DNA of 64,000 nt from Stegostoma tigrinum (Eukaryota): the NCBI RefSeq assembly GCF_030684315.1, contig NC_081359.1:41054470-41118469 (forward strand). Direction: 5' to 3'. Below the pieces are notes generated by a model. That model did not search any database, was not told where the DNA came from, and saw nothing but the letters and a program-made list of their open reading frames with translations. Below, piece after piece: positions 1 through 64,000 of this stretch. Every line of letters starts with the position of its first letter. Position 1 is the first letter of the stretch. Position numbers and translations under genes: made by a program.

Positions 1-186
1 TCCCTGAGGTTGGTCCGGAGGGAGGAGGGTAACTTCTTCAGGTTAGGCATCCCTGGAAGAGGCTTCGCAGTGAGGTTAAAATAGTATCAGAGATAATGGG
101 AACTGCAGATGCTGGAGATTCCAAGATAATAAAATGTGAGGCTGGATGAACACAGCAGGCCAAGCAGCATCTCAGGAGCACAAAAG

Positions 187-218
187 CTGACGTTTCGGGC
201 CTAGACCCTTCATCAGAG
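187..218 (-). ncRNA. Minimal type I hammerhead ribozyme motif, first of 8 copies (repeats every 420 nt; predicted cleavage after minus-strand C at 189, 609, 1029, 1449, 1869, 2289, 2709, 3129)
   Basis: Minus strand reads cu-CUGAUGA-a-GGGU-cuag-GCCC-GAAA-CG-UC-ag: both conserved core boxes, stem II hairpin, palindromic ACGU helix III, GUC triplet. Minimal hammerheads of this form are known from Penelope-like elements. Stem I is only 2 bp locally; activity untested. Confidence 0.75.
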
Positions 219-470
219 AGGGGGATGGGGGGAGGGAACTGGAATAAATAGGGAGAGAGGGGGAGGCGGACCGAAGATGGAGAGTAAAGAAGATAGGTGG
301 AGAGGGTGTAGGCAGGTGCTGAGAAAGGTGATGTGGCTGTGGTACCTGGTTTGCTTCAGGACATGGTCGAGCAGTTTCAAGGCCGAAGAGATTACAAGAG
401 AGTTGCAATGGGAGAGAGATTCCCTGAGGTTGGTCCGGAGGGAGGAGGGTAACTTCTTCAGGTTAGGCAT
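213..470 (-). other. 85-aa ORF in each array unit (7 complete copies): Penelope-like N-terminus fused to a proline-rich tail read from the pLTR; translation unproven
   Basis: ATG-initiated MPNLKK...RYHSHITFLSTCL contains an HxxFLxxC motif like Penelope ORF N-termini; the TGA stop (213-215) lies within the hammerhead CUGAUGA box. Confidence 0.45.
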
Positions 471-3400
471 CCCTGGAAGAGGCTTCGCAGTGAGGTTAAA
501 ATAGTATCAGAGATAATGGGAACTGCAGATGCTGGAGATTCCAAGATAATAAAATGTGAGGCTGGATGAACACAGCAGGCCAAGCAGCATCTCAGGAGCA
601 CAAAAGCTGACGTTTCGGGCCTAGACCCTTCATCAGAGAGGGGGATGGGGGGAGGGAACTGGAATAAATAGGGAGAGAGGGGGAGGCGGACCGAAGATGG
701 AGAGTAAAGAAGATAGGTGGAGAGGGTGTAGGCAGGTGCTGAGAAAGGTGATGTGGCTGTGGTACCTGGTTTGCTTCAGGACATGGTCGAGCAGTTTCAA
801 GGCCGAAGAGATTACAAGAGAGTTGCAATGGGAGAGAGATTCCCTGAGGTTGGTCCGGAGGGAGGAGGGTAACTTCTTCAGGTTAGGCATCCCTGGAAGA
901 GGCTTCGCAGTGAGGTTAAAATAGTATCAGAGATAATGGGAACTGCAGATGCTGGAGGTTCCAAGATAATAAAATGTGAGGCTGGATGAACACAGCAGGC
1001 CAAGCAGCATCTCAGGAGCACAAAAGCTGACGTTTCGGGCCTAGACCCTTCATCAGAGAGGGGGATGGGGGGAGGGAACTGGAATAAATAGGGAGAGAGG
1101 GGGAGGCGGACCGAAGATGGAGAGTAAAGAAGATAGGTGGAGAGGGTGTAGGCAGGTGCTGAGAAAGGTGATGTGGCTGTGGTACCTGGTTTGCTTCAGG
1201 ACATGGTCGAGCAGTTTCAAGGCCGAAGAGATTACAAGAGAGTTGCAATGGGAGAGAGATTCCCTGAGGTTGGTCCGGAGGGAGGAGGGTAACTTCTTCA
1301 GGTTAGGCATCCCTGGAAGAGGCTTCGCAGTGAGGTTAAAATAGTATCAGAGATAATGGGAACTGCAGATGCTGGAGATTCCAAGATAATAAAATGTGAG
1401 GCTGGATGAACACAGCAGGCCAAGCAGCATCTCAGGAGCACAAAAGCTGACGTTTCGGGCCTAGACCCTTCATCAGAGAGGGGGATGGGGGGAGGGAACT
1501 GGAATAAATAGGGAGAGAGGGGGAGGCGGACCGAAGATGGAGAGTAAAGAAGATAGGTGGAGAGGGTGTAGGCAGGTGCTGAGAAAGGTGATGTGGCTGT
1601 GGTACCTGGTTTGCTTCAGGACATGGTCGAGCAGTTTCAAGGCCGAAGAGATTACAAGAGAGTTGCAATGGGAGAGAGATTCCCTGAGGTTGGTCCGGAG
1701 GGAGGAGGGTAACTTCTTCAGGTTAGGCATCCCTGGAAGAGGCTTCGCAGTGAGGTTAAAATAGTATCAGAGATAATGGGAACTGCAGATGCTGGAGGTT
1801 CCAAGATAATAAAATGTGAGGCTGGATGAACACAGCAGGCCAAGCAGCATCTCAGGAGCACAAAAGCTGACGTTTCGGGCCTAGACCCTTCATCAGAGAG
1901 GGGGATGGGGGGAGGGAACTGGAATAAATAGGGAGAGAGGGGGAGGCGGACCGAAGATGGAGAGTAAAGAAGATAGGTGGAGAGGGTGTAGGCAGGTGCT
2001 GAGAAAGGTGATGTGGCTGTGGTACCTGGTTTGCTTCAGGACATGGTCGAGCAGTTTCAAGGCCGAAGAGATTACAAGAGAGTTGCAATGGGAGAGAGAT
2101 TCCCTGAGGTTGGTCCGGAGGGAGGAGGGTAACTTCTTCAGGTTAGGCATCCCTGGAAGAGGCTTCGCAGTGAGGTTAAAATAGTATCAGAGATAATGGG
2201 AACTGCAGATGCTGGAGATTCCAAGATAATAAAATGTGAGGCTGGATGAACACAGCAGGCCAAGCAGCATCTCAGGAGCACAAAAGCTGACGTTTCGGGC
2301 CTAGACCCTTCATCAGAGAGGGGGATGGGGGGAGGGAACTGGAATAAATAGGGAGAGAGGGGGAGGCGGACCGAAGATGGAGAGTAAAGAAGATAGGTGG
2401 AGAGGGTGTAGGCAGGTGCTGAGAAAGGTGATGTGGCTGTGGTACCTGGTTTGCTTCAGGACATGGTCGAGCAGTTTCAAGGCCGAAGAGATTACAAGAG
2501 AGTTGCAATGGGAGAGAGATTCCCTGAGGTTGGTCCGGAGGGAGGAGGGTAACTTCTTCAGGTTAGGCATCCCTGGAAGAGGCTTCGCAGTGAGGTTAAA
2601 ATAGTATCAGAGATAATGGGAACTGCAGATGCTGGAGATTCCAAGATAATAAAATGTGAGGCTGGATGAACACAGCAGGCCAAGCAGCATCTCAGGAGCA
2701 CAAAAGCTGACGTTTCGGGCCTAGACCCTTCATCAGAGAGGGGGATGGGGGGAGGGAACTGGAATAAATAGGGAGAGAGGGGGAGGCGGACCGAAGATGG
2801 AGAGTAAAGAAGATAGGTGGAGAGGGTGTAGGCAGGTGCTGAGAAAGGTGATGTGGCTGTGGTACCTGGTTTGCTTCAGGACATGGTCGAGCAGTTTCAA
2901 GGCCGAAGAGATTACAAGAGAGTTGCAATGGGAGAGAGATTCCCTGAGGTTGGTCCGGAGGGAGGAGGGTAACTTCTTCAGGTTAGGCATCCCTGGAAGA
3001 GGCTTCGCAGTGAGGTTAAAATAGTATCAGAGATAATGGGAACTGCAGATGCTGGAGATTCCAAGATAATAAAATGTGAGGCTGGATGAACACAGCAGGC
3101 CAAGCAGCATCTCAGGAGCACAAAAGCTGACGTTTCGGGCCTAGACCCTTCATCAGAGAGGGGGATGGGGGGAGGGAACTGGAATAAATAGGGAGAGAGG
3201 GGGAGGCGGACCGAAGATGGAGAGTAAAGAAGATAGGTGGAGAGGGTGTAGGCAGGTGCTGAGAAAGGTGATGTGGCTGTGGTACCTGGTTTGCTTCAGG
3301 ACATGGTCGAGCAGTTTCAAGGCCGAAGAGATTACAAGAGAGTTGCAATGGGAGAGAGATTGATACTAGTTTTCAGTAGATGTGAGCTCTGTGCAGTGAT

Positions 3401-3871
3401 CACTCACAGGCGCGTGAAAGGCAAGTGACCCTAGTCTGTTCCCAGGGACAAATGCAGCTTCTGTCTGTTTTCTTATCATTCACTTTTTCTGTTGCTGTAT
3501 GAAGGTGAATATTTTGAATTATTTGAATGTTTCCCAGTAAGTGATGGCTCCACATTCTACAATGATAAGTTGCTAGGCCACGCTTGGCAGCATAGAAGGG
3601 GTAGCACTCCCTTAGACAGGGTTGCAAATGGAATTAGATTAAAGATGATCAGCTTGTTTCTTAAATAACAATGGATTTATGAATATATACCTGTATTTGA
3701 AATGAAGTGTTGTCAAGGTATTGTGCCTTTAAGAAATGTGTACTGTCCTATTTCTCTTGCAGAGTGGTGTTGTCACAGTGGTGACAAAATGTTTCCTTCA
3801 GACAAACAGTTGGCAAATAGCTTTGAGTTCTCCCTGGGTGTTTTTTTTTATATAAACTGTCAATTGTAGCC

Positions 3872-4069
3872 ATGATGTAGAAATGCCAGTGTTGGACTGG
3901 GGTGGACAAAGTCAGAAGTCACACACCACCAGGTTATAGTCCAACAGATTTATTTGAAATCACAAGCTTTCAGAGTGCTACCACTTCACCAGATGGAGAA
4001 GCAGCACTCCGAAAACTTGTGATTTCAAATGAACTTGATGGCTTATATCATGGTGTCATGTGACTTCTG
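3872..4069. mobile_element. Fold-back (palindromic) Penelope-derived element, second family
   Basis: Arms 3913-3982 and ~4000-4069 are imperfect reverse complements around a decayed hammerhead core; related copy at 49986-50131. Confidence 0.7.
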
Positions 4070-4313
4070 GGCTTTTTTTTAGAAACAAAAGAATAATGAG
4101 TGGGCCAGGTCAGGCTCACACCAAATCTGAGAGGATTTGGGTTTTTCTTTCAGTCAGTTGGTGGTTTTTACTGGCTGCTGAGCTGAAAGTTTGAGTTCTT
4201 GATTGCTAGAGTGAAGACTTAGAAAGAGGACTTTCCTCTTTGAAAGCGGAAGGGGCAGACTGCTTTCTCAATTTGTCTATTGGACTGGTCAGAGATAGCA
4301 CGTGAGAATAGTA

Positions 4314-4414
4314 GACAATAAAGTGTGAAGCTGGATGAACACAGCAGGCCAAGCAGCATCTCAGAAGCACAAAAGCTGATGTTTCGGGCCTAGACCCTTC
4401 ATCAGAGCCTTCAT
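4314..4414 (-). mobile_element. Short Penelope pLTR insertion carrying a hammerhead motif, same family as the array
   Basis: Close match to array unit positions ~125-218; flanked by the 15-bp direct repeat CACGTGAGAATAGTA (4299-4313, 4415-4429). Confidence 0.85.
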
Positions 4415-5329
4415 CACGTGAGAATAGTAACTGTTTTGCTGAATTGCATTTTTGCCAAATGGTGCATTTATGATATGTTGCCTATATTGGAACAGTTGTT
4501 GATTAGTGGTTAAATAATACATTATTTCTCAATACAGGAAAGTTATGCAATTCGTTTTGTTGTATTTTAGAGAGGAAAAGAAACAAAGGACTGTACTGAC
4601 TTTGGCAGCCTTTGGTACAGGATAGTCATCAAGTTCAACTTGCAACTGGCACTGTTTCACCAGACTATAGATTTTTTCTACCTTTTCTCTTGAGACAATG
4701 GCCCAAATCTCTCCAAATACTGGGAGTTAAATCTTCAATTCTCCATGGATGAAAAAATAATGTCTTACTTTTAGAGGAATTCTCCTCTCAAACTTCTGGG
4801 TCAGGAGTCTTCCTGGTTGCAGTGTCCTAATCTAGGGTCGAAGACCACAGGACCAACAAGAGAATGAATCAACAGTGCTGCTTGCCTCCTTTTAACAACA
4901 CACACCTGTCATAGTTGTTTAAATGTTATAAAGCCACATTTTTAGCTGCCGAGAGAAGGTAAGCATCTAAGGTATGTGGAAGGGGGAGTAGGATGTCAGA
5001 TGGTTGAGTGGATGGGATACCAGATAGGTGGAGAGATTTTGTGAAAGGTGGGCACAGATGGTGCAGATGATAGGTTGGTTGGGGTATACAGGTGGCAGGT
5101 TAGTGAAGCGAGGGTGGCAGATAAGTGCGAGAGTTCTTAAATCGGGTGGTTTAATGGTCACTCAGGGGTTAGGCAGATTTAATCCTCCAACATTCCAACA
5201 TAAAAAAGTTATAAATAAAACAATTAAAAATTTTCATACTTGATTCTTTTCTGAAAATCCCCAAAGTTGTGGCAATCCTACACAAAGAGCTGTCTCAGTT
5301 ATTGGGTAACATTCAGCATGTGAGTTGAA

Positions 5330-5630
5330 CAGTGGTTAGCACTGCTACCTCAGAATGTCAGGGACAGGGTTTGATTCCAGCCTTGGATGATTGTCAATAT
5401 GGAGTTCGCCCATTCTCCCTGTGTCTGTGTGGGTTTCTGTCAGATGCTTTACTTACCTCCCACAGTCCAAAGGTGAGCAGGTTAGGTGGATTGGCCATGT
5501 TAAAATTGGCCTGCAGTGTCCATGGATGTGAAGGTTAGGTAGATCAGGCATGGTAAAATGCAAGGATAGGGTGGATTGTCTTCCAAGTGTCGGTGCAGAT
5601 TTGAATAGCCCCTTTCTGCACTTTAGAGAT
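5330..5630 (+). mobile_element. HE1-like tRNA-derived SINE, decayed
   Basis: CAGTGGTTAGCACTGCT A-box region, GGTTTGATTCC B box, body similar to the copies at 28316 and 55160. Confidence 0.8.
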
Positions 5631-6087
5631 TTTTAAGGTGATAATAACAAGATTGGATGGTGATTTTAACCTAAACAACTGAATGGGTTGGATTGACCAT
5701 TACATTCTCCCTGATTTTACTCTCCATAGAAATAATGTTGTGTGGGCTATAAAAGCCCATCTGATCAGATTTCTGTTGAGTTGATTAAAATAAAATTCTC
5801 GTCCCATATCTGCTAACCAGGATATGGTCAATTAACAAAGCACAGATGAAGGAGTGAACGTGAAATTGTACTAACCTGTAAAGATCACGAACGTTCTATA
5901 AGATGCATTAAAACCATAGGGTCATTGCGGAATGTTCGTTATTTGGACAAAATAGTTTTGCAATTACATGAAATGCTGGGATGTGAAAATTGCGACAGCT
6001 GCTTCACTGACTGGACAAACAGCCTGAAATAGTCATACTCATGGAATTATACTGCATAGACAATGCATCAGGTAATGCCATTACAAC

Positions 6088-6490
6088 CAAAAATAGACAT
6101 TTCTGGATAAACTCTCCAGGTCTGGCAGTATTTGTAGAAAGTAGAGTCAACAATTTGGATTCTGTGACCCTTCTTCAGAGCAGATTGCAGCTAGGAAAAG
6201 GTGCTATGCATGCTGAAGACAGGTAGAGAGATGGGTGGGGGGTTGGAGGTTGCACTGAAGGAGTAAACAATAGGTGGACATGGAGCCCAGAGAGAGAGAA
6301 AATGAACAGCAGTTGGGCAGACAAAGGGATGGATTACAGTGAGTCGAGGAGAAAGAATTGAATTAAATTGAATTGAATTAGTTTTATTGATACATGTAAC
6401 TGCTAATAGGGACCATTACTAGGTGAAAATAGGTTGACTGAGATGAAAGCAGCTCATGAGATGACAAGGCCTGGAATGTAGAGGTGGTTA
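6088..6490 (-). mobile_element. Penelope-like 3' end/pLTR fragment, third family
   Basis: GACCCTTCTTCAGA (reverse complement of the CTGAAGAAGGGTC hammerhead core) at ~6166-6179, followed by purine-rich UTR-like sequence. Confidence 0.6.
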
Positions 6491-9251
6491 ACAGACGTAG
6501 CATCAGTGGCATCAATTGTAGCATTCAACCACAATTTGTCACCTTGTGTTCTGGCATTTCTCTATTCCACTATTGCAATCAGGCTGGGAACTAAATCCTT
6601 AGGTAATGAAGAGTACAGCAGAGAATGCCAGAAGGGTTATCAAACTGTCTACAGCAACTGAAGATCAAACATTGTGAAAATATAATACTGCCAAACAGTT
6701 GGAGCAGCATACAACCAACAGCACTAAGCAATTACACAAACAACAAAGCCCAGATTTAACCTTTATAGTCCTGTCATATCCAATCATTATGGCTATGAAT
6801 AATTAAAGGTATAATGAATAATTATGATAGGATGAGGAGGCTCTACAAATGTACCTATCCTCAATGGTAGCAGACCCATCAGCACAAAAGGCAAAGTAGA
6901 AGTACTTGTAACCATCTTCAGCCTGATGTGTTGAATAGATGTTCAGTTTCAGCTTCCTCCTGAGGTCCCCAATGTGGTATATTTAACTTGCCTTTGAAAA
7001 TATTTACCTTTAAGGACTCTATGTGCTCTATGTAAACAATGTTGAAGCTCGTCCTGATAGCTAGTCCACTTTGGGTTTGCAAGATGCACGTGCAGAGTTA
7101 ATCAATCCTTGGCCAGCAACTGATTCTTAGACTATTGTTATTACCAAGATATGGTGAACAACAGTGAAAAACATTGTGCTGATAAAGCCTATCATTTCTG
7201 AATCATCAGCGAGTAAAGTAAATCTACAGGTAGTGCATACAGTGACCATTTTCAAATTGTGCTAAAGTGAATGGGACAACTCTTGATGTGTTTGTTACAG
7301 CATTTGGAGGGTTTTGAAAACACAGCTTACTGGTAAACAGACATATTGAGAAGCCATGTAAATGCAATAGGGGAAGTTTGAAGTTCTTTATGTCTGATTG
7401 GCAGCTAAATGACAAGTGTTAATGGGTGCAGCATGCACAGCACTCAGTCCACCGATTGGTAATTCAAGACTGTATTAATTTCATTAGACACAAATTTGCA
7501 TAAGCTACAAAAGGCTTTGATTTGTTTCAGGCAAGTATTGTTCAATCAATTTCAAAGTCCTAACCAAAGTGTTGGAAATACAGATATGTCTGGAAATGAG
7601 ATGCTAAGTTCTCTGTTTTTTTTTAAACCATGCTATCATCACTTTGATGTGACAACAAAATGCAAATTAGTCCCAGAGTATGAGACATGAAATCTTCACC
7701 AGCTTAAACTTAATAACCAGCCCCAAACAGAATGAACTGCAATGACAGGCAGTAAGCATTGTTAAAAAAAACTTGTGAAACTTTTTCTTTGTATATGGAT
7801 ACACCAGTAACATACAGTTGAAGAGCAAAGCTGATGATAATGATGGAAGAAAGCAAAATTACACTCAATGGCCCACACATCAAGGCTTTACAAAATCAAT
7901 AGCAATGAAATTGAATACTTCCTAAAATAGTGTGCCGCCCCACTTCACCTTTTAGGTGAACCAGTGATTCAATAAAAATGTTTACCTTCGAAGCTAAAAG
8001 TAATCTATTTAATTTGATTGGTCTGATTGGAAACTGGAACTGTGTGTTCCATAGATAATTAAGAAGTATCAGTGCAGTTACAAGTCTCATCAGAGAAATA
8101 TTAACATTAAAGCTGCTCTGTTAAAGAGACTTTAGAGTTTCATTAAACTTTCTGTAAATGTTTACATTAAGATGTAAAACATGCCAATGTACATGAAAAC
8201 TATTCCACTCAATTTAATTGAAGTCCTTGAAAAACTCTGGTAGATTTTTTATTAGTAGCCGTACACTATAATGATATGGTCAGCAGCAAAATATGAATGT
8301 GGCATTCTACCAGCAAACACACCGCTTCCCACATTGTTTCCCAGTGCAGTTATCACCTTGAGCCTTAATTTATTTAATGTGCTCCTTTACATGAACAATA
8401 GGTCATTCAAAATGTGGCAGCTTCTGTTCAGAATTACTCCATAAGGTAATGATTGTGAAGATGTTAATAGTCATGTTACATTGGCTGCATTGGTTGTACT
8501 AATGTCACACAGAGCCTGGGTTGAGGACAAAGCAGTCTACTCTACCTTTCAGAGGGAGAAGGTGTCACTGCATCAGCTCCGTAAGGTCCTCGTAATTATG
8601 CCTCACCAAATGCATTTCCTCACAAAATGCAGTTGTGCTTAATTGCTATCATTGAAGAAACCTTCTTGTTATCTAACAACAGTACCTACACTGGACAAAT
8701 CAGGCAGCTAAAAAACATTTCCACAAACCTACCATACTCAACATGAACGGTTAGAGATCAAGAATGAACATATGGGATAGAAATTAAAAGCTGTACTGTT
8801 AGCAGAGGAAGTGTCCAAAAGATAGCCTCAGGCCAAGACTTCAACAGTAGAAGCTTCAGTTAGAAGAACTTACAAAAAGGAGAAAGAAGTGACTGCTGAA
8901 TTCAAACAAAAAATAGTGAACTTCTGTTATTTCACTGTCAATGACAGATTTACTAGAGAACAAAGACAAAGCTGTAAGAAATGCTTGAGACTATTACTAC
9001 CATGACTAGGGCCTGCATGTACTTATTTGATAGAAGGGAGATGGAGACCATGCTGTTTGTAATAACTCAAGAAGCCTGACTGGAAAGGAGCATCCTTTAC
9101 TGTTGAACAAAATAGAGTCACTACTTTTCCAGATTTTGTGCCTTACCCAATAGGTTTATAAAACTTCTACCTTCATCCAGTAGGTCAATTGGCCAGTCTT
9201 CTCATCTCATTCATAACATTTTTTTCTTTTTCCTTTTCTTCTTCTCTCTCC

Positions 9252-9810
9252 TCAGCAGCAAGTCCAGAGCAGCAATCCCTCATGCCCTGGAACACCACGA
9301 GCAGTGAGCCCTGCAGCAGCATATCGGAAGTAGCCCCAGAGCACTATGGAGGCAGGGAGTGCTAGCCAGTGGCACGAGCGGGAGCAGGCAGCTGATAGTG
9401 AGTGAGGGAGCTGGCAGCCTGAGGCAGCAATGGAGGGGCCCATGTATGAATCCCAGTACAGTGCAACTTCCTTGGTTGCTGCTGAGTGCTGGTGAGGAGC
9501 GGACTGAAGGCTGGAGCGATGTGGGATAATTACTGGACTTGGGCCTGCTGCCACATGCTGAGCTGCTGTTATTGGACTGTAATTTAAAACCTTTTCACTA
9601 TGTTGTAACTACCTCTGTAAGTAATGTTTATATTTTTGTTTAATCCTCTTTGTGTAAGAACACTATTTTATTTTCACTCCATAAAATTTGTACCTAGGTG
9701 CTTGTACCTAACATGGCACCATTAAAAGGCAGACATTGTATACATTTTTCACTCTACTCCTATACCTTTGCATTGTAGTACAAGTGACAATAAAGGATTA
9801 TCTATTCTAC
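9252..9810 (+). mobile_element. Probable non-autonomous non-LTR retroelement
   Basis: GC-rich 5' part, then an AT-rich tail ending GTGACAATAAAG...TATCTATTCTA, like LINE-dependent 3' ends. Confidence 0.4.
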
Positions 9811-10329
9811 TCATGGCATACATAAGTTAGTCCCAGCCCAGGATAGACAGTTCTGCAGACTCATCCCTCGGTCTGGATTTCTTTTTAGTCTGGATCTGTT
9901 ATCACACAAAACTGAACAGCTTTCCCACCAATAAGTCAAGCAACATTTTCTTTGTTTTTTTAACTACTAAGCACCACCAGTGAATCAGTCATGCAGCCAA
10001 TAGGACATTTCTGGATCTGCTTTTTATCATATATTCAGAAGTGCTCTTACACGCAACTGAACATCTTTCTCACCAGCAAATCACCATGGCTTTTTCTTGT
10101 TTTTAACTATTAAATGACGCTAGTAAGATGTAGCCTGCCACTTGATTATGTGGCAGAACAAAGTACCAAGGGGTGGCATGTGCAAACACTGCTGGCAGAA
10201 AAAGCCTTTTGCAACTTCCAGACAGTCTCCTACTCAAGTCCTAATCAGACCTGAGTCAATTTAGCTTCCAAGATCAAGCATTTTCAGATTAGCATGGCCA
10301 CAGCTGGATTTGCTTTGCTTTTTTTTAAA

Positions 10330-10680
10330 AGTCATCCTGCGATTATTACACACTTGAAGTGTAGGTAGGACCTGGACTCGTGTCTGCTGGCTCCAGCAAC
10401 AGGGATATTACCACTGTGGTCCAAAAACCCTTTGGCTCTGCTATGCGTTACCTTAGCCTATTGTACCAATCAATCTGCTCAAAGATGCTATCACATATCT
10501 CTGGAGCAGGTGAGACATGAACCCAGGCCTCTTAATCTGGGAGTAGGGATACTTCCACTGCGCAACAAGGGCCCTCCTTGGCTTGGCTTTTTTTTAAATT
10601 AGCTTATTTTTCTAATTAGTCTGTTCAGAGATATTATTACTTATTTCTGGAGTGGGCGGGATTATAGGACAGGAGTTCCA
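10330..10680 (-). repeat. About three degenerate tandem tRNA-derived SINE-head units
   Basis: Recurring CTGGAGC/TG..GG..GAACCCAGG and GGGATA(C/T)T(A/T)CCACTG blocks near 10360-10430, 10500-10575 and 10645-10675, separated by T-runs. Confidence 0.5.
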
Positions 10681-10989
10681 GGACTTTGAAGGATGTGTTT
10701 CCAACATTTCAGTTCCAGCAACCCTTCTTCAGAGGTGTTACCTCTGCTTTCTCAATACTGATGCTGCCAGGCCTGTTGGGTTTTCCCAGAATTTTTGTTT
10801 TTGTTTGTTTCTGACCTCCAACATCTGAAGTTTTCTTTTATTTCCAAGCTGGGATAGTTTGTGACTTGGATTGGAACTTGGAAGTGATGGTATTCCCCGC
10901 CCTTGACTTTTCAGCTAGGAAAGATTGTGAGTTTGAGAGGCATTATTAAATTAGTTTGTGGAGTTGCTGGGCTGCAACTTGTAGATGGT

Positions 10990-11086
10990 TCTGAGGAAGG
11001 GTCACCAGACCCGAAACATTAACTCTTTTTTTCCCCTCCACAGATGCTGCCAGACCTGCTGAGCTTTTCCAGCAACTTTGTTTTTG
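10990..11086 (+). mobile_element. Short Penelope pLTR insertion beginning at a hammerhead core
   Basis: CTGAGGA-a-GGGTC-acca-GACCC-GAAA-CATT-AAC; 14-bp direct repeat AACTTGTAGATGGT at 10976-10989 and 11087-11100. Confidence 0.85.
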
Positions 11087-11310
11087 AACTTGTAGATGGT
11101 GCCCATTGAAAAGACAGCACTTGATAACGGGGAAAGCAAATTTTCAAAAAGCAAGTGGCCAAACAAGTGCAGAATCCACTACAATTTCTAATTAAACTTT
11201 GATTTAAAGGTATTAAAAACACAGCTTTAAATATTGAGTTGAAGAAAAGCTTTTGTTGGACATTTCAAGTCCCAATGATTAGCCTGGCAAATCTCATTGG
11301 TAATTTATTC

Positions 11311-11463
11311 GTTACAGAGATAGTAGGAACTGCAGATGTTGGAGAATCTGAGATAACACGGTGTGAATCTGGATGAACACAGCAGGCCAAGCAGCATCAG
11401 GGGAGCAGGAAAGTTTGACATTTGGGGTCTGCTGTGTTCATTCAGATTCACACTGTGTTATCC
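11311..11463. mobile_element. Fold-back Penelope pLTR insertion
   Basis: GATAACACGGTGTGAATCTGGATGAACACAGCAG and its reverse complement at ~11429-11462; 13-bp direct repeat TGGTAATTTATTC at 11298-11310 and 11464-11476. Confidence 0.85.
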
Positions 11464-13316
11464 TGGTAATTTATTCATGTTCTGTAATGCAATATAGTTT
11501 TGAAATACAAAGTCAAGCAGGTTTTGTACAGGTGCAGTAGGCTGTGCAGTGCAGTCAAAGATATGATGATGTGGCTTCTCACCTAAATTAAAGAAGCAAA
11601 AATTGGAAAAACAAACCAATATTGAGTTATTTAAGTTGTTAAACCATTATTACTGGTTGACATTTATTTATATCTGAACTGCAAATGCATATTTTTGCAT
11701 TTTGTGCTTTTGCAAGTTATTCATAAATCTGTTAGCCCAGAATAAGGCAATATTTCAATACAACCAGAATAAAATGAAGTTAAATTAGTCAAGGGTGCAA
11801 TTATTTATTTCTTAGACAAGAGCTCTGCACTTAAGCCTCTCACGTAGTTCCTTTCTCTATGATTGAATCATATTATGAACTGTAAAAGAATAACTCTGTA
11901 TCTGACTGTGCCAATAGTCTTTTTTTTCTGTATTTTCACAATGAAATTGGCAATCAAATTGAAAGTATTGAAATTTTTCTCATCTATTTACATTGCAGCT
12001 ATACTGCCAAGACAGGCATGTTTGTCTTATTCAAACCATTGTCCTAAACAGTATGATCTATTGCTGAAATAATATAAATGATAAATATCAAGAGTTGCAG
12101 GGGTGGAGTTGTGTGGGCACAGGTTTGATTCCAATATGAAAGTCTTCAGTAAGTGTAATGCTATTCTAGCATATAAAAGTGCATGTTACCACAGAAGCTT
12201 AGAACCCTTGGAGATTTCATTGGCACCATTGACTGGATAAAGAGTGTGAATTGTATTATGCCAACAGCACAAAATTTGATCCCTGTTTCGGCTAGGGTAA
12301 GTTGGCATCTGCCTCTTTGCTCTATTTGTGGTAGAGATCATGGTGCTGCATGGTGGATCAGCCTTTGAGCAGAAAACAGAATAAAAAAGAATATTTTTTG
12401 CAAGTAGAAAGGAAAGGACGAAATTCTAATTTCCAGACTCAAATTTAAGTGAAAAATAAGCATAAAAGTCAACATACAAAACTATAAATTGAGGTTTATA
12501 ATCATGGCAACCACTGTGGTACATGTAGTGATTGCAACAAGGTCAGCTAGGCGGACTTCATTGAATAAGAGTTCCCTGATCAAGGAAGCCTGGCTGGCAA
12601 ATAAAAATGGGAGTGTCAGATATCCTGTTCATTCTGACAGCTGGCTTATGTGAGAGGTGGAACAGTGTCAAGGACTCTCCTTATGTAAGTAAAGGGCATC
12701 TTGGTGATTGGATACTGGCCTCTATAGAGTTATTTCAGTGATCACAAAAGAAAAGCACACTTCTGAAGAAATTCAATCACAAGTGGACATCTTTGAGTTG
12801 GAGTAAGCATTTCTGGCATCATGTCATTATTTCAGAAGCTTAATTCGTTTGATTCAGCCATTGAAGATGGGGTCCACTATTTGGAAAGAATGCATTATTT
12901 TTTTCTAGGCCAATGACAGCTTTGGACCCATTGCTTTTTTTGGTTATTTGGAGCCTGACCTTTCCTCAGGCATCAGACACGAAAACCTTTCAAAAGTTGG
13001 TGCGTTTAGTTAAGGAATATTATGACTCCAAGCGTGCTCTAATTAAGAGATGCTGTCAGTTTTGCTTGGCAATTCAAGAACCAGAGAAACCTATATCACA
13101 ATATTTGACTAGATTAAGAAAGCTAGCAGAGGAACATGACTTTGGTTTAACCTGTAATGAGATACTAAGAGACCATTTGATATGTGGGATTAATGATGCA
13201 ACTATGTAAAAGCTCTGGGCTTCAAACTACAGCTGGCTTTATCATTGGAAAATGCAGCAAGTATAGCAAAAATTTGTAGGATATTCCAATAGAAGTTGAC
13301 ATTTTTGGCCACCCTA

Positions 13317-13810
13317 CTATAGAATGGATATTACTAAACTAGAAAGAGTACAGAAAAGATTTACTAGGATGCTACTCAGACTGGATGGCTTGTGTTATAA
13401 GGAAAGGTTGGATAGGATGGGATTTATTTTCCTGAGCATAGGAGACTGAGGATTGACCTTATAGAATCATGACAGGCATGGATAAGGTAGATAGTGGACA
13501 GCTTTACCTCAAGGTAAGGGGGTTTAAAACTAGAGGGCATAGGTTTCAAGTGAGAGGGGAGAGACACGACAGGGTCCAGAGAGGCAATTGTTTAACTCAG
13601 AGGGAGGTGAGTACCCGGAATGGGCTGCCAGAGGTCGTGGTGGAGGCGAATACCATTTCTTCATTTAAGAAACATTTGGACAGGTACGTGGATGGGCTTG
13701 CTATGGAGGGATATGGACCAAACACAGGCAAATGGGGCTAGTTTAGTCTAAGCAGCAAGGGCAAGCTGGTCTGAAGGGCCTGCCTTCATGCTGTAGACCT
13801 CTATGATTCT
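13317..13810 (+). mobile_element. CR1-type LINE 3' fragment nested in the Gypsy element
   Basis: LERVQKRFTRML-like codons and KTRGHRF motif; CTCTATGATTCTA tail. Confidence 0.88.
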
Positions 13811-14045
13811 ACCATTCCACGGACATTCTCACCAGTCAGACTGAGCTTGGGGAACACTACTTGAATAAAGGCAATTGGATAGCTTCACCGAGGATATATC
13901 CTGAACGGAGGGACAGAACGTCAGCCCACAGCAAAATCCCAAAACAAAGAGAAGCTTTGACCAAACGGTTAAAATTTTCTTCAGGTTCTGGGCTGGGCAA
14001 GTCATTATAGTCGCTGCTGGTATGAGGACTTGAGATAGCGAGAGT

Positions 14046-14668
14046 CATAGAAACATAAAAACATAGAAGATAGGAGCAGGAGGAGGCCATTCGGCCCTGT
14101 GAGCCTGCTCTGCTATTCTTCACAATCATGGCTGATCGTCCAACTCAAAAGCCTAATCCTGCTTTCTCTCCATAATCTTTGATCCCATTCACTCCAAGTG
14201 CTATATCGAGACACCTCTTGAATACATTCAATGTTTTGGTATTAACTATTTCCTGTGGTAATGAATTCCACAGGCTCGCTACTCTTTGGGTGAAGAAATG
14301 TCTCCTCATCTCCGTCCTCAATCATCTACCCCGAATCCTCATACTGTGACCCCTGGTTCTGGACACACCCACCATTGGGAACATCCTCTCTGCATCTAAT
14401 ACTGTCCAGTCCCATTAGAATTTTATAAGCCTCTATGAGATTCCCCCTCATTCGTCTGAACTCCAGTGAAAACAATCCCAACCTAGTCAATCTCTGCTCC
14501 AAAGTCAGACCCGCCATCCCCGGAATTAGCCTGGTAAACCTTCGCTGCTCTCCCTTGAGAGCAGGAGCATCCTTCATCAGAAAAGGAAACCAAAACCGTA
14601 CACAATATTGCAGGTGTGGTCCCACCAGTGCCCTGTACAACTACAACAATACATCCCTGCTTCTGCAC
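14046..14668 (-). mobile_element. CR1-type LINE 3' fragment nested in the Gypsy element
   Basis: ORF 14326-14640 YRALVGPHLQYCVRFW...QRRFTRLIPGM; (CATAGAAA)n tail at 14046-14068. Confidence 0.9.
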
Positions 14669-14734
14669 TCAAAACATAAATGGAGTAAAAGAGCTTATAG
14701 GCTGATATCCAGGAGACTGCGCAATCTGGAATTT

Positions 14735-14952
14735 ACACAGATAACACAGTGTGGAACTGGAGAAACACAGCAGGAGGGGAGCATCAGAGGAGCAGGAAAG
14801 CTCATGTTTCAGGGGACCCCATCTTTGAAGAAGGGTCCCGACCCAACATGTCAGCTTTCCTGCTCCTCTGATGCTGTATGGCCTTCTGTGTTCCTCCAGC
14901 TCCACACTATGTTATCTCTGACTCCAGCGTCGGGCAGTTCTTACTATCTCTG
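14735..14952. mobile_element. Fold-back Penelope pLTR element
   Basis: Inverted arms meet at ~14822, beside TGAAGAAGGGTCCCGACCC; ends in ACTATCTCT like other copies. Confidence 0.8.
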
Positions 14953-17146
14953 GAAATCACAGATACATTTGGTTTGAAATAGTTAAATTTCTTAGCAACA
15001 TCTAAATCAGAAGCAATCAAATTAAACATCAGGTTAAATGGTCACTCAGTTCTAATAGAGGCTGATACCAACCCAGTTGTTTTAGTGATAGAAAATCAGT
15101 CTTTAACAAAATCCGCTCTGGACTCCAGCCTTTCAGCTTGTGCAAGACTTCAGCCAGACTGAGAACCTTTACTCAGGAACCTTTACAGATTAAGAGTACA
15201 ACTTCAGTTCTGGTCTCTTATGAAAATCAACTGGTTTAGTTCCCAATGATGGGGATCATATTTGGAGTCAGGAAGTTCCACCAATATCTTTATGGATGTA
15301 AATTTGTAATAATAATAGACTACAAACCCCTACTAGGTCTACTCAAAGCAGACCAGGCAGTGCCATGCATAGCTTCAGGCCAAATTCAGCCGCGGGTTCT
15401 AAAATTAAGTGCATACAATTACAAAATAAAAACGAAAAGTTCTAAGAAAGGGTCACCAGACCCAAAATGTTAACTCTGATTTCGCTTCACAGATGCTGCC
15501 AGACCTGCCAAGAGGCCAAGTAGCAAATATGGGTGCAATGATCTGCCTCTCACTAGCAGACACGCCACTGGTGGTACTGTCACCGGAAAAGCACGTTATG
15601 GTGCTTAAGTTTCTGGACATGTTTCCAGTCACAGCTGACAATATTGGATTTTGTAAGCAGAAAGATCCAGCCCTGCCAAAACTGAAACAGCTGGTGGTGA
15701 TGGAGAAAACCAAAGGGCCATGACAACCAGAATTGAAATCTTTTTAGATCTGGAGAGACCAGATCACAGTAGAGGATGGCACATTATTATGGAGAGCTAC
15801 AGTGATTGTCCCAAGCAAAGGTAGCTGCCAGATACTGGCTGAACTCCACTACGGTCATCCAGGGAATTTGAAAGTGAAGATGTTGGTGAGAAGGTATGTC
15901 TGGTTGCCAAGACTGGTTGTCAACATAGCCATGTTGGTGGGACAGTGTCCACAGTGCAACAAGGACAAAAATTACTGCTAGCAATTCCCCCATAATCGTA
16001 GGAAACGTTGGATGATTCTTGGACTGGGTTACACATCGGCTATGCGAGTCCTTCCCTGGGCTCAATGTACTTAGTCATTGCGGTCGCTCCCGCAAGGTGG
16101 CTGGACAAGAATAGAGTTCATTTATCAACTATGCGGGGGGAGGCCAATAATGGAAAACTGCATGCATGTTTTGCAATACACGAACCCCAAGACCTGTTCG
16201 TCACAGATAACATACAATTGCTTACCAGCTGGTAATTTAATTATTTCTTAAAGTCAAATGAGATTCAATATATAAGGACATCCAATCATCCAATGGCCTG
16301 GCATAAAAATGCAGTCCAAACTTTGAAGGCAGATATAAAGTAACAGCCGCTACTTCACTCGACACCAAACTGTCCCGATTCAAATTTGATGATAGGACCA
16401 CCCCTCATGCAATGACAGGAATAGCCCCAGCAAAGTTTCAAACTTGGAGAAGACTCCTTACTGGGTTAAATCTGATCGGCTCTGAGGGTGAAAGGTGAAA
16501 TGGAATCAGGAATGCCAATGCCAGACACAAGATTCCGCTAAGTGAATAGATAGCTTACTTCAGAGGATGAAGTCTAGTGTAGTAACCATGGAATGACCCT
16601 ACATGGATAAGAGGCACAGCTGATGTGAGTTCAGGTCCGGTGACATATAAAGTTCAGGTAGGTTCGACTGCCCTGAACAAGTACTTGGGCTACATGAAAG
16701 CTGCAAACTCGTAAACATGCGGGAGCACAATATGCCCAGCTCCTCGACAGTCTTTTCAACTGTTCCAGAACCTGTCAGTTCTCCCACTCTAACAAATATT
16801 AACAATACCTCAGAATCTGAGATGGAAATGGCAGATGTCACAATCTCAAAGACTATGCCACCTGAAGAAGGGAATTAATTCCTCTGAGATGTGCCAGACG
16901 CAAGAGGTGAGCTACTGTGTGTTACATGTTGCCTGTATCAGAGACTGAGTTGCAGGAACCTGTACTAAAACACCCAGGAGGAACTACCAAAATAAGAACA
17001 GGCCTTCGTCCTCTGATTCAGAGAGTGGCATGTAATGATTGTAATGAGATCAGCCAGTGGACCTCATGGAATATGGACATCATGTTCTGTAACTTGGGCT
17101 GTTAATCACATCCTATCAGCCCTGGCTGACAGATAAGAATAAGGGT

Positions 17147-17540
17147 GCCTCCGTGGTTACTTTCGAGCCTGGATGTCATTGGAGAGGGAGCACACAGTGT
17201 CCACCAATATTCTTGATGCCCTTAGGTGAGAAGTGAGCACCTTGGAGGATGGAATGCTTTATTTCCTCCTCCAACTCTATTTTCATTTAGACCATCTCTT
17301 TCTCCCTATCCATCACACTGCCCCCCACCTTCCACTTTTTGATGTAAGCATTGTCCTTCTTAGGCTTTGCTTGTTAGTGTTTCACTGGCCATATAGGTAT
17401 TTTTTTTCCCGGTGGTGGAAAATGTAGAATAAAGTCTTTGCACAGGGGCGTCTTTTGATTGTGTCATTATACCTATGCACACAGCCACAGGTAGTTTGAA
17501 GAAAATGTAAGCCTTATTAATGGGAAAACAAAAAAAAAAG
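17147..17540 (+). mobile_element. Tx1/L1-clade LINE 3' fragment inserted in the Gypsy 3' LTR
   Basis: Codons resembling SLEREHTVSTN...W of Tx1-like C-termini, AATAAA at ~17428, A-rich tail at 17524-17539. Confidence 0.6.
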
Positions 17541-17564
17541 AGTTGCAGAGATTTGTATGAGGAT

Positions 17565-17658
17565 TTTCCAAAGAAGGGTCTCGGCCCGAAATGTCAGCCT
17601 TCCTGCTCCTATGATGCTGCTCCTGCTGTGTTCATCCAGCTCTACACCTTGTTATCTA
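17565..17658 (+). mobile_element. Short Penelope pLTR fragment
   Basis: AAGAAGGGTCTCGGCCCGAAATGTCAGC...CTGCTGTGTTCATCCAGC matches the array-related family. Confidence 0.8.
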
Positions 17659-17974
17659 GGAGGATAGACATGCTGTTCACTCTCAGACCTGGCTCATGAG
17701 AGAGATAAATCAGTCAGGGACCCACCACGTGTTAATACAGTGCGACTTAGTGATGGGATACAGGCTTCTGTGGAGTTGCTACAGTACAATGAGTAATACC
17801 AATCTTCCTTGCCACTCCCTGGAGTATTTTTGCCTGTTGGTTACTTCATTCACCAAGTGATTGAGTCTAAAGCCAAAAGACACACAAATAATTGGTAGGG
17901 ATCTCATTCAAGAAATGCAAGCAGTTGTTTTTTCCAAGGAATCTCTTAGATATTTTGAAATAAAACAGGTTTTC

Positions 17975-18270
17975 TTTAATATTTCATGGGATATGGGCAT
18001 CATTGGCAAGACCAGCTTTTGTTACCCATCCTTAATTGCCCTTGAAATGACTGGTTATGAACTTGGTTGACTATTTTAGAGGAGCAAAAAGTCAACTACA
18101 TTTCTGCAAATTTACAGTCACATATAGATCAGACCCCAGGTAAGGTTGGTGGATTTCCTTCCCTAAAGGTCATCAGTCAATGAGAGGTGTTTTTATGACA
18201 ATCAACAGTAGCTTCAAGGTCAAAATTGCTGAGACTAGCTTTTAATTCCAGACTTCTTAAATGAATCTAA
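17975..18270 (-). mobile_element. tRNA-derived SINE, second family (other copies 39340-39610 +, 44170-44515 -, 52935-53250 -)
   Basis: Shared CAGACC..GGTAAGG..GG..TTTCCTTCCCTAAAGG...CAG(T)GAACCAGATG body in four places; tRNA-like head visible at 44430-44510. Confidence 0.7.
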
Positions 18271-19849
18271 CAATCGATCTATGTTTTTAGTCATACAAAT
18301 CTTCGACATATTTGTACAACAGTACAACAATGCAGTATTGCTCTTACTGGGCAGCAATATCCAGTGATGCTACATAATGGAAGACTTCTGTTGAACTTAG
18401 AAAGCCTTCGACGACTGCAGATCGCATTCAAGTGGAGATAGTAAATGTCCTGGCAGACATTAAAGTAAATGCTTTTAATTCATACTTGCAATGTAATTTT
18501 TTAATAAATTTACAACATGTATATGAAAGTGGTATTAATTTCTACATTTAGGAAACTGGCCACAAATGTGTACCTTTTTGTTCATAAATAATTTATAAAA
18601 TAACAATCTGCCATTCATAAATAGAACTTTATAATTACAGTGACGCATGTGTTGGAATGTAAACTAATCTTTGTGCTCTTAAAATAATTGTTTGAAATAC
18701 CATTTTCTTGCGTACAATCTCCACTCTACTTTTCTGGCAAAGAGTGCCATCTAATGTCCATTTAAAAAAGTATTGAAGGTTTCCTTTTACATGCCAAGTT
18801 ACCCATTCTCAACAAAGAGCACAGATAAGTGCCCTATAGTGAGGTCTTTGAAACAAGACAAAAGGTCATGAAAAGCTTTGCAATGTGTGGCTGGCACGTC
18901 TAAATTATAATTACAACTGTATATGTCAAGAATCATAAGCAATACCTACAATCATCAGACAAAGCTTTTAAAACTGCAGTAGTAGAATGAAAATATAGCT
19001 TATAGATGTAGCACATTTTAAATAAAATCGGATTCAGTGCAGCGTATCAACTTATCGTTATTGGTGTATGAATAATTTTCAGGAAAGAGGTGAAATTTCC
19101 AAGGATATATATTGTTATCATCTAGTAATGTCTGGCAGGGGTGCCTGAGACCAAATAGTAGAAGGCAATGGTTGTACGTTTATTATGGGTTAATTGGGTT
19201 AAAATTGAGTGTGTATATGGGGAACAAGTAATCAGTGTATGAGACTTCAATGATGTGCGAGCTGAAATAAAATTCTGATTAGAAAAATAGACGATCAGAT
19301 TCTATACATGATCAGAGTATTTTAAATTCTTGTATTTAACATCTATGGGTTTTCTCTTTTTGGGTCCTGGAGGGTTTAGTTATCTATCATTTGCACTTCC
19401 TGTTTTTAATATCTTTTGTTTGTTTCTCTGTGCCACTGAGATATTTGCTCTGAATAATTTCATTGTTTTGTTTTGTCTTTTAATGGTTTGTTTTTGTCCC
19501 ATTTTATTTGGACCAGGTGAAGATGGATGAATCAGCATTCATCTTTTGACTCCCGCAGCTGCAAAAGAATGATTTCGTAAGATTTCCTCTTAGCACAAAG
19601 CTACCACACTTCAATTAAAGTCATGTACCAGTTCCAAATTAAGGTGAAATTATAAAGGTTTTCTTGAATGAAAGAAAGGCAAATTGCTTACTAATCATGA
19701 TAAAAATAATAAAACACAACACCACTCTCTCCATGACAAGCACATACCTAGCTAGAAACTCTACCTGAGAAAGACACGCCCACCGTAGACCTATACTAAA
19801 TTTCTCATGTGATTCTCACGCTGCTCAAAACTGTTATATTTTATGCTCT

Positions 19850-19871
19850 CACACACACACACACACACACA
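19850..19871. repeat. (CA)n microsatellite
   Basis: About 11 CA units visible. Confidence 0.9.
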
Positions 19872-20049
19872 TTTATGGAACTTCGTCCTCAAGTGTGTCT
19901 TTAATTGTCCACCACCATTCACAACCGGATGTGACGGAACTGCAGAGCATAAATCTGATCCATTGGTAATGGGATTGCTTAGATCTGTCTATCACTTACT
20001 GCTTATTCCATTTGGCATACAAGTAGTCCTGTTTGGTGGCTTCACTTCA

Positions 20050-20990
20050 TTTTCAGGTATGGCTGGTGCTACTCCTGGCATGCCCTCCTGCATTCTCCAA
20101 TGCACCTAAGTTAATCCCTTTACTTGGTGATCGTGGCTGAGCGAGGATATACTGGGCCATGAGATTACAATTTGTGCTGGAGTACAATTCTGCAGATGTT
20201 GATGCCCACAACACCTTGTGGATGTCCAGTCTTGAGTTGTTAGATCTGTTTGAAGTCTGTCTCATTTAGTAAAGTGAGTGCCACACAACTCAATGGAAAG
20301 TATTCTCAATGTGAAGGCAGAATTTAGTTTCCACAAGGATTGTGCCAAGGTCACTTACTGATACTGACATGAACAGATGAATCTGCAGCCGGCAGATTGG
20401 CAAGGACGAGGTCAAGTATGTTCTTTTCCATTTGTGGGGGCCCTTGCCCCATGCCACAGATCCAGTCTAGCAGCTATGCCCTTTAGGATCTGGCCACCTT
20501 GATCGAGAGCATTATCCAAGTTACTCTTGGTGGCAGACATTGAAATACCCCACCCAGAGTATATTTTGTGTCCTTGCCAATCTCAGTGCTTCCTCCAATT
20601 GTTGTTCAACATGCAGGAGTAAGGATTCAGCTGTGGAACAAAGATAGTACATGGCAATCAGTATGTAGTTCCTTTAAGCTGAAACAATGACACTTCATGA
20701 GGTCCAGTATCAGTGTTGAGGGCTGCCAGAGCCAACTTCATTCTGATTTAAATTGCTGTGCTACCACCACTACTGGATCTGTCCTGCTAGAGGAATAGAA
20801 CATGTCTTGGAATGACGATTGTATCTGGGATATTTTCTGTGCAGTATGATTCTGTGAGAATGATTATGTCAGGCTGTTGCTTGGCTAGTCTGTGAGCCAT
20901 GCTTCCATTTTTTGACAGTTGCAGTCAGATTTTTCCTGCCATTGCCTTTCCCAATGCTTAGGTAGATGCTAGATGGTCCATCTGGTTTCA
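20050..20990 (-). mobile_element. Decayed LINE internal fragment (related pieces ~6600-6970 and ~41700-42590)
   Basis: Degenerate endonuclease-region-like codons without an intact frame; family not resolved. Confidence 0.5.
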
Positions 20991-21509
20991 GGGTGCTAAC
21001 TTCCTTGTGTCTGCAGCAAATATCAGAAGCTGTGCAACAGTGCAATTGATAAGGCTTTCATGGGTACTCAATGGGCTTTTAAAGGTGGTGCAGGCAATAC
21101 TGGCAAGTCATGTGATGTGCACTGAATGCTAAAGTGTTCTGAAGATGGTGTAGTAAGATAGAGTAGAAATTAGATATAATAGAAGCAGAGTAGATAATTA
21201 CTGAGGTGACTTTGGTAAGAAAGGACAAGTTGTCATTAGACTGCACTGTGATAAACTCTTCAAGAAACCTGAAATGGTTGGGACTTAGTGTATTCGTCCA
21301 TTGCATTAAGCTCAGTTCAGTTCAGGGTTGGTCTTCTATACTGCTGTTTATGAACTGGCTCAACCTGGGGCTGGGTAATCACTAACATTAAATCAGTGTT
21401 TTCCCCTTTCTTTAAAGGAATATTTTACTTCATTAAAAAAGGGTCAGGTATTAAAATCAAATGTCAAAAGTCATATTGATTTTGTTTTAAAAGCTATATT
21501 GATTTAAAA

Positions 21510-21840
21510 CTGACTTGACTGAAGTGTACATAATCCTAAATGATACTGACAGGATAGATGTGGAAATGATGTTTCCTACTATGGGTTTTTTTAAAGACAG
21601 ATTATGGGGAAGAATAAGTTTCAGAGGTTATACAACATTGAAAACTCTTGTACCTCAGGCAGTGGAAGTGGGATCAGTGAATATTTTTGTATATTGATTC
21701 CACTGCCTAAATAAGAATCTCAGGTTATCCAGAACAGGGGGTAAAATTGGAATCTGAAAACAAACAGATCAGCCATGATCTTATTGAATAGCAGAGCAGG
21801 TTTGAGCTCCTGAATGACCTATTCTGGTTTTTAATTCATA
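21510..21840 (+). mobile_element. Old CR1-type LINE 3' fragment
   Basis: TEVYIILNDTDRIDVEMMFP resembles the CR1 RT C-terminus; GATCAGCCATGATCTTATTGAAT 3' UTR motif. Confidence 0.7.
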
Positions 21841-24524
21841 GGTTAATTAAAATTCAACCATAGCATTTCACTCAACCACTAAATTGTGAACAGTTTGGCT
21901 TGACCTTTGGCCACTAATTCCATTCTTTTCACATTTGACCCAAGATACAGAGCTAGTAATGAGGTAAGTAACTGACTTTTATCTTGCCACTACTTCACTG
22001 AATGAAATTGCAGTTCATGCAAGACTGGATGTCAATGTACAAGTCTACCAGCACGCTGTGACAATATGGCAAATATCATCAGTTTATATAGTGTAAACTG
22101 ACCTCGTTTCTTCAGATAAAATTGCTTTGAGAAATACATAAATGAGGAAGCAGAAGGCCAAGGACACAACCCTGAGGGTCTCTACAACCTATGGTATGTG
22201 AAAGAAAGTAACAGGGAAAAAAATAGCTTTTGCTGGAGACACTGCAGTTATGGAGAAGATTTAAAAAAGTGAAAAAACCAATTCCACCCAGCTGAAAAAA
22301 AGAGAGGAAAGGTTTTGTCGGAAAGCTAGGCTGCAGTAAAATTTAGAGCAATGAGGAATAATAGTGGAGTAAGGTAACATTCAAAGATTAAATTTAAAAT
22401 TTCATTTGAGGGATGTCAGCACTGATATTAACTTCATTGTTTACTGCTTTCGACTTCATTGATTAGCAAAATTCAACTGTAAATCTACAGGACAAATTCA
22501 GCACCTAAGTGGAAGTAGAACCACAAGAATATTGGGCACAAGTTTGCTGCAAGACATTGAAAGGGCAGGAAAGCAAAGTTTGAGCTGGAACAGTATTTTG
22601 CAAGTTCACACTATCAAGGATGAATTTTTGAATAAGTTTTGATGATTTATTTTTGTAAGTGAAGCAAACAAGCTAATGTGGAGTCTAGGAAGAGAAATGA
22701 GGTGATCAGTGGTTTATGTGCGGCAGGAGGTGGATAGTGTGGAAGACAAGCTCAGAGAAACATAACTAAAAGATAGGAAGAGAACCTTAAATCGGGCTCT
22801 GATAGTACTAAAGCAGGGACATTGGACAAGGAGAGTCGAGGCCAAAGCAAAAGAGTGGTTTAGTCTCAAATCTTGCCACCAAAAAAAAGCATTTTGTATT
22901 TGAGAGACAGAGAAAACAAAAACAAAAAGGAAAAACAAAATTTTGATACTATAAACAGAAAATAACCTAAGGGCTGTCTTTGCTCTCAAAGATGCTCTCC
23001 AAGTTGATCCTAGAACTGAACAATTTTGGCAAAAGGAAGTAAGGCCTGATAATTCTTGGTGATGAAACTAAATCAGAACCAAACATGCCAATTAAATTTG
23101 ATAGTGGAATGTTTGGATGTGATTCAGTTAATTCTGATTTAATTTCCAGCAACTGGATCCAAAACATACCTACAATGATACAGGTATTCATTCTTCTATT
23201 GAAACTATAAGTACCTCATTTAGCACTGTTATGATGGAGTTTCATTTTGTTCTGACACGCACTGCATTGTATGATAATTCATGTCTGCAATTAAACAAAA
23301 ATTTTCTAACTGCCACATTCAGCTGAAAATCGTATTAACAGTTGAATGAAAGGGAAGCTTATTTATTGTTGTCCTTCTGAAGTTATATTCACAATAAAGT
23401 ATGGAAGATGCTTTCACATTTGAGCCAAACAATTGAAGATTGTTTGGTCATTCTGTATTTAGTGTTCCAAATCATGCCCAACTCAAGTTAGAATACAAGA
23501 AGCTATGTTCACATGAAACTGTACAGTTCACAATAACTAACATGAAACAAGTCAAATGATTTTAACCAATGAATTGGGTTGCTTATTGCCCAAAAACCGT
23601 GACAAATACAATGTTAGCACTATTGGATCAAGTTTCTACTTGCCATTAGTGTTTGGCAAATCAGGTCTTAAGACAAACTATATTTGAATGTCAACAATGT
23701 CCTTTCATTATTTTTTTAAATAAAAAATTGAATTCCATCCTTGATGTACATTAACAATGTTACTGTCTATCTTCAGGAACAAATTACTGACATTTTAACA
23801 GTATTTGCAGCCATTTTCTTACCTCAAGGTAATTCAAATATCTTTTCCAGTTTAAATAAACATCTTATGTTTCTTATCCCTACTTGAAATAATTTGGTAA
23901 AACTATAATCTAAATTTTTCAGTCCATGGCCATTCACTAAAACAGAGCTGGACTCCACAGTAGCTAACTCCAGAAATAAAAGATTTCCACTTTTTAAAAC
24001 CACGCACAGAACAACCTTTTATAGTACTGTGCACACATAGGAGGCCTGCTAGAAATCTGATGCTCAAATGGATCAGAGCATAATAATTGATTTTTTTAAA
24101 AAATACATGGGGAATCAACAGTGAACATCTTAATTCAACTTGGCATGTTGAAAGGTGGAATCAAGAGGCTGTGAATCTTGTTAGCCAAACAGAACACCAG
24201 ACAAAATATGGATAATCACTCTAATAGAGGATACTCTGTGCTTTGATGATGCCATCAATTGTCCATCTGTGTCACCTTATGTGCTACTTTAATGTAAAAT
24301 TAACTTTTTTGGCTTCCTTTCACATATGGCTATACAAGTATCAATGTCAATAAAAATAATGGCACTAACCTGAGAATAACTGTTTTATTTTGGAAAATAA
24401 CAAGTCATCTCAGGTTATTTCTAGATCTCAAATCTATAATCTCCTGTGGCAGTGTAATGTTGCTGGGGGATTACAACAAAGGTAAAGGGTGGTCAGCAAA
24501 AAGACGTCAACAAATCTACATGCT

Positions 24525-24732
24525 GAGATAACAAGATTTAGAGCTGGATGAACACAGCAGGCCAAGCAACAAAGCTGATGTTGTGGGCTTAGACCCTTCT
24601 TCAGAAATTTAAGGGTCTAGGTCTGAAATGTCCGCTTTCCTGCTCCACTAATGCTGCTTGGCCAGCTGTGTTCATCCAGCTCTACACCTAGTTATCACAG
24701 ATTCTCCAGCATCAGCAGTTCCGACTATCTCT
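24525..24732. mobile_element. Fold-back Penelope pLTR element centred on the hammerhead core
   Basis: TAGACCCTTCTTCAGAAATTTAAGGGTCTAG centre with ~80-bp imperfect inverted arms; ends in ACTATCTCT. Confidence 0.85.
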
Positions 24733-25356
24733 GGGTCTATAGACACCTGTAGATGAGAATGAGGTGCATGGAGATATCAAACTAAAATGCCCCAGCACCA
24801 TTTTGTAAGTGTAATTATAGTACAAAATTAAATGCATTATTCAGAGAATGTCAAAATAGGAACAGTTGACCAAGTGCTTCAAAAACATGACAAGAAGAAA
24901 CAGGTAGGATGCAAACACACAGCTGTAACTGGTGTAAGATATCATGGATAACAGAATAAGAATATCCAGTGCTGTATATCTACCAAAAATGCCAGGTTGT
25001 CTATACTTAATGAGGCCATTCTGTTTTTATTATTTTTGCTTACAATGGCAAGAAAGTTAAATTAATGTTGCAACTAGCACTTGTGCATACAACAGTAAGT
25101 GTACTGCTTTCATTGTGTTGACATCACACGACTAAAACAGATATTCCACCAACATTTATGAATGTGGTCAACAACATGATAATGAATAGATTTTATTTGT
25201 CATGGTGATCAAGACATCAATATTAGCCTGCACGCCAGTATAAAGTCTCCTGCACTTCTGGGAAATAATTCCATAGGATTATTTGAAAAGGTAGACAGGG
25301 GCACAGTTTATTTGAAACAGTGTGTCACTGATAGTCTAATACTGAAACTCAACGTT

Positions 25357-25455
25357 CAGTTCGGAGGAAGGGTCATGAGACCTGAAAGGGCAACTGTTTT
25401 CTTCCTCACAGACGCTGCCAGACTTGAGCTTTTTCAGCATCTGCAGTTTTTTCAG
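25357..25455 (+). mobile_element. Short Penelope pLTR fragment, third family
   Basis: GTTCGGAGGAAGGGTCATGAGACCTGAAA...CACAGACGCTGCCAGAC, similar to 10990-11086. Confidence 0.7.
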
Positions 25456-27329
25456 TTCTCATTTTCATGCATTACCCCCAGTCCCAGGAGTGGAACTTGA
25501 ATGTGAAACCACGTGACTCAGTGCAGTATGCTACATATGGAGCTGATAGTGGAAGACACCACAGAAACAGATTATATTTTAAACAAGTACAAAAAAACGG
25601 CCAAACTGCAACTATTTACTTAAATCGCCCTGAATTCACCGTAGTTTTAAAAAATATTACTAGTTCTAAAATGCTCAGCCAAATACATGTGAATAGTTTT
25701 TGCTGCTTCCTCAATGGTAGCTTTAATATGTAAAGTGATTTAACAGTAAGTTTCCAAAATAGAAATCTTTCAGCTTCTTCCTGAGCTTCAATATACTCAT
25801 TATAATCTCAATTAGGCTTCCTGTTAAAAACCACCAACTCGAGAATACTCTGTCACAATTTAGCAAAAAAAAGGATCAACTGCAATTTCTGTTCCAAATC
25901 AAACATTAATACTCTCTTCAAGACTGTGATAAGCCTTCCTCTGACAGTCTCCTCTGTATTGCCTCATAGAATGAGCTATTCATGGTTGGGAGTTTATCTC
26001 CTACCCAATATTCAAACAACAGCCACACTTGTTTCCACTTGTTCTTGCCATATAGAGTTCTTTATATCTCAAACCAATTTTCTGCTCTTGTCCAGTCTTT
26101 TCACACCTGTAATTCGTGATATTCTCTATCACTAACAGTTTTGCATTTCCCAGTCCCAACTGTATGTATCACAATTGATGCCTTCTGTCTCTAACTTTGT
26201 CTCCACCAGGAAATTCTGACAACTGTTTCTTTGGGTGAAAATGCAATTAGTTCTCAACTATGTGAAACTGTTGACACATTGGAAAATTTCTCCATTCATG
26301 CAGTATTCTCCATTATTTCTGATCCCTGCAGCATTGATGGCACTAGCAAATCAGCTTCCTTTGCTTTATCTTTCAACATTCTCTATTCCACTGTTCCCCT
26401 TGTGGCAACTTGGTCTACTCCAAGTCACCCTTAAAAGCCCCCTTTGGTGGCACACCTTTCTATAGTCACAAACAGTTCAAATCATGTATATAGTCAAATG
26501 ATGTCCTGAAGCTTCCGACATGTTTTGCCTCATCACCTGCTCCATTTACTCTCCCATTACTCAAACCTTCCTCCAAAGCCATAACAGTAATTGGGCAGAT
26601 CAGTCCTTATGACACAGCATTCAATGTTGACTGTTCCACCCTGCCTTCCTATCTGCACTTTTTCCTCCAAATGATTACTTATGTATTCAAACAATTGGAT
26701 GCTCCTTTGATTTTCTCCCCATTTAGGAAAACTGAAGGTAAGTTATTGGAGCAAATTAATTTCCAGTAAACCAAGAAAATTCCAGGAGGATTAGCATAAT
26801 CAAGTTACTGTGCTTATGCTAGAATCTTGCAAAGCTTAAAACAGCAAAACAAACTATTTTAGAGCCAGCACTATAAAACAAGTCTATCATCTTTCCTTTG
26901 ATACATTTGTTTGACATCACTGTTTATGATTTTCCTTCCAAATCATTATAACTCAGATGAAGTCACATGTTTACCAAGAGCTCAACCTGATGATGTCAAG
27001 CATTCCCTGCACTGCCACAACCTAAATACTTTGTTCACAGGTCCCTCACTGTCAAGACAAACACCAGCTATGTCCCTTTCTCTTCATTCCCATTACCTCG
27101 GTTGTTGCAACTAATTTACAAGTTACTTAACTTCTGAAACCTCAGACAAAATAAATCAAGTCGAGACACTTTCTACTTGTGGTTGGTCTGGCCATTCACT
27201 TGGCATAATCTTGACCCTAACACTCACTTTATTTCATAGTTGCTATAACTCCCACATCATTGAAACATAACATCTATGATGTAGTTGTAAAAATATCATT
27301 ATTCACAGAAGTAACTGGTAACTTCTGTC

Positions 27330-27890
27330 ATAGCAGGGGGATTGAGCTTAAGAGTCGTGAGATCTTGTTGCAGCTCTATAAAACTTTGGTTAGACCGCAC
27401 TTGGGATACTGCATCCAGTTCTGGTCGCCCTATTATAGGAAAGATGTGGATGCTTTGGAGAGGGTTCAGAGGAGGTTTACCAGGATGCTGCCTGGACTGG
27501 AGGGCTTATCTTATGAAGAGAGGTTGACTGAGCTCGGACTTTTTTCATTGGAGAAAAGGAGGAGGAGAGGGAACCTAATTGAGGCATACAAGATAATGAG
27601 AGGCATAGATAGAGTTGATAGCCAGAGACTATTTCTCAGGGCAGAAATGGCTAACACGAGGGGTCATAGTTTTAAGCTGGTTGGAGGAAAGTATAGAGGG
27701 GATGTCAGAGGCAGGTTCTTTACAGAGTTGTGAGAGCATGGAATGCGTTGCAAGCAACAGTTGTGGAAGCAAGGTCACTGGGGTCATTTGAGAGACTGCT
27801 GGACATGTATATGGTCACCGAAATTTGAGGGTGCATACATGAGGATCAATGGTCAGCACAACATCATGGGCTGAAGGGCCTGTTCTATGT
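27330..27890 (+). mobile_element. Relatively young CR1-type LINE 3' fragment (RT C-terminus open for ~130 codons)
   Basis: ORF 27260-27733 LQLYKTLVRPHLGYCIQFWSPYYRKDVDALERVQRRFTRMLPGL...TRGHSFKL. Confidence 0.93.
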
Positions 27891-28315
27891 TGGAAAGCCA
27901 TTCATGACAGTCATTCACTGAGTTTTGACCATTTCCCAAAGATGCATTTCTGTTTTCATTCATGTAAGTTTGCAATTGACCATCTCTATAGGCCACTCCA
28001 TCAGCTCTGAGCTTATTTGAATGTGTATTATTAGACAATTAGGTTAAATAATGAATTTTAGTATTCAACATGATTGGAAAAGCAGCCACAGGAATGATAA
28101 TTCTTTTAACTTTACGATGGAAACCAAGAAGTGTTACACAAGTCAGGAAACATTTAAAAGCAACCTACATGAGATGGATTAATTTGTGACTGTCCATTTT
28201 TTAAACCCCCATAAACGTGATCTATAGTGCTTCATTAGTAGCCAGCCTTGTACACATGAATGTCATGAAAACAACATGCCTCTTATAACTGCAAATGCTT
28301 TCCCATAGCTCTTTA

Positions 28316-28626
28316 TGATAGTGGCTCAGTGGTTAGCACTGCAGCCTCTCAGCACCAGGACCCAGGTTCGATTCCAGGCTCAGCAACTGTGTGTGGAGTT
28401 TGCACATTCTCCCAGTGTCTGCGTGGGTTCTCTCCGGGTGCTCCGGTTTCCTCCCACAGTCCAAAAGATGTGCAGATTTGGTGGATTGCCCATGCTAAAT
28501 TGCCCAGAGTGTTCAGGGGTGTGTGGGTCATAAGGGGATAAGCCTGGGTGGGAAGCCGCATGGGGCAGTGTGGACTTGTTGGGCCGAAGGGCCTGTTCCC
28601 ACACTGTACGGAGTCTAATCCAATCT
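28316..28626 (+). mobile_element. HE1-like tRNA-derived SINE, near full length
   Basis: GTGGCTCAGTGG A box, GGTTCGATTCC B box, TCTAATCCAATCT tail. Confidence 0.92.
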
Positions 28627-29129
28627 TCCTCGTTATTTGTAACTGCATGCACACTATGGCTAATATGTCTGACAGAATTAGAACAAGGAAACATTTGTTC
28701 TACAATAAACAGTGATTAAGCTTGCATTCTAAAAACTAGTTATTGCAATACATCCTACAATGAAAATAATTTCAAGTGTAGACACTCAATGTCTTCTTCA
28801 AAAGACATAACAGAAAAACATTAGAATAAAGCATGTGAATTATTAATATATAATAGACGTGATATCACCTATAAATCAAAGCATTAGTGAAAAATCTGTA
28901 GAAGAGACATTTAACAAATCATTAAGCTGGTGTTGGTGAATAACTTCTCATTCTATTTTTCTGCATTATGCTGCCATCTCCCTGCAAAAAAAAAATGAAC
29001 ATTTTAAAACAAATCAGATTGAGTATTTTAAAGCAATGACCTATTCAATATGCATTTCAAGAACAACCTACATTTAGAATACTAAACATCGCAAGGTGTT
29101 TTACAGAAACCTAGTCGGCTAGAAATGAA

Positions 29130-29920
29130 CATGATCCACTTTTGGACTACTCTGTACGGCTCTAGTCACCGTCCCATAAACTGGACAGGGTTCAGAAAAG
29201 ATTTACTATTTTGTTGCTAAGATTGGAGGGTTTGAGTGAGAAGGATTGGCTGGGGCATTTTGCCTCTGAAGTGTAAAAGGTTGAAAGGGGGAACTTGAGG
29301 TTTATAAAAATCATGAGATATATGGATAAGGTGATATAGGGACATATTTTAAAAGGTGAGAAAGGTTTAAAATGGGAACGGAGGAGCAACTTGTTCAGAG
29401 GGTGGCTTGTTTGTGAACTGAATGGCTGAAGAACATGTTGATGAGGTAAAAGTTACAGCATTTAAGAAATATTTGGATAGGTAATGAATGGGAAAGGTTG
29501 AGGGGGATATGGGCCAAATGCAGGCAAGTGGGGCTAGTTTAAGATTAGATTCCCTCCAGTGTGGAAACAGGCCCTTCGGCCCAACAAGTCCACACTGCCC
29601 CTTGATATACCCCACCCAGACCCATCCTTCGATAACCCTCACACCCCTGAATACTACAGGCAATTTAGCATGGCCAATCCACCAAATCTGCACATTTTTG
29701 AACAGTGGGAGGAAACTGGAGCACCCGGGAGGGAACCCACACGGACACGGGGAGAATGTGCAAACTCCACACAAGCAGTTGCCCAAGGGTGGATTTGAAC
29801 CCAGGTCCCTGGCGCCGAGACTGCAGTGCTAACCACTGAGCCACTTGGGAAACTGTTTGCATGAGCTCATTGGAACAAAGGGATTCTTTATTTCTTTCTT
29901 TCCTGCATGACTCTATGATC
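29130..29920 (+). mobile_element. CR1-type LINE 3' fragment interrupted by a SINE
   Basis: Degenerate RT C-terminal codons; 3' UTR resumes after 29845 and ends in GACTCTATGA. Confidence 0.75.
29541..29845 (-). mobile_element. HE1-like SINE nested in a CR1 3' UTR
   Basis: Reverse complement of the 28316 family; AGATTAGATT tail at the left end. Confidence 0.92.
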
Positions 29921-30231
29921 TAATGAAGGTGGTATGAGGACAATAGACCTAAAGCAGGATCTTATTGTGCACTGAAGAGTTACTTGTTGAGTTGAGTGTT
30001 TTTCTCTGCCAGGTTTAATAGGTTTTCTTACACCTTCATTAAGTGCCTATTCCATTCTAATGGCACCCCACTCATCCACTGCGAGCTAGATTTTAACCAC
30101 TCACCTTGCTTCATGGCAATGAGGGGCATGACCTCCACTCTGCTGCTTGATCTGATGACCAACACTTTGGTTTTGCTGACAAAGGAGGGAAAGGCAGAAA
30201 CCAGAAGAACTGTGACGGCTGTACATCAGAT

Positions 30232-30530
30232 GAAAATAGAAATTGCAGATGAGCTCAGCAGCATCTGTGGACAGAAATCAAAAGTAAATGTTTTGGGTCA
30301 AGTGACCTTTGGTAAGAGCTAAGGGTAGTTAGCAAAATTGGCAGCACAGTAGCTCAGAGGTTAGCATTGCTGCCTCACAGCACCAGTAACCCATTCAATT
30401 CTGGCCTCAGGCGACTGTCTGTGGTGACTTTCCCAGATGTTTGAGTGGGTTTCCTCTGGGTGGTCCAGTTTCTTCCCACACAGTACAAAAGGTGTGCAAG
30501 CTAGGATTGGCCATTCTAAGTTTCCCAATC
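30232..30530. mobile_element. Penelope pLTR fragment (30232-30320, -) followed by a partial HE1-like SINE (30340-30527, +)
   Basis: CAGCATCTGTGGACAGAAATC...GGGTCAAGTGACCTTT; then GGCAGCACAGTAGCTCAGAGGTTAGC. Confidence 0.7.
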
Positions 30531-30914
30531 AAATAACTGCAGCCATCCCTCTGGCCTGAAGAAAATGAGTTAAGAGAAGGGCTACTCAGCAAGAGACTGC
30601 TTTTCCACTATGCCACTCTCCTGCTGTTGACACCTACTACAATGTCATCAGCAAAACTGGAACAAGAATGAATTTTGCCACTTCATACACTTGTGGCTTT
30701 GTGGTTAACACTGCCACCTCACTATCAGGGACCCAGGTTTGACTCCAACATCAGATGACTGTGGGGAAAATTTGCAATCTTCACATCTGCATGTTCCTCC
30801 ACTTTCCTTCCACTGTCCAAAAGATGTGCCATGAGATATGCAGGGGGGTGGGTGAGTGAGTGGGATGCTCTTTTGAGGGTCACTGAACTTGATGGGCCAA
30901 ATGTAGGGGTTCCT

Positions 30915-31330
30915 TGATACTGAGTATAGGAGGGGGCTGTGTGCGGAACATCACAGGCACGAGTTTTAAAGGGTTATCATGGAGGCGGTGTTGTTGCCAC
31001 TCCTTACTGACTGCAGTGTGGGTCAGGAAGTCAAGGATCCAGGTGCAGACAAGAGAGCAGGGTCCTAGATCCTAGTTTGGAGAGATAGGTTTGGTTGAAA
31101 TTGTGCTGAAGGTACTAGACTATAAACAGAAATATGATGTAAGCATCCTTGCTGTTACCTAGAGATTCCAGGGATAAGTGTAAGGGCAGGGAGATGGCAC
31201 CTGCTGTGGACCTATGACAATGGAAAGAAAACTGTAGTGAATTCAGACAATCTGGGAGGTTGGTGTTAATGTATACCATTACTAAAAACTATCATGATAG
31301 GTGTCAGGGCCACCTGGCACACTGCTGAAA
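30915..31330 (-). mobile_element. Decayed Rex1/Babar-like LINE fragment
   Basis: Degenerate RT-domain-like codons; no intact frame. Confidence 0.45.
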
Positions 31331-31602
31331 AGAAAATCAAGCACCAGGCAGAAAATTCTTATTGAAGCAGTTAGGAACAGCATGGTTACAGATGTTATAT
31401 ACTCCCACTAGTTTATATGTACAGGATCTGAGAACACAGCTGGGCTCCATCTAGGCAAATTGCTTTCCATGGGTCCATTTTGAAGGTGGCCAATCTGATG
31501 TCTGCAGCAGTGATTGCAGGTACAGATGCACCAAGGCTGTTCAGACAAGTGACAATTCACTGATCTTTAGTTCAAAACATACTATGCATCAAAAAAAAAA
31601 CC

Positions 31603-32520
31603 ATGGAGAGAGGCTGGATGAACACAGCAGGCCAAGCAGCAGGAAAGCTTGACATTTCAGGTCGGGACCCTTCTTCAGAAGTGGGGGTGGGGGAAGAAGG
31701 GGATTCTGAAATAAATAGGGAGACATGGGGGATATAAAAGATGGATAAAGGTGGAGAGGGTGAGAGGAGACAGACGACAGTTCAAAACAGGCAGGGTTAG
31801 AGCCAGTGAAGGTGAACATTAGTGGGGAGTTTTTTTTTTGGGGGGGGGGGGAAAGAGAAGAAGGGAGAAAAAAATAGGTCAGTCCAGGGTGGTGGTGGTG
31901 GCGGCTGGGATGAGGTTTGGGTAGGGGACGGAGGTAGGAGGAATGGTTAGGGAGGCAGGCCTAGCTGGGCTGGTTTTGGCATGTGGTCAGGGGAGGGGAA
32001 ATTTGGAAGCTTGAGGTCCACATCAATACCCTTGGGCTGCACAGTTCCCAAGTGAAATATGAGGTGTTGTTCCTGCATCTTTCAGGTGGTGTCACTGTGG
32101 CAATGCAGGAGGCGTGGGAGAAGTGAAATGGTTTGCAACTGGTGAGGTGTAGTTGTTTGTTGTGAATAGAGCATAGTAGTCCACAACGCAGTCCAAGCCT
32201 CCATTTGGTTTCCCTGACAGAGGAGGCCACAACGGGAACAGCGGATGCAATACATAACATTGCCAGATGCGCAGGTGAACATTTGCTTGATGCGAAAAAT
32301 CTTCCTAGGGCCTGGGATCGGTGAGGTAAAGGGGCAGATGCAGCACTTCCTGGGGTTGCAGGGAAAAGTGCCGGGGGTGGTGGGGCTGGAAGGGAGTGTG
32401 GAGTGGACAAGGGAGTCACAGAGAGAGTGGTCCCTCCAGAAAGCACATGGTGGGGAGGGGAAAAAATACCTTTGATAGTGCGGTTGGACTACAGATGGCA
32501 GAAAATGTCAGAGGATGATG
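31603..32520 (-). mobile_element. Penelope-like element 3' part: GIY-YIG endonuclease relic, 3' UTR and hammerhead-bearing pLTR
   Basis: FTCASGNVMYCIRCSRCGLL and ETKWRLG motifs (ORFs 32082-32282, 31961-32446); CTGAAGAAGGGTCCCGACCTGAAATGTC on the minus strand at ~31651-31678. Confidence 0.92.
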
Positions 32521-34149
32521 CTCAAACCTCATTGCACAGGAATACATTGAGATTCTCCTTGATTTCAGATTGTAGCTTGCTACATCCTGTTTAGCCTTGC
32601 CCTAGCCACCATGTTTTTGTCTCTCTTCAGCCATCAAGGCGGCAAAAGGTGATACCTAAATTTCCTTGATATTTTTGCATCACCCAATTTGAACGCCTCA
32701 AAAATCTGGACTTCATAAGGGAATGGATCTCCCAATTTACCCATGGTTTCTAACTGGGGAAACACCCAGATTACTGCCAGTGCCTGGATAATAGCAGGTA
32801 CCTCCATGGACTTCATTAAAGAACTACTCCCCTAAGACTTTCACAGTATGGTGTTTGCAACAAACAGCTGGAACATTGTTGAGAGAGAGACTGATGTAGC
32901 ACACTGCCATGCAGAAACATCTGCTCCTTTGGCTGAGGGCTGCTGACCAGCAAGAGAAGCTGACTGGTTTTCTGACTGTGCTAGTGGGCACAGCAAGACA
33001 GGGGTGCTATGCACATACATGTGGAAGTAAGCAAAACCTAAGCAAACAGTAAACAAGCAGACAGGTGTAACCTGGTCCAATTGGAGTGAGAAGAGATCTT
33101 GTGGCAGCTTTTAAAGGCAGTTTTCAGTTCATTTTAAAATACAGGTCTTCCCATCCTTAGCAGGCTACACCAAATTGAAAAGTCACCAGGAAAACTTGCA
33201 AAGTTTTCCTGGTTAATGAACAAATACCAATGTCCATGGAGGAAGGTGCATGTGGCAAGTGCCTATGGACTGTGCCCTGTGATGCTGTTTTGTGGTGACA
33301 AACAAGGCTGTTGTTAAAACCAGTAACAAGCTTAAGTTGTCAGGTATCCAGTTTGACTTCCAGGTCAAGGATTTTTGACCTTTGGTTGTTTGCTCACTGC
33401 AGATGGTAGCTTAGAAAGCAGCATATTAAATGAAGTCAGATTTGCTGTAAATAAAAGCAATAATGCCTCTTAAATAGCAACTCACCTGGTGCCTATGAGA
33501 ATGTCACCTTAGTTCTAGCACTAAGGTGACAAAGATGCAGGAGATTGTTGCTAACAGTGAGGTAAGCCTCGAACTTTGTCATTATCCTACCAAATTTCTG
33601 TATCTATAGTACAGACGACATCTCTCCCCACCTCAAGCCTCTTTTTCAAAAACTAAAACCCTTAAAGTTTCTGTTAAGCTGCTAGCATGACTACTCCATT
33701 GCTGTCTACTACACCACCCTCCACATGCATGATCTTATCGAGAACAGTTACTTTTCTCCTAATCCCCAAATGTTCAGTTCACCCATTACCTCTGTTCATT
33801 AGCATGTTAGCTCTTCAACCACCATCTAGTTATCCCACCATGATCTTTGTCCTCCTTCTCTAGTCTAGAATAATCCCTAGAGCAACTGTTCTTCTCATGC
33901 TGGACTCTTGTGCATCCCCCACTTCCTTTTCCCTACCACCTATGATCCATACGTAAGTTACGGGCCCTGTTGCAGGAAAACAATGCATAAGCTTCCAACT
34001 CGCTGGGCAGAATCTTATAGGGGGCTCTAACTATGAACTATGGTGAGAAATCTGGGGTCAGAGCAAAAGTGCTCTTACAGGCATTCAGCACAGAAACTGA
34101 TCTTTCAGTCAAACTTGTCAGTCTATGCTGCACGTTTTTCATTCAACAG

Positions 34150-34815
34150 AATCCCTACAGTGGGAAATAGGCCCTTCAGCCCAACACATCCACACCAATC
34201 CTGGGAGCATCCCACCCAGGCCCATCCCCCTATAAATCACTTATCCTGCACATCCTTCAACATTACAGAAAATTTATCATGGCCCAATCCACCTAGCCTG
34301 CACATCTTTTGGACTGTGGGAGGAAACCAGAGTACCCAGAGGGAACCAATGCAAGTTCCACAGTCAACGAAGGCTGAAACTGAACCCAGGTCTCTGGCCC
34401 TGAGGCAGCAGCACTAACCACTGCACAGCCATGCTGCCCAAGGCCTACCTGTCCACATGCACGCACCCATACCCACACAAGTTTTATGCACATCCACAGG
34501 GAATTGTAAACCATCTGTATAGAGAATTTGCTCATGTCTTTAAAATTCTCTCCTCTCACCTCAAATTTGCCCCCAGTCTTGAAAGTTCCCATCCTCGGGA
34601 AAAGACAACTACCATTAACTCAATCTATACCTCATTTTATAAACCTCTTTATGACTGCTTCTCAACGTCCTATGCTACAGTAAAAGATTCCAGCTCATCA
34701 AGCTCTTTAGAACTCAAACCTTCCATACCCAGCAACATCCTCATTAATCTCTTCTGAACGCTCTCCATTTTAACATCCTTCTTATAACCGGGTGATGAGA
34801 ACTGAACAGTATCCC
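34150..34815 (-). mobile_element. HE1-like SINE (34150-34440) abutting a CR1 3' fragment (34445-34815)
   Basis: SINE body and head motifs; VQFSSPGYKKDVKMESVQKRLMRML from ORF 34670-34903. Confidence 0.82.
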
Positions 34816-37049
34816 AGAAGAGATGCATTGAATAATCTGTTTCAGACTGAGACAGAGACAGTGACCAAGGAAATGGATTGGGTTGGCATATGAGTAAGTC
34901 CACTTTCTCGGTTAGGTACAGGAGGAACTAGACCTTTTTGAACCTGCTGCACCACTCACCCACATGGTGATATGAATGCAGTCTCAGCTCCACCTTTTCC
35001 ATTTACACCCCATAGCTCATGGTTCTCAAAAATCTGATCAAGCCCTGAAAAATATTTAATGACCCAGCCTTCACTAACTGCTGGGGAAAGAAAATTCTAC
35101 ATTTCAATGACCTCAGAAAAATTGTCATAACTCTTTGCCTTAAAAAGGCAACCACTTAAGTTATGTCCCCTCGTCCGATATTGCCCACAGGAGGCAACAT
35201 CCTCTGAATATCCATCTTATTCAGTTGCCTCAACATCTTGTATTTCAGTAAGATGACATCTCAGTCTACTAAACTTCAATTTCTACAGATGTAACGTTCA
35301 TTTTTTTCATAAAGTAAGCCCTTTATAAACAGGAATAAGCCAACTGATCTTTCTCCAAACTACTAACAGTTATCTTTTATCAACTAGAGATCAAAACTAG
35401 ATGAAGTATTCCAAATGGTTTCATGAATATCTGCTGCACCAAAAACTAACTTTTTTCAAATCCCCTTGCAATAAATAGCTGTCTTCTAATCACAAGCTGT
35501 AGCTGCATACAAAACGTACAAGAATACCCAGATCCCTCTATCACTGTTCTACAAATTGCTCAATTTGCATGGTATGTTCTTTTCTATTTTTCCTGCCCAA
35601 AAAAATAAACAACCATTCACATTTGCACACATTACACTCCATTAATTTTTAGCAGACATTTAACCAGTCTATATAATCTTTGCATTCTCTATACATCCTC
35701 TTGACAATTTATTTTGTTACCTACCTTTCGCTTAACTGCCTTCTGGGCACTGTCCACCCTTAATTGCCCTCATCCTGTGAAGAATTTAATAATAAGTAAT
35801 TGAGATCCCAGAACTGGTCTGTTTGGCGTTGAATTAGTTACAGGTTGCCAACCTGAGGAAAATACAAATACCCATTAAGCAATCCCTTATTGTGCTAACT
35901 GGTTCCCTTTAGGTCACATGGTCTTGCATCGTGCAGCAACCTTTATGGCATTGTTTTCAGCCGTCAGTTATCAGTACATTGAGATGCTAGTTTGGGGTAT
36001 CGCAGCCTATGGGATGTTGGCACATCTATGGTCCAAGGTGCCTTCTTCCTAATCATTAAGTAAGGCCCTTCAACTCCATGCATAGTGCAATGCTACATTT
36101 ATACCTGCACACAGTGGTTATTAAATATAGTTCTCTCAAACACCATCTTGGGCCACTCTTTGCATGCTCATTTGACACCGGTGCCCTCGACTGATTAGAA
36201 CCATGTGCAAGTACACACCATGGACCTCTTCACACCAAGTCTGTTCCAAATTTTTCTTGATCAATGGTTATTCTAACAAATTACTTCTATTTAAGTCACA
36301 ATCTATGTAATCATTAACAATATGAATACCAGTATTACAATAACCACTCATTACCACTGTCAGCATCTACCACCTAAAGTCTGATTCTCCCCAAGTTGAG
36401 ACAATCTGGAAATTCTGACTACATGTTGCAACCTGGCTCTATAGGTGTTCAACATTAGAGTGGGGGTGTTGTGGTATATCTGGAATAGCTGTACCACTCC
36501 ATAGTGTCTGATGTAGTAGACTGATGGTTATCCCATATTCTGTGATAAACATGTAGTCTTACATCCAGGCTAGATTAAGATCAGTACCTTCCTATTCAAC
36601 CCAAATACCTGTTCAGGTGTTCTGGCAGTGCAAGTTGCCAATTGATTCATTTCTCTGAAGACTATGGCTTGGCTTCCTATCCCTGGCATTAACACTGATG
36701 GGGTTTTTGCTTTGTGCTGCAAGTTACACCCTTTCTGCTGTCTTGTCTAGTGGCTTTACTGTAGTTGTAAATTCAAAAATGAGAAAAATCGCTCTTCCCT
36801 GCAGTGGTGTTCTAAAAGTAGAATCTGTTTTTCACCTCCTTAGGTCAGCATTTCAGCTGAAACCATTATTCAATGATGTTGCTCTGTGATGGAGTTGACT
36901 CGATTTCCAATATTCCGTCTAATCTAGCGGCTTCACTATCTATCCAACTTTGAATGAGAGTGGAGCAAAGAACTTGGTTGATGCCTGCTTCTGAAAAGTG
37001 AACACACAAACTCATGATTAATGAAAGACCAATTTACAATTCCGCTGCA

Positions 37050-37761
37050 GGTGGAGAGTTAGGGAGGGGATAGGTCAGTCCAGTGAGGACTGACAGGTCA
37101 AGGGGGCAGGATGAGGTTAGCAGGTAGGAAATAGGGGTGGGTGGACAGGTTAGGGAGGCGGGGAGATTTTGAAGCTTGTGGTCTACTGCAGGGTTCCTAA
37201 ACAGTATGAGATGCTGTTCCTGCAACCTTCAGGTGGCATCGTTGTGGCACTGCAGGAGGCCCAGGATGGATGTCTTGAGGAATGAGACAGGGAGTCCACA
37301 TTAATGTGAACTTCACAAGCTTCAAAATCTCCCCTCCCTCCTACCACATCCCAGAACTAGCCCAGCTCACCCCCCACCTCCCTAGCCTGTCCTTCCTCCC
37401 ACCTAATCTCATCCCACCCCCTTGACCAACTTACCGCTCCACCTGCATAACAAAGTGTGGAGCGAATGAACACAGCAGGCCAAGCACCATCTTAGGAGTA
37501 CAAAAGCTGATGTTTCAGGTCTGGACCCACCTGCACTCACTTCTACTGGTTCCATCCCTGCCTCTTTGGCCTGTCTCCTCATCACCTCCCCCTATTCATT
37601 TCACAACCCCCTTCTTCCCCACGCCTCCCCCACCCACTTCTGAAAGAGGATCTAGACCCGAAAGGTCCACTTTCCTGCTGCTGCTTGGCCTGCAGTGTTC
37701 ATCTAGCTCTACACCTTGCTTTTAGCTCAGATTCTCCAGCATCTGCAGTTCCTACTATCTC
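37050..37761. mobile_element. Penelope fragments in inverted arrangement with a nested short pLTR insertion (37448-37526)
   Basis: 37050-37290 matches 31790-32120; 37300-37761 is the opposite orientation and ends in ACTATCTC; nested piece flanked by CCACCTGCA (37439-37447, 37527-37535). Confidence 0.8.
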
Positions 37762-38989
37762 AAACGTATTTAATTCATGTTTGGCGTGACAAATGTCATT
37801 GTGTTCTCCCAAATTGCTATGCCACCACACTAATCAATCATTCTCCTCTTGCTCTATAGCTCATGATCTGTGGATACCCCCGTGCAGTTGGTTGGGTTTT
37901 ATCCTGTACCAACTTTGGAATGACCATTGTTATACACCAAAATCTTCCTCTCTATTAGGTTTTTCAGACATGGTACTTTTGACACTTTGTATGCTGTATA
38001 TTTTCAGTGACTCATTTAGAACCTTCACACATTGTACGTAAATTGTCCAACTTTTATTGGGGGCCGTTGGGGGCGGGGGGGGGGGGGGGGAAAGAAGGTA
38101 TACTAGACCTAGTATTAGGGAATAAGCCCACTAGGTGACTGAAGTTTCAGTGTGGGAGCATTTCCGGAACAGTGACCATAATTCTGAGTGTTTTAAGTTA
38201 CAGAGAGGAAAAAAAAAAGAGTCCTTGGGTGAAAGTATTAGACTGAGGAAAAGGCTAACTAGCACATTAATAGGCAGGAACTGGGGAACATAAAGTTGAG
38301 AAAGCAGTTTAGAGGATAGATCCACATCTGGCAACGTGGGAATCTTTTAAAAGGCCAGTTGATTAGCATGCTGGGTAAGCATATTCCTGTGAAAATGAAG
38401 GATAAGGACAGCAATATTCAGGAACCTTAGATGACAAGAAATTGACAGCTTTGTCTGGGGGGGGGGGAAGGAGGCACTGAGGTTTTAGGAAACTGAAAAC
38501 AAAAAAATTGGAAGATACAAAGAAAAGACTCAAAACAAGGAATTAGAAGGACTCAAGTGGCCATGGGTGCCTGCATATGCACTGAAGAGAAACACGCAGC
38601 CTTGGGGACAAATACACTTTTTAACCCCGATGCATTGTTACAGTCTTTTATTTATATCTGTATATAGTACTTTACCAACAGCTCTAAAAAAGGTTCAACA
38701 CATTGCCCCATGCTCATTCTAGATTGCTCTCTTCTCTTACTAATGCCAGTGACGTGTGATCAGTTGCATGACTTACATGAATCTCATCATGCTACAGAAA
38801 CTTAAAAGTGCCTTTTGGTAACCCAAATATACCATATCCAATTTAACCTGAGAAACAAATGCTCTTTCATCAAAAAATTATTAAACAATGATTTTTTTTC
38901 CTTCTGTAAGGCAATGTTGACTCTGCCTGTTAAGTATTGTTACAATCTACTCAAAACTGGAATCCAACCACTACTTGGGAGGTATAACA

Positions 38990-39290
38990 GCAATAACAAA
39001 AACATGACTGCTCTATGTAGGTCAGACGCAAAGTCAAGAAGGCACAATACCCTTTCTTCCTCAGGAAGCTGCAGAAATTCAGCACAAGGGCCCTCACCAA
39101 CTTTTAAGAGATACACCATAGAAAGCATTCTATCCAGGTGCATAACAGCCTGGTATGGCAATTGCTTCACCCAGGGCCATAAATTACAGGAAGTCAAGTG
39201 CACAGCTCAGAGGCCAGCCTCCCATCCTTGGACTTCACTGACGCTGCTCATTGGCAGCCTTTCTGCAATAAAGGCCCCTCTCAGCCCAGT
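38990..39290 (+). mobile_element. Rex1/Babar LINE fragment
   Basis: RYTIESILSRCITAWYGNC motif in ORF 38815-39360, typical of Rex1 RT C-termini. Confidence 0.85.
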
Positions 39291-42200
39291 ATCACTTTAC
39301 CAACCTGTTCATCCAGCTCTACACCTTGTTATCTGTAACATTCTGGGGACCTGGGTTTGAATCCCACCACAGTGGTTGGTGGCCTTTGAATTCAATTAAA
39401 ATATCTGAAATTGAGAGTCTAATGATGACCATGAATCCATTGATGGTCAGGAAAAACCCATCTGGTTCACTGTCCTTCAGTGAAAGTAACTGCCACCCTT
39501 ACCTACATGTGACTCCAATCCACAGCAGTGGTGGTGAGTCTGGACTACCCCCAGGGCAATTAAGGATGAACAATAAATGCTGCCCACTCAGCAATGTTAA
39601 TGAGTCAGAAAAAAGGCATGAGACAGAGGCTTGAACACATGTACCAAAGAACAGCCTCTTAAAATTGTTGAATGGGCCTCTAACTTCAAATAATAGATCT
39701 TGCCTTGCATACCCTTTCGTGGAGTTGTAACCTTGTATGCCTTGCTCCAAGTGCCTAATGATCTGTACGCTCTTGTTTGCAATGGACATACCTGCACTGC
39801 TTGCAGAACAAACTTCACAGTACTTAATCACGTGACCACAATAAAATAGAAAGAAAATCAAATGCAAAGACGGTTGCTGGGGACATGACTCCAGGATCCC
39901 AAAGCCCAGCTGAATAACTAGATCATTTGTCTTCATGTCATCTTATCAAGGAGTAGCACGTACATGGAAATGAAGATGCACAATTGCTTGGGTCCTCAGA
40001 AGCAAAATGGCATAGGGTCAGAAGTTATTGAAAATTCCTAAATGTCTTGTTTACAGGCCAATTCACCATGCAAACTAGCCATAAAAGTTCAAGTCACCAC
40101 TTGCTCCAAAAGACCAATCTTGCCCACAAACTGGAGACCTGGGTCTGATTATTCAGCACCAGTTGGATATCACCTTCCAACACGAACATTGGCACTTTCA
40201 GGGAGTCATTGTTGCAATCTGGGTATTCTCCAATGCACTGGCATTAGTCTGCCAAGTCTAACAGAGCAAACCAGCAAGCAGTAATATTGCTGTGAGCAAG
40301 ATGTGCAACATGTCTGAACATTGCAGTGACCAAGTGTTTAAACATTGGATTTTCACAAAAGCAGATCTGGAAGCAGAAAATTCTGCCCATTTCCACTGTC
40401 AAGCCCCCCCCTTTAGAGTCTTGCATGTTTCAATCAAGTCACCTCACTCTTCAAGTCTAGACTGTTGAATCTTTCAACACAACAGATCAATCATTCTGGT
40501 AAACCATTCTGAACTGTTTACAAACACACTTCTATCCTTTAAGGAAAGAGATCAATACTATACACAGTATTCCAGATATGGTGTGATCATTGTTCTAACC
40601 AAATGATAGATAACCGTTTCTGCATTCAATTTCACTCAGAGCAACATTTTTTTTCAACACTAATTACTTATTGTACCTGCATACTAACCTTGCATGATTC
40701 ATGTACTGGGGTACCCAGCTATCAAACCTCTGCAATTTTTCACCAATTAACATTAATCGTTTATGCTTGCTGCCAATAGAAAATTATGTACTACTTTTCT
40801 TTCCATTCACCTGATCTATCTTCTTTTACAGCCTCCTTATATTGTCTTCAAGATTTACCCATCTTTGTGGTATTAGTAAATGCCTTTGGTTCATTTATCC
40901 GAGACATTCATACAAGTTGTCAAATGTTGGATGCCCTGGTACTGATGCCTGTGGTAGACCACTCCTTAATCCCTTCCTGGTTGGTAAGACCTAATGATCA
41001 TTGGCATAAATTCACTATTAGTGAGCCAATGTTATCATAAAGATAACCTTCTCTGTCAAGCTAGATCAACACTGGTTTAAAACAAAAAAAAGTGCTGGCA
41101 GAGGTGCCATGACATCCAAGTTTAGCTAAAAATTGATATATTAACATGAAGGGACAACACTGCACACTACTTGTGTGCAAACAGGAACAGCATGTAAAAA
41201 AGATATAAGCCATGTAAGCAATCCAGAACTGATGGATCCAAAGTCAAGACCATCCCAAACTCAATCTGTAGTATGCAGACTACCGTTGCACATGCATACA
41301 CAGAAGCTAAATTTCCAAAATGTTAATGTATGACAGGAGTATGAGAAAATAGGCCTTAGACAAAATCTGAAAGACTGCCTCAAAACCATCGTGAAATATT
41401 GCAATATCCCCATTGGTTCGAGAGATTATTTTACCATGCAAGCTATAGATAAGCATACAAAGTGACAAACCATTTTGAACATGACAGGCCCACTGGGGTG
41501 CTCCAAGTGGAAGTGGCATTAGAATGCCAAAAGTAAAATACCTCTTCTTCTACAGCTATCTGCCCCACCCATAGCAGGGTGCAAGGCTCCAGCAGTGGAC
41601 TGTTGTTACCACAGGGTCCACTAGAGGAAGAAACTCAACTAAGAAACATCAGGTTTAAGAACTCTGCAGCCCTTCTCTTTGGTCATGAATGGTAGTGGGC
41701 AATTAACAGAAGGAAACAGCATGAAAATCCCTATACTATCACTGTAGCCCAGTAGACCAGTGCAAAAGATACAGCTGAATAATTTGCACCATTTTAATGG
41801 AGACATGCCAAATGGATTATCCACTTAATCACCTCTTAAAAAAGGTGATGAGCATCACAGATGTCAGCCAATTCAGTTCACTCAGGTCAGGAGCTGAGGC
41901 ATCCTGGCAGAATCAGAACTCAATGATCAGACTATTCATGAGAAAGTCTCATTGATAGACAATTATATCCGAAGAAACAACTGAAAGTGCAGGATATTGA
42001 GCACACTGTGCTTTGCTAGTATTCCAACAACAGTGCTGAAAGTTTGTGCTACAATATGAGCAGCAGTCAACTTGTTCCAGTCACAAAACTGACATTTTTA
42101 GAAAGTGTGGAAAACATGTCCAGGAGGAACACCATCTGCATGAAACAATTCTAGCTAATTATACCTGCCAATTTGCTTTACAATCAATCAGTGCTGGAAC

Positions 42201-42596
42201 TGGTTACAGACAGTACTTTAAAGTAGCACAGATGACAAATCAATTCTGTCAGCATCTCAGCCCCTGGCCTAATTACAATCAAACAAGAGTTAAACTCAAG
42301 GTGGTGGACAGGGTAACTGTATCAAAACTCAAATTAAAATATGACATCAAGAACCCCTAGAAAACTTGGACCCAATGGAGGTAAGCTCTCCAATGATTAG
42401 TTAAACCTTGTACAAAAGGCAGGGTATAGTTGAAGGTCAGTCAATTCAGCTCCAGATCATTGGCACAGCATCTTTGATTCAACCATCTTCAGCTGTTTAA
42501 TCAGCCACCCTCCATAAAAGTTAGAAGTTAGAGATGCTTGCTGATAATTGCATGTGCTTCTCAGATGCCAGAGCAGTGCATGCCTAAAAATGTACT

Positions 42597-43265
42597 ACTT
42601 TCAGCCCAATTCTGCAATTTATCCAAGCCTCCCTGCAACATTCTTCTTCCACACTGTCCACCACTCCAACTTTAGTGTCATCTGCAAACATACTAACCCA
42701 TCCACCTATACCTGCCTCCATGTCATTTTTATAAATGACGAACAGCAGCGGTTCCAAAACGGACCCTTGTGGCACACCACTAGCAACCAGACTCCAGGCT
42801 GAATATTTTCCATCAACCACCACTCGTTGCCTTCTTACAGAAAGCCAGATTCTAAATCAAAACTGCTAAATCTCCCTCAATCCCATATCTCTATTTTCTC
42901 CAATAGTCTACCATGTGGAACCTTATCAAAGGCTTTACTGAAGTCCATGTACACCACATCAACTGCCTTACCCTCATCCACATATTTGGTCACCTTCTCA
43001 AAAAAAACTCAGGTTTGAGACACACGACCGGCCCTTGACGAATCCATGTTGACCATCTCCAATCAAGTTGTTGCTTGCTAGATGATTATAAATCCCATTA
43101 TAATCCTTTCCAATAATAAAAAATTCCTGTAACAGACATAAGGCTCACTGGTCTATAAGTTAGATGGGTCATCTCTACTGCCCTTCTTGAGCAAGGGCAC
43201 AAGATGTGCAATCCTCCAGATCCTCTGGAACTAATCCTGTGGACAATGATGACTCAAAGATCAAG
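42597..43265 (-). mobile_element. CR1-type LINE RT fragment
   Basis: VASGVPQGSVLEPLLFVIY...SMFADDTKVG in ORF 42584-42823. Confidence 0.92.
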
Positions 43266-43714
43266 TTAATGCCACAACCTATGTACTGGCACTATTCAGA
43301 CATACAGCTTAGAAAACATTGTTTGGGATACATGCACATTAGTCAAGGCACAAAAACAGTTGGACTGGAATCTATAAACTGTTGAGAACACAACCAAAGT
43401 ACTGCATGCAATTCTGGTCACCAAATCAGAGGAGAAACATGACTGCACTAGACGGGTGGGGGGGGGGGGGTGCAGCAGATTGCTTTGTAAACAAAAGAGT
43501 CTGATCTGTCATGAAGCATTGACTAGGAGGAGGCTGTTTTCCTTGGAAAAAAGTGAAGTCAACAGGGGACCTGATAAAATGATAAGATTGAGGAATATGG
43601 ATAGAGTAGACTTGAGAAAAAAAAAGTTGAGCACTGAGAAAGTGCTTTAGGAGGTAGAGGAAGACTGGAATTCACTGCCTGAAAAGTTCATTAAGACAAT
43701 GTCAGATGTAAATA

Positions 43715-46700
43715 ATGGAAACAGACCCTTCCATCCAATTTGTCCGTGCTGACCAGTTATTTTAATGCTAGCCCCATTTGACAGCATTCAACCCACATGC
43801 TCTAAACCCTTTTGTTCATATACACATGCAGGTACCATTTAAAGTATAGGAAATGGAGACTGGTACAATTACAAACAGCTCATTCCATACACATCACCCG
43901 CATTCTTTCACCTTCAAGTTTCAGACTACCCCCAACCCCAAGGTAAAACCTTGTCTATTTACTCTATCCATGCCCCTCAGGTATACAAAATCATGAGATC
44001 ACCTCTCAGCTTCTCCCTGTAATTCAAACTCTCCAACCCTCATCCTCAAATTTTGAGCCCCCGACAGTATCCTATAGCAGGGTTACAAGAACCACATGCC
44101 ATATTCCAAGAAGTGGCCTAACCAATATCCTATCTACAACATGATCTCCCAATTCTCATCTTTTTATTTCTCTTATTCATTCATGGGAAGAGGGTGTCAC
44201 TAGCAAAGCAGCATTTTCTGCCCATCCCTAGTTGCCCAGAGGGCAGTTCAGTCAGCCACATTACTGTGGGTCTGGAGAAACATATCAGCCAGACCAGGCA
44301 AGGATGGCAATTTTTGTTCTTAAAGGACAGCAGGGAACCAGATGGTTTTTTTCTAAAAATCAGTAATGGATTTGTGCTCATCATTACATTCTTAATTCAA
44401 GATATTTATTGAATTCAAATTCTATCTGCCATGGTGGGATTCAATCCCAAATCCCCAGAACAGTCTGCATCTCCACATTAACAGTCCAGCGATAATATAC
44501 TAGACCATCACCTTCCTGTACTCTAAATGCAGACCAATGAAGGCAAGTAAACCAAAGCACCTTCATTATCCCATCTATCTGCAACTCCACTCAAAAAACT
44601 ACGAATGCACACTCCAAGGTTCTGTTCAACTACATGCCGAGAGCTTTACCATTATAGTGTACAAGTCCTGCCTTGAGCTGCCTTTCCAAAATGCAGCACA
44701 TTTATCCAAATTCCAACTGCCACTTCTCAGCTGTGGACCCATCTGATAGAGGTCCAACTGTACTGAGGTAACCTCCACTGTCCACTATACCTTCAATGAG
44801 TCACCTGCAATCTTACTAATGATAGTTGTATTCACAGCCAAATGATTTATGTGATGAAAAGCAGTGGACCTGGCACCAATCCTTGTGGCACATTGTTGGT
44901 CACAGACCTCCAGTCTGAAAAGCAACCGTCCACCACCACCCTGTTTTCTGCTCTCAAGCCAGTTCTGTAACCAAGTGGCTGGCTCTCTCTGTATTCCATG
45001 TGATCCGTCAAATGCCTTATCGAAGTCCGTACAGATCATGTTCAATCTGTCCTCATTTCAAGATTTAAAAAAACCAAAATCAAGTTAGTGGGACATTACT
45101 TCCCACACACAGCCATGTTGACTATCACTAATCAGTCCATGCCTTTCCAAGTAGGTTTAAATCCTATTCTTCAGGATTCCTTACAACTTCTGTACAAATG
45201 TCAGTCTTTCCAGCCTAAAGTTACCAGTCTTTTCCCTTACCACCTTTCTTAGTTGCACTATATCAGACAACTTCCAGTCTTCTAGCATGTCACCTGTGGC
45301 TATTAATTGTACAAGTATCTCAGTTTGGGTTCAGCAATCACTTCCTAGCTTCCCAAAGTTCTAGGGTACACCTATTCAAGTCCCAGGCACTTATCCACCT
45401 TTAGACATTAAGCTGTCCAGCACCACTTGTGATGGAAATTTTTCCAAGACGTCACTCAATGTTCTTTACCTTGCACATTATTCTCCTCAAACACTGGTGC
45501 AAAAATACTTCACTATCTCCCCAGTTCCTGCTACTCCACACACAGGAAGCCTTGCTGACCTTTAAGAAGCCATATTCTCCCCCAGTTACCTTTTTAATCC
45601 TTAATCTATTTGTCAAATCCCTAAACAGAATTTGCTAACCATAATTTCCCCTCACATGCATACTCCTACCACCTTTTCTCTTCTAGGGATGCACCCTATC
45701 TCTGCTATCTAGTCAAGTTTCTATTTCTCTCGTCATCTACCATTTCCTACACCTACCAGCCTTGCCTTTACCTGAATGGGAACATACTGTCTCTGAACTC
45801 GTTATTTTTGAAACCTTGCCACTTTCCAGCTGTCCCTTACCTACAAATATCTGCATGCAAATCAGTTTTTGAAAGTTTTTTGCCCAATGCTATCAGAAGT
45901 AGGCCTTCCTCCAGTTGAGAAGCTTAAGATCTTATCTATCCTTTTCCATCATTTTTTTTTTAAACACTAACAATGGTGGTTACTGGCTCCAAAAGTGCTA
46001 CCCCATTGACATCTCACACTTGTCCTGCGTTATTTCCCCACACGTAGGTCAACCTAAAGTTTTGCAACTTCTTTAGTGGGTACAATCACAAAAATTTCTA
46101 GTACACATTAAAATTCCTCTCCATCCAAGTCCTTAATATTTGCTAAGTTAAAATCCTGTACCATAACAAAGCTATCATTCTTACCAGGTAAGAGATCTCC
46201 GTACAAATTCATTTCTCAATTTCCTGCTATGGGGGTGACCATCCTCCCCACATACAGCTGTTGTTATCCCTAATCAAAAAATGCCACTCTACCCCTCATG
46301 CTCCCCTTTCTATTCTTCCCAGTGCTACTATATAGAAGAGCACCAAGTTGCCAGTTCTGTCCATCCCTGAGCCACATTTCTAACTATTGTAATGTCCCAG
46401 TCCCACATTTCCACACATGCTCAGGAGTTCATCTGCCTTAACTGCTGGGCCTCTTGTTCTGAAATAAATGCAGTTTAATATTGGTCCTACCTCATTTTAC
46501 TTTGTTCATGCCTGCTCTGTTCCTCGTCCGATAGTGAGGAAAGAGACGATAGTCTCCAGACTATCTCCACAGGTCCCACTGAACCCCCTTACTTATTTAA
46601 ATCCTCCATTGCCATTCCAGCAAATCTCCCAACTAGTATATAGTTCCCTACTGCTTAAAGTGCAACTTGTCCTCCTCATGCAGGTCACTCCTACCCCAGA

Positions 46701-46830
46701 AGAGATTACAAAGATCAAAAAAAAAAGTAACGTGAATCCTTCTCCCTTGCACCAGATCTTCAGCCACTATATCCTCCAATTCCTATCCTAAAACTCATGG
46801 CACTGGGAGTAATGTGGATACTACCACCCT
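43715..46830 (-). mobile_element. Long decayed CR1-type LINE (endonuclease, RT, 3' UTR) with a nested SINE
   Basis: DFDKAFD...WLQNWL in ORF 44785-45045; 3' UTR near 43715-43900; SINE at 44170-44515. Boundaries approximate. Confidence 0.75.
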
Positions 46831-49800
46831 CACATGTAAATGTTTCAGGAATCTGACAGTTGATATTCATTTCTGCTATGGGCAAAAGGCCAAAAGAAAG
46901 AAAACAGGAGAACTGTAGTCAAATCTTCCTTGACTGGCATAGGCAGATTAATCTGGTTGTATGTTGTGAATAGTTAGGAATCAAAAGTATAACCATTTTT
47001 GTTTGAAAGGGAGCGAGGGCACGAGAGTGAAAAAAGGCAAACAATTACTTGAGTGTAACCAACGTCCTGTTGCTATTGCTTTTGGCCCAAGATAATCCTT
47101 ATACTGGAACACTAATCCTGCACTGGCTGTGTGTGGTCTTTGCAGAGGCATCACTGGTGGTATTTTCCTTCGAATTAGAGTTGTCAGCTGCAAATTATCC
47201 ATTTTTTTGGAGCATGCAGACAGGTAGCTAACTGTTGCTCTTGACCTTCTGCTTGCTTTGAAGTCTGTCACCAACTATCTGGGTTACTAACATGGTCAAA
47301 TGCTGTGTACCCCATGACATCTGCCCTCATTCAAAGAAGTCTTTCCAAGTTTTGAGAACTGATCCACATTGTTTAGTGGCTTGCCATGGTTCTCATTCCT
47401 GTCATGCAAGAGTGAGGAACCTTGGTCTTCTAGATACAAGCAAAAAAAAGGACACTAAGCATGAAATAAAAAAGCAGAAAAAAGTTATATCACACTTGAA
47501 ATGTTCTAACAGATAAGGCCAGACTCATTTAGTGTCTCCAGCCTGGACAGCACACAAGAAATCCTCCAGATCTACATACCCAGCAAATACCTACACAAAT
47601 CGTCCAGACCAACAGGGCAGAGCATGTTCCATCCACAACTGCAGAGACCGAATACACTTCCATTTGAGGAAGGAGAGAGAAATAACTTACTAAGAGCACA
47701 CCACGATTCTAGGTGACATTATTGTCAATTACATTGTATTTTGCATTGTTAGAAGTAGTGTCTGCTTTCATCCTTTTTACTCTTCAGACATAATGCAGAA
47801 AATTGAAATTACGAAGCAGTTCTCAGCCAAAAAAAAATTCCTTGACTGAAATTGTCACAGTTCATGGCATCAAAGGCTGAGACTCCAGTCAAGAGTTATA
47901 TTTTAATGTCAAAATTGAGACTAAATGCAATGTGCTAGGGCCTGGTCTGCTGCAAAACCTGTTTTAATACTGTATGCTCCTAAGAAACATGAGCTACAGT
48001 ATGCTTTAGTTAAAAGCCATCCTGCCATCTTTACTGATTTTATGCAGATATTCTCCCCAGTCTCCAAAGCAATTTTATGGTCACTCAATTCTCTTTGCAA
48101 AGCAACATATTCCCTCATACCTCTCTATACTGAGCTTCAGTGGCCACTTGTATGTTAATATTATTTTGAAGTTCTATACTGGAATATTGTGCACTGAGAT
48201 ACATGTGTTCACAAACTTTAAAAATTGTCCCCTGCAAAAAATTTCAACTATTTGCGAGAAGCAAGGGTCTCACGGCTGACTCCTGGGGAACTTTACTGCA
48301 GTTTTCTTCTAGCTCAAAAAATGGTCCATTACTACTCAGATTTGTGAATTTATATGTACATTGTTACCTTAGTCCAGTATCCCAAATTGCCCCTCAACTA
48401 ATCCAGGTTAGCTTTTCAGCATTAACTCAATTCTAAAATGTATCTCTCCTCCCCACATTCCTCTTGCCCCATGGCCACAATATGGTTATTACACCTAACC
48501 TGAATAATTGGACTGGATTGGCCGACTGGTGGTGACAATCACTGTCAAACCATAAGCCCTTTTCACAGTAGCTCCCCTGTCTAAGGTTTAAGTGTCTAGC
48601 AGAAAAGATGGCCACTCCAGCAGCTCTATGGAAGGAGTGTAAGGCAAGAGTGCAGTTGGATGCCAGTTACCATACAAAGTGGTAGACTGATAAGGTGCCA
48701 GTTAAGTGATGGAATGTTAGGTGAGCAGGGAATGAAGGAGAGCCATGTTTGACAGTTAGGTGATTGCATGGCAAGGAAAAATATGTGGGTGTTTGACTCC
48801 CTTAGAGGTGGGGGTGAGCAGGGGTGCTGCCAAGAGAAAAAGGGGTTGTTGAGTCCAGAAGCATGGCAGCAATGTGTATTCAGTCCTACAGCAGAAGAAG
48901 TGCATCAGCAGCAGGGCAAGTGGGTGAAGTTAGAAAATAGGGGAGTAGGGTGTAAAAGGGCTGGGGAAGGTTTAGTTAGGAGCTAAATATTAAGTTGCAA
49001 CATCATTTCCCCCCCCCAGTTTTCCAATATTAAGGCTAACTTTAGTTTAATTGTACCTGAATCCTTTCAAGGTTACCAAGCACTGGGGAATCATCCCCAG
49101 CAATCTGAAGAGTCCCATTAGTGTCTACTCAGCATTTCTGCACAGCCCTGATACACAATTACAACACAGGCTGCAGAAAAATGACTAGCTGGCCGTTAAT
49201 CTGCCTTGTCTGTGATTGCTGGGTTTAACTTGGCAAAGACGTTTGAATAAAGGGCATAATTTCAGAATTTTCCAGTACTTCAGTACCACCCAAGTCACAG
49301 GAAGGTTGAAAGATAGGGCCTACATGTGACTCCAGAACTATAGCAATGTGATTTACTTAGCTGCCCCCTGAGCAGGAGGGATGGTCAGTGAATGCTGCCT
49401 GGCCAGCAATGTCCTCATCCTGCAAAGGAATTAAAAAAGGGGCCTGGAGCATCCATTGGTCATTTTTGGACACAACAAGAGCAGGTGTAAGTTGCTGCAG
49501 GGCAGATGCTGGATTGGGACCAAAACAGAATACTACTACTTTTGTTGGATAGGATACATACCAAGAAAACTTCCTGAACAATTTAGTACTTATCCCTACC
49601 TGCCCTTTATACTATCACCATTGTGGTCTGTTAAAGTGTCCAGGAATTTAAAACCTTCACTCTTAATCCATCTTTCCAACCAGGCATTCATCTGGCACAC
49701 TCTTCCTTTTCTGTATTATTTGCACAAGGTAATGGAAGTAATCCAGAGATTTCTATTCAAAAAAGGTCCTGCTGGCACTACCAAACTCCCTAAATTATGC

Positions 49801-49985
49801 TTGAGGTTCTTGATTCCACTGTGGATGGCACATTTTGTTCACCCTCCCTTGTACAAATGGCACCAGGGAGTAACACCATTCTGGTGGCACATCACTGGCC
49901 ATTGAAATGCTTGCCTCCTCCCCTCAATATACAAGACTGCCTCCAACATAACTGTTCCCACACTCGTGTCCCTGTGTTGTACAGC

Positions 49986-50438
49986 CACGATGTGGAGATG
50001 CTGGTGTCACACTGGGGTGAACAGTCAGAAATCACGACACTAGATTATAATCCGACAGGTTTGAAATCGCAAGCTTTCAGAGTGCTCTGCCCTCACCTGA
50101 TGACTGTTGGGACTATAATCTGGGGTTGTGAGGCTTTAGATTAGATTCCCTACAGTGTGAACACAGGCCCTTCGGCCCAACGAGTCCACAGCACCCCTTG
50201 AAGCATCCCACCCAGACCAATTCCCCCTATAACCCATACACCCCTGAACACTATGGGCAATTTAGCATGGCCAATCCACCTAGTCTGCACATCTTTGGAC
50301 TGTGGGAGGAAACCAGAGCACCCGGAGGAAACTCACGCAGACGTGGGGAGAATGTGCAACCTCCACAGTCACCCAAGGCTGGAACTGAACTCGGGTCCCT
50401 GGCACTGTGAGGCTGCAGTGCTAACCACTCTGCCGCCC
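49986..50438. mobile_element. Partial fold-back Penelope-derived element (49986-50131) abutting an HE1-like SINE (50136-50438, -)
   Basis: Similar to 3872-4069 with CACCTGATGA at the centre; SINE with TTAGATTAGATT tail. Confidence 0.85.
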
Positions 50439-50674
50439 AAAATTTTAATCTTGTACAGCTAAGTGACCAAGGGTGCAAAAGGCTTAGCTCTTGTTGCATC
50501 CCTTCAGAGATCCATTAGCCTCACCAGCGTGGGTGGAATTGGTTAGAGAGTAGGACCTCTGTCTCTGCATCCATCCTTAGTCAACGTCTCCTTTCACTGT
50601 AATCAATCTCTTCAGCAATGAAAGTGATCTTCAAACTATTTGCCCAGGACTCAGTAGTTATCATTGAATAAAAC

Positions 50675-51680
50675 AGCATAGAAACAGACCCTACAGCCCA
50701 ACCTGGTCCATGCTGACTACGGTGCCCACTCGGCCAGTTTCAGCTTCCAACATTTGGTCCTTATCCCTCTAAGCCCTACCCAGCCATGTCCCTGTCTAAT
50801 TTTTTTTTGGAAACATATCGCTATTGTACCTGCTTCAAGCACTTCCTTTGGCAGCCCATTCTATTCACAGGCATGAAGCGGACCTTCAGGTAATTCTTAC
50901 ATCTTTCCCCTCTCACCTTAAGCCTATGCCCCATTTTCAATTCCCCATCCCCCAGAAAGAAACTACTGCATTCATCCTATATGTCCCTCATGATTTTATA
51001 AACCTCAATAAGGTCACCCCTCATTCTCCTACATTCCAAGAAGGAAAATCATATCCCGGCCACATAAATCTTCTTTGCACACTTTCCAGTTTAATTGCCT
51101 TTCCTATAACAGGTTGACCAAAACTGTACACGGAATATTCTAAAGTGTGGCCTCACCAATGGCTTATACAACTGTAACGTGTCCCAATTCTAATACTCAA
51201 TGCCGTGACCACTGAAGGCCAGCGAGCTAAATGCCTTAATGACCTTAATTTGTTGAAATTAGTGTTTTCAGGTAGACTGTGTACTTGTATTCTTAGATCT
51301 GTTTTACAACACTGTCCAGGATCTTACCAGTTACTGTACAAGTCCTACCTTGATTTAAGTTTCCAAATGTTTCAAATACAGAAGTGCGGTGTTTGCATTG
51401 CCAACCCTCAGTCCACTTCCCTATCTGATAACTAATTTTTGATGACCTTCCTCACCAATGATGTTTCCTAATTTTGTGTTATCTACAAACTTACTAGTCA
51501 TGCTTTGTGTGTTCACATCCAGATCATGTAAATAGCAAAAGGTGCCAGCACCAAACCCTCTGGCACACCACTATCACAAGCATCTAGTCAGAAAAACAAC
51601 TTTCAACCATTACCCTCTGCTTCCTACCAGAGTCAATTTTGAATTGACCTAGCTAGCTCACCCTGGACTCCCATTTTCAC
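50675..51680 (-). mobile_element. Decayed CR1-type LINE 3' region (further pieces ~52150-52870, ~53390-53900)
   Basis: 3' UTR and RT motifs parallel to 43715-45000. Confidence 0.7.
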
Positions 51681-54634
51681 CTGATACACTCCTGACTAGT
51701 AATGCCCCGGTTCCCAGGACTGACTGTGACCTACCCCGAGAACACCCGGCAGTACAGTTATCACTGAGCCAAAGCCCAGCCCCCAAACCAATGCCTCTGC
51801 AAATCCATAACTGTTAGGATTACAATCCTGAGTGGTCACATTACCTTGCATAAGCAACCATGGCCCAATTTCCAGTCCAAAGGACACAGACCTCCAGACT
51901 TTACTCTACCCAAGTGCTGAGCTAACAGAGGCCAATTACTTGTACTATCAGATCATTCTCAGCAGCAGCATTACCATGGTCATTCAAATTGAAAATTTGT
52001 GCTGTCCAGATTCTCAGAAGGAAAAAGAACTGGCAGTGTCATATAAATGACATGAGTTGGTATAAAAATGCTATTACACTAACATAAGGTAGTCAGTGCA
52101 ATTCTGGGAAGAAAACTCAGGAAATTCTTCAATGTTGAGATTAAAACTAAACAGTACAGGTGACCTCCAGCACACAATGTTGTACTCAACATTACACCAA
52201 ATTAAACTAATCCTTTTGCCTATCTTTGGTGGATGTCTTTCCATATTTCATGTTTATCTACAAGTTCCTTAAACATCTATCACATCTGTCCCCACCACAT
52301 TCCCAGACTCCTGCTACAGAGAGAAAACACTTGCCACTTATCTCCTTCAAAGCTCCACCCCCACCCCCCTCACCTTAAAGGCACATCTCCTAGCATTTAA
52401 ACTCTGGGCAAAAAGATTCTGACCATCAACCTTACCTATACATCATATCACTGAACCATTCCATTCAACTTTATACATCACCACCAGGTAGCACCTCAAC
52501 ATTCTCTGCTCTAGAAACAAATCTAACCCTATCCCAACTCTTCATAGCCAAATGCTCCGAAGCAGGCAACATCCTGGTGAATCTCCCTTGCATTCATCCT
52601 TCTTACAGCACTGACTAGAACTGCACACTTCTCCATCTGTGGCCAAGTAAAGTTCTACATAGCTAAAAATGACCTCCCTGCTCTTATGACCAGAGATATA
52701 TTAACAGATAAAGACAAATATTCTGTATGTCCTATAACAGCCCTCTAAGATGTGTCCTGCTACATTGAGGGATATGTGGATAAACATTCCCAGATCCTTC
52801 CATTCTTGGGCTTCCAGTATCTTGCTGTTTGTTGAGTACTTCTTATCCTCTTTGCTTCTCTTAAGTGCAGCACCTCTCATCAGGAATCTTTATAGAGAAA
52901 TAAAAACAAACCATGGATGAGGGTTTTACCAACTAGGCCAGCCAACATTTATTACCTATTCCAGAGGGCTATTCAAAGTCAAACCACCTTGTGGGTCTGG
53001 AGTTACATTAAGTCCAGACCAGGTATGGACAGCACTTTCCTTAAAAAAAGAGAAAAAAGAAAGATAAATCAGTGAACCAGATGAGTTTTTCCTAACAGTG
53101 GATTCACGGTCATCATTCAACTCATAATTCCAGGTGTCTATTGAATTCAAATTCCACCATCTGCTGTAGTGGAATTTAAAACTGATCTCCCAGAACATGC
53201 TCGAGTTACCACATTAATAACAGTAATACCACAATTAGGTGATTGCCTCTCCTTGATATTGTCCCATAGCCAAATACCTCCATCTGCAAACATACTCATT
53301 CACAGCACCCCTTCAAAAACTTACCCCACCACCACATTGTCATTTTCCAAACTTACTTGAAATTGCTACCGCCAATAAAAGAGGGACAGGAAATTTCAAC
53401 TCCTCCTTTAGGCATCCACTTTGTTAACACCATTCAGGGTCTATTTAAATTAAGTCAATCCTCAATATTCTGAACTTTAGTGGAAAGTCTAGTTTGTCCA
53501 ACCTTTCCCAATTTCAGAAATCAATTCAGTAAACCTTTGAACTGCCTCCAACATTTGAACTACCTTTTCTTAAAGACTAAATTTCAAGTACTGTCTAATT
53601 TTGTCTTTATAACTGAAGCGTTTGTCAAATTCCTCTCTTGATAAAAGGACTGCATTCCTTGGGTTCCTGACTGTGCTTGAACAACTGACTCAAACACAAG
53701 AACACCTAGAGCACTCATACCCCAGAACTGTGCATAGAATTTTTTTTAATTACTATGGTTTTTCCATTCACGCTAAAAGCATGACTCACTCACCCATACT
53801 ACCTGCTAGATATTTATTTTTGTCACTCACTCAAGCCATTCATATTCCATCTTGAACCCTCATTATAATCCTCAACACTTTTTAGCCAGAAAAATTGTCA
53901 TCTGCAATGTAACTACAGAATTCATTACTGGTAAGTGTAAAATTAAAGTTGCAGTAGAGACCCCAGCAGGGCTCTGCTCATTACATCCAACTAAAGAAAA
54001 ACACAGTCTGTTTATAGCCAGCAGCCAATATTCCACACAAACGTTAACCATCATGAATTCCTACCCTGAAATTTGTGTCACCATGTTACATTTCCTGGAA
54101 ACGCAATCATTCAGAATATTCTGAAATATCCTCAGACGTCTGCCACTGCTTCTGCCTCAATCCATCAAGCTGGCATGTGTCACTCACTTCAGCTAGCTCA
54201 GTTTTTAAAATGAGTTTTGTTGCAGTTAATTAAGGCACAGCCACCCTTTCATACTGAATGTTAAAAAATGTGATCACTGTTGCCTCGACTGTGAATTAGT
54301 TAACAAGTCTTGTTAAATTACACAATACCCAGCTCAGTACAACCTGCTCTCTGATCACCTCCAGAGCACTTATATATTAGAGATATAATCTCTATCACAC
54401 ACTTCAAAATCATGCATGATTATTGCTATTTATTACAACACTCTCAGTAGTAATCTTCATCCAATGATTCTTGTGGGCCTGAGGGCCAACCCTACTAGTT
54501 ACTTTTGTTTCCAACATCCCCACCCGGCATCAGAAGGCATTGCCTTTCATTTTGTCTTTGTAGCTGTTCCTCCATTCTTAGGTATGCACTCAACCTTTCA
54601 GCTGTTCAGGCCTTCCCTTTCACATATTACTACT

Positions 54635-55437
54635 TGCCCTGTGAAATGCACAACAGGTTGTCAGAAGGCACTGAAATTTTCTGTGCTTGTCGAATAAGTC
54701 AGTTTGGAGAGTAACCACACTTTTTATAATTGATTACAAACAGCTGATAAAACCTGCTCAATGCTAGGAATCGTAGCACTGCCCTTGCCAATAGTGGGGG
54801 GGGGGGGGGGGGGGGAACACCCCATAACACTTATTTTTCACACATTTTGGAGAATCTGTCCAAGTCCAATAACGTGGCCTACAAATATGACTTGTGCTGT
54901 TGCAAACTGATCTTGGTAAATTGATCACCAAGCCTGCTTCCCAAAGCCAATTCTTTTACATATGACACAATCACTAGATTGACTGTACACCATGCAATTT
55001 TTCATACCAAATGACATTACCCTTACTGTTAATTTGAAGTAATTAGAGATGGACACAAGCTGCTGATCCAGCCACTGATGCTCAAATCCCATGAATGTAT
55101 AAAACCATATCAGCCCAAATTGAGCCAAATGCAAGCAACTGTCAATTAGTAAGAATTAAGGGCAGGACGGTTGCTCAGTGATTAGCACTGCAGCCTCAGC
55201 ACCAGAGACCTAGGTTCAGTTCCAGCCTCTGGTAACTGCAAACACCACACAGACATTCTCCCCATGTCTGTGTGGGTTTCCTCCGGGTGTTCCGGTTTCC
55301 TCCCACTGTCCAAACGTGTGCAGGCTAGGTGGATCAGCCATGTTAAATTGCCCATAGTGTTCAAGGGTGTGTGGAAAGTAATGAGGCTGTGTGGACTTGG
55401 GCCAAAGGGCCTGTTTCCACACTAGGGAATCTAATCT
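54635..55437 (+). repeat. Left arm of a near-perfect inverted duplication (803 bp; includes HE1-like SINE 55160-55437)
   Basis: Reverse complement of 57283-58089; identical translated ORFs on opposite strands. Confidence 0.97.
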
Positions 55438-56371
55438 AAACAGTCCATTTAGTGTTGCAAACTGATGCTTTGCTCTGTTGGATGAAGGACCTGCTAGTGT
55501 AATTGAGTAAGTCAAACTTAGAAATAAAAGCTTTTGGCCCACGTGCTCAGTATAGTCTTCCAAATGCAGAATAGGACCTGAATTAGATTTTGTAATAGCA
55601 TTTACTGATAGCATGTAATTATTGGTTATGACCTGGTACCATTGTCATTTCTACTATGGTTCTGCAGTTACTGCAACTCAATTTGATACTGTTGACTTTC
55701 AACTTACAGGCTCAGAATACATGCATCAAATTAGAGGGTTAAGTCTCTATGGATATTTCTTAATTGGAACAGCATTTTCTATGTCTACATCCATAATTAG
55801 ATTATACGTCTCCGCTTATTCCCTCATCTCCCATGTGATTGTAACAACTCGGGCCACTTTTTTTTTCCCCTCTGGAAGATAATTTATCTCAACTCACGAC
55901 AACTTCCTCATTGTCCCAATTTAATTTGAGGAATGTCCAACTCCAAATTCTCTGAAAGTATTCCTTAGCTGTGTTGTGATCAGTAGCATGATTTTTCTTT
56001 CCTTCCCTGTCAACATGATTCGAACACAGTCATGTGTTGCACATTGATTTCTTTGGCATTATCAAAATAGGCCCTATAACACCTCAGTTGCTTGTTCCAC
56101 AAGCTTCCACCACAGTAGGCATCCATCATACCTGTAATCCAGTTACATAATTACAAAGAACAGACTGCCTTCTGGGAGCCAAGATAAATCTTATTCTGTT
56201 GACGACTAAGCAGTAACTGTTGAATCTAGTAACATTCCACAAACCTATCCTTGGCAAATGCAAACTGAGCAAAAAGATTGCACAAACATCCAGGAAACCA
56301 GTCTAGGAGAAAAGAAGACTTCTGGCAGGGAACTTCAGCTTTTTGTGGCAGAGAGAGGAGACATCTTGCTT

Positions 56372-56472
56372 CAAAAGCTTTTGTGCTCCTGAGATGCTGC
56401 TTAGCCTGCTGTGTTCATCCAGCCCCACACTTTATCTTGGATTCCCAGCATGTGCAGTTCCCATTATCTCTG
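56372..56472 (+). mobile_element. Short Penelope pLTR fragment of the array family
   Basis: AGCTTTTGTGCTCCTGAGATGCTGC...CCCATTATCTCTG matches the reverse complement of unit positions 88-188. Confidence 0.85.
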
Positions 56473-57282
56473 AATGCTGCATCTGTTTTAATCTTATTTA
56501 AAAGTGTCATGCTCTTTATTGGCCTGGCAGAAAGCACAGTACCTCTCAACCTCTCTTCAATTTTAAAAAAAAATAGGGACAGAATATTTCTTAAGGTCTA
56601 ATATTATCACAAAACTAGTACTGAATGAATGGCTTGCCTTATGAGGAAAGGCGAGTTAGGTTAGGCCTCTATCCTCTAGAGTCTGGTGACTTAATTGCAT
56701 CAGTCCGAAGAGGACTTGTTTGGATATGGAAAAGATGTTTCTGTGGGAGAATGTAGATCTAAGAATGCTTTACGTATGAGATTCTTTTGTTTTTAACCTG
56801 AGAAAGTTGAAGGACTCTTGACATTCCTTTCCACAAAAAGCTAAGAATATAGAATCTTTAGATATTCTTAATGCTGAACAAGGTAGATGCTGATTTTACC
56901 AACAAGCGTTTTGGTTTATATAAGAATCTAAAAGTGAGGTTCAAATCTGATCAGCCATGATCTTGGTGGAGGTTCCAAGTGATACATTGCCTACTGTTGT
57001 TCCTTCTTCCTGAGTTCAAGAGTTCTAATCTCATTTGTAGCTAAGTGCCATTGTCAGAAAGCATTTTAAGATTTGTCAAATATTAGTATGTTATGTTTTG
57101 TGGTGTACACATATCAATTCATTAGGAAAGTGGGGCCTATTCTATTAGAACATATCAGCCCATGGACCTCCAGGATCAATATTACCAGGAAGTAAAGATG
57201 ACTTTTCAACATGTTCTTTTTTTAAAAAAAGTTTAGGGATTAAGCTGGGTAATAATAAAGCAGAGTCAACATGGTGGAGTAA

Positions 57283-58089
57283 AGATTAGATTCCCTAGTG
57301 TGGAAACAGGCCCTTTGGCCCAAGTCCACACAGCCTCATTACTTTCCACACACCCTTGAACACTATGGGCAATTTAACATGGCTGATCCACCTAGCCTGC
57401 ACACGTTTGGACAGTGGGAGGAAACCGGAACACCCGGAGGAAACCCACACAGACATGGGGAGAATGTCTGTGTGGTGTTTGCAGTTACCAGAGGCTGGAA
57501 CTGAACCTAGGTCTCTGGTGCTGAGGCTGCAGTGCTAATCACTGAGCAACCGTCCTGCCCTTAATTCTTACTAATTGACAGTTGCTTGCATTTGGCTCAA
57601 TTTGGGCTGATATGGTTTTATACATTCATGGGATTTGAGCATCAATGGCTGGATCAGCAGCTTGTGTCCATCTCTAATTACTTCAAATTAACAGTAAGGG
57701 TAATGTCATTTGGTATGAAAAATTGCATGGTGTACAGTCAATCTAGTGATTGTGTCATATGTAAAAGAATTGGCTTTGGGAAGCAGGCTTGGTGATCAAT
57801 TTACCAAGATCAGTTTGCAACAGCACAAGTCATATTTGTAGGCCACGTTATTGGACTTGGACAGATTCTCCAAAATGTGTGAAAAATAAGTGTTATGGGG
57901 TGTTCCCCCCCCCCCCCCCCCCCCCCCCACTATTGGCAAGGGCAGTGCTACGATTCCTAGCATTGAGCAGGTTTTATCAGCTGTTTGTAATCAATTATAA
58001 AAAGTGTGGTTACTCTCCAAACTGACTTATTCGACAAGCACAGAAAATTTCAGTGCCTTCTGACAACCTGTTGTGCATTTCACAGGGCA
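57283..58089 (-). repeat. Right arm of the inverted duplication (807 bp; includes HE1-like SINE 57283-57560)
   Basis: Differs from the left arm by one visible substitution and by homopolymer length (C24 versus G20). Confidence 0.97.
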
Positions 58090-59100
58090 GAAAGTTGCGT
58101 CAACTGCTTCCCTGGTGTTAGCCACACTAAATTATACAGATCCATTCAAGGTGACTAAATCGATGGAAGCGATATGGGTGTTGGTATTATCTATGAAGAA
58201 GGGTCTAGGCCCGAAACGTCAGCTTTTGAGCTCCCGAGATGCTGCTTGGCCTGCTGTGTTCATCCAGCTTCACACTTTGTTATCCTGGATTCTCCAGCAT
58301 CTGCAGTTTCCATTATCTCTGGGTATTGTACTCTCAAGAATACAAGATAGACCTATTGGGGAATTTTCCCAAAAAGCTGAATTATTATTAACAGAAACAT
58401 TCCACTATTGAGAAATAACCCTTGATCTTGTTTTTGGCATTACATTTCAACATTTATTATCAGTAACGTGACAGACAATAATGATCATAACCCAGTGAAG
58501 TGGAGACATTTAGAAAGACTATTTCCAGATTGATTGCTTAGACGAAGGTTATTACAGCCAGCCAATCTGAAACTTACACATGCAGCAGGTTGAGAGACAT
58601 GTTGTTCAGCAACAGGAATAAACTGGCTGAAATAAGCTGTAGTAGTGAATGTCAGCATGCTTACAAACAATGTATACACATTGTAGTCTTACTTCAGTAT
58701 ACGCCATCTTTGTATAATGATGCATTTTTCTAAAAAAGGGGAGCTGTCATGCTGCTAGAGATCATTTTATCCTTTGTAAAGCACTGATTAAAACACTTCA
58801 GACTTTGTTTTTGTTTAATAGCCTGAATGTGGCCAGCTTCAGTAAATAGCTCCTGGCTGCTACTGAATTGGACAACTGTACATGAGAACCCTATATCTGA
58901 ATTTGCCTTTTGTCAAGGTGTTTATGGGATGTTACTAATTAACTGTGCCAATATAATATTAACCAATATCTTAATTTTTCCAATAGAGCTGGAACTCTAA
59001 ACACACTCTTCAGTTGTATTTTAAACAGCATTTCAAATAAATGGTGTTTTGCTCAATTAGGTTTGACCATTTGCTTTGCATCTGGAACATGGCTTCACAA
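57690..59100 (+). mobile_element. Decayed Gypsy RT/RNase H relic, polypurine tract and 3' LTR
   Basis: VMSFGMKN, LVINL, VLRFLALSRFY and LVLATLNYTDPFKV motifs; AAAAAAGGGGAG tract at 58732-58743 followed by TGTCA at 58745. Confidence 0.75.
58189..58321 (+). mobile_element. Short Penelope pLTR insertion of the array family inside the Gypsy relic
   Basis: TGAAGAAGGGTCTAGGCCCGAAACGTCAGC...CCATTATCTCT; GGTATT direct repeat at 58183-58188 and 58322-58327. Confidence 0.88.
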
Positions 59101-59419
59101 AAGGCTTTAAAAAAAGGGGCCTATTTACTCTCTGCTTCCTTTAGTCAATGTCAATGTTTTCTCTAATACAAGCTTTTATTTTTCCACAGTAAATTTTGAC
59201 AATATTTTCTGGAAATTTAAGTAATACACATTCGTTGGTTCTCCTACATCCATGGCACAAGTAACAACTTCTTCAAAAAACAAAAAGTCCTATTTTAAAA
59301 AGGGATATGACTGCATCCTGACAATGCACTTCCAGGCAACTCTTCTGCTGCTTGGTACATTGCAGTGTTTGTAACTATCTCCAAAACATCAAGCTGTGTG
59401 TGCACGTGCACACATGCAT

Positions 59420-60620
59420 ATGCTAGGTGACAATAAAGTGAGAGAGCACAGAAACACAAGTCAGGCTGGGTTGCCAAAAGCTAAATCAGGACCTTTTAGA
59501 AGCTGACAGTGGGATGGGTTGTGGGAGCAACCCATGACAACAAGGCCTCGTGTATCATGGGGATAAGGACATGGAAAAAGGTGCCCACATCCTAAAATTG
59601 CTGATTGCTGTAGAGTACAAAAGGCTGCAGAGGGAATGAGATGCTGTTATTCTTGTCTGCACTGAGCTTCAGCACAGTAATGAGCCAAAAACATGGTAGC
59701 CAGGAAACACACTGGTGTGATGAAGCAGGCGGCACCAGGAAGTTTAGGGCCAGTTTTGCTGAGAAAAGGCAGGTTGGTGCAAAGCAGTCACCAAGCCTGC
59801 ATTTTGTCTCCCCACTAGGGAAGCTACATTGTGGAGCAACAAACACAGTGGGCAACACTAAGTTTTGGTAAACTGCTGTTTCTTCTGGAAGGCATTTGGA
59901 GTCTTGGATGTGAAGACAGGACAAGGAAAGTAGTAAGTGGACAAGTCTTACTGTCCCATGCAATTGCATAAAGTGTCATGTCAGGGCATGTTAGGAGTGG
60001 CAGTGTGAACCTGGTGTCCCAGGCAGAATGGTCCTTGTACGAGAGGGGATGGGGATGGGGATGGGGTTAAGTGGGAACCAGGAAGCTCTAATTGCTATTG
60101 CAGTGAAGCTAGGGGTGAGGACTGAAGTACAAGAGAGATGGGTCATACATGGCTGAGGGCCTGTCAAGCCACCATGGTAGTGAATCCTCAGTTGATGGGC
60201 ATTTTCAAGGCCTCCTTGTAGAGTCCAGCATCAGATACAACAAAACAAAGACAATGGGATAGTCTTTACATGACACAGTGCGAGAATGTGGTCAGGGTAA
60301 CTGTGGGATTTGTAGTAGATATTGATGGGTCAGCCTATCCCAGAAATTGATGTCGAGATATTGGGGAAGGGAAGGCAGGGGCTGGGGTCAGACCAGGTGT
60401 GCGTGCGTTTTTTTTGGGGGGGGGGAGAAGAGAAGAGAGAACCACAGAAGTACCACAATTGTAGTTGGGATCCAAATGCAGGACTGGAACATAACTATTC
60501 CACGGATACCACAAAGCAAAGTATAACCAGCAACACCTTTTATCTGAAGTAAGTGAGGAGGTTAAGAGGACAAGCTCAGCCAGTGAAAGGAGGATGGGGG
60601 ACAGCCACAGAATCACCTTT
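59420..60620 (-). mobile_element. Old Penelope-like element fragment with GIY-YIG relic
   Basis: GETKCRLGDCFA in ORF 59592-59969; boundaries approximate. Confidence 0.7.
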
Positions 60621-61949
60621 GGCTTGTCTTTCTGACTTTATATGCAGCTAACTATAAAGGGAAGAAAAACGCTTCCCAGTTACTTGTGCTCTTCTCACTG
60701 ATGGCATCTCTGGGTTGATAAAAATCAGATATCAAAATTGTGAATTCAAATTCTTCTTCATACATAATTAACACACTTAAGCTTCATCTATCAATATGCC
60801 TGTCATATAAACCTCCAAGACAAATATAAGCACACAAATCCTTAACCTATCAGGGATTTTGCCCAACAAGCTAATTGTCAGTGATCAATATCTGTTAAAT
60901 GAACTGTTTTAATTCTAACTTCCTTCTTCATTAGGGAAGATTTTTTCCATCCCAAGTCTCTCCCACCACAAAGCATGGCTTTGGTCAACAATCTCTCCTC
61001 CGCAACTAGTTGTACTTCATATTTTAAGACACGTCTGGTCAACGCCAATCCTTCTCAAAGCACGAGAAGCACCCATTAATTAGTGCAAATGTTTTCCCTC
61101 TATTCACCTTCAGCTATTACATCCCTTCCAAACTTGGCTGCACCTCTTCATATGACTGCCACCCTCCAACTGCAGCTCCTACCTCCTCCCTCCCAAAATT
61201 GGCTTCCATAGCCTAACCTTTCACTAGAAACTGGTCAAAGCAATACTCCCTCAAAGCTACACTGCCCTGCATAAAATTGAGGTCAGCTGCAGCACAAATA
61301 TTCAGTTCAACAAGTTGCTGTCACATACACCTGAGGCCTATAACAGCTGGAAATAAAATTAGAGGGAATACTGCACATTACTACTTATATTGCAATCTGG
61401 CAAATCAACAAAATAGCCACATACAACCACCTTTTTAAAAAAAAATCTTAAAACCTGTGCTACAATTTCACAGCCCTTCAAATCTATTGACTGTAGATAC
61501 ACCAGTTGCTTACCTAGATCATTCAGATCTCATATCCCAGTTCCCCCCCACAATGAAGACTCCAAGGTTGTTAAAAGCTATACAACAAAGGTGTCATGCC
61601 ATTGCAAATTATGGTTTAATGTTGCCAATTTGCACTGTCTGGCCTCAAAACTCTTACAAATACCTCAATGCTCTGAAAATTGATTTGCTCCTTCCTCAGT
61701 AACAGCTACCCGAAAAAGTAAATACTCAGTTACATATTTTAGATAACAATTAAAATTGCTCTCCTTATTTGGCTCATGTTTGCTTCAAAAGGTGGAGGCA
61801 TTCAAGTTCTCAAAGCCTGAACATCCATTGGCCTAGTATTTTACACTAGAACTGAGTTGCCAAAACAACTAGCATTATGACCACTTCTGCAAGTTGAAGC
61901 TCCCCCAACCCCAATCCATTACAATAGGCACTTTGTCTAGGAATGTCAA

Positions 61950-64000
61950 AGTTCTTCACTTTTGCTGCAGTTAGTCAAGAAAACATGTTTGAAAAGACAA
62001 AAGGTTACAACTAGATAGACCAGGAAAACAAGAGTCTCTGGAGACAAAGCTTAGAATTTATCACCTGATGCATTTCAGAGAGATGCACCACAAACATGCA
62101 GCTTGCAATCATTAAGTGCAAGTGTGTGTGCCCTTTTGTGATGGGAAATTTTTTCCTTTAAAACAGGACTTAAAGTTTTAAAAGTCAACAATCAAAATAT
62201 ACAAATTACAATTTTCCACAGATCCTTATAGATAATAGGATCAGATTTGAAATTGATGCCATGAGCCAAACTGATTTATGAACTCAATCACCTACCATTT
62301 CTGCTTCTAATCTTGCAGTCTTAACTCTCAGCTCTTCCACAAGTTCCGACTACTGGAAGTGAATTTTTGAACTCCAAAATAATAATCCAAGTGTCACATT
62401 TCATTCTATTTTCAGAGCCTCTATCCACCTATCAAAATTTTGTCTGAACCTTTCAAACTCCATGTACATCTGACCAGGTTCAGCTTTTCCTCAGATTTCC
62501 TGAAGTGTTGCCTGGAGGCTTCTGGTGCTAGCTCATACGCACTCAAGGCATTGTTCACATCATACCCCCACATCCCCTGAAAGTGACTTAAATAGCTCAC
62601 TAGATCTGCTCACCAACTGTTTGGATCAACAATGTCCACATGATCACTACCATTTCATTCGTTAGCCATTCTCAAATTAAGTGAAAGAGACTTGTACATT
62701 CTTTTCAAACTTAGGCAACACTGACATATTAAAAACAAGCCAATCAGGGCTTTGACTACAGTGGATTACTCCCCAATGTCTTAATTACTCCTCCTACTTT
62801 CACCTCCACCATTTTAAGTCAACTTGGAGAGAGAGTTTCCAGTTCCAACTTCAAGTTCATAAACTCTTGCTTTCTTCTGCTAGGGTCTTTTCCCTTTTGC
62901 TCTGGTTTTAATCATAATGCAAATTGTTGTATCTTTTTTTCATACTCAAGCAGCCTAAACTTTAGTGCAAATGAAGCCATCTCCAAAGATTCCAAAATGT
63001 GTTTCCAGCAAGTGGAAGGGTCAACTATTGCCATCCATTTTGCATGGGCAATGGCAAACCCAAGTCTAGTGTCTCCCAATTCCAAAAGCTTGGCTTTGCT
63101 CTGCTCACTGTTTTAAAAAAAAAAACACACCTCTTCCACCCTCCAGACACTTAGTGACTAAAAGAGCTATTACTACCTAAGGCACACTATTTAACCCAAC
63201 CAAATTCAACATCCAAAAATAGATCACTCACCATGTACTGCCCAAGTCCAACAACGCTAAACACAACCTGGGAATTAGAGATTTGCATCCCAATAAGAGC
63301 CCTCTGCTTGTTACGGGCCAGACCAGAACTTTTTCTCCTTTCCAAGTACAAGGCTGCCTGTTCCAGATACAATTCAATTGGTTAAACTACCAGGACTGAA
63401 TCAATGCACTTGATTGATGTACTATAATTAAAATAGACAGTAAAATTTGATTTCACCCAAAGTAGTAAAAACTACCAATTAACTGGTCCAATAGTAACAC
63501 ACTATGAACACACCCTTTAGTAGAGGCAAATGTAGTAAAATTGATAGTCTCACCTGCAATTCTAGCACGACAAAAAAAACAGAGAACCCCAGCTCTTAGC
63601 TCTAACAGCAGAATAGGAGCTTCCACATGTGGTTTCAAAACCACAACTGCTACTGAAGGCTAAACAATTTTTAAAAAATCTTGGTTCTGTGGGACCTTGA
63701 CCTAAGCCATTGTTCAAACCTTTAAAAGGTTTGAAGCTGTTCATTGGCTTTGGAGCAGATTTTTGCCTGTCTCATTCTTTGAGGTGTATTTTGTCCCTTC
63801 AAAGCCATAGTATTATCAATTGCTTTTGTTTTAACACCTTAATAAAAATATTTTTAGGACCACTTAATCTCACCTTTAGAAAGTTGGAGAGAATTTAAAG
63901 CTATTCAAAAAACATTGTTTATCAGATAGCAACAGATTCACTAGGTGTTGCAACAGTGGCTTTGAGTAAAAAGTATTCAAGAATTTACAGACTGTCATTT
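61950..64000 (-). mobile_element. Decayed Gypsy gag region and probable 5' LTR
   Basis: Minus strand 62270-62560 gives AYELAPEASRQHF, ERFRQNFDRWIEALKIE, FKNSLPV and EELRVKTARLEAEM (gag-like); LTR-like end TAACA with PBS-like GGGCTC near 63297-63313. Confidence 0.65.

Follow-up and report, generated by a model that had tools for sequence, protein, structure and literature searches.

Penelope reverse transcriptase (RT) is a sister of telomerase. Canonical Penelope-like elements (PLEs) combine an RT with a GIY-YIG domain, carry a hammerhead ribozyme in their terminal repeats, and occur as head-to-head pairs and partial tandems (available text of PMC8557442, PMC3846280, and PMC11167929). Their tandem, inverted, and tail structures have been described together with microhomology deletions (PMC8557442, PMC3846280), and the tail, 30–40 bp long, has been linked to two RT start sites, with internal RT starts observed in vitro (PMC11167929). 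Tandem hammerhead repeats have been reported in 20 of 31 vertebrates, including one chondrichthyan (mean length in the latter, 363 bp), and have been linked to PLE terminal repeats (pLTRs) (available text of the preprint 10.64898/2026.07.22.740005). The preprint defines a non-LTR retrozyme operationally, as two or more tandem units in succession, each containing a complete type I hammerhead, and reports cleavage in one of nine Xenopus dimers. The retrozymes of coral, mussel, and axolotl, as presented in the available part of PMC7229834, have canonical hammerheads with tertiary contacts, many loci, GC contents below 50%, and highly self-paired circles demonstrated on blots. Concatemers are also made from linear RNA, namely by DRT2 and telomerase (available text of PMC12039810).

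Here, we describe a 420-bp tandem array of Stegostoma tigrinum, on C6, part of which opens the 64,000-nucleotide stretch of DNA analyzed (the window). Like the retrozymes of the preprint, it is PLE-derived, has a hammerhead in each unit, and consists of few units of a length near 363 bp; unlike them, as far as the available preprint text describes them, its origin can be read at the nucleotide level, with a terminal repeat and an ORF start joined by a jump, and it occupies a single locus. It shares units of a few hundred nucleotides and type I hammerheads needing a dimeric fold with newt satellite 2 and the coral, mussel, and axolotl retrozymes, whereas its hammerhead is minimal, its GC content is 51%, its predicted circle is poorly paired, and it sits at one locus. 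In contrast to the tandems of canonical PLEs in the sources cited, its unit omits approximately 3.2 kb of the element, and there are 12 reiterations of it. As a readable case, the C6 array bears on how PLE hammerhead tandems arise and on whether the minimal PLE hammerhead cuts in vivo. Our literature search, which covered few subscription papers, found neither the birth of PLE hammerhead tandems during insertion nor a cut footprint in vivo.

Structure of the array

TRF returned a period of 420 with 8.0 copies and 99% matches at 1-3361 of the 64-kb window, and CTGATGAAGGGTCTAGGCCCGAAA occurs on the minus strand of all eight window units, which bears out the eight near-identical 420-bp units with a minus-strand hammerhead described in the initial annotation. 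The extent given there, 1..3361, holds within the window, but the whole array is longer: it starts 1,591 bp upstream of the window start and spans C6:41052879-41057830 (4,952 bp, 11.8 units of 420 bp). Of the eight window units, the third and the fifth carry A>G at unit position 118, and there are no other differences among them; a third variant site of the array lies upstream of the window, for a total of three sites in 4,952 bp.

Positions in the element are given as p, with p 1 at L028:4261, a copy described below; p corresponds to window position 733 − p + 420n, and the element sense is the minus strand. The unit comprises the PLE terminal repeat and the ~200 nt that follow it, in head-to-tail arrangement at one locus (Table 1), and has a GC content of 51.4%. 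The first Met of the PLE ORF lies at p 263 (window 470) in the unit, where the reading frame follows codons 1-54 of that ORF, then runs into the terminal repeat and reaches a stop; the unit, having these codons only, has no protein of its own. Birth from a pLTR, as initially proposed, accounts for the terminal repeat but not for these 54 codons. All 12 joins of the array are identical, with a 5-nt microhomology. On its 3' side the array stops at p 223, a tail position of the family, in DNA upstream of the window. TGAT stands at both array flanks and is possibly a 4-bp target-site duplication. A single contig crosses the right boundary of the array, with only 29 letters on the array side. No host exon was recognized by eye among 24 stop-to-stop frames of at least 110 aa.

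Near-identity of the units is also what an assembly over-expansion of a short tandem would produce. We regard this explanation as hardly credible, since three variant sites distinguish units, the ends are clean with a possible target-site duplication, and sister arrays with other periods are constructed alike.

Table 1. Features of the array within the window (unit features are given for one unit and recur every 420 bp)
Feature	Position	Strand	Basis
In-window part of the 11.8-unit, 420-bp tandem array	1..3361	-	TRF and genomic alignment
Part of the PLE terminal repeat (p 1-226), matching young autonomous copies at 99-100% identity	507..732	-	
Start of PLE body, p 227-425	308..506	-	
Join of units, where p 421-425 of the body coincides with p 1-5 of the terminal repeat (CCTAC; alternatively 425|6)	308..312	-	
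Stretch between both 3'-end clusters of family insertions (p 186-192, p 221-229), PLE tail	504..547	-	
Minimal type I hammerhead, CU-CUGAUGA-A-GGGU cuag GCCC-GAAA-CG-UC^AG	607..638	-	Sequence, features as in PMC4209133
A>G variant, common to 1798, absent from the intervening unit; 0/58 family matches elsewhere	958	+	
A>G variant, same as at 958	1798	+	
5'-truncated insertion end (p 312) and TGAT	3361..3364	+	Genomic alignment

The parent element

Loci with parts of the unit contain open frames of ~1,090 aa. The 1,088-aa frame of L028 gave RVT_1 (E 3e-5) and, C-terminally, GIY-YIG (E 0.0015), both weak and under the Pfam cut-offs; its closest named protein is from Chiloscyllium punctatum (77% identity), and among its 443 homologues RT is present in most of those listed and GIY-YIG in some. 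The unit aligns to the L028-type element at 99-100%, in agreement with the initial view of a young PLE-derived unit with a minimal type I hammerhead. To judge from these sequence matches, the parent is a young autonomous endonuclease-bearing PLE with an RT and, C-terminally, a GIY-YIG. By eye, the L028 ORF has C-x4-C-x2-C before the GIY motif, and the element may belong to the Neptune/Nematis clade, for which this is a criterion (available text of PMC8557442).

The family shares with the canonical PLEs cited above the RT and GIY-YIG, the hammerhead in the terminal repeat, head-to-head insertion pairs, and partial tandems. A 28-mer of the terminal repeat has 229,059 copies genome-wide. We tallied the ends of 192 fragments with at least 88% identity, out of 276, leaving out loci picked by hammerhead. 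The 3' ends fell into two clusters, p 186-192 and p 221-229, ~35 nt apart like the tail of canonical PLEs, and 41 of the 192 fragments had 5' ends clustered at p 89-98.

The hammerhead

Each unit reads CUGAUGA-A-GGGUcuagGCCC-GAAA-CG-UC on the minus strand, the core beginning at p 97. The pattern CTGATGAN{10,30}GAAA matched 12 times in the window, where 1.69 matches were expected and shuffles gave 6 at most. Helix I has 2 bp and helix II 4 bp, and helix III is absent (palindromic ACGU); the unit thus shows the marks of minimal PLE hammerheads (PMC4209133), that is, an intact core, an extra nucleotide after position 9, G10.1-C11.1, and a palindromic helix III remnant. The cut predicted after GUC falls where it had first been placed, between 609 and 608 (+420n), and corresponds to p 124|125. 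The hammerhead model scan proposed with it, run on the array with Rfam, gave no match at the gathering score or at E ≤ 10.

Among 164 family matches, helix II pairs were retained in 93-98%, with changes nearly all one-sided and partly CpG decay; the first helix II pair was G-C in 128 and G-U in 26, and the third helix I pair was U-C in 121. The initial annotation had set the intact CpG of the units against the decayed CpG of four dispersed copies. Both were seen (CA/TG in place of CG at 4378, 11015, 17588, and 31652), but the intact CpG is not special: it merely marks youth, because the CpG-intact hammerhead 31-mer has 89,060 exact copies genome-wide, and the dispersed copy at window 58209 also retains it.

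The natural 36-mer is predicted to fold at −11.4 kcal/mol, and not into the active fold. For the circular monomer, the predicted MFE is −67.5 against −74.1 ± 6.4 for shuffles (z +1.0), with 40% of positions paired and a helix II probability of ~0. The join of the array and the hammerhead cut lie at different positions; the array hammerhead is an ordinary ribozyme of the PLE family that was carried along, and its cut did not make the join.

By the operational rule, the C6 array is a non-LTR retrozyme (8/8 window units), and it falls short of the fuller retrozyme description in mobility, hammerhead type, and circle structure. The C6 unit lacks a canonical hammerhead with a long helix I and loop contacts, and in its predicted fold it is not a highly self-paired circle with a GC content below 50%. 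The initial annotation knew of no such unit in sharks; for cartilaginous fish the class is not new, non-LTR retrozymes being reported in one chondrichthyan genome, and the C6 array or its kin may be among the families of that study (available text of 10.64898/2026.07.22.740005). The array, one by-product among many of a very abundant PLE, fits an already reported class; retrozyme calls made from tandem hammerheads alone will take in such single-locus by-products.

Distribution of the unit

The initial annotation had proposed a retrozyme family re-copied from 420-nt monomers and had named a single locus beforehand as evidence against it. With up to two mismatches, all 12 matches of the C6 join in the one assembly searched lie inside the C6 array. 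Two sister arrays gave the same picture. A 429-bp array on C4, with five joins in one arm and one in the inverted arm, lies within a 12-bp target-site duplication, and its join is private (6/6 matches at its own locus); all its units are identical, and one arm terminates at the hammerhead cut (within p 125-127). On C1, a 362-bp array (L256) has four joins, 4/4 matches at its own locus, within a 15-bp target-site duplication. No donor or daughter locus was found for any of these three arrays in one assembly. As all three are single-locus, no re-copied family was seen, and the C6 join was therefore likely stamped repeatedly in one insertion rather than spread as a ribozyme element. A donor of the C6 join that was lost or unfixed may nevertheless be conceived of, one assembly having been searched.

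The join 423|-84, found at nine places in several subfamily backgrounds, was considered as a spreading family, and a single clade was rejected (AU p 2.4e-8; 11 rows vs 103) in a tree of 273 columns whose bootstrap was not fully settled. Since its carriers do not form one clade, joins recur de novo. L200 and L201, 3 kb apart, have a join in common and group in the tree, and are possibly one re-copying event.

For a propagating retrozyme, transcripts of a two-hammerhead donor would have to be cleaved into 420-nt monomers, which would then be ligated and re-copied at C6. Amphibian retrozymes operate in this way (available text of PMC7229834), the family hammerhead is likely cut in vivo (see below), the two RT start sites are retained in the unit together with ~200 nt of downstream sequence, and the L200/L201 pair may be a case of it. 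This scenario appears very improbable to us, given that the three arrays have yielded no donor or daughter, the join is not at the cut, and the predicted circle is not highly self-paired and has almost no helix II. Minimal hammerheads moreover cleave poorly even as dimers (available text of PMC4209133), and eight of nine Xenopus dimers were uncut (10.64898/2026.07.22.740005). Divergent RT-PCR, proposed as a check for the circle, does not distinguish a circle from a linear array transcript.

Jump-back joins across the genome

We sampled 92 loci in order from the exact matches of the p 354-377 motif, which has 1,874 genome matches at up to one mismatch. The element jumps back in 51 of them (52 by script, with L162 taken out by hand); among the others, 31 continue up to the limit of the retrieved sequence, 6 show something else, and 3 have no alignment. 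With the p 246-270 motif (3,599 matches genome-wide), 26 of the first 30 loci jump back (counted by eye, two rows being one duplicated segment), and donors lie mostly at p 297-506. From these figures, about 3,000 joins would be expected genome-wide. A donor cluster at p 378-456 in the first sample was discarded as an artefact of the sampling motif, as the upstream motif gives 21 of 26 donors at or below 377. Join positions are BLAST ends against one natural reference copy, and some inserts are subfamily differences.

Nearly every jump-back locus has a join of its own. The C6 join (425|6) is typical, since many acceptors lie near p 6-13 and many donors near p 423-428. At least two identical joins per arm were found in L064, L072, L160, L169, and L182 (5/92), as well as in L200, L240, L256, and L258. 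Of 17 cases in which the join is onto p 88-99, the major 5' end, or onto the cut site at p 125, 12 contain extra nucleotides, for the most part A or G; the remaining joins show short overlaps of a few bases in 51 of 82. Arms halt at the acceptor position in L015, L048, L234, L245, and L248, in addition to those at p 93-99. Eleven joins pass via a middle piece, of which ten end at p 1300-1314 and one at 1366; a helix between p 347-391 and 1267-1306 (−32.3 kcal/mol) fits these pieces, and other regions pair equally well or better in a window scan. L013, L169, L196, L255, and L256 have complex or blunt joins that recur base for base, whether in the two arms or in repeats, and joins differ between arms only in L072, L193, and L262, for which mutation could account. 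Splicing was rejected as the origin of the joins: antisense GT-AG fits the C6 join but just 2 of 64 simple joins, and sense back-splicing fits 0/64.

Origin of the array

The privacy of joins to their loci and the repetition of joins point to birth during insertion. We consider it probable, with some reserve, that the C6 array was made in one insertion in which the PLE RT jumped back along a looped linear RNA and copied 420 nt repeatedly. Target-primed reverse transcription would begin at p 223 from a nick; having reached p 1-6, the RT would realign with the CCTAC of p 421-425, on RNA within the same particle, and reiteration of this realignment would give several tandem units within one insertion. 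Arms stopping at the acceptor position, extra bases at joins onto the 5' end or cut, short overlaps at most other joins, and middle pieces are signs of linear templates. The process would resemble DRT2 and telomerase in making many tandem copies of one RNA segment by realignment on a linear template, which is inferred here; unlike DRT2, as described in the available text of PMC12039810, it would be a retrotransposon side reaction with no dedicated ncRNA or product function.

At least two joins would have been produced at the insertion itself, because an insertion running from p 312 to p 223 with one join would contain no repeated sequence on which recombination could act. Unequal exchange or conversion at the DNA level may have duplicated units later: the variant common to units two apart, seen in none of 58 family matches elsewhere, points to some such copying. 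The units may be a mixture of RT products and later DNA duplicates. If most of the growth from a two-join insertion to 11.8 units had occurred through unequal crossing-over or slippage, the array would be an ordinary minisatellite. This is the route favored in the discussion of 10.64898/2026.07.22.740005 (available text), and it would suit both the shared private variant and the finding that two-join insertions are far commoner than long arrays. Little time is left for it, however, by the small number of variant sites (three across 4,952 bp) and by an identity of 99-100% with the youngest copies, arrays with four and five joins lie nearly variant-free inside target-site duplications, and two joins at insertion are still required; we therefore judge it quite improbable as the main route.

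The linear jump-back faces difficulties of its own. A pre-formed RNA circle, or copying at the DNA level, would more easily yield identical complex or blunt joins in both arms or repeats, and the end of the C4 arm, at the cut, is what a nicked circle or a cut multimer would leave. A PLE RNA fragment (~p 6-425) might have been ligated de novo into a closed circle, at a point other than the hammerhead cut and with no genomic donor, and the RT might have rolled round it. Circle templates have been proposed for PLE tandems (available text of PMC4209133), and a circle would explain why joins that are blunt, in three parts, or extended by added bases recur identically across arms and repeats, as well as the identical C4 units and the C4 arm end. 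It fits poorly with arms stopping exactly at the join position, with short overlaps at most joins, and with the absence of splice signals for sense back-splicing (0/64 joins). To our knowledge, no ligation chemistry is known for the ends of such PLE RNA fragments, and we hold this alternative to be unlikely, preferring the jump along linear RNA.

Probable cleavage in vivo

The following concerns the PLE family and not the C6 array itself. Six of the 192 fragments have 5' ends exactly at p 125, with none at p 122-124 and none at p 126-128. Genome-wide, copies starting at p 125 gave 3,494 pattern matches, against 495 in the same test two bases downstream. As AGCT at p 125-128 is palindromic, a control for head-to-head pairs was run: on C1, 0-92 Mb, 20 pairs were AGCT-centred (by eye, first 100 rows) vs 2 ACGT-centred, and ACGT-centred pairs number 34 genome-wide. 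On inspection, a true start of the copy at p 125 was seen for 18 of 20 rows, corresponding to 15 of 16 insertions; among these starts are lone arms as well as arms with a partner that ends at another position. The pile-up of family copies at p 125 is likely an in vivo cleavage footprint of the PLE hammerhead, so that the cut site predicted in the initial annotation is, at the family level, probably used. A few per cent of the family template RNAs would then be hammerhead-cut in vivo, with most uncut. In the case of the anole element, the cut site of the hammerhead yielded no reads and cleavage was dispensable in vitro (available text of PMC11167929), whereas here genomic copies accumulate at the cut.

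A wider reading, which we put forward only tentatively, is that a PLE RT with telomerase-like repeat addition on its own linear RNA, looping back a few hundred nucleotides, may write genomic concatemers, and that this may be how animal non-LTR retrozyme arrays are born, with neither circle nor cut; this genome would then hold thousands of such births, along with thousands of copies ending at the cut site that record cleavage in vivo.

Two sister arrays of the Penelope-like element (PLE) family lie at other loci of the same assembly (Table; L numbers denote stretches with family copies, and p denotes element coordinates, p 1 being L028:4261). The 429-bp array has a 12-bp target-site duplication and one inverted arm, and its long arm ends at p 125–127. 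The 362-bp array is part of a compound insertion, which carries a duplication of 15 bp. The PLE family is young, and several of its copies (L020, L023, L026, L027, and L028) retain open frames of more than 1,000 aa; it is likely active.

Coordinates of sister arrays and of family fragments in the window
Feature	Location	Period or identity	Observation
Sister array	L012:3901-6777 (G000:C4:40.08 Mb)	429 bp	Units identical
Sister array	L256:1606-3020 (G000:C1:49.66 Mb)	362 bp	Four joins, blunt, identical
Solo terminal-repeat fragment	window 56376-56473	90% identity	First base exactly p 125, the predicted hammerhead cut
Old head-to-head pair of terminal-repeat fragments	window 24526-24733		3' ends at p 189 and p 225
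Older PLE copy, decayed 3' part	window 31589-32507		Terminal repeat and remnants of an endonuclease-like frame

Joins, in which a later element position is fused back to an earlier one, often contained a short middle piece ending at p 1300–1314 (element p 1266–1314; L050, L051, L141, L147, L156, L164, L169, L176, L177, L195, and L255). The region in which these pieces end is predicted to be able to pair with p 347–391, and the pieces together with this pairing suggest that the transposition particle binds the RNA at a second site. An additional G was found immediately before p 90–95 at joins, in some cases after A's (L016, L053, L066, L070, L139, L148, and L153), which would be compatible with an RNA whose capped 5' end lies a short distance upstream of the hammerhead.

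Two nearby insertions, L200 and L201 (G000:C2:131.257–131.260 Mb), have in common the 423|−84 join (donor|acceptor) and one variant. Among the loci seen, they are the best candidate for a short unit that was copied in a second round. Another pair, L251 and L253 (G000:C1:19.04 and 19.09 Mb), lies 53 kb apart with the same insertion and neighbours in both, reflecting either a segmental duplication or an assembly duplicate.

Within the window, the head-to-head pair is a stump insertion typical of the PLE family. Two other frames, at 27221–27733 and 12865–13209, look on visual inspection like the end of a LINE RT and part of a Gypsy gag, respectively.
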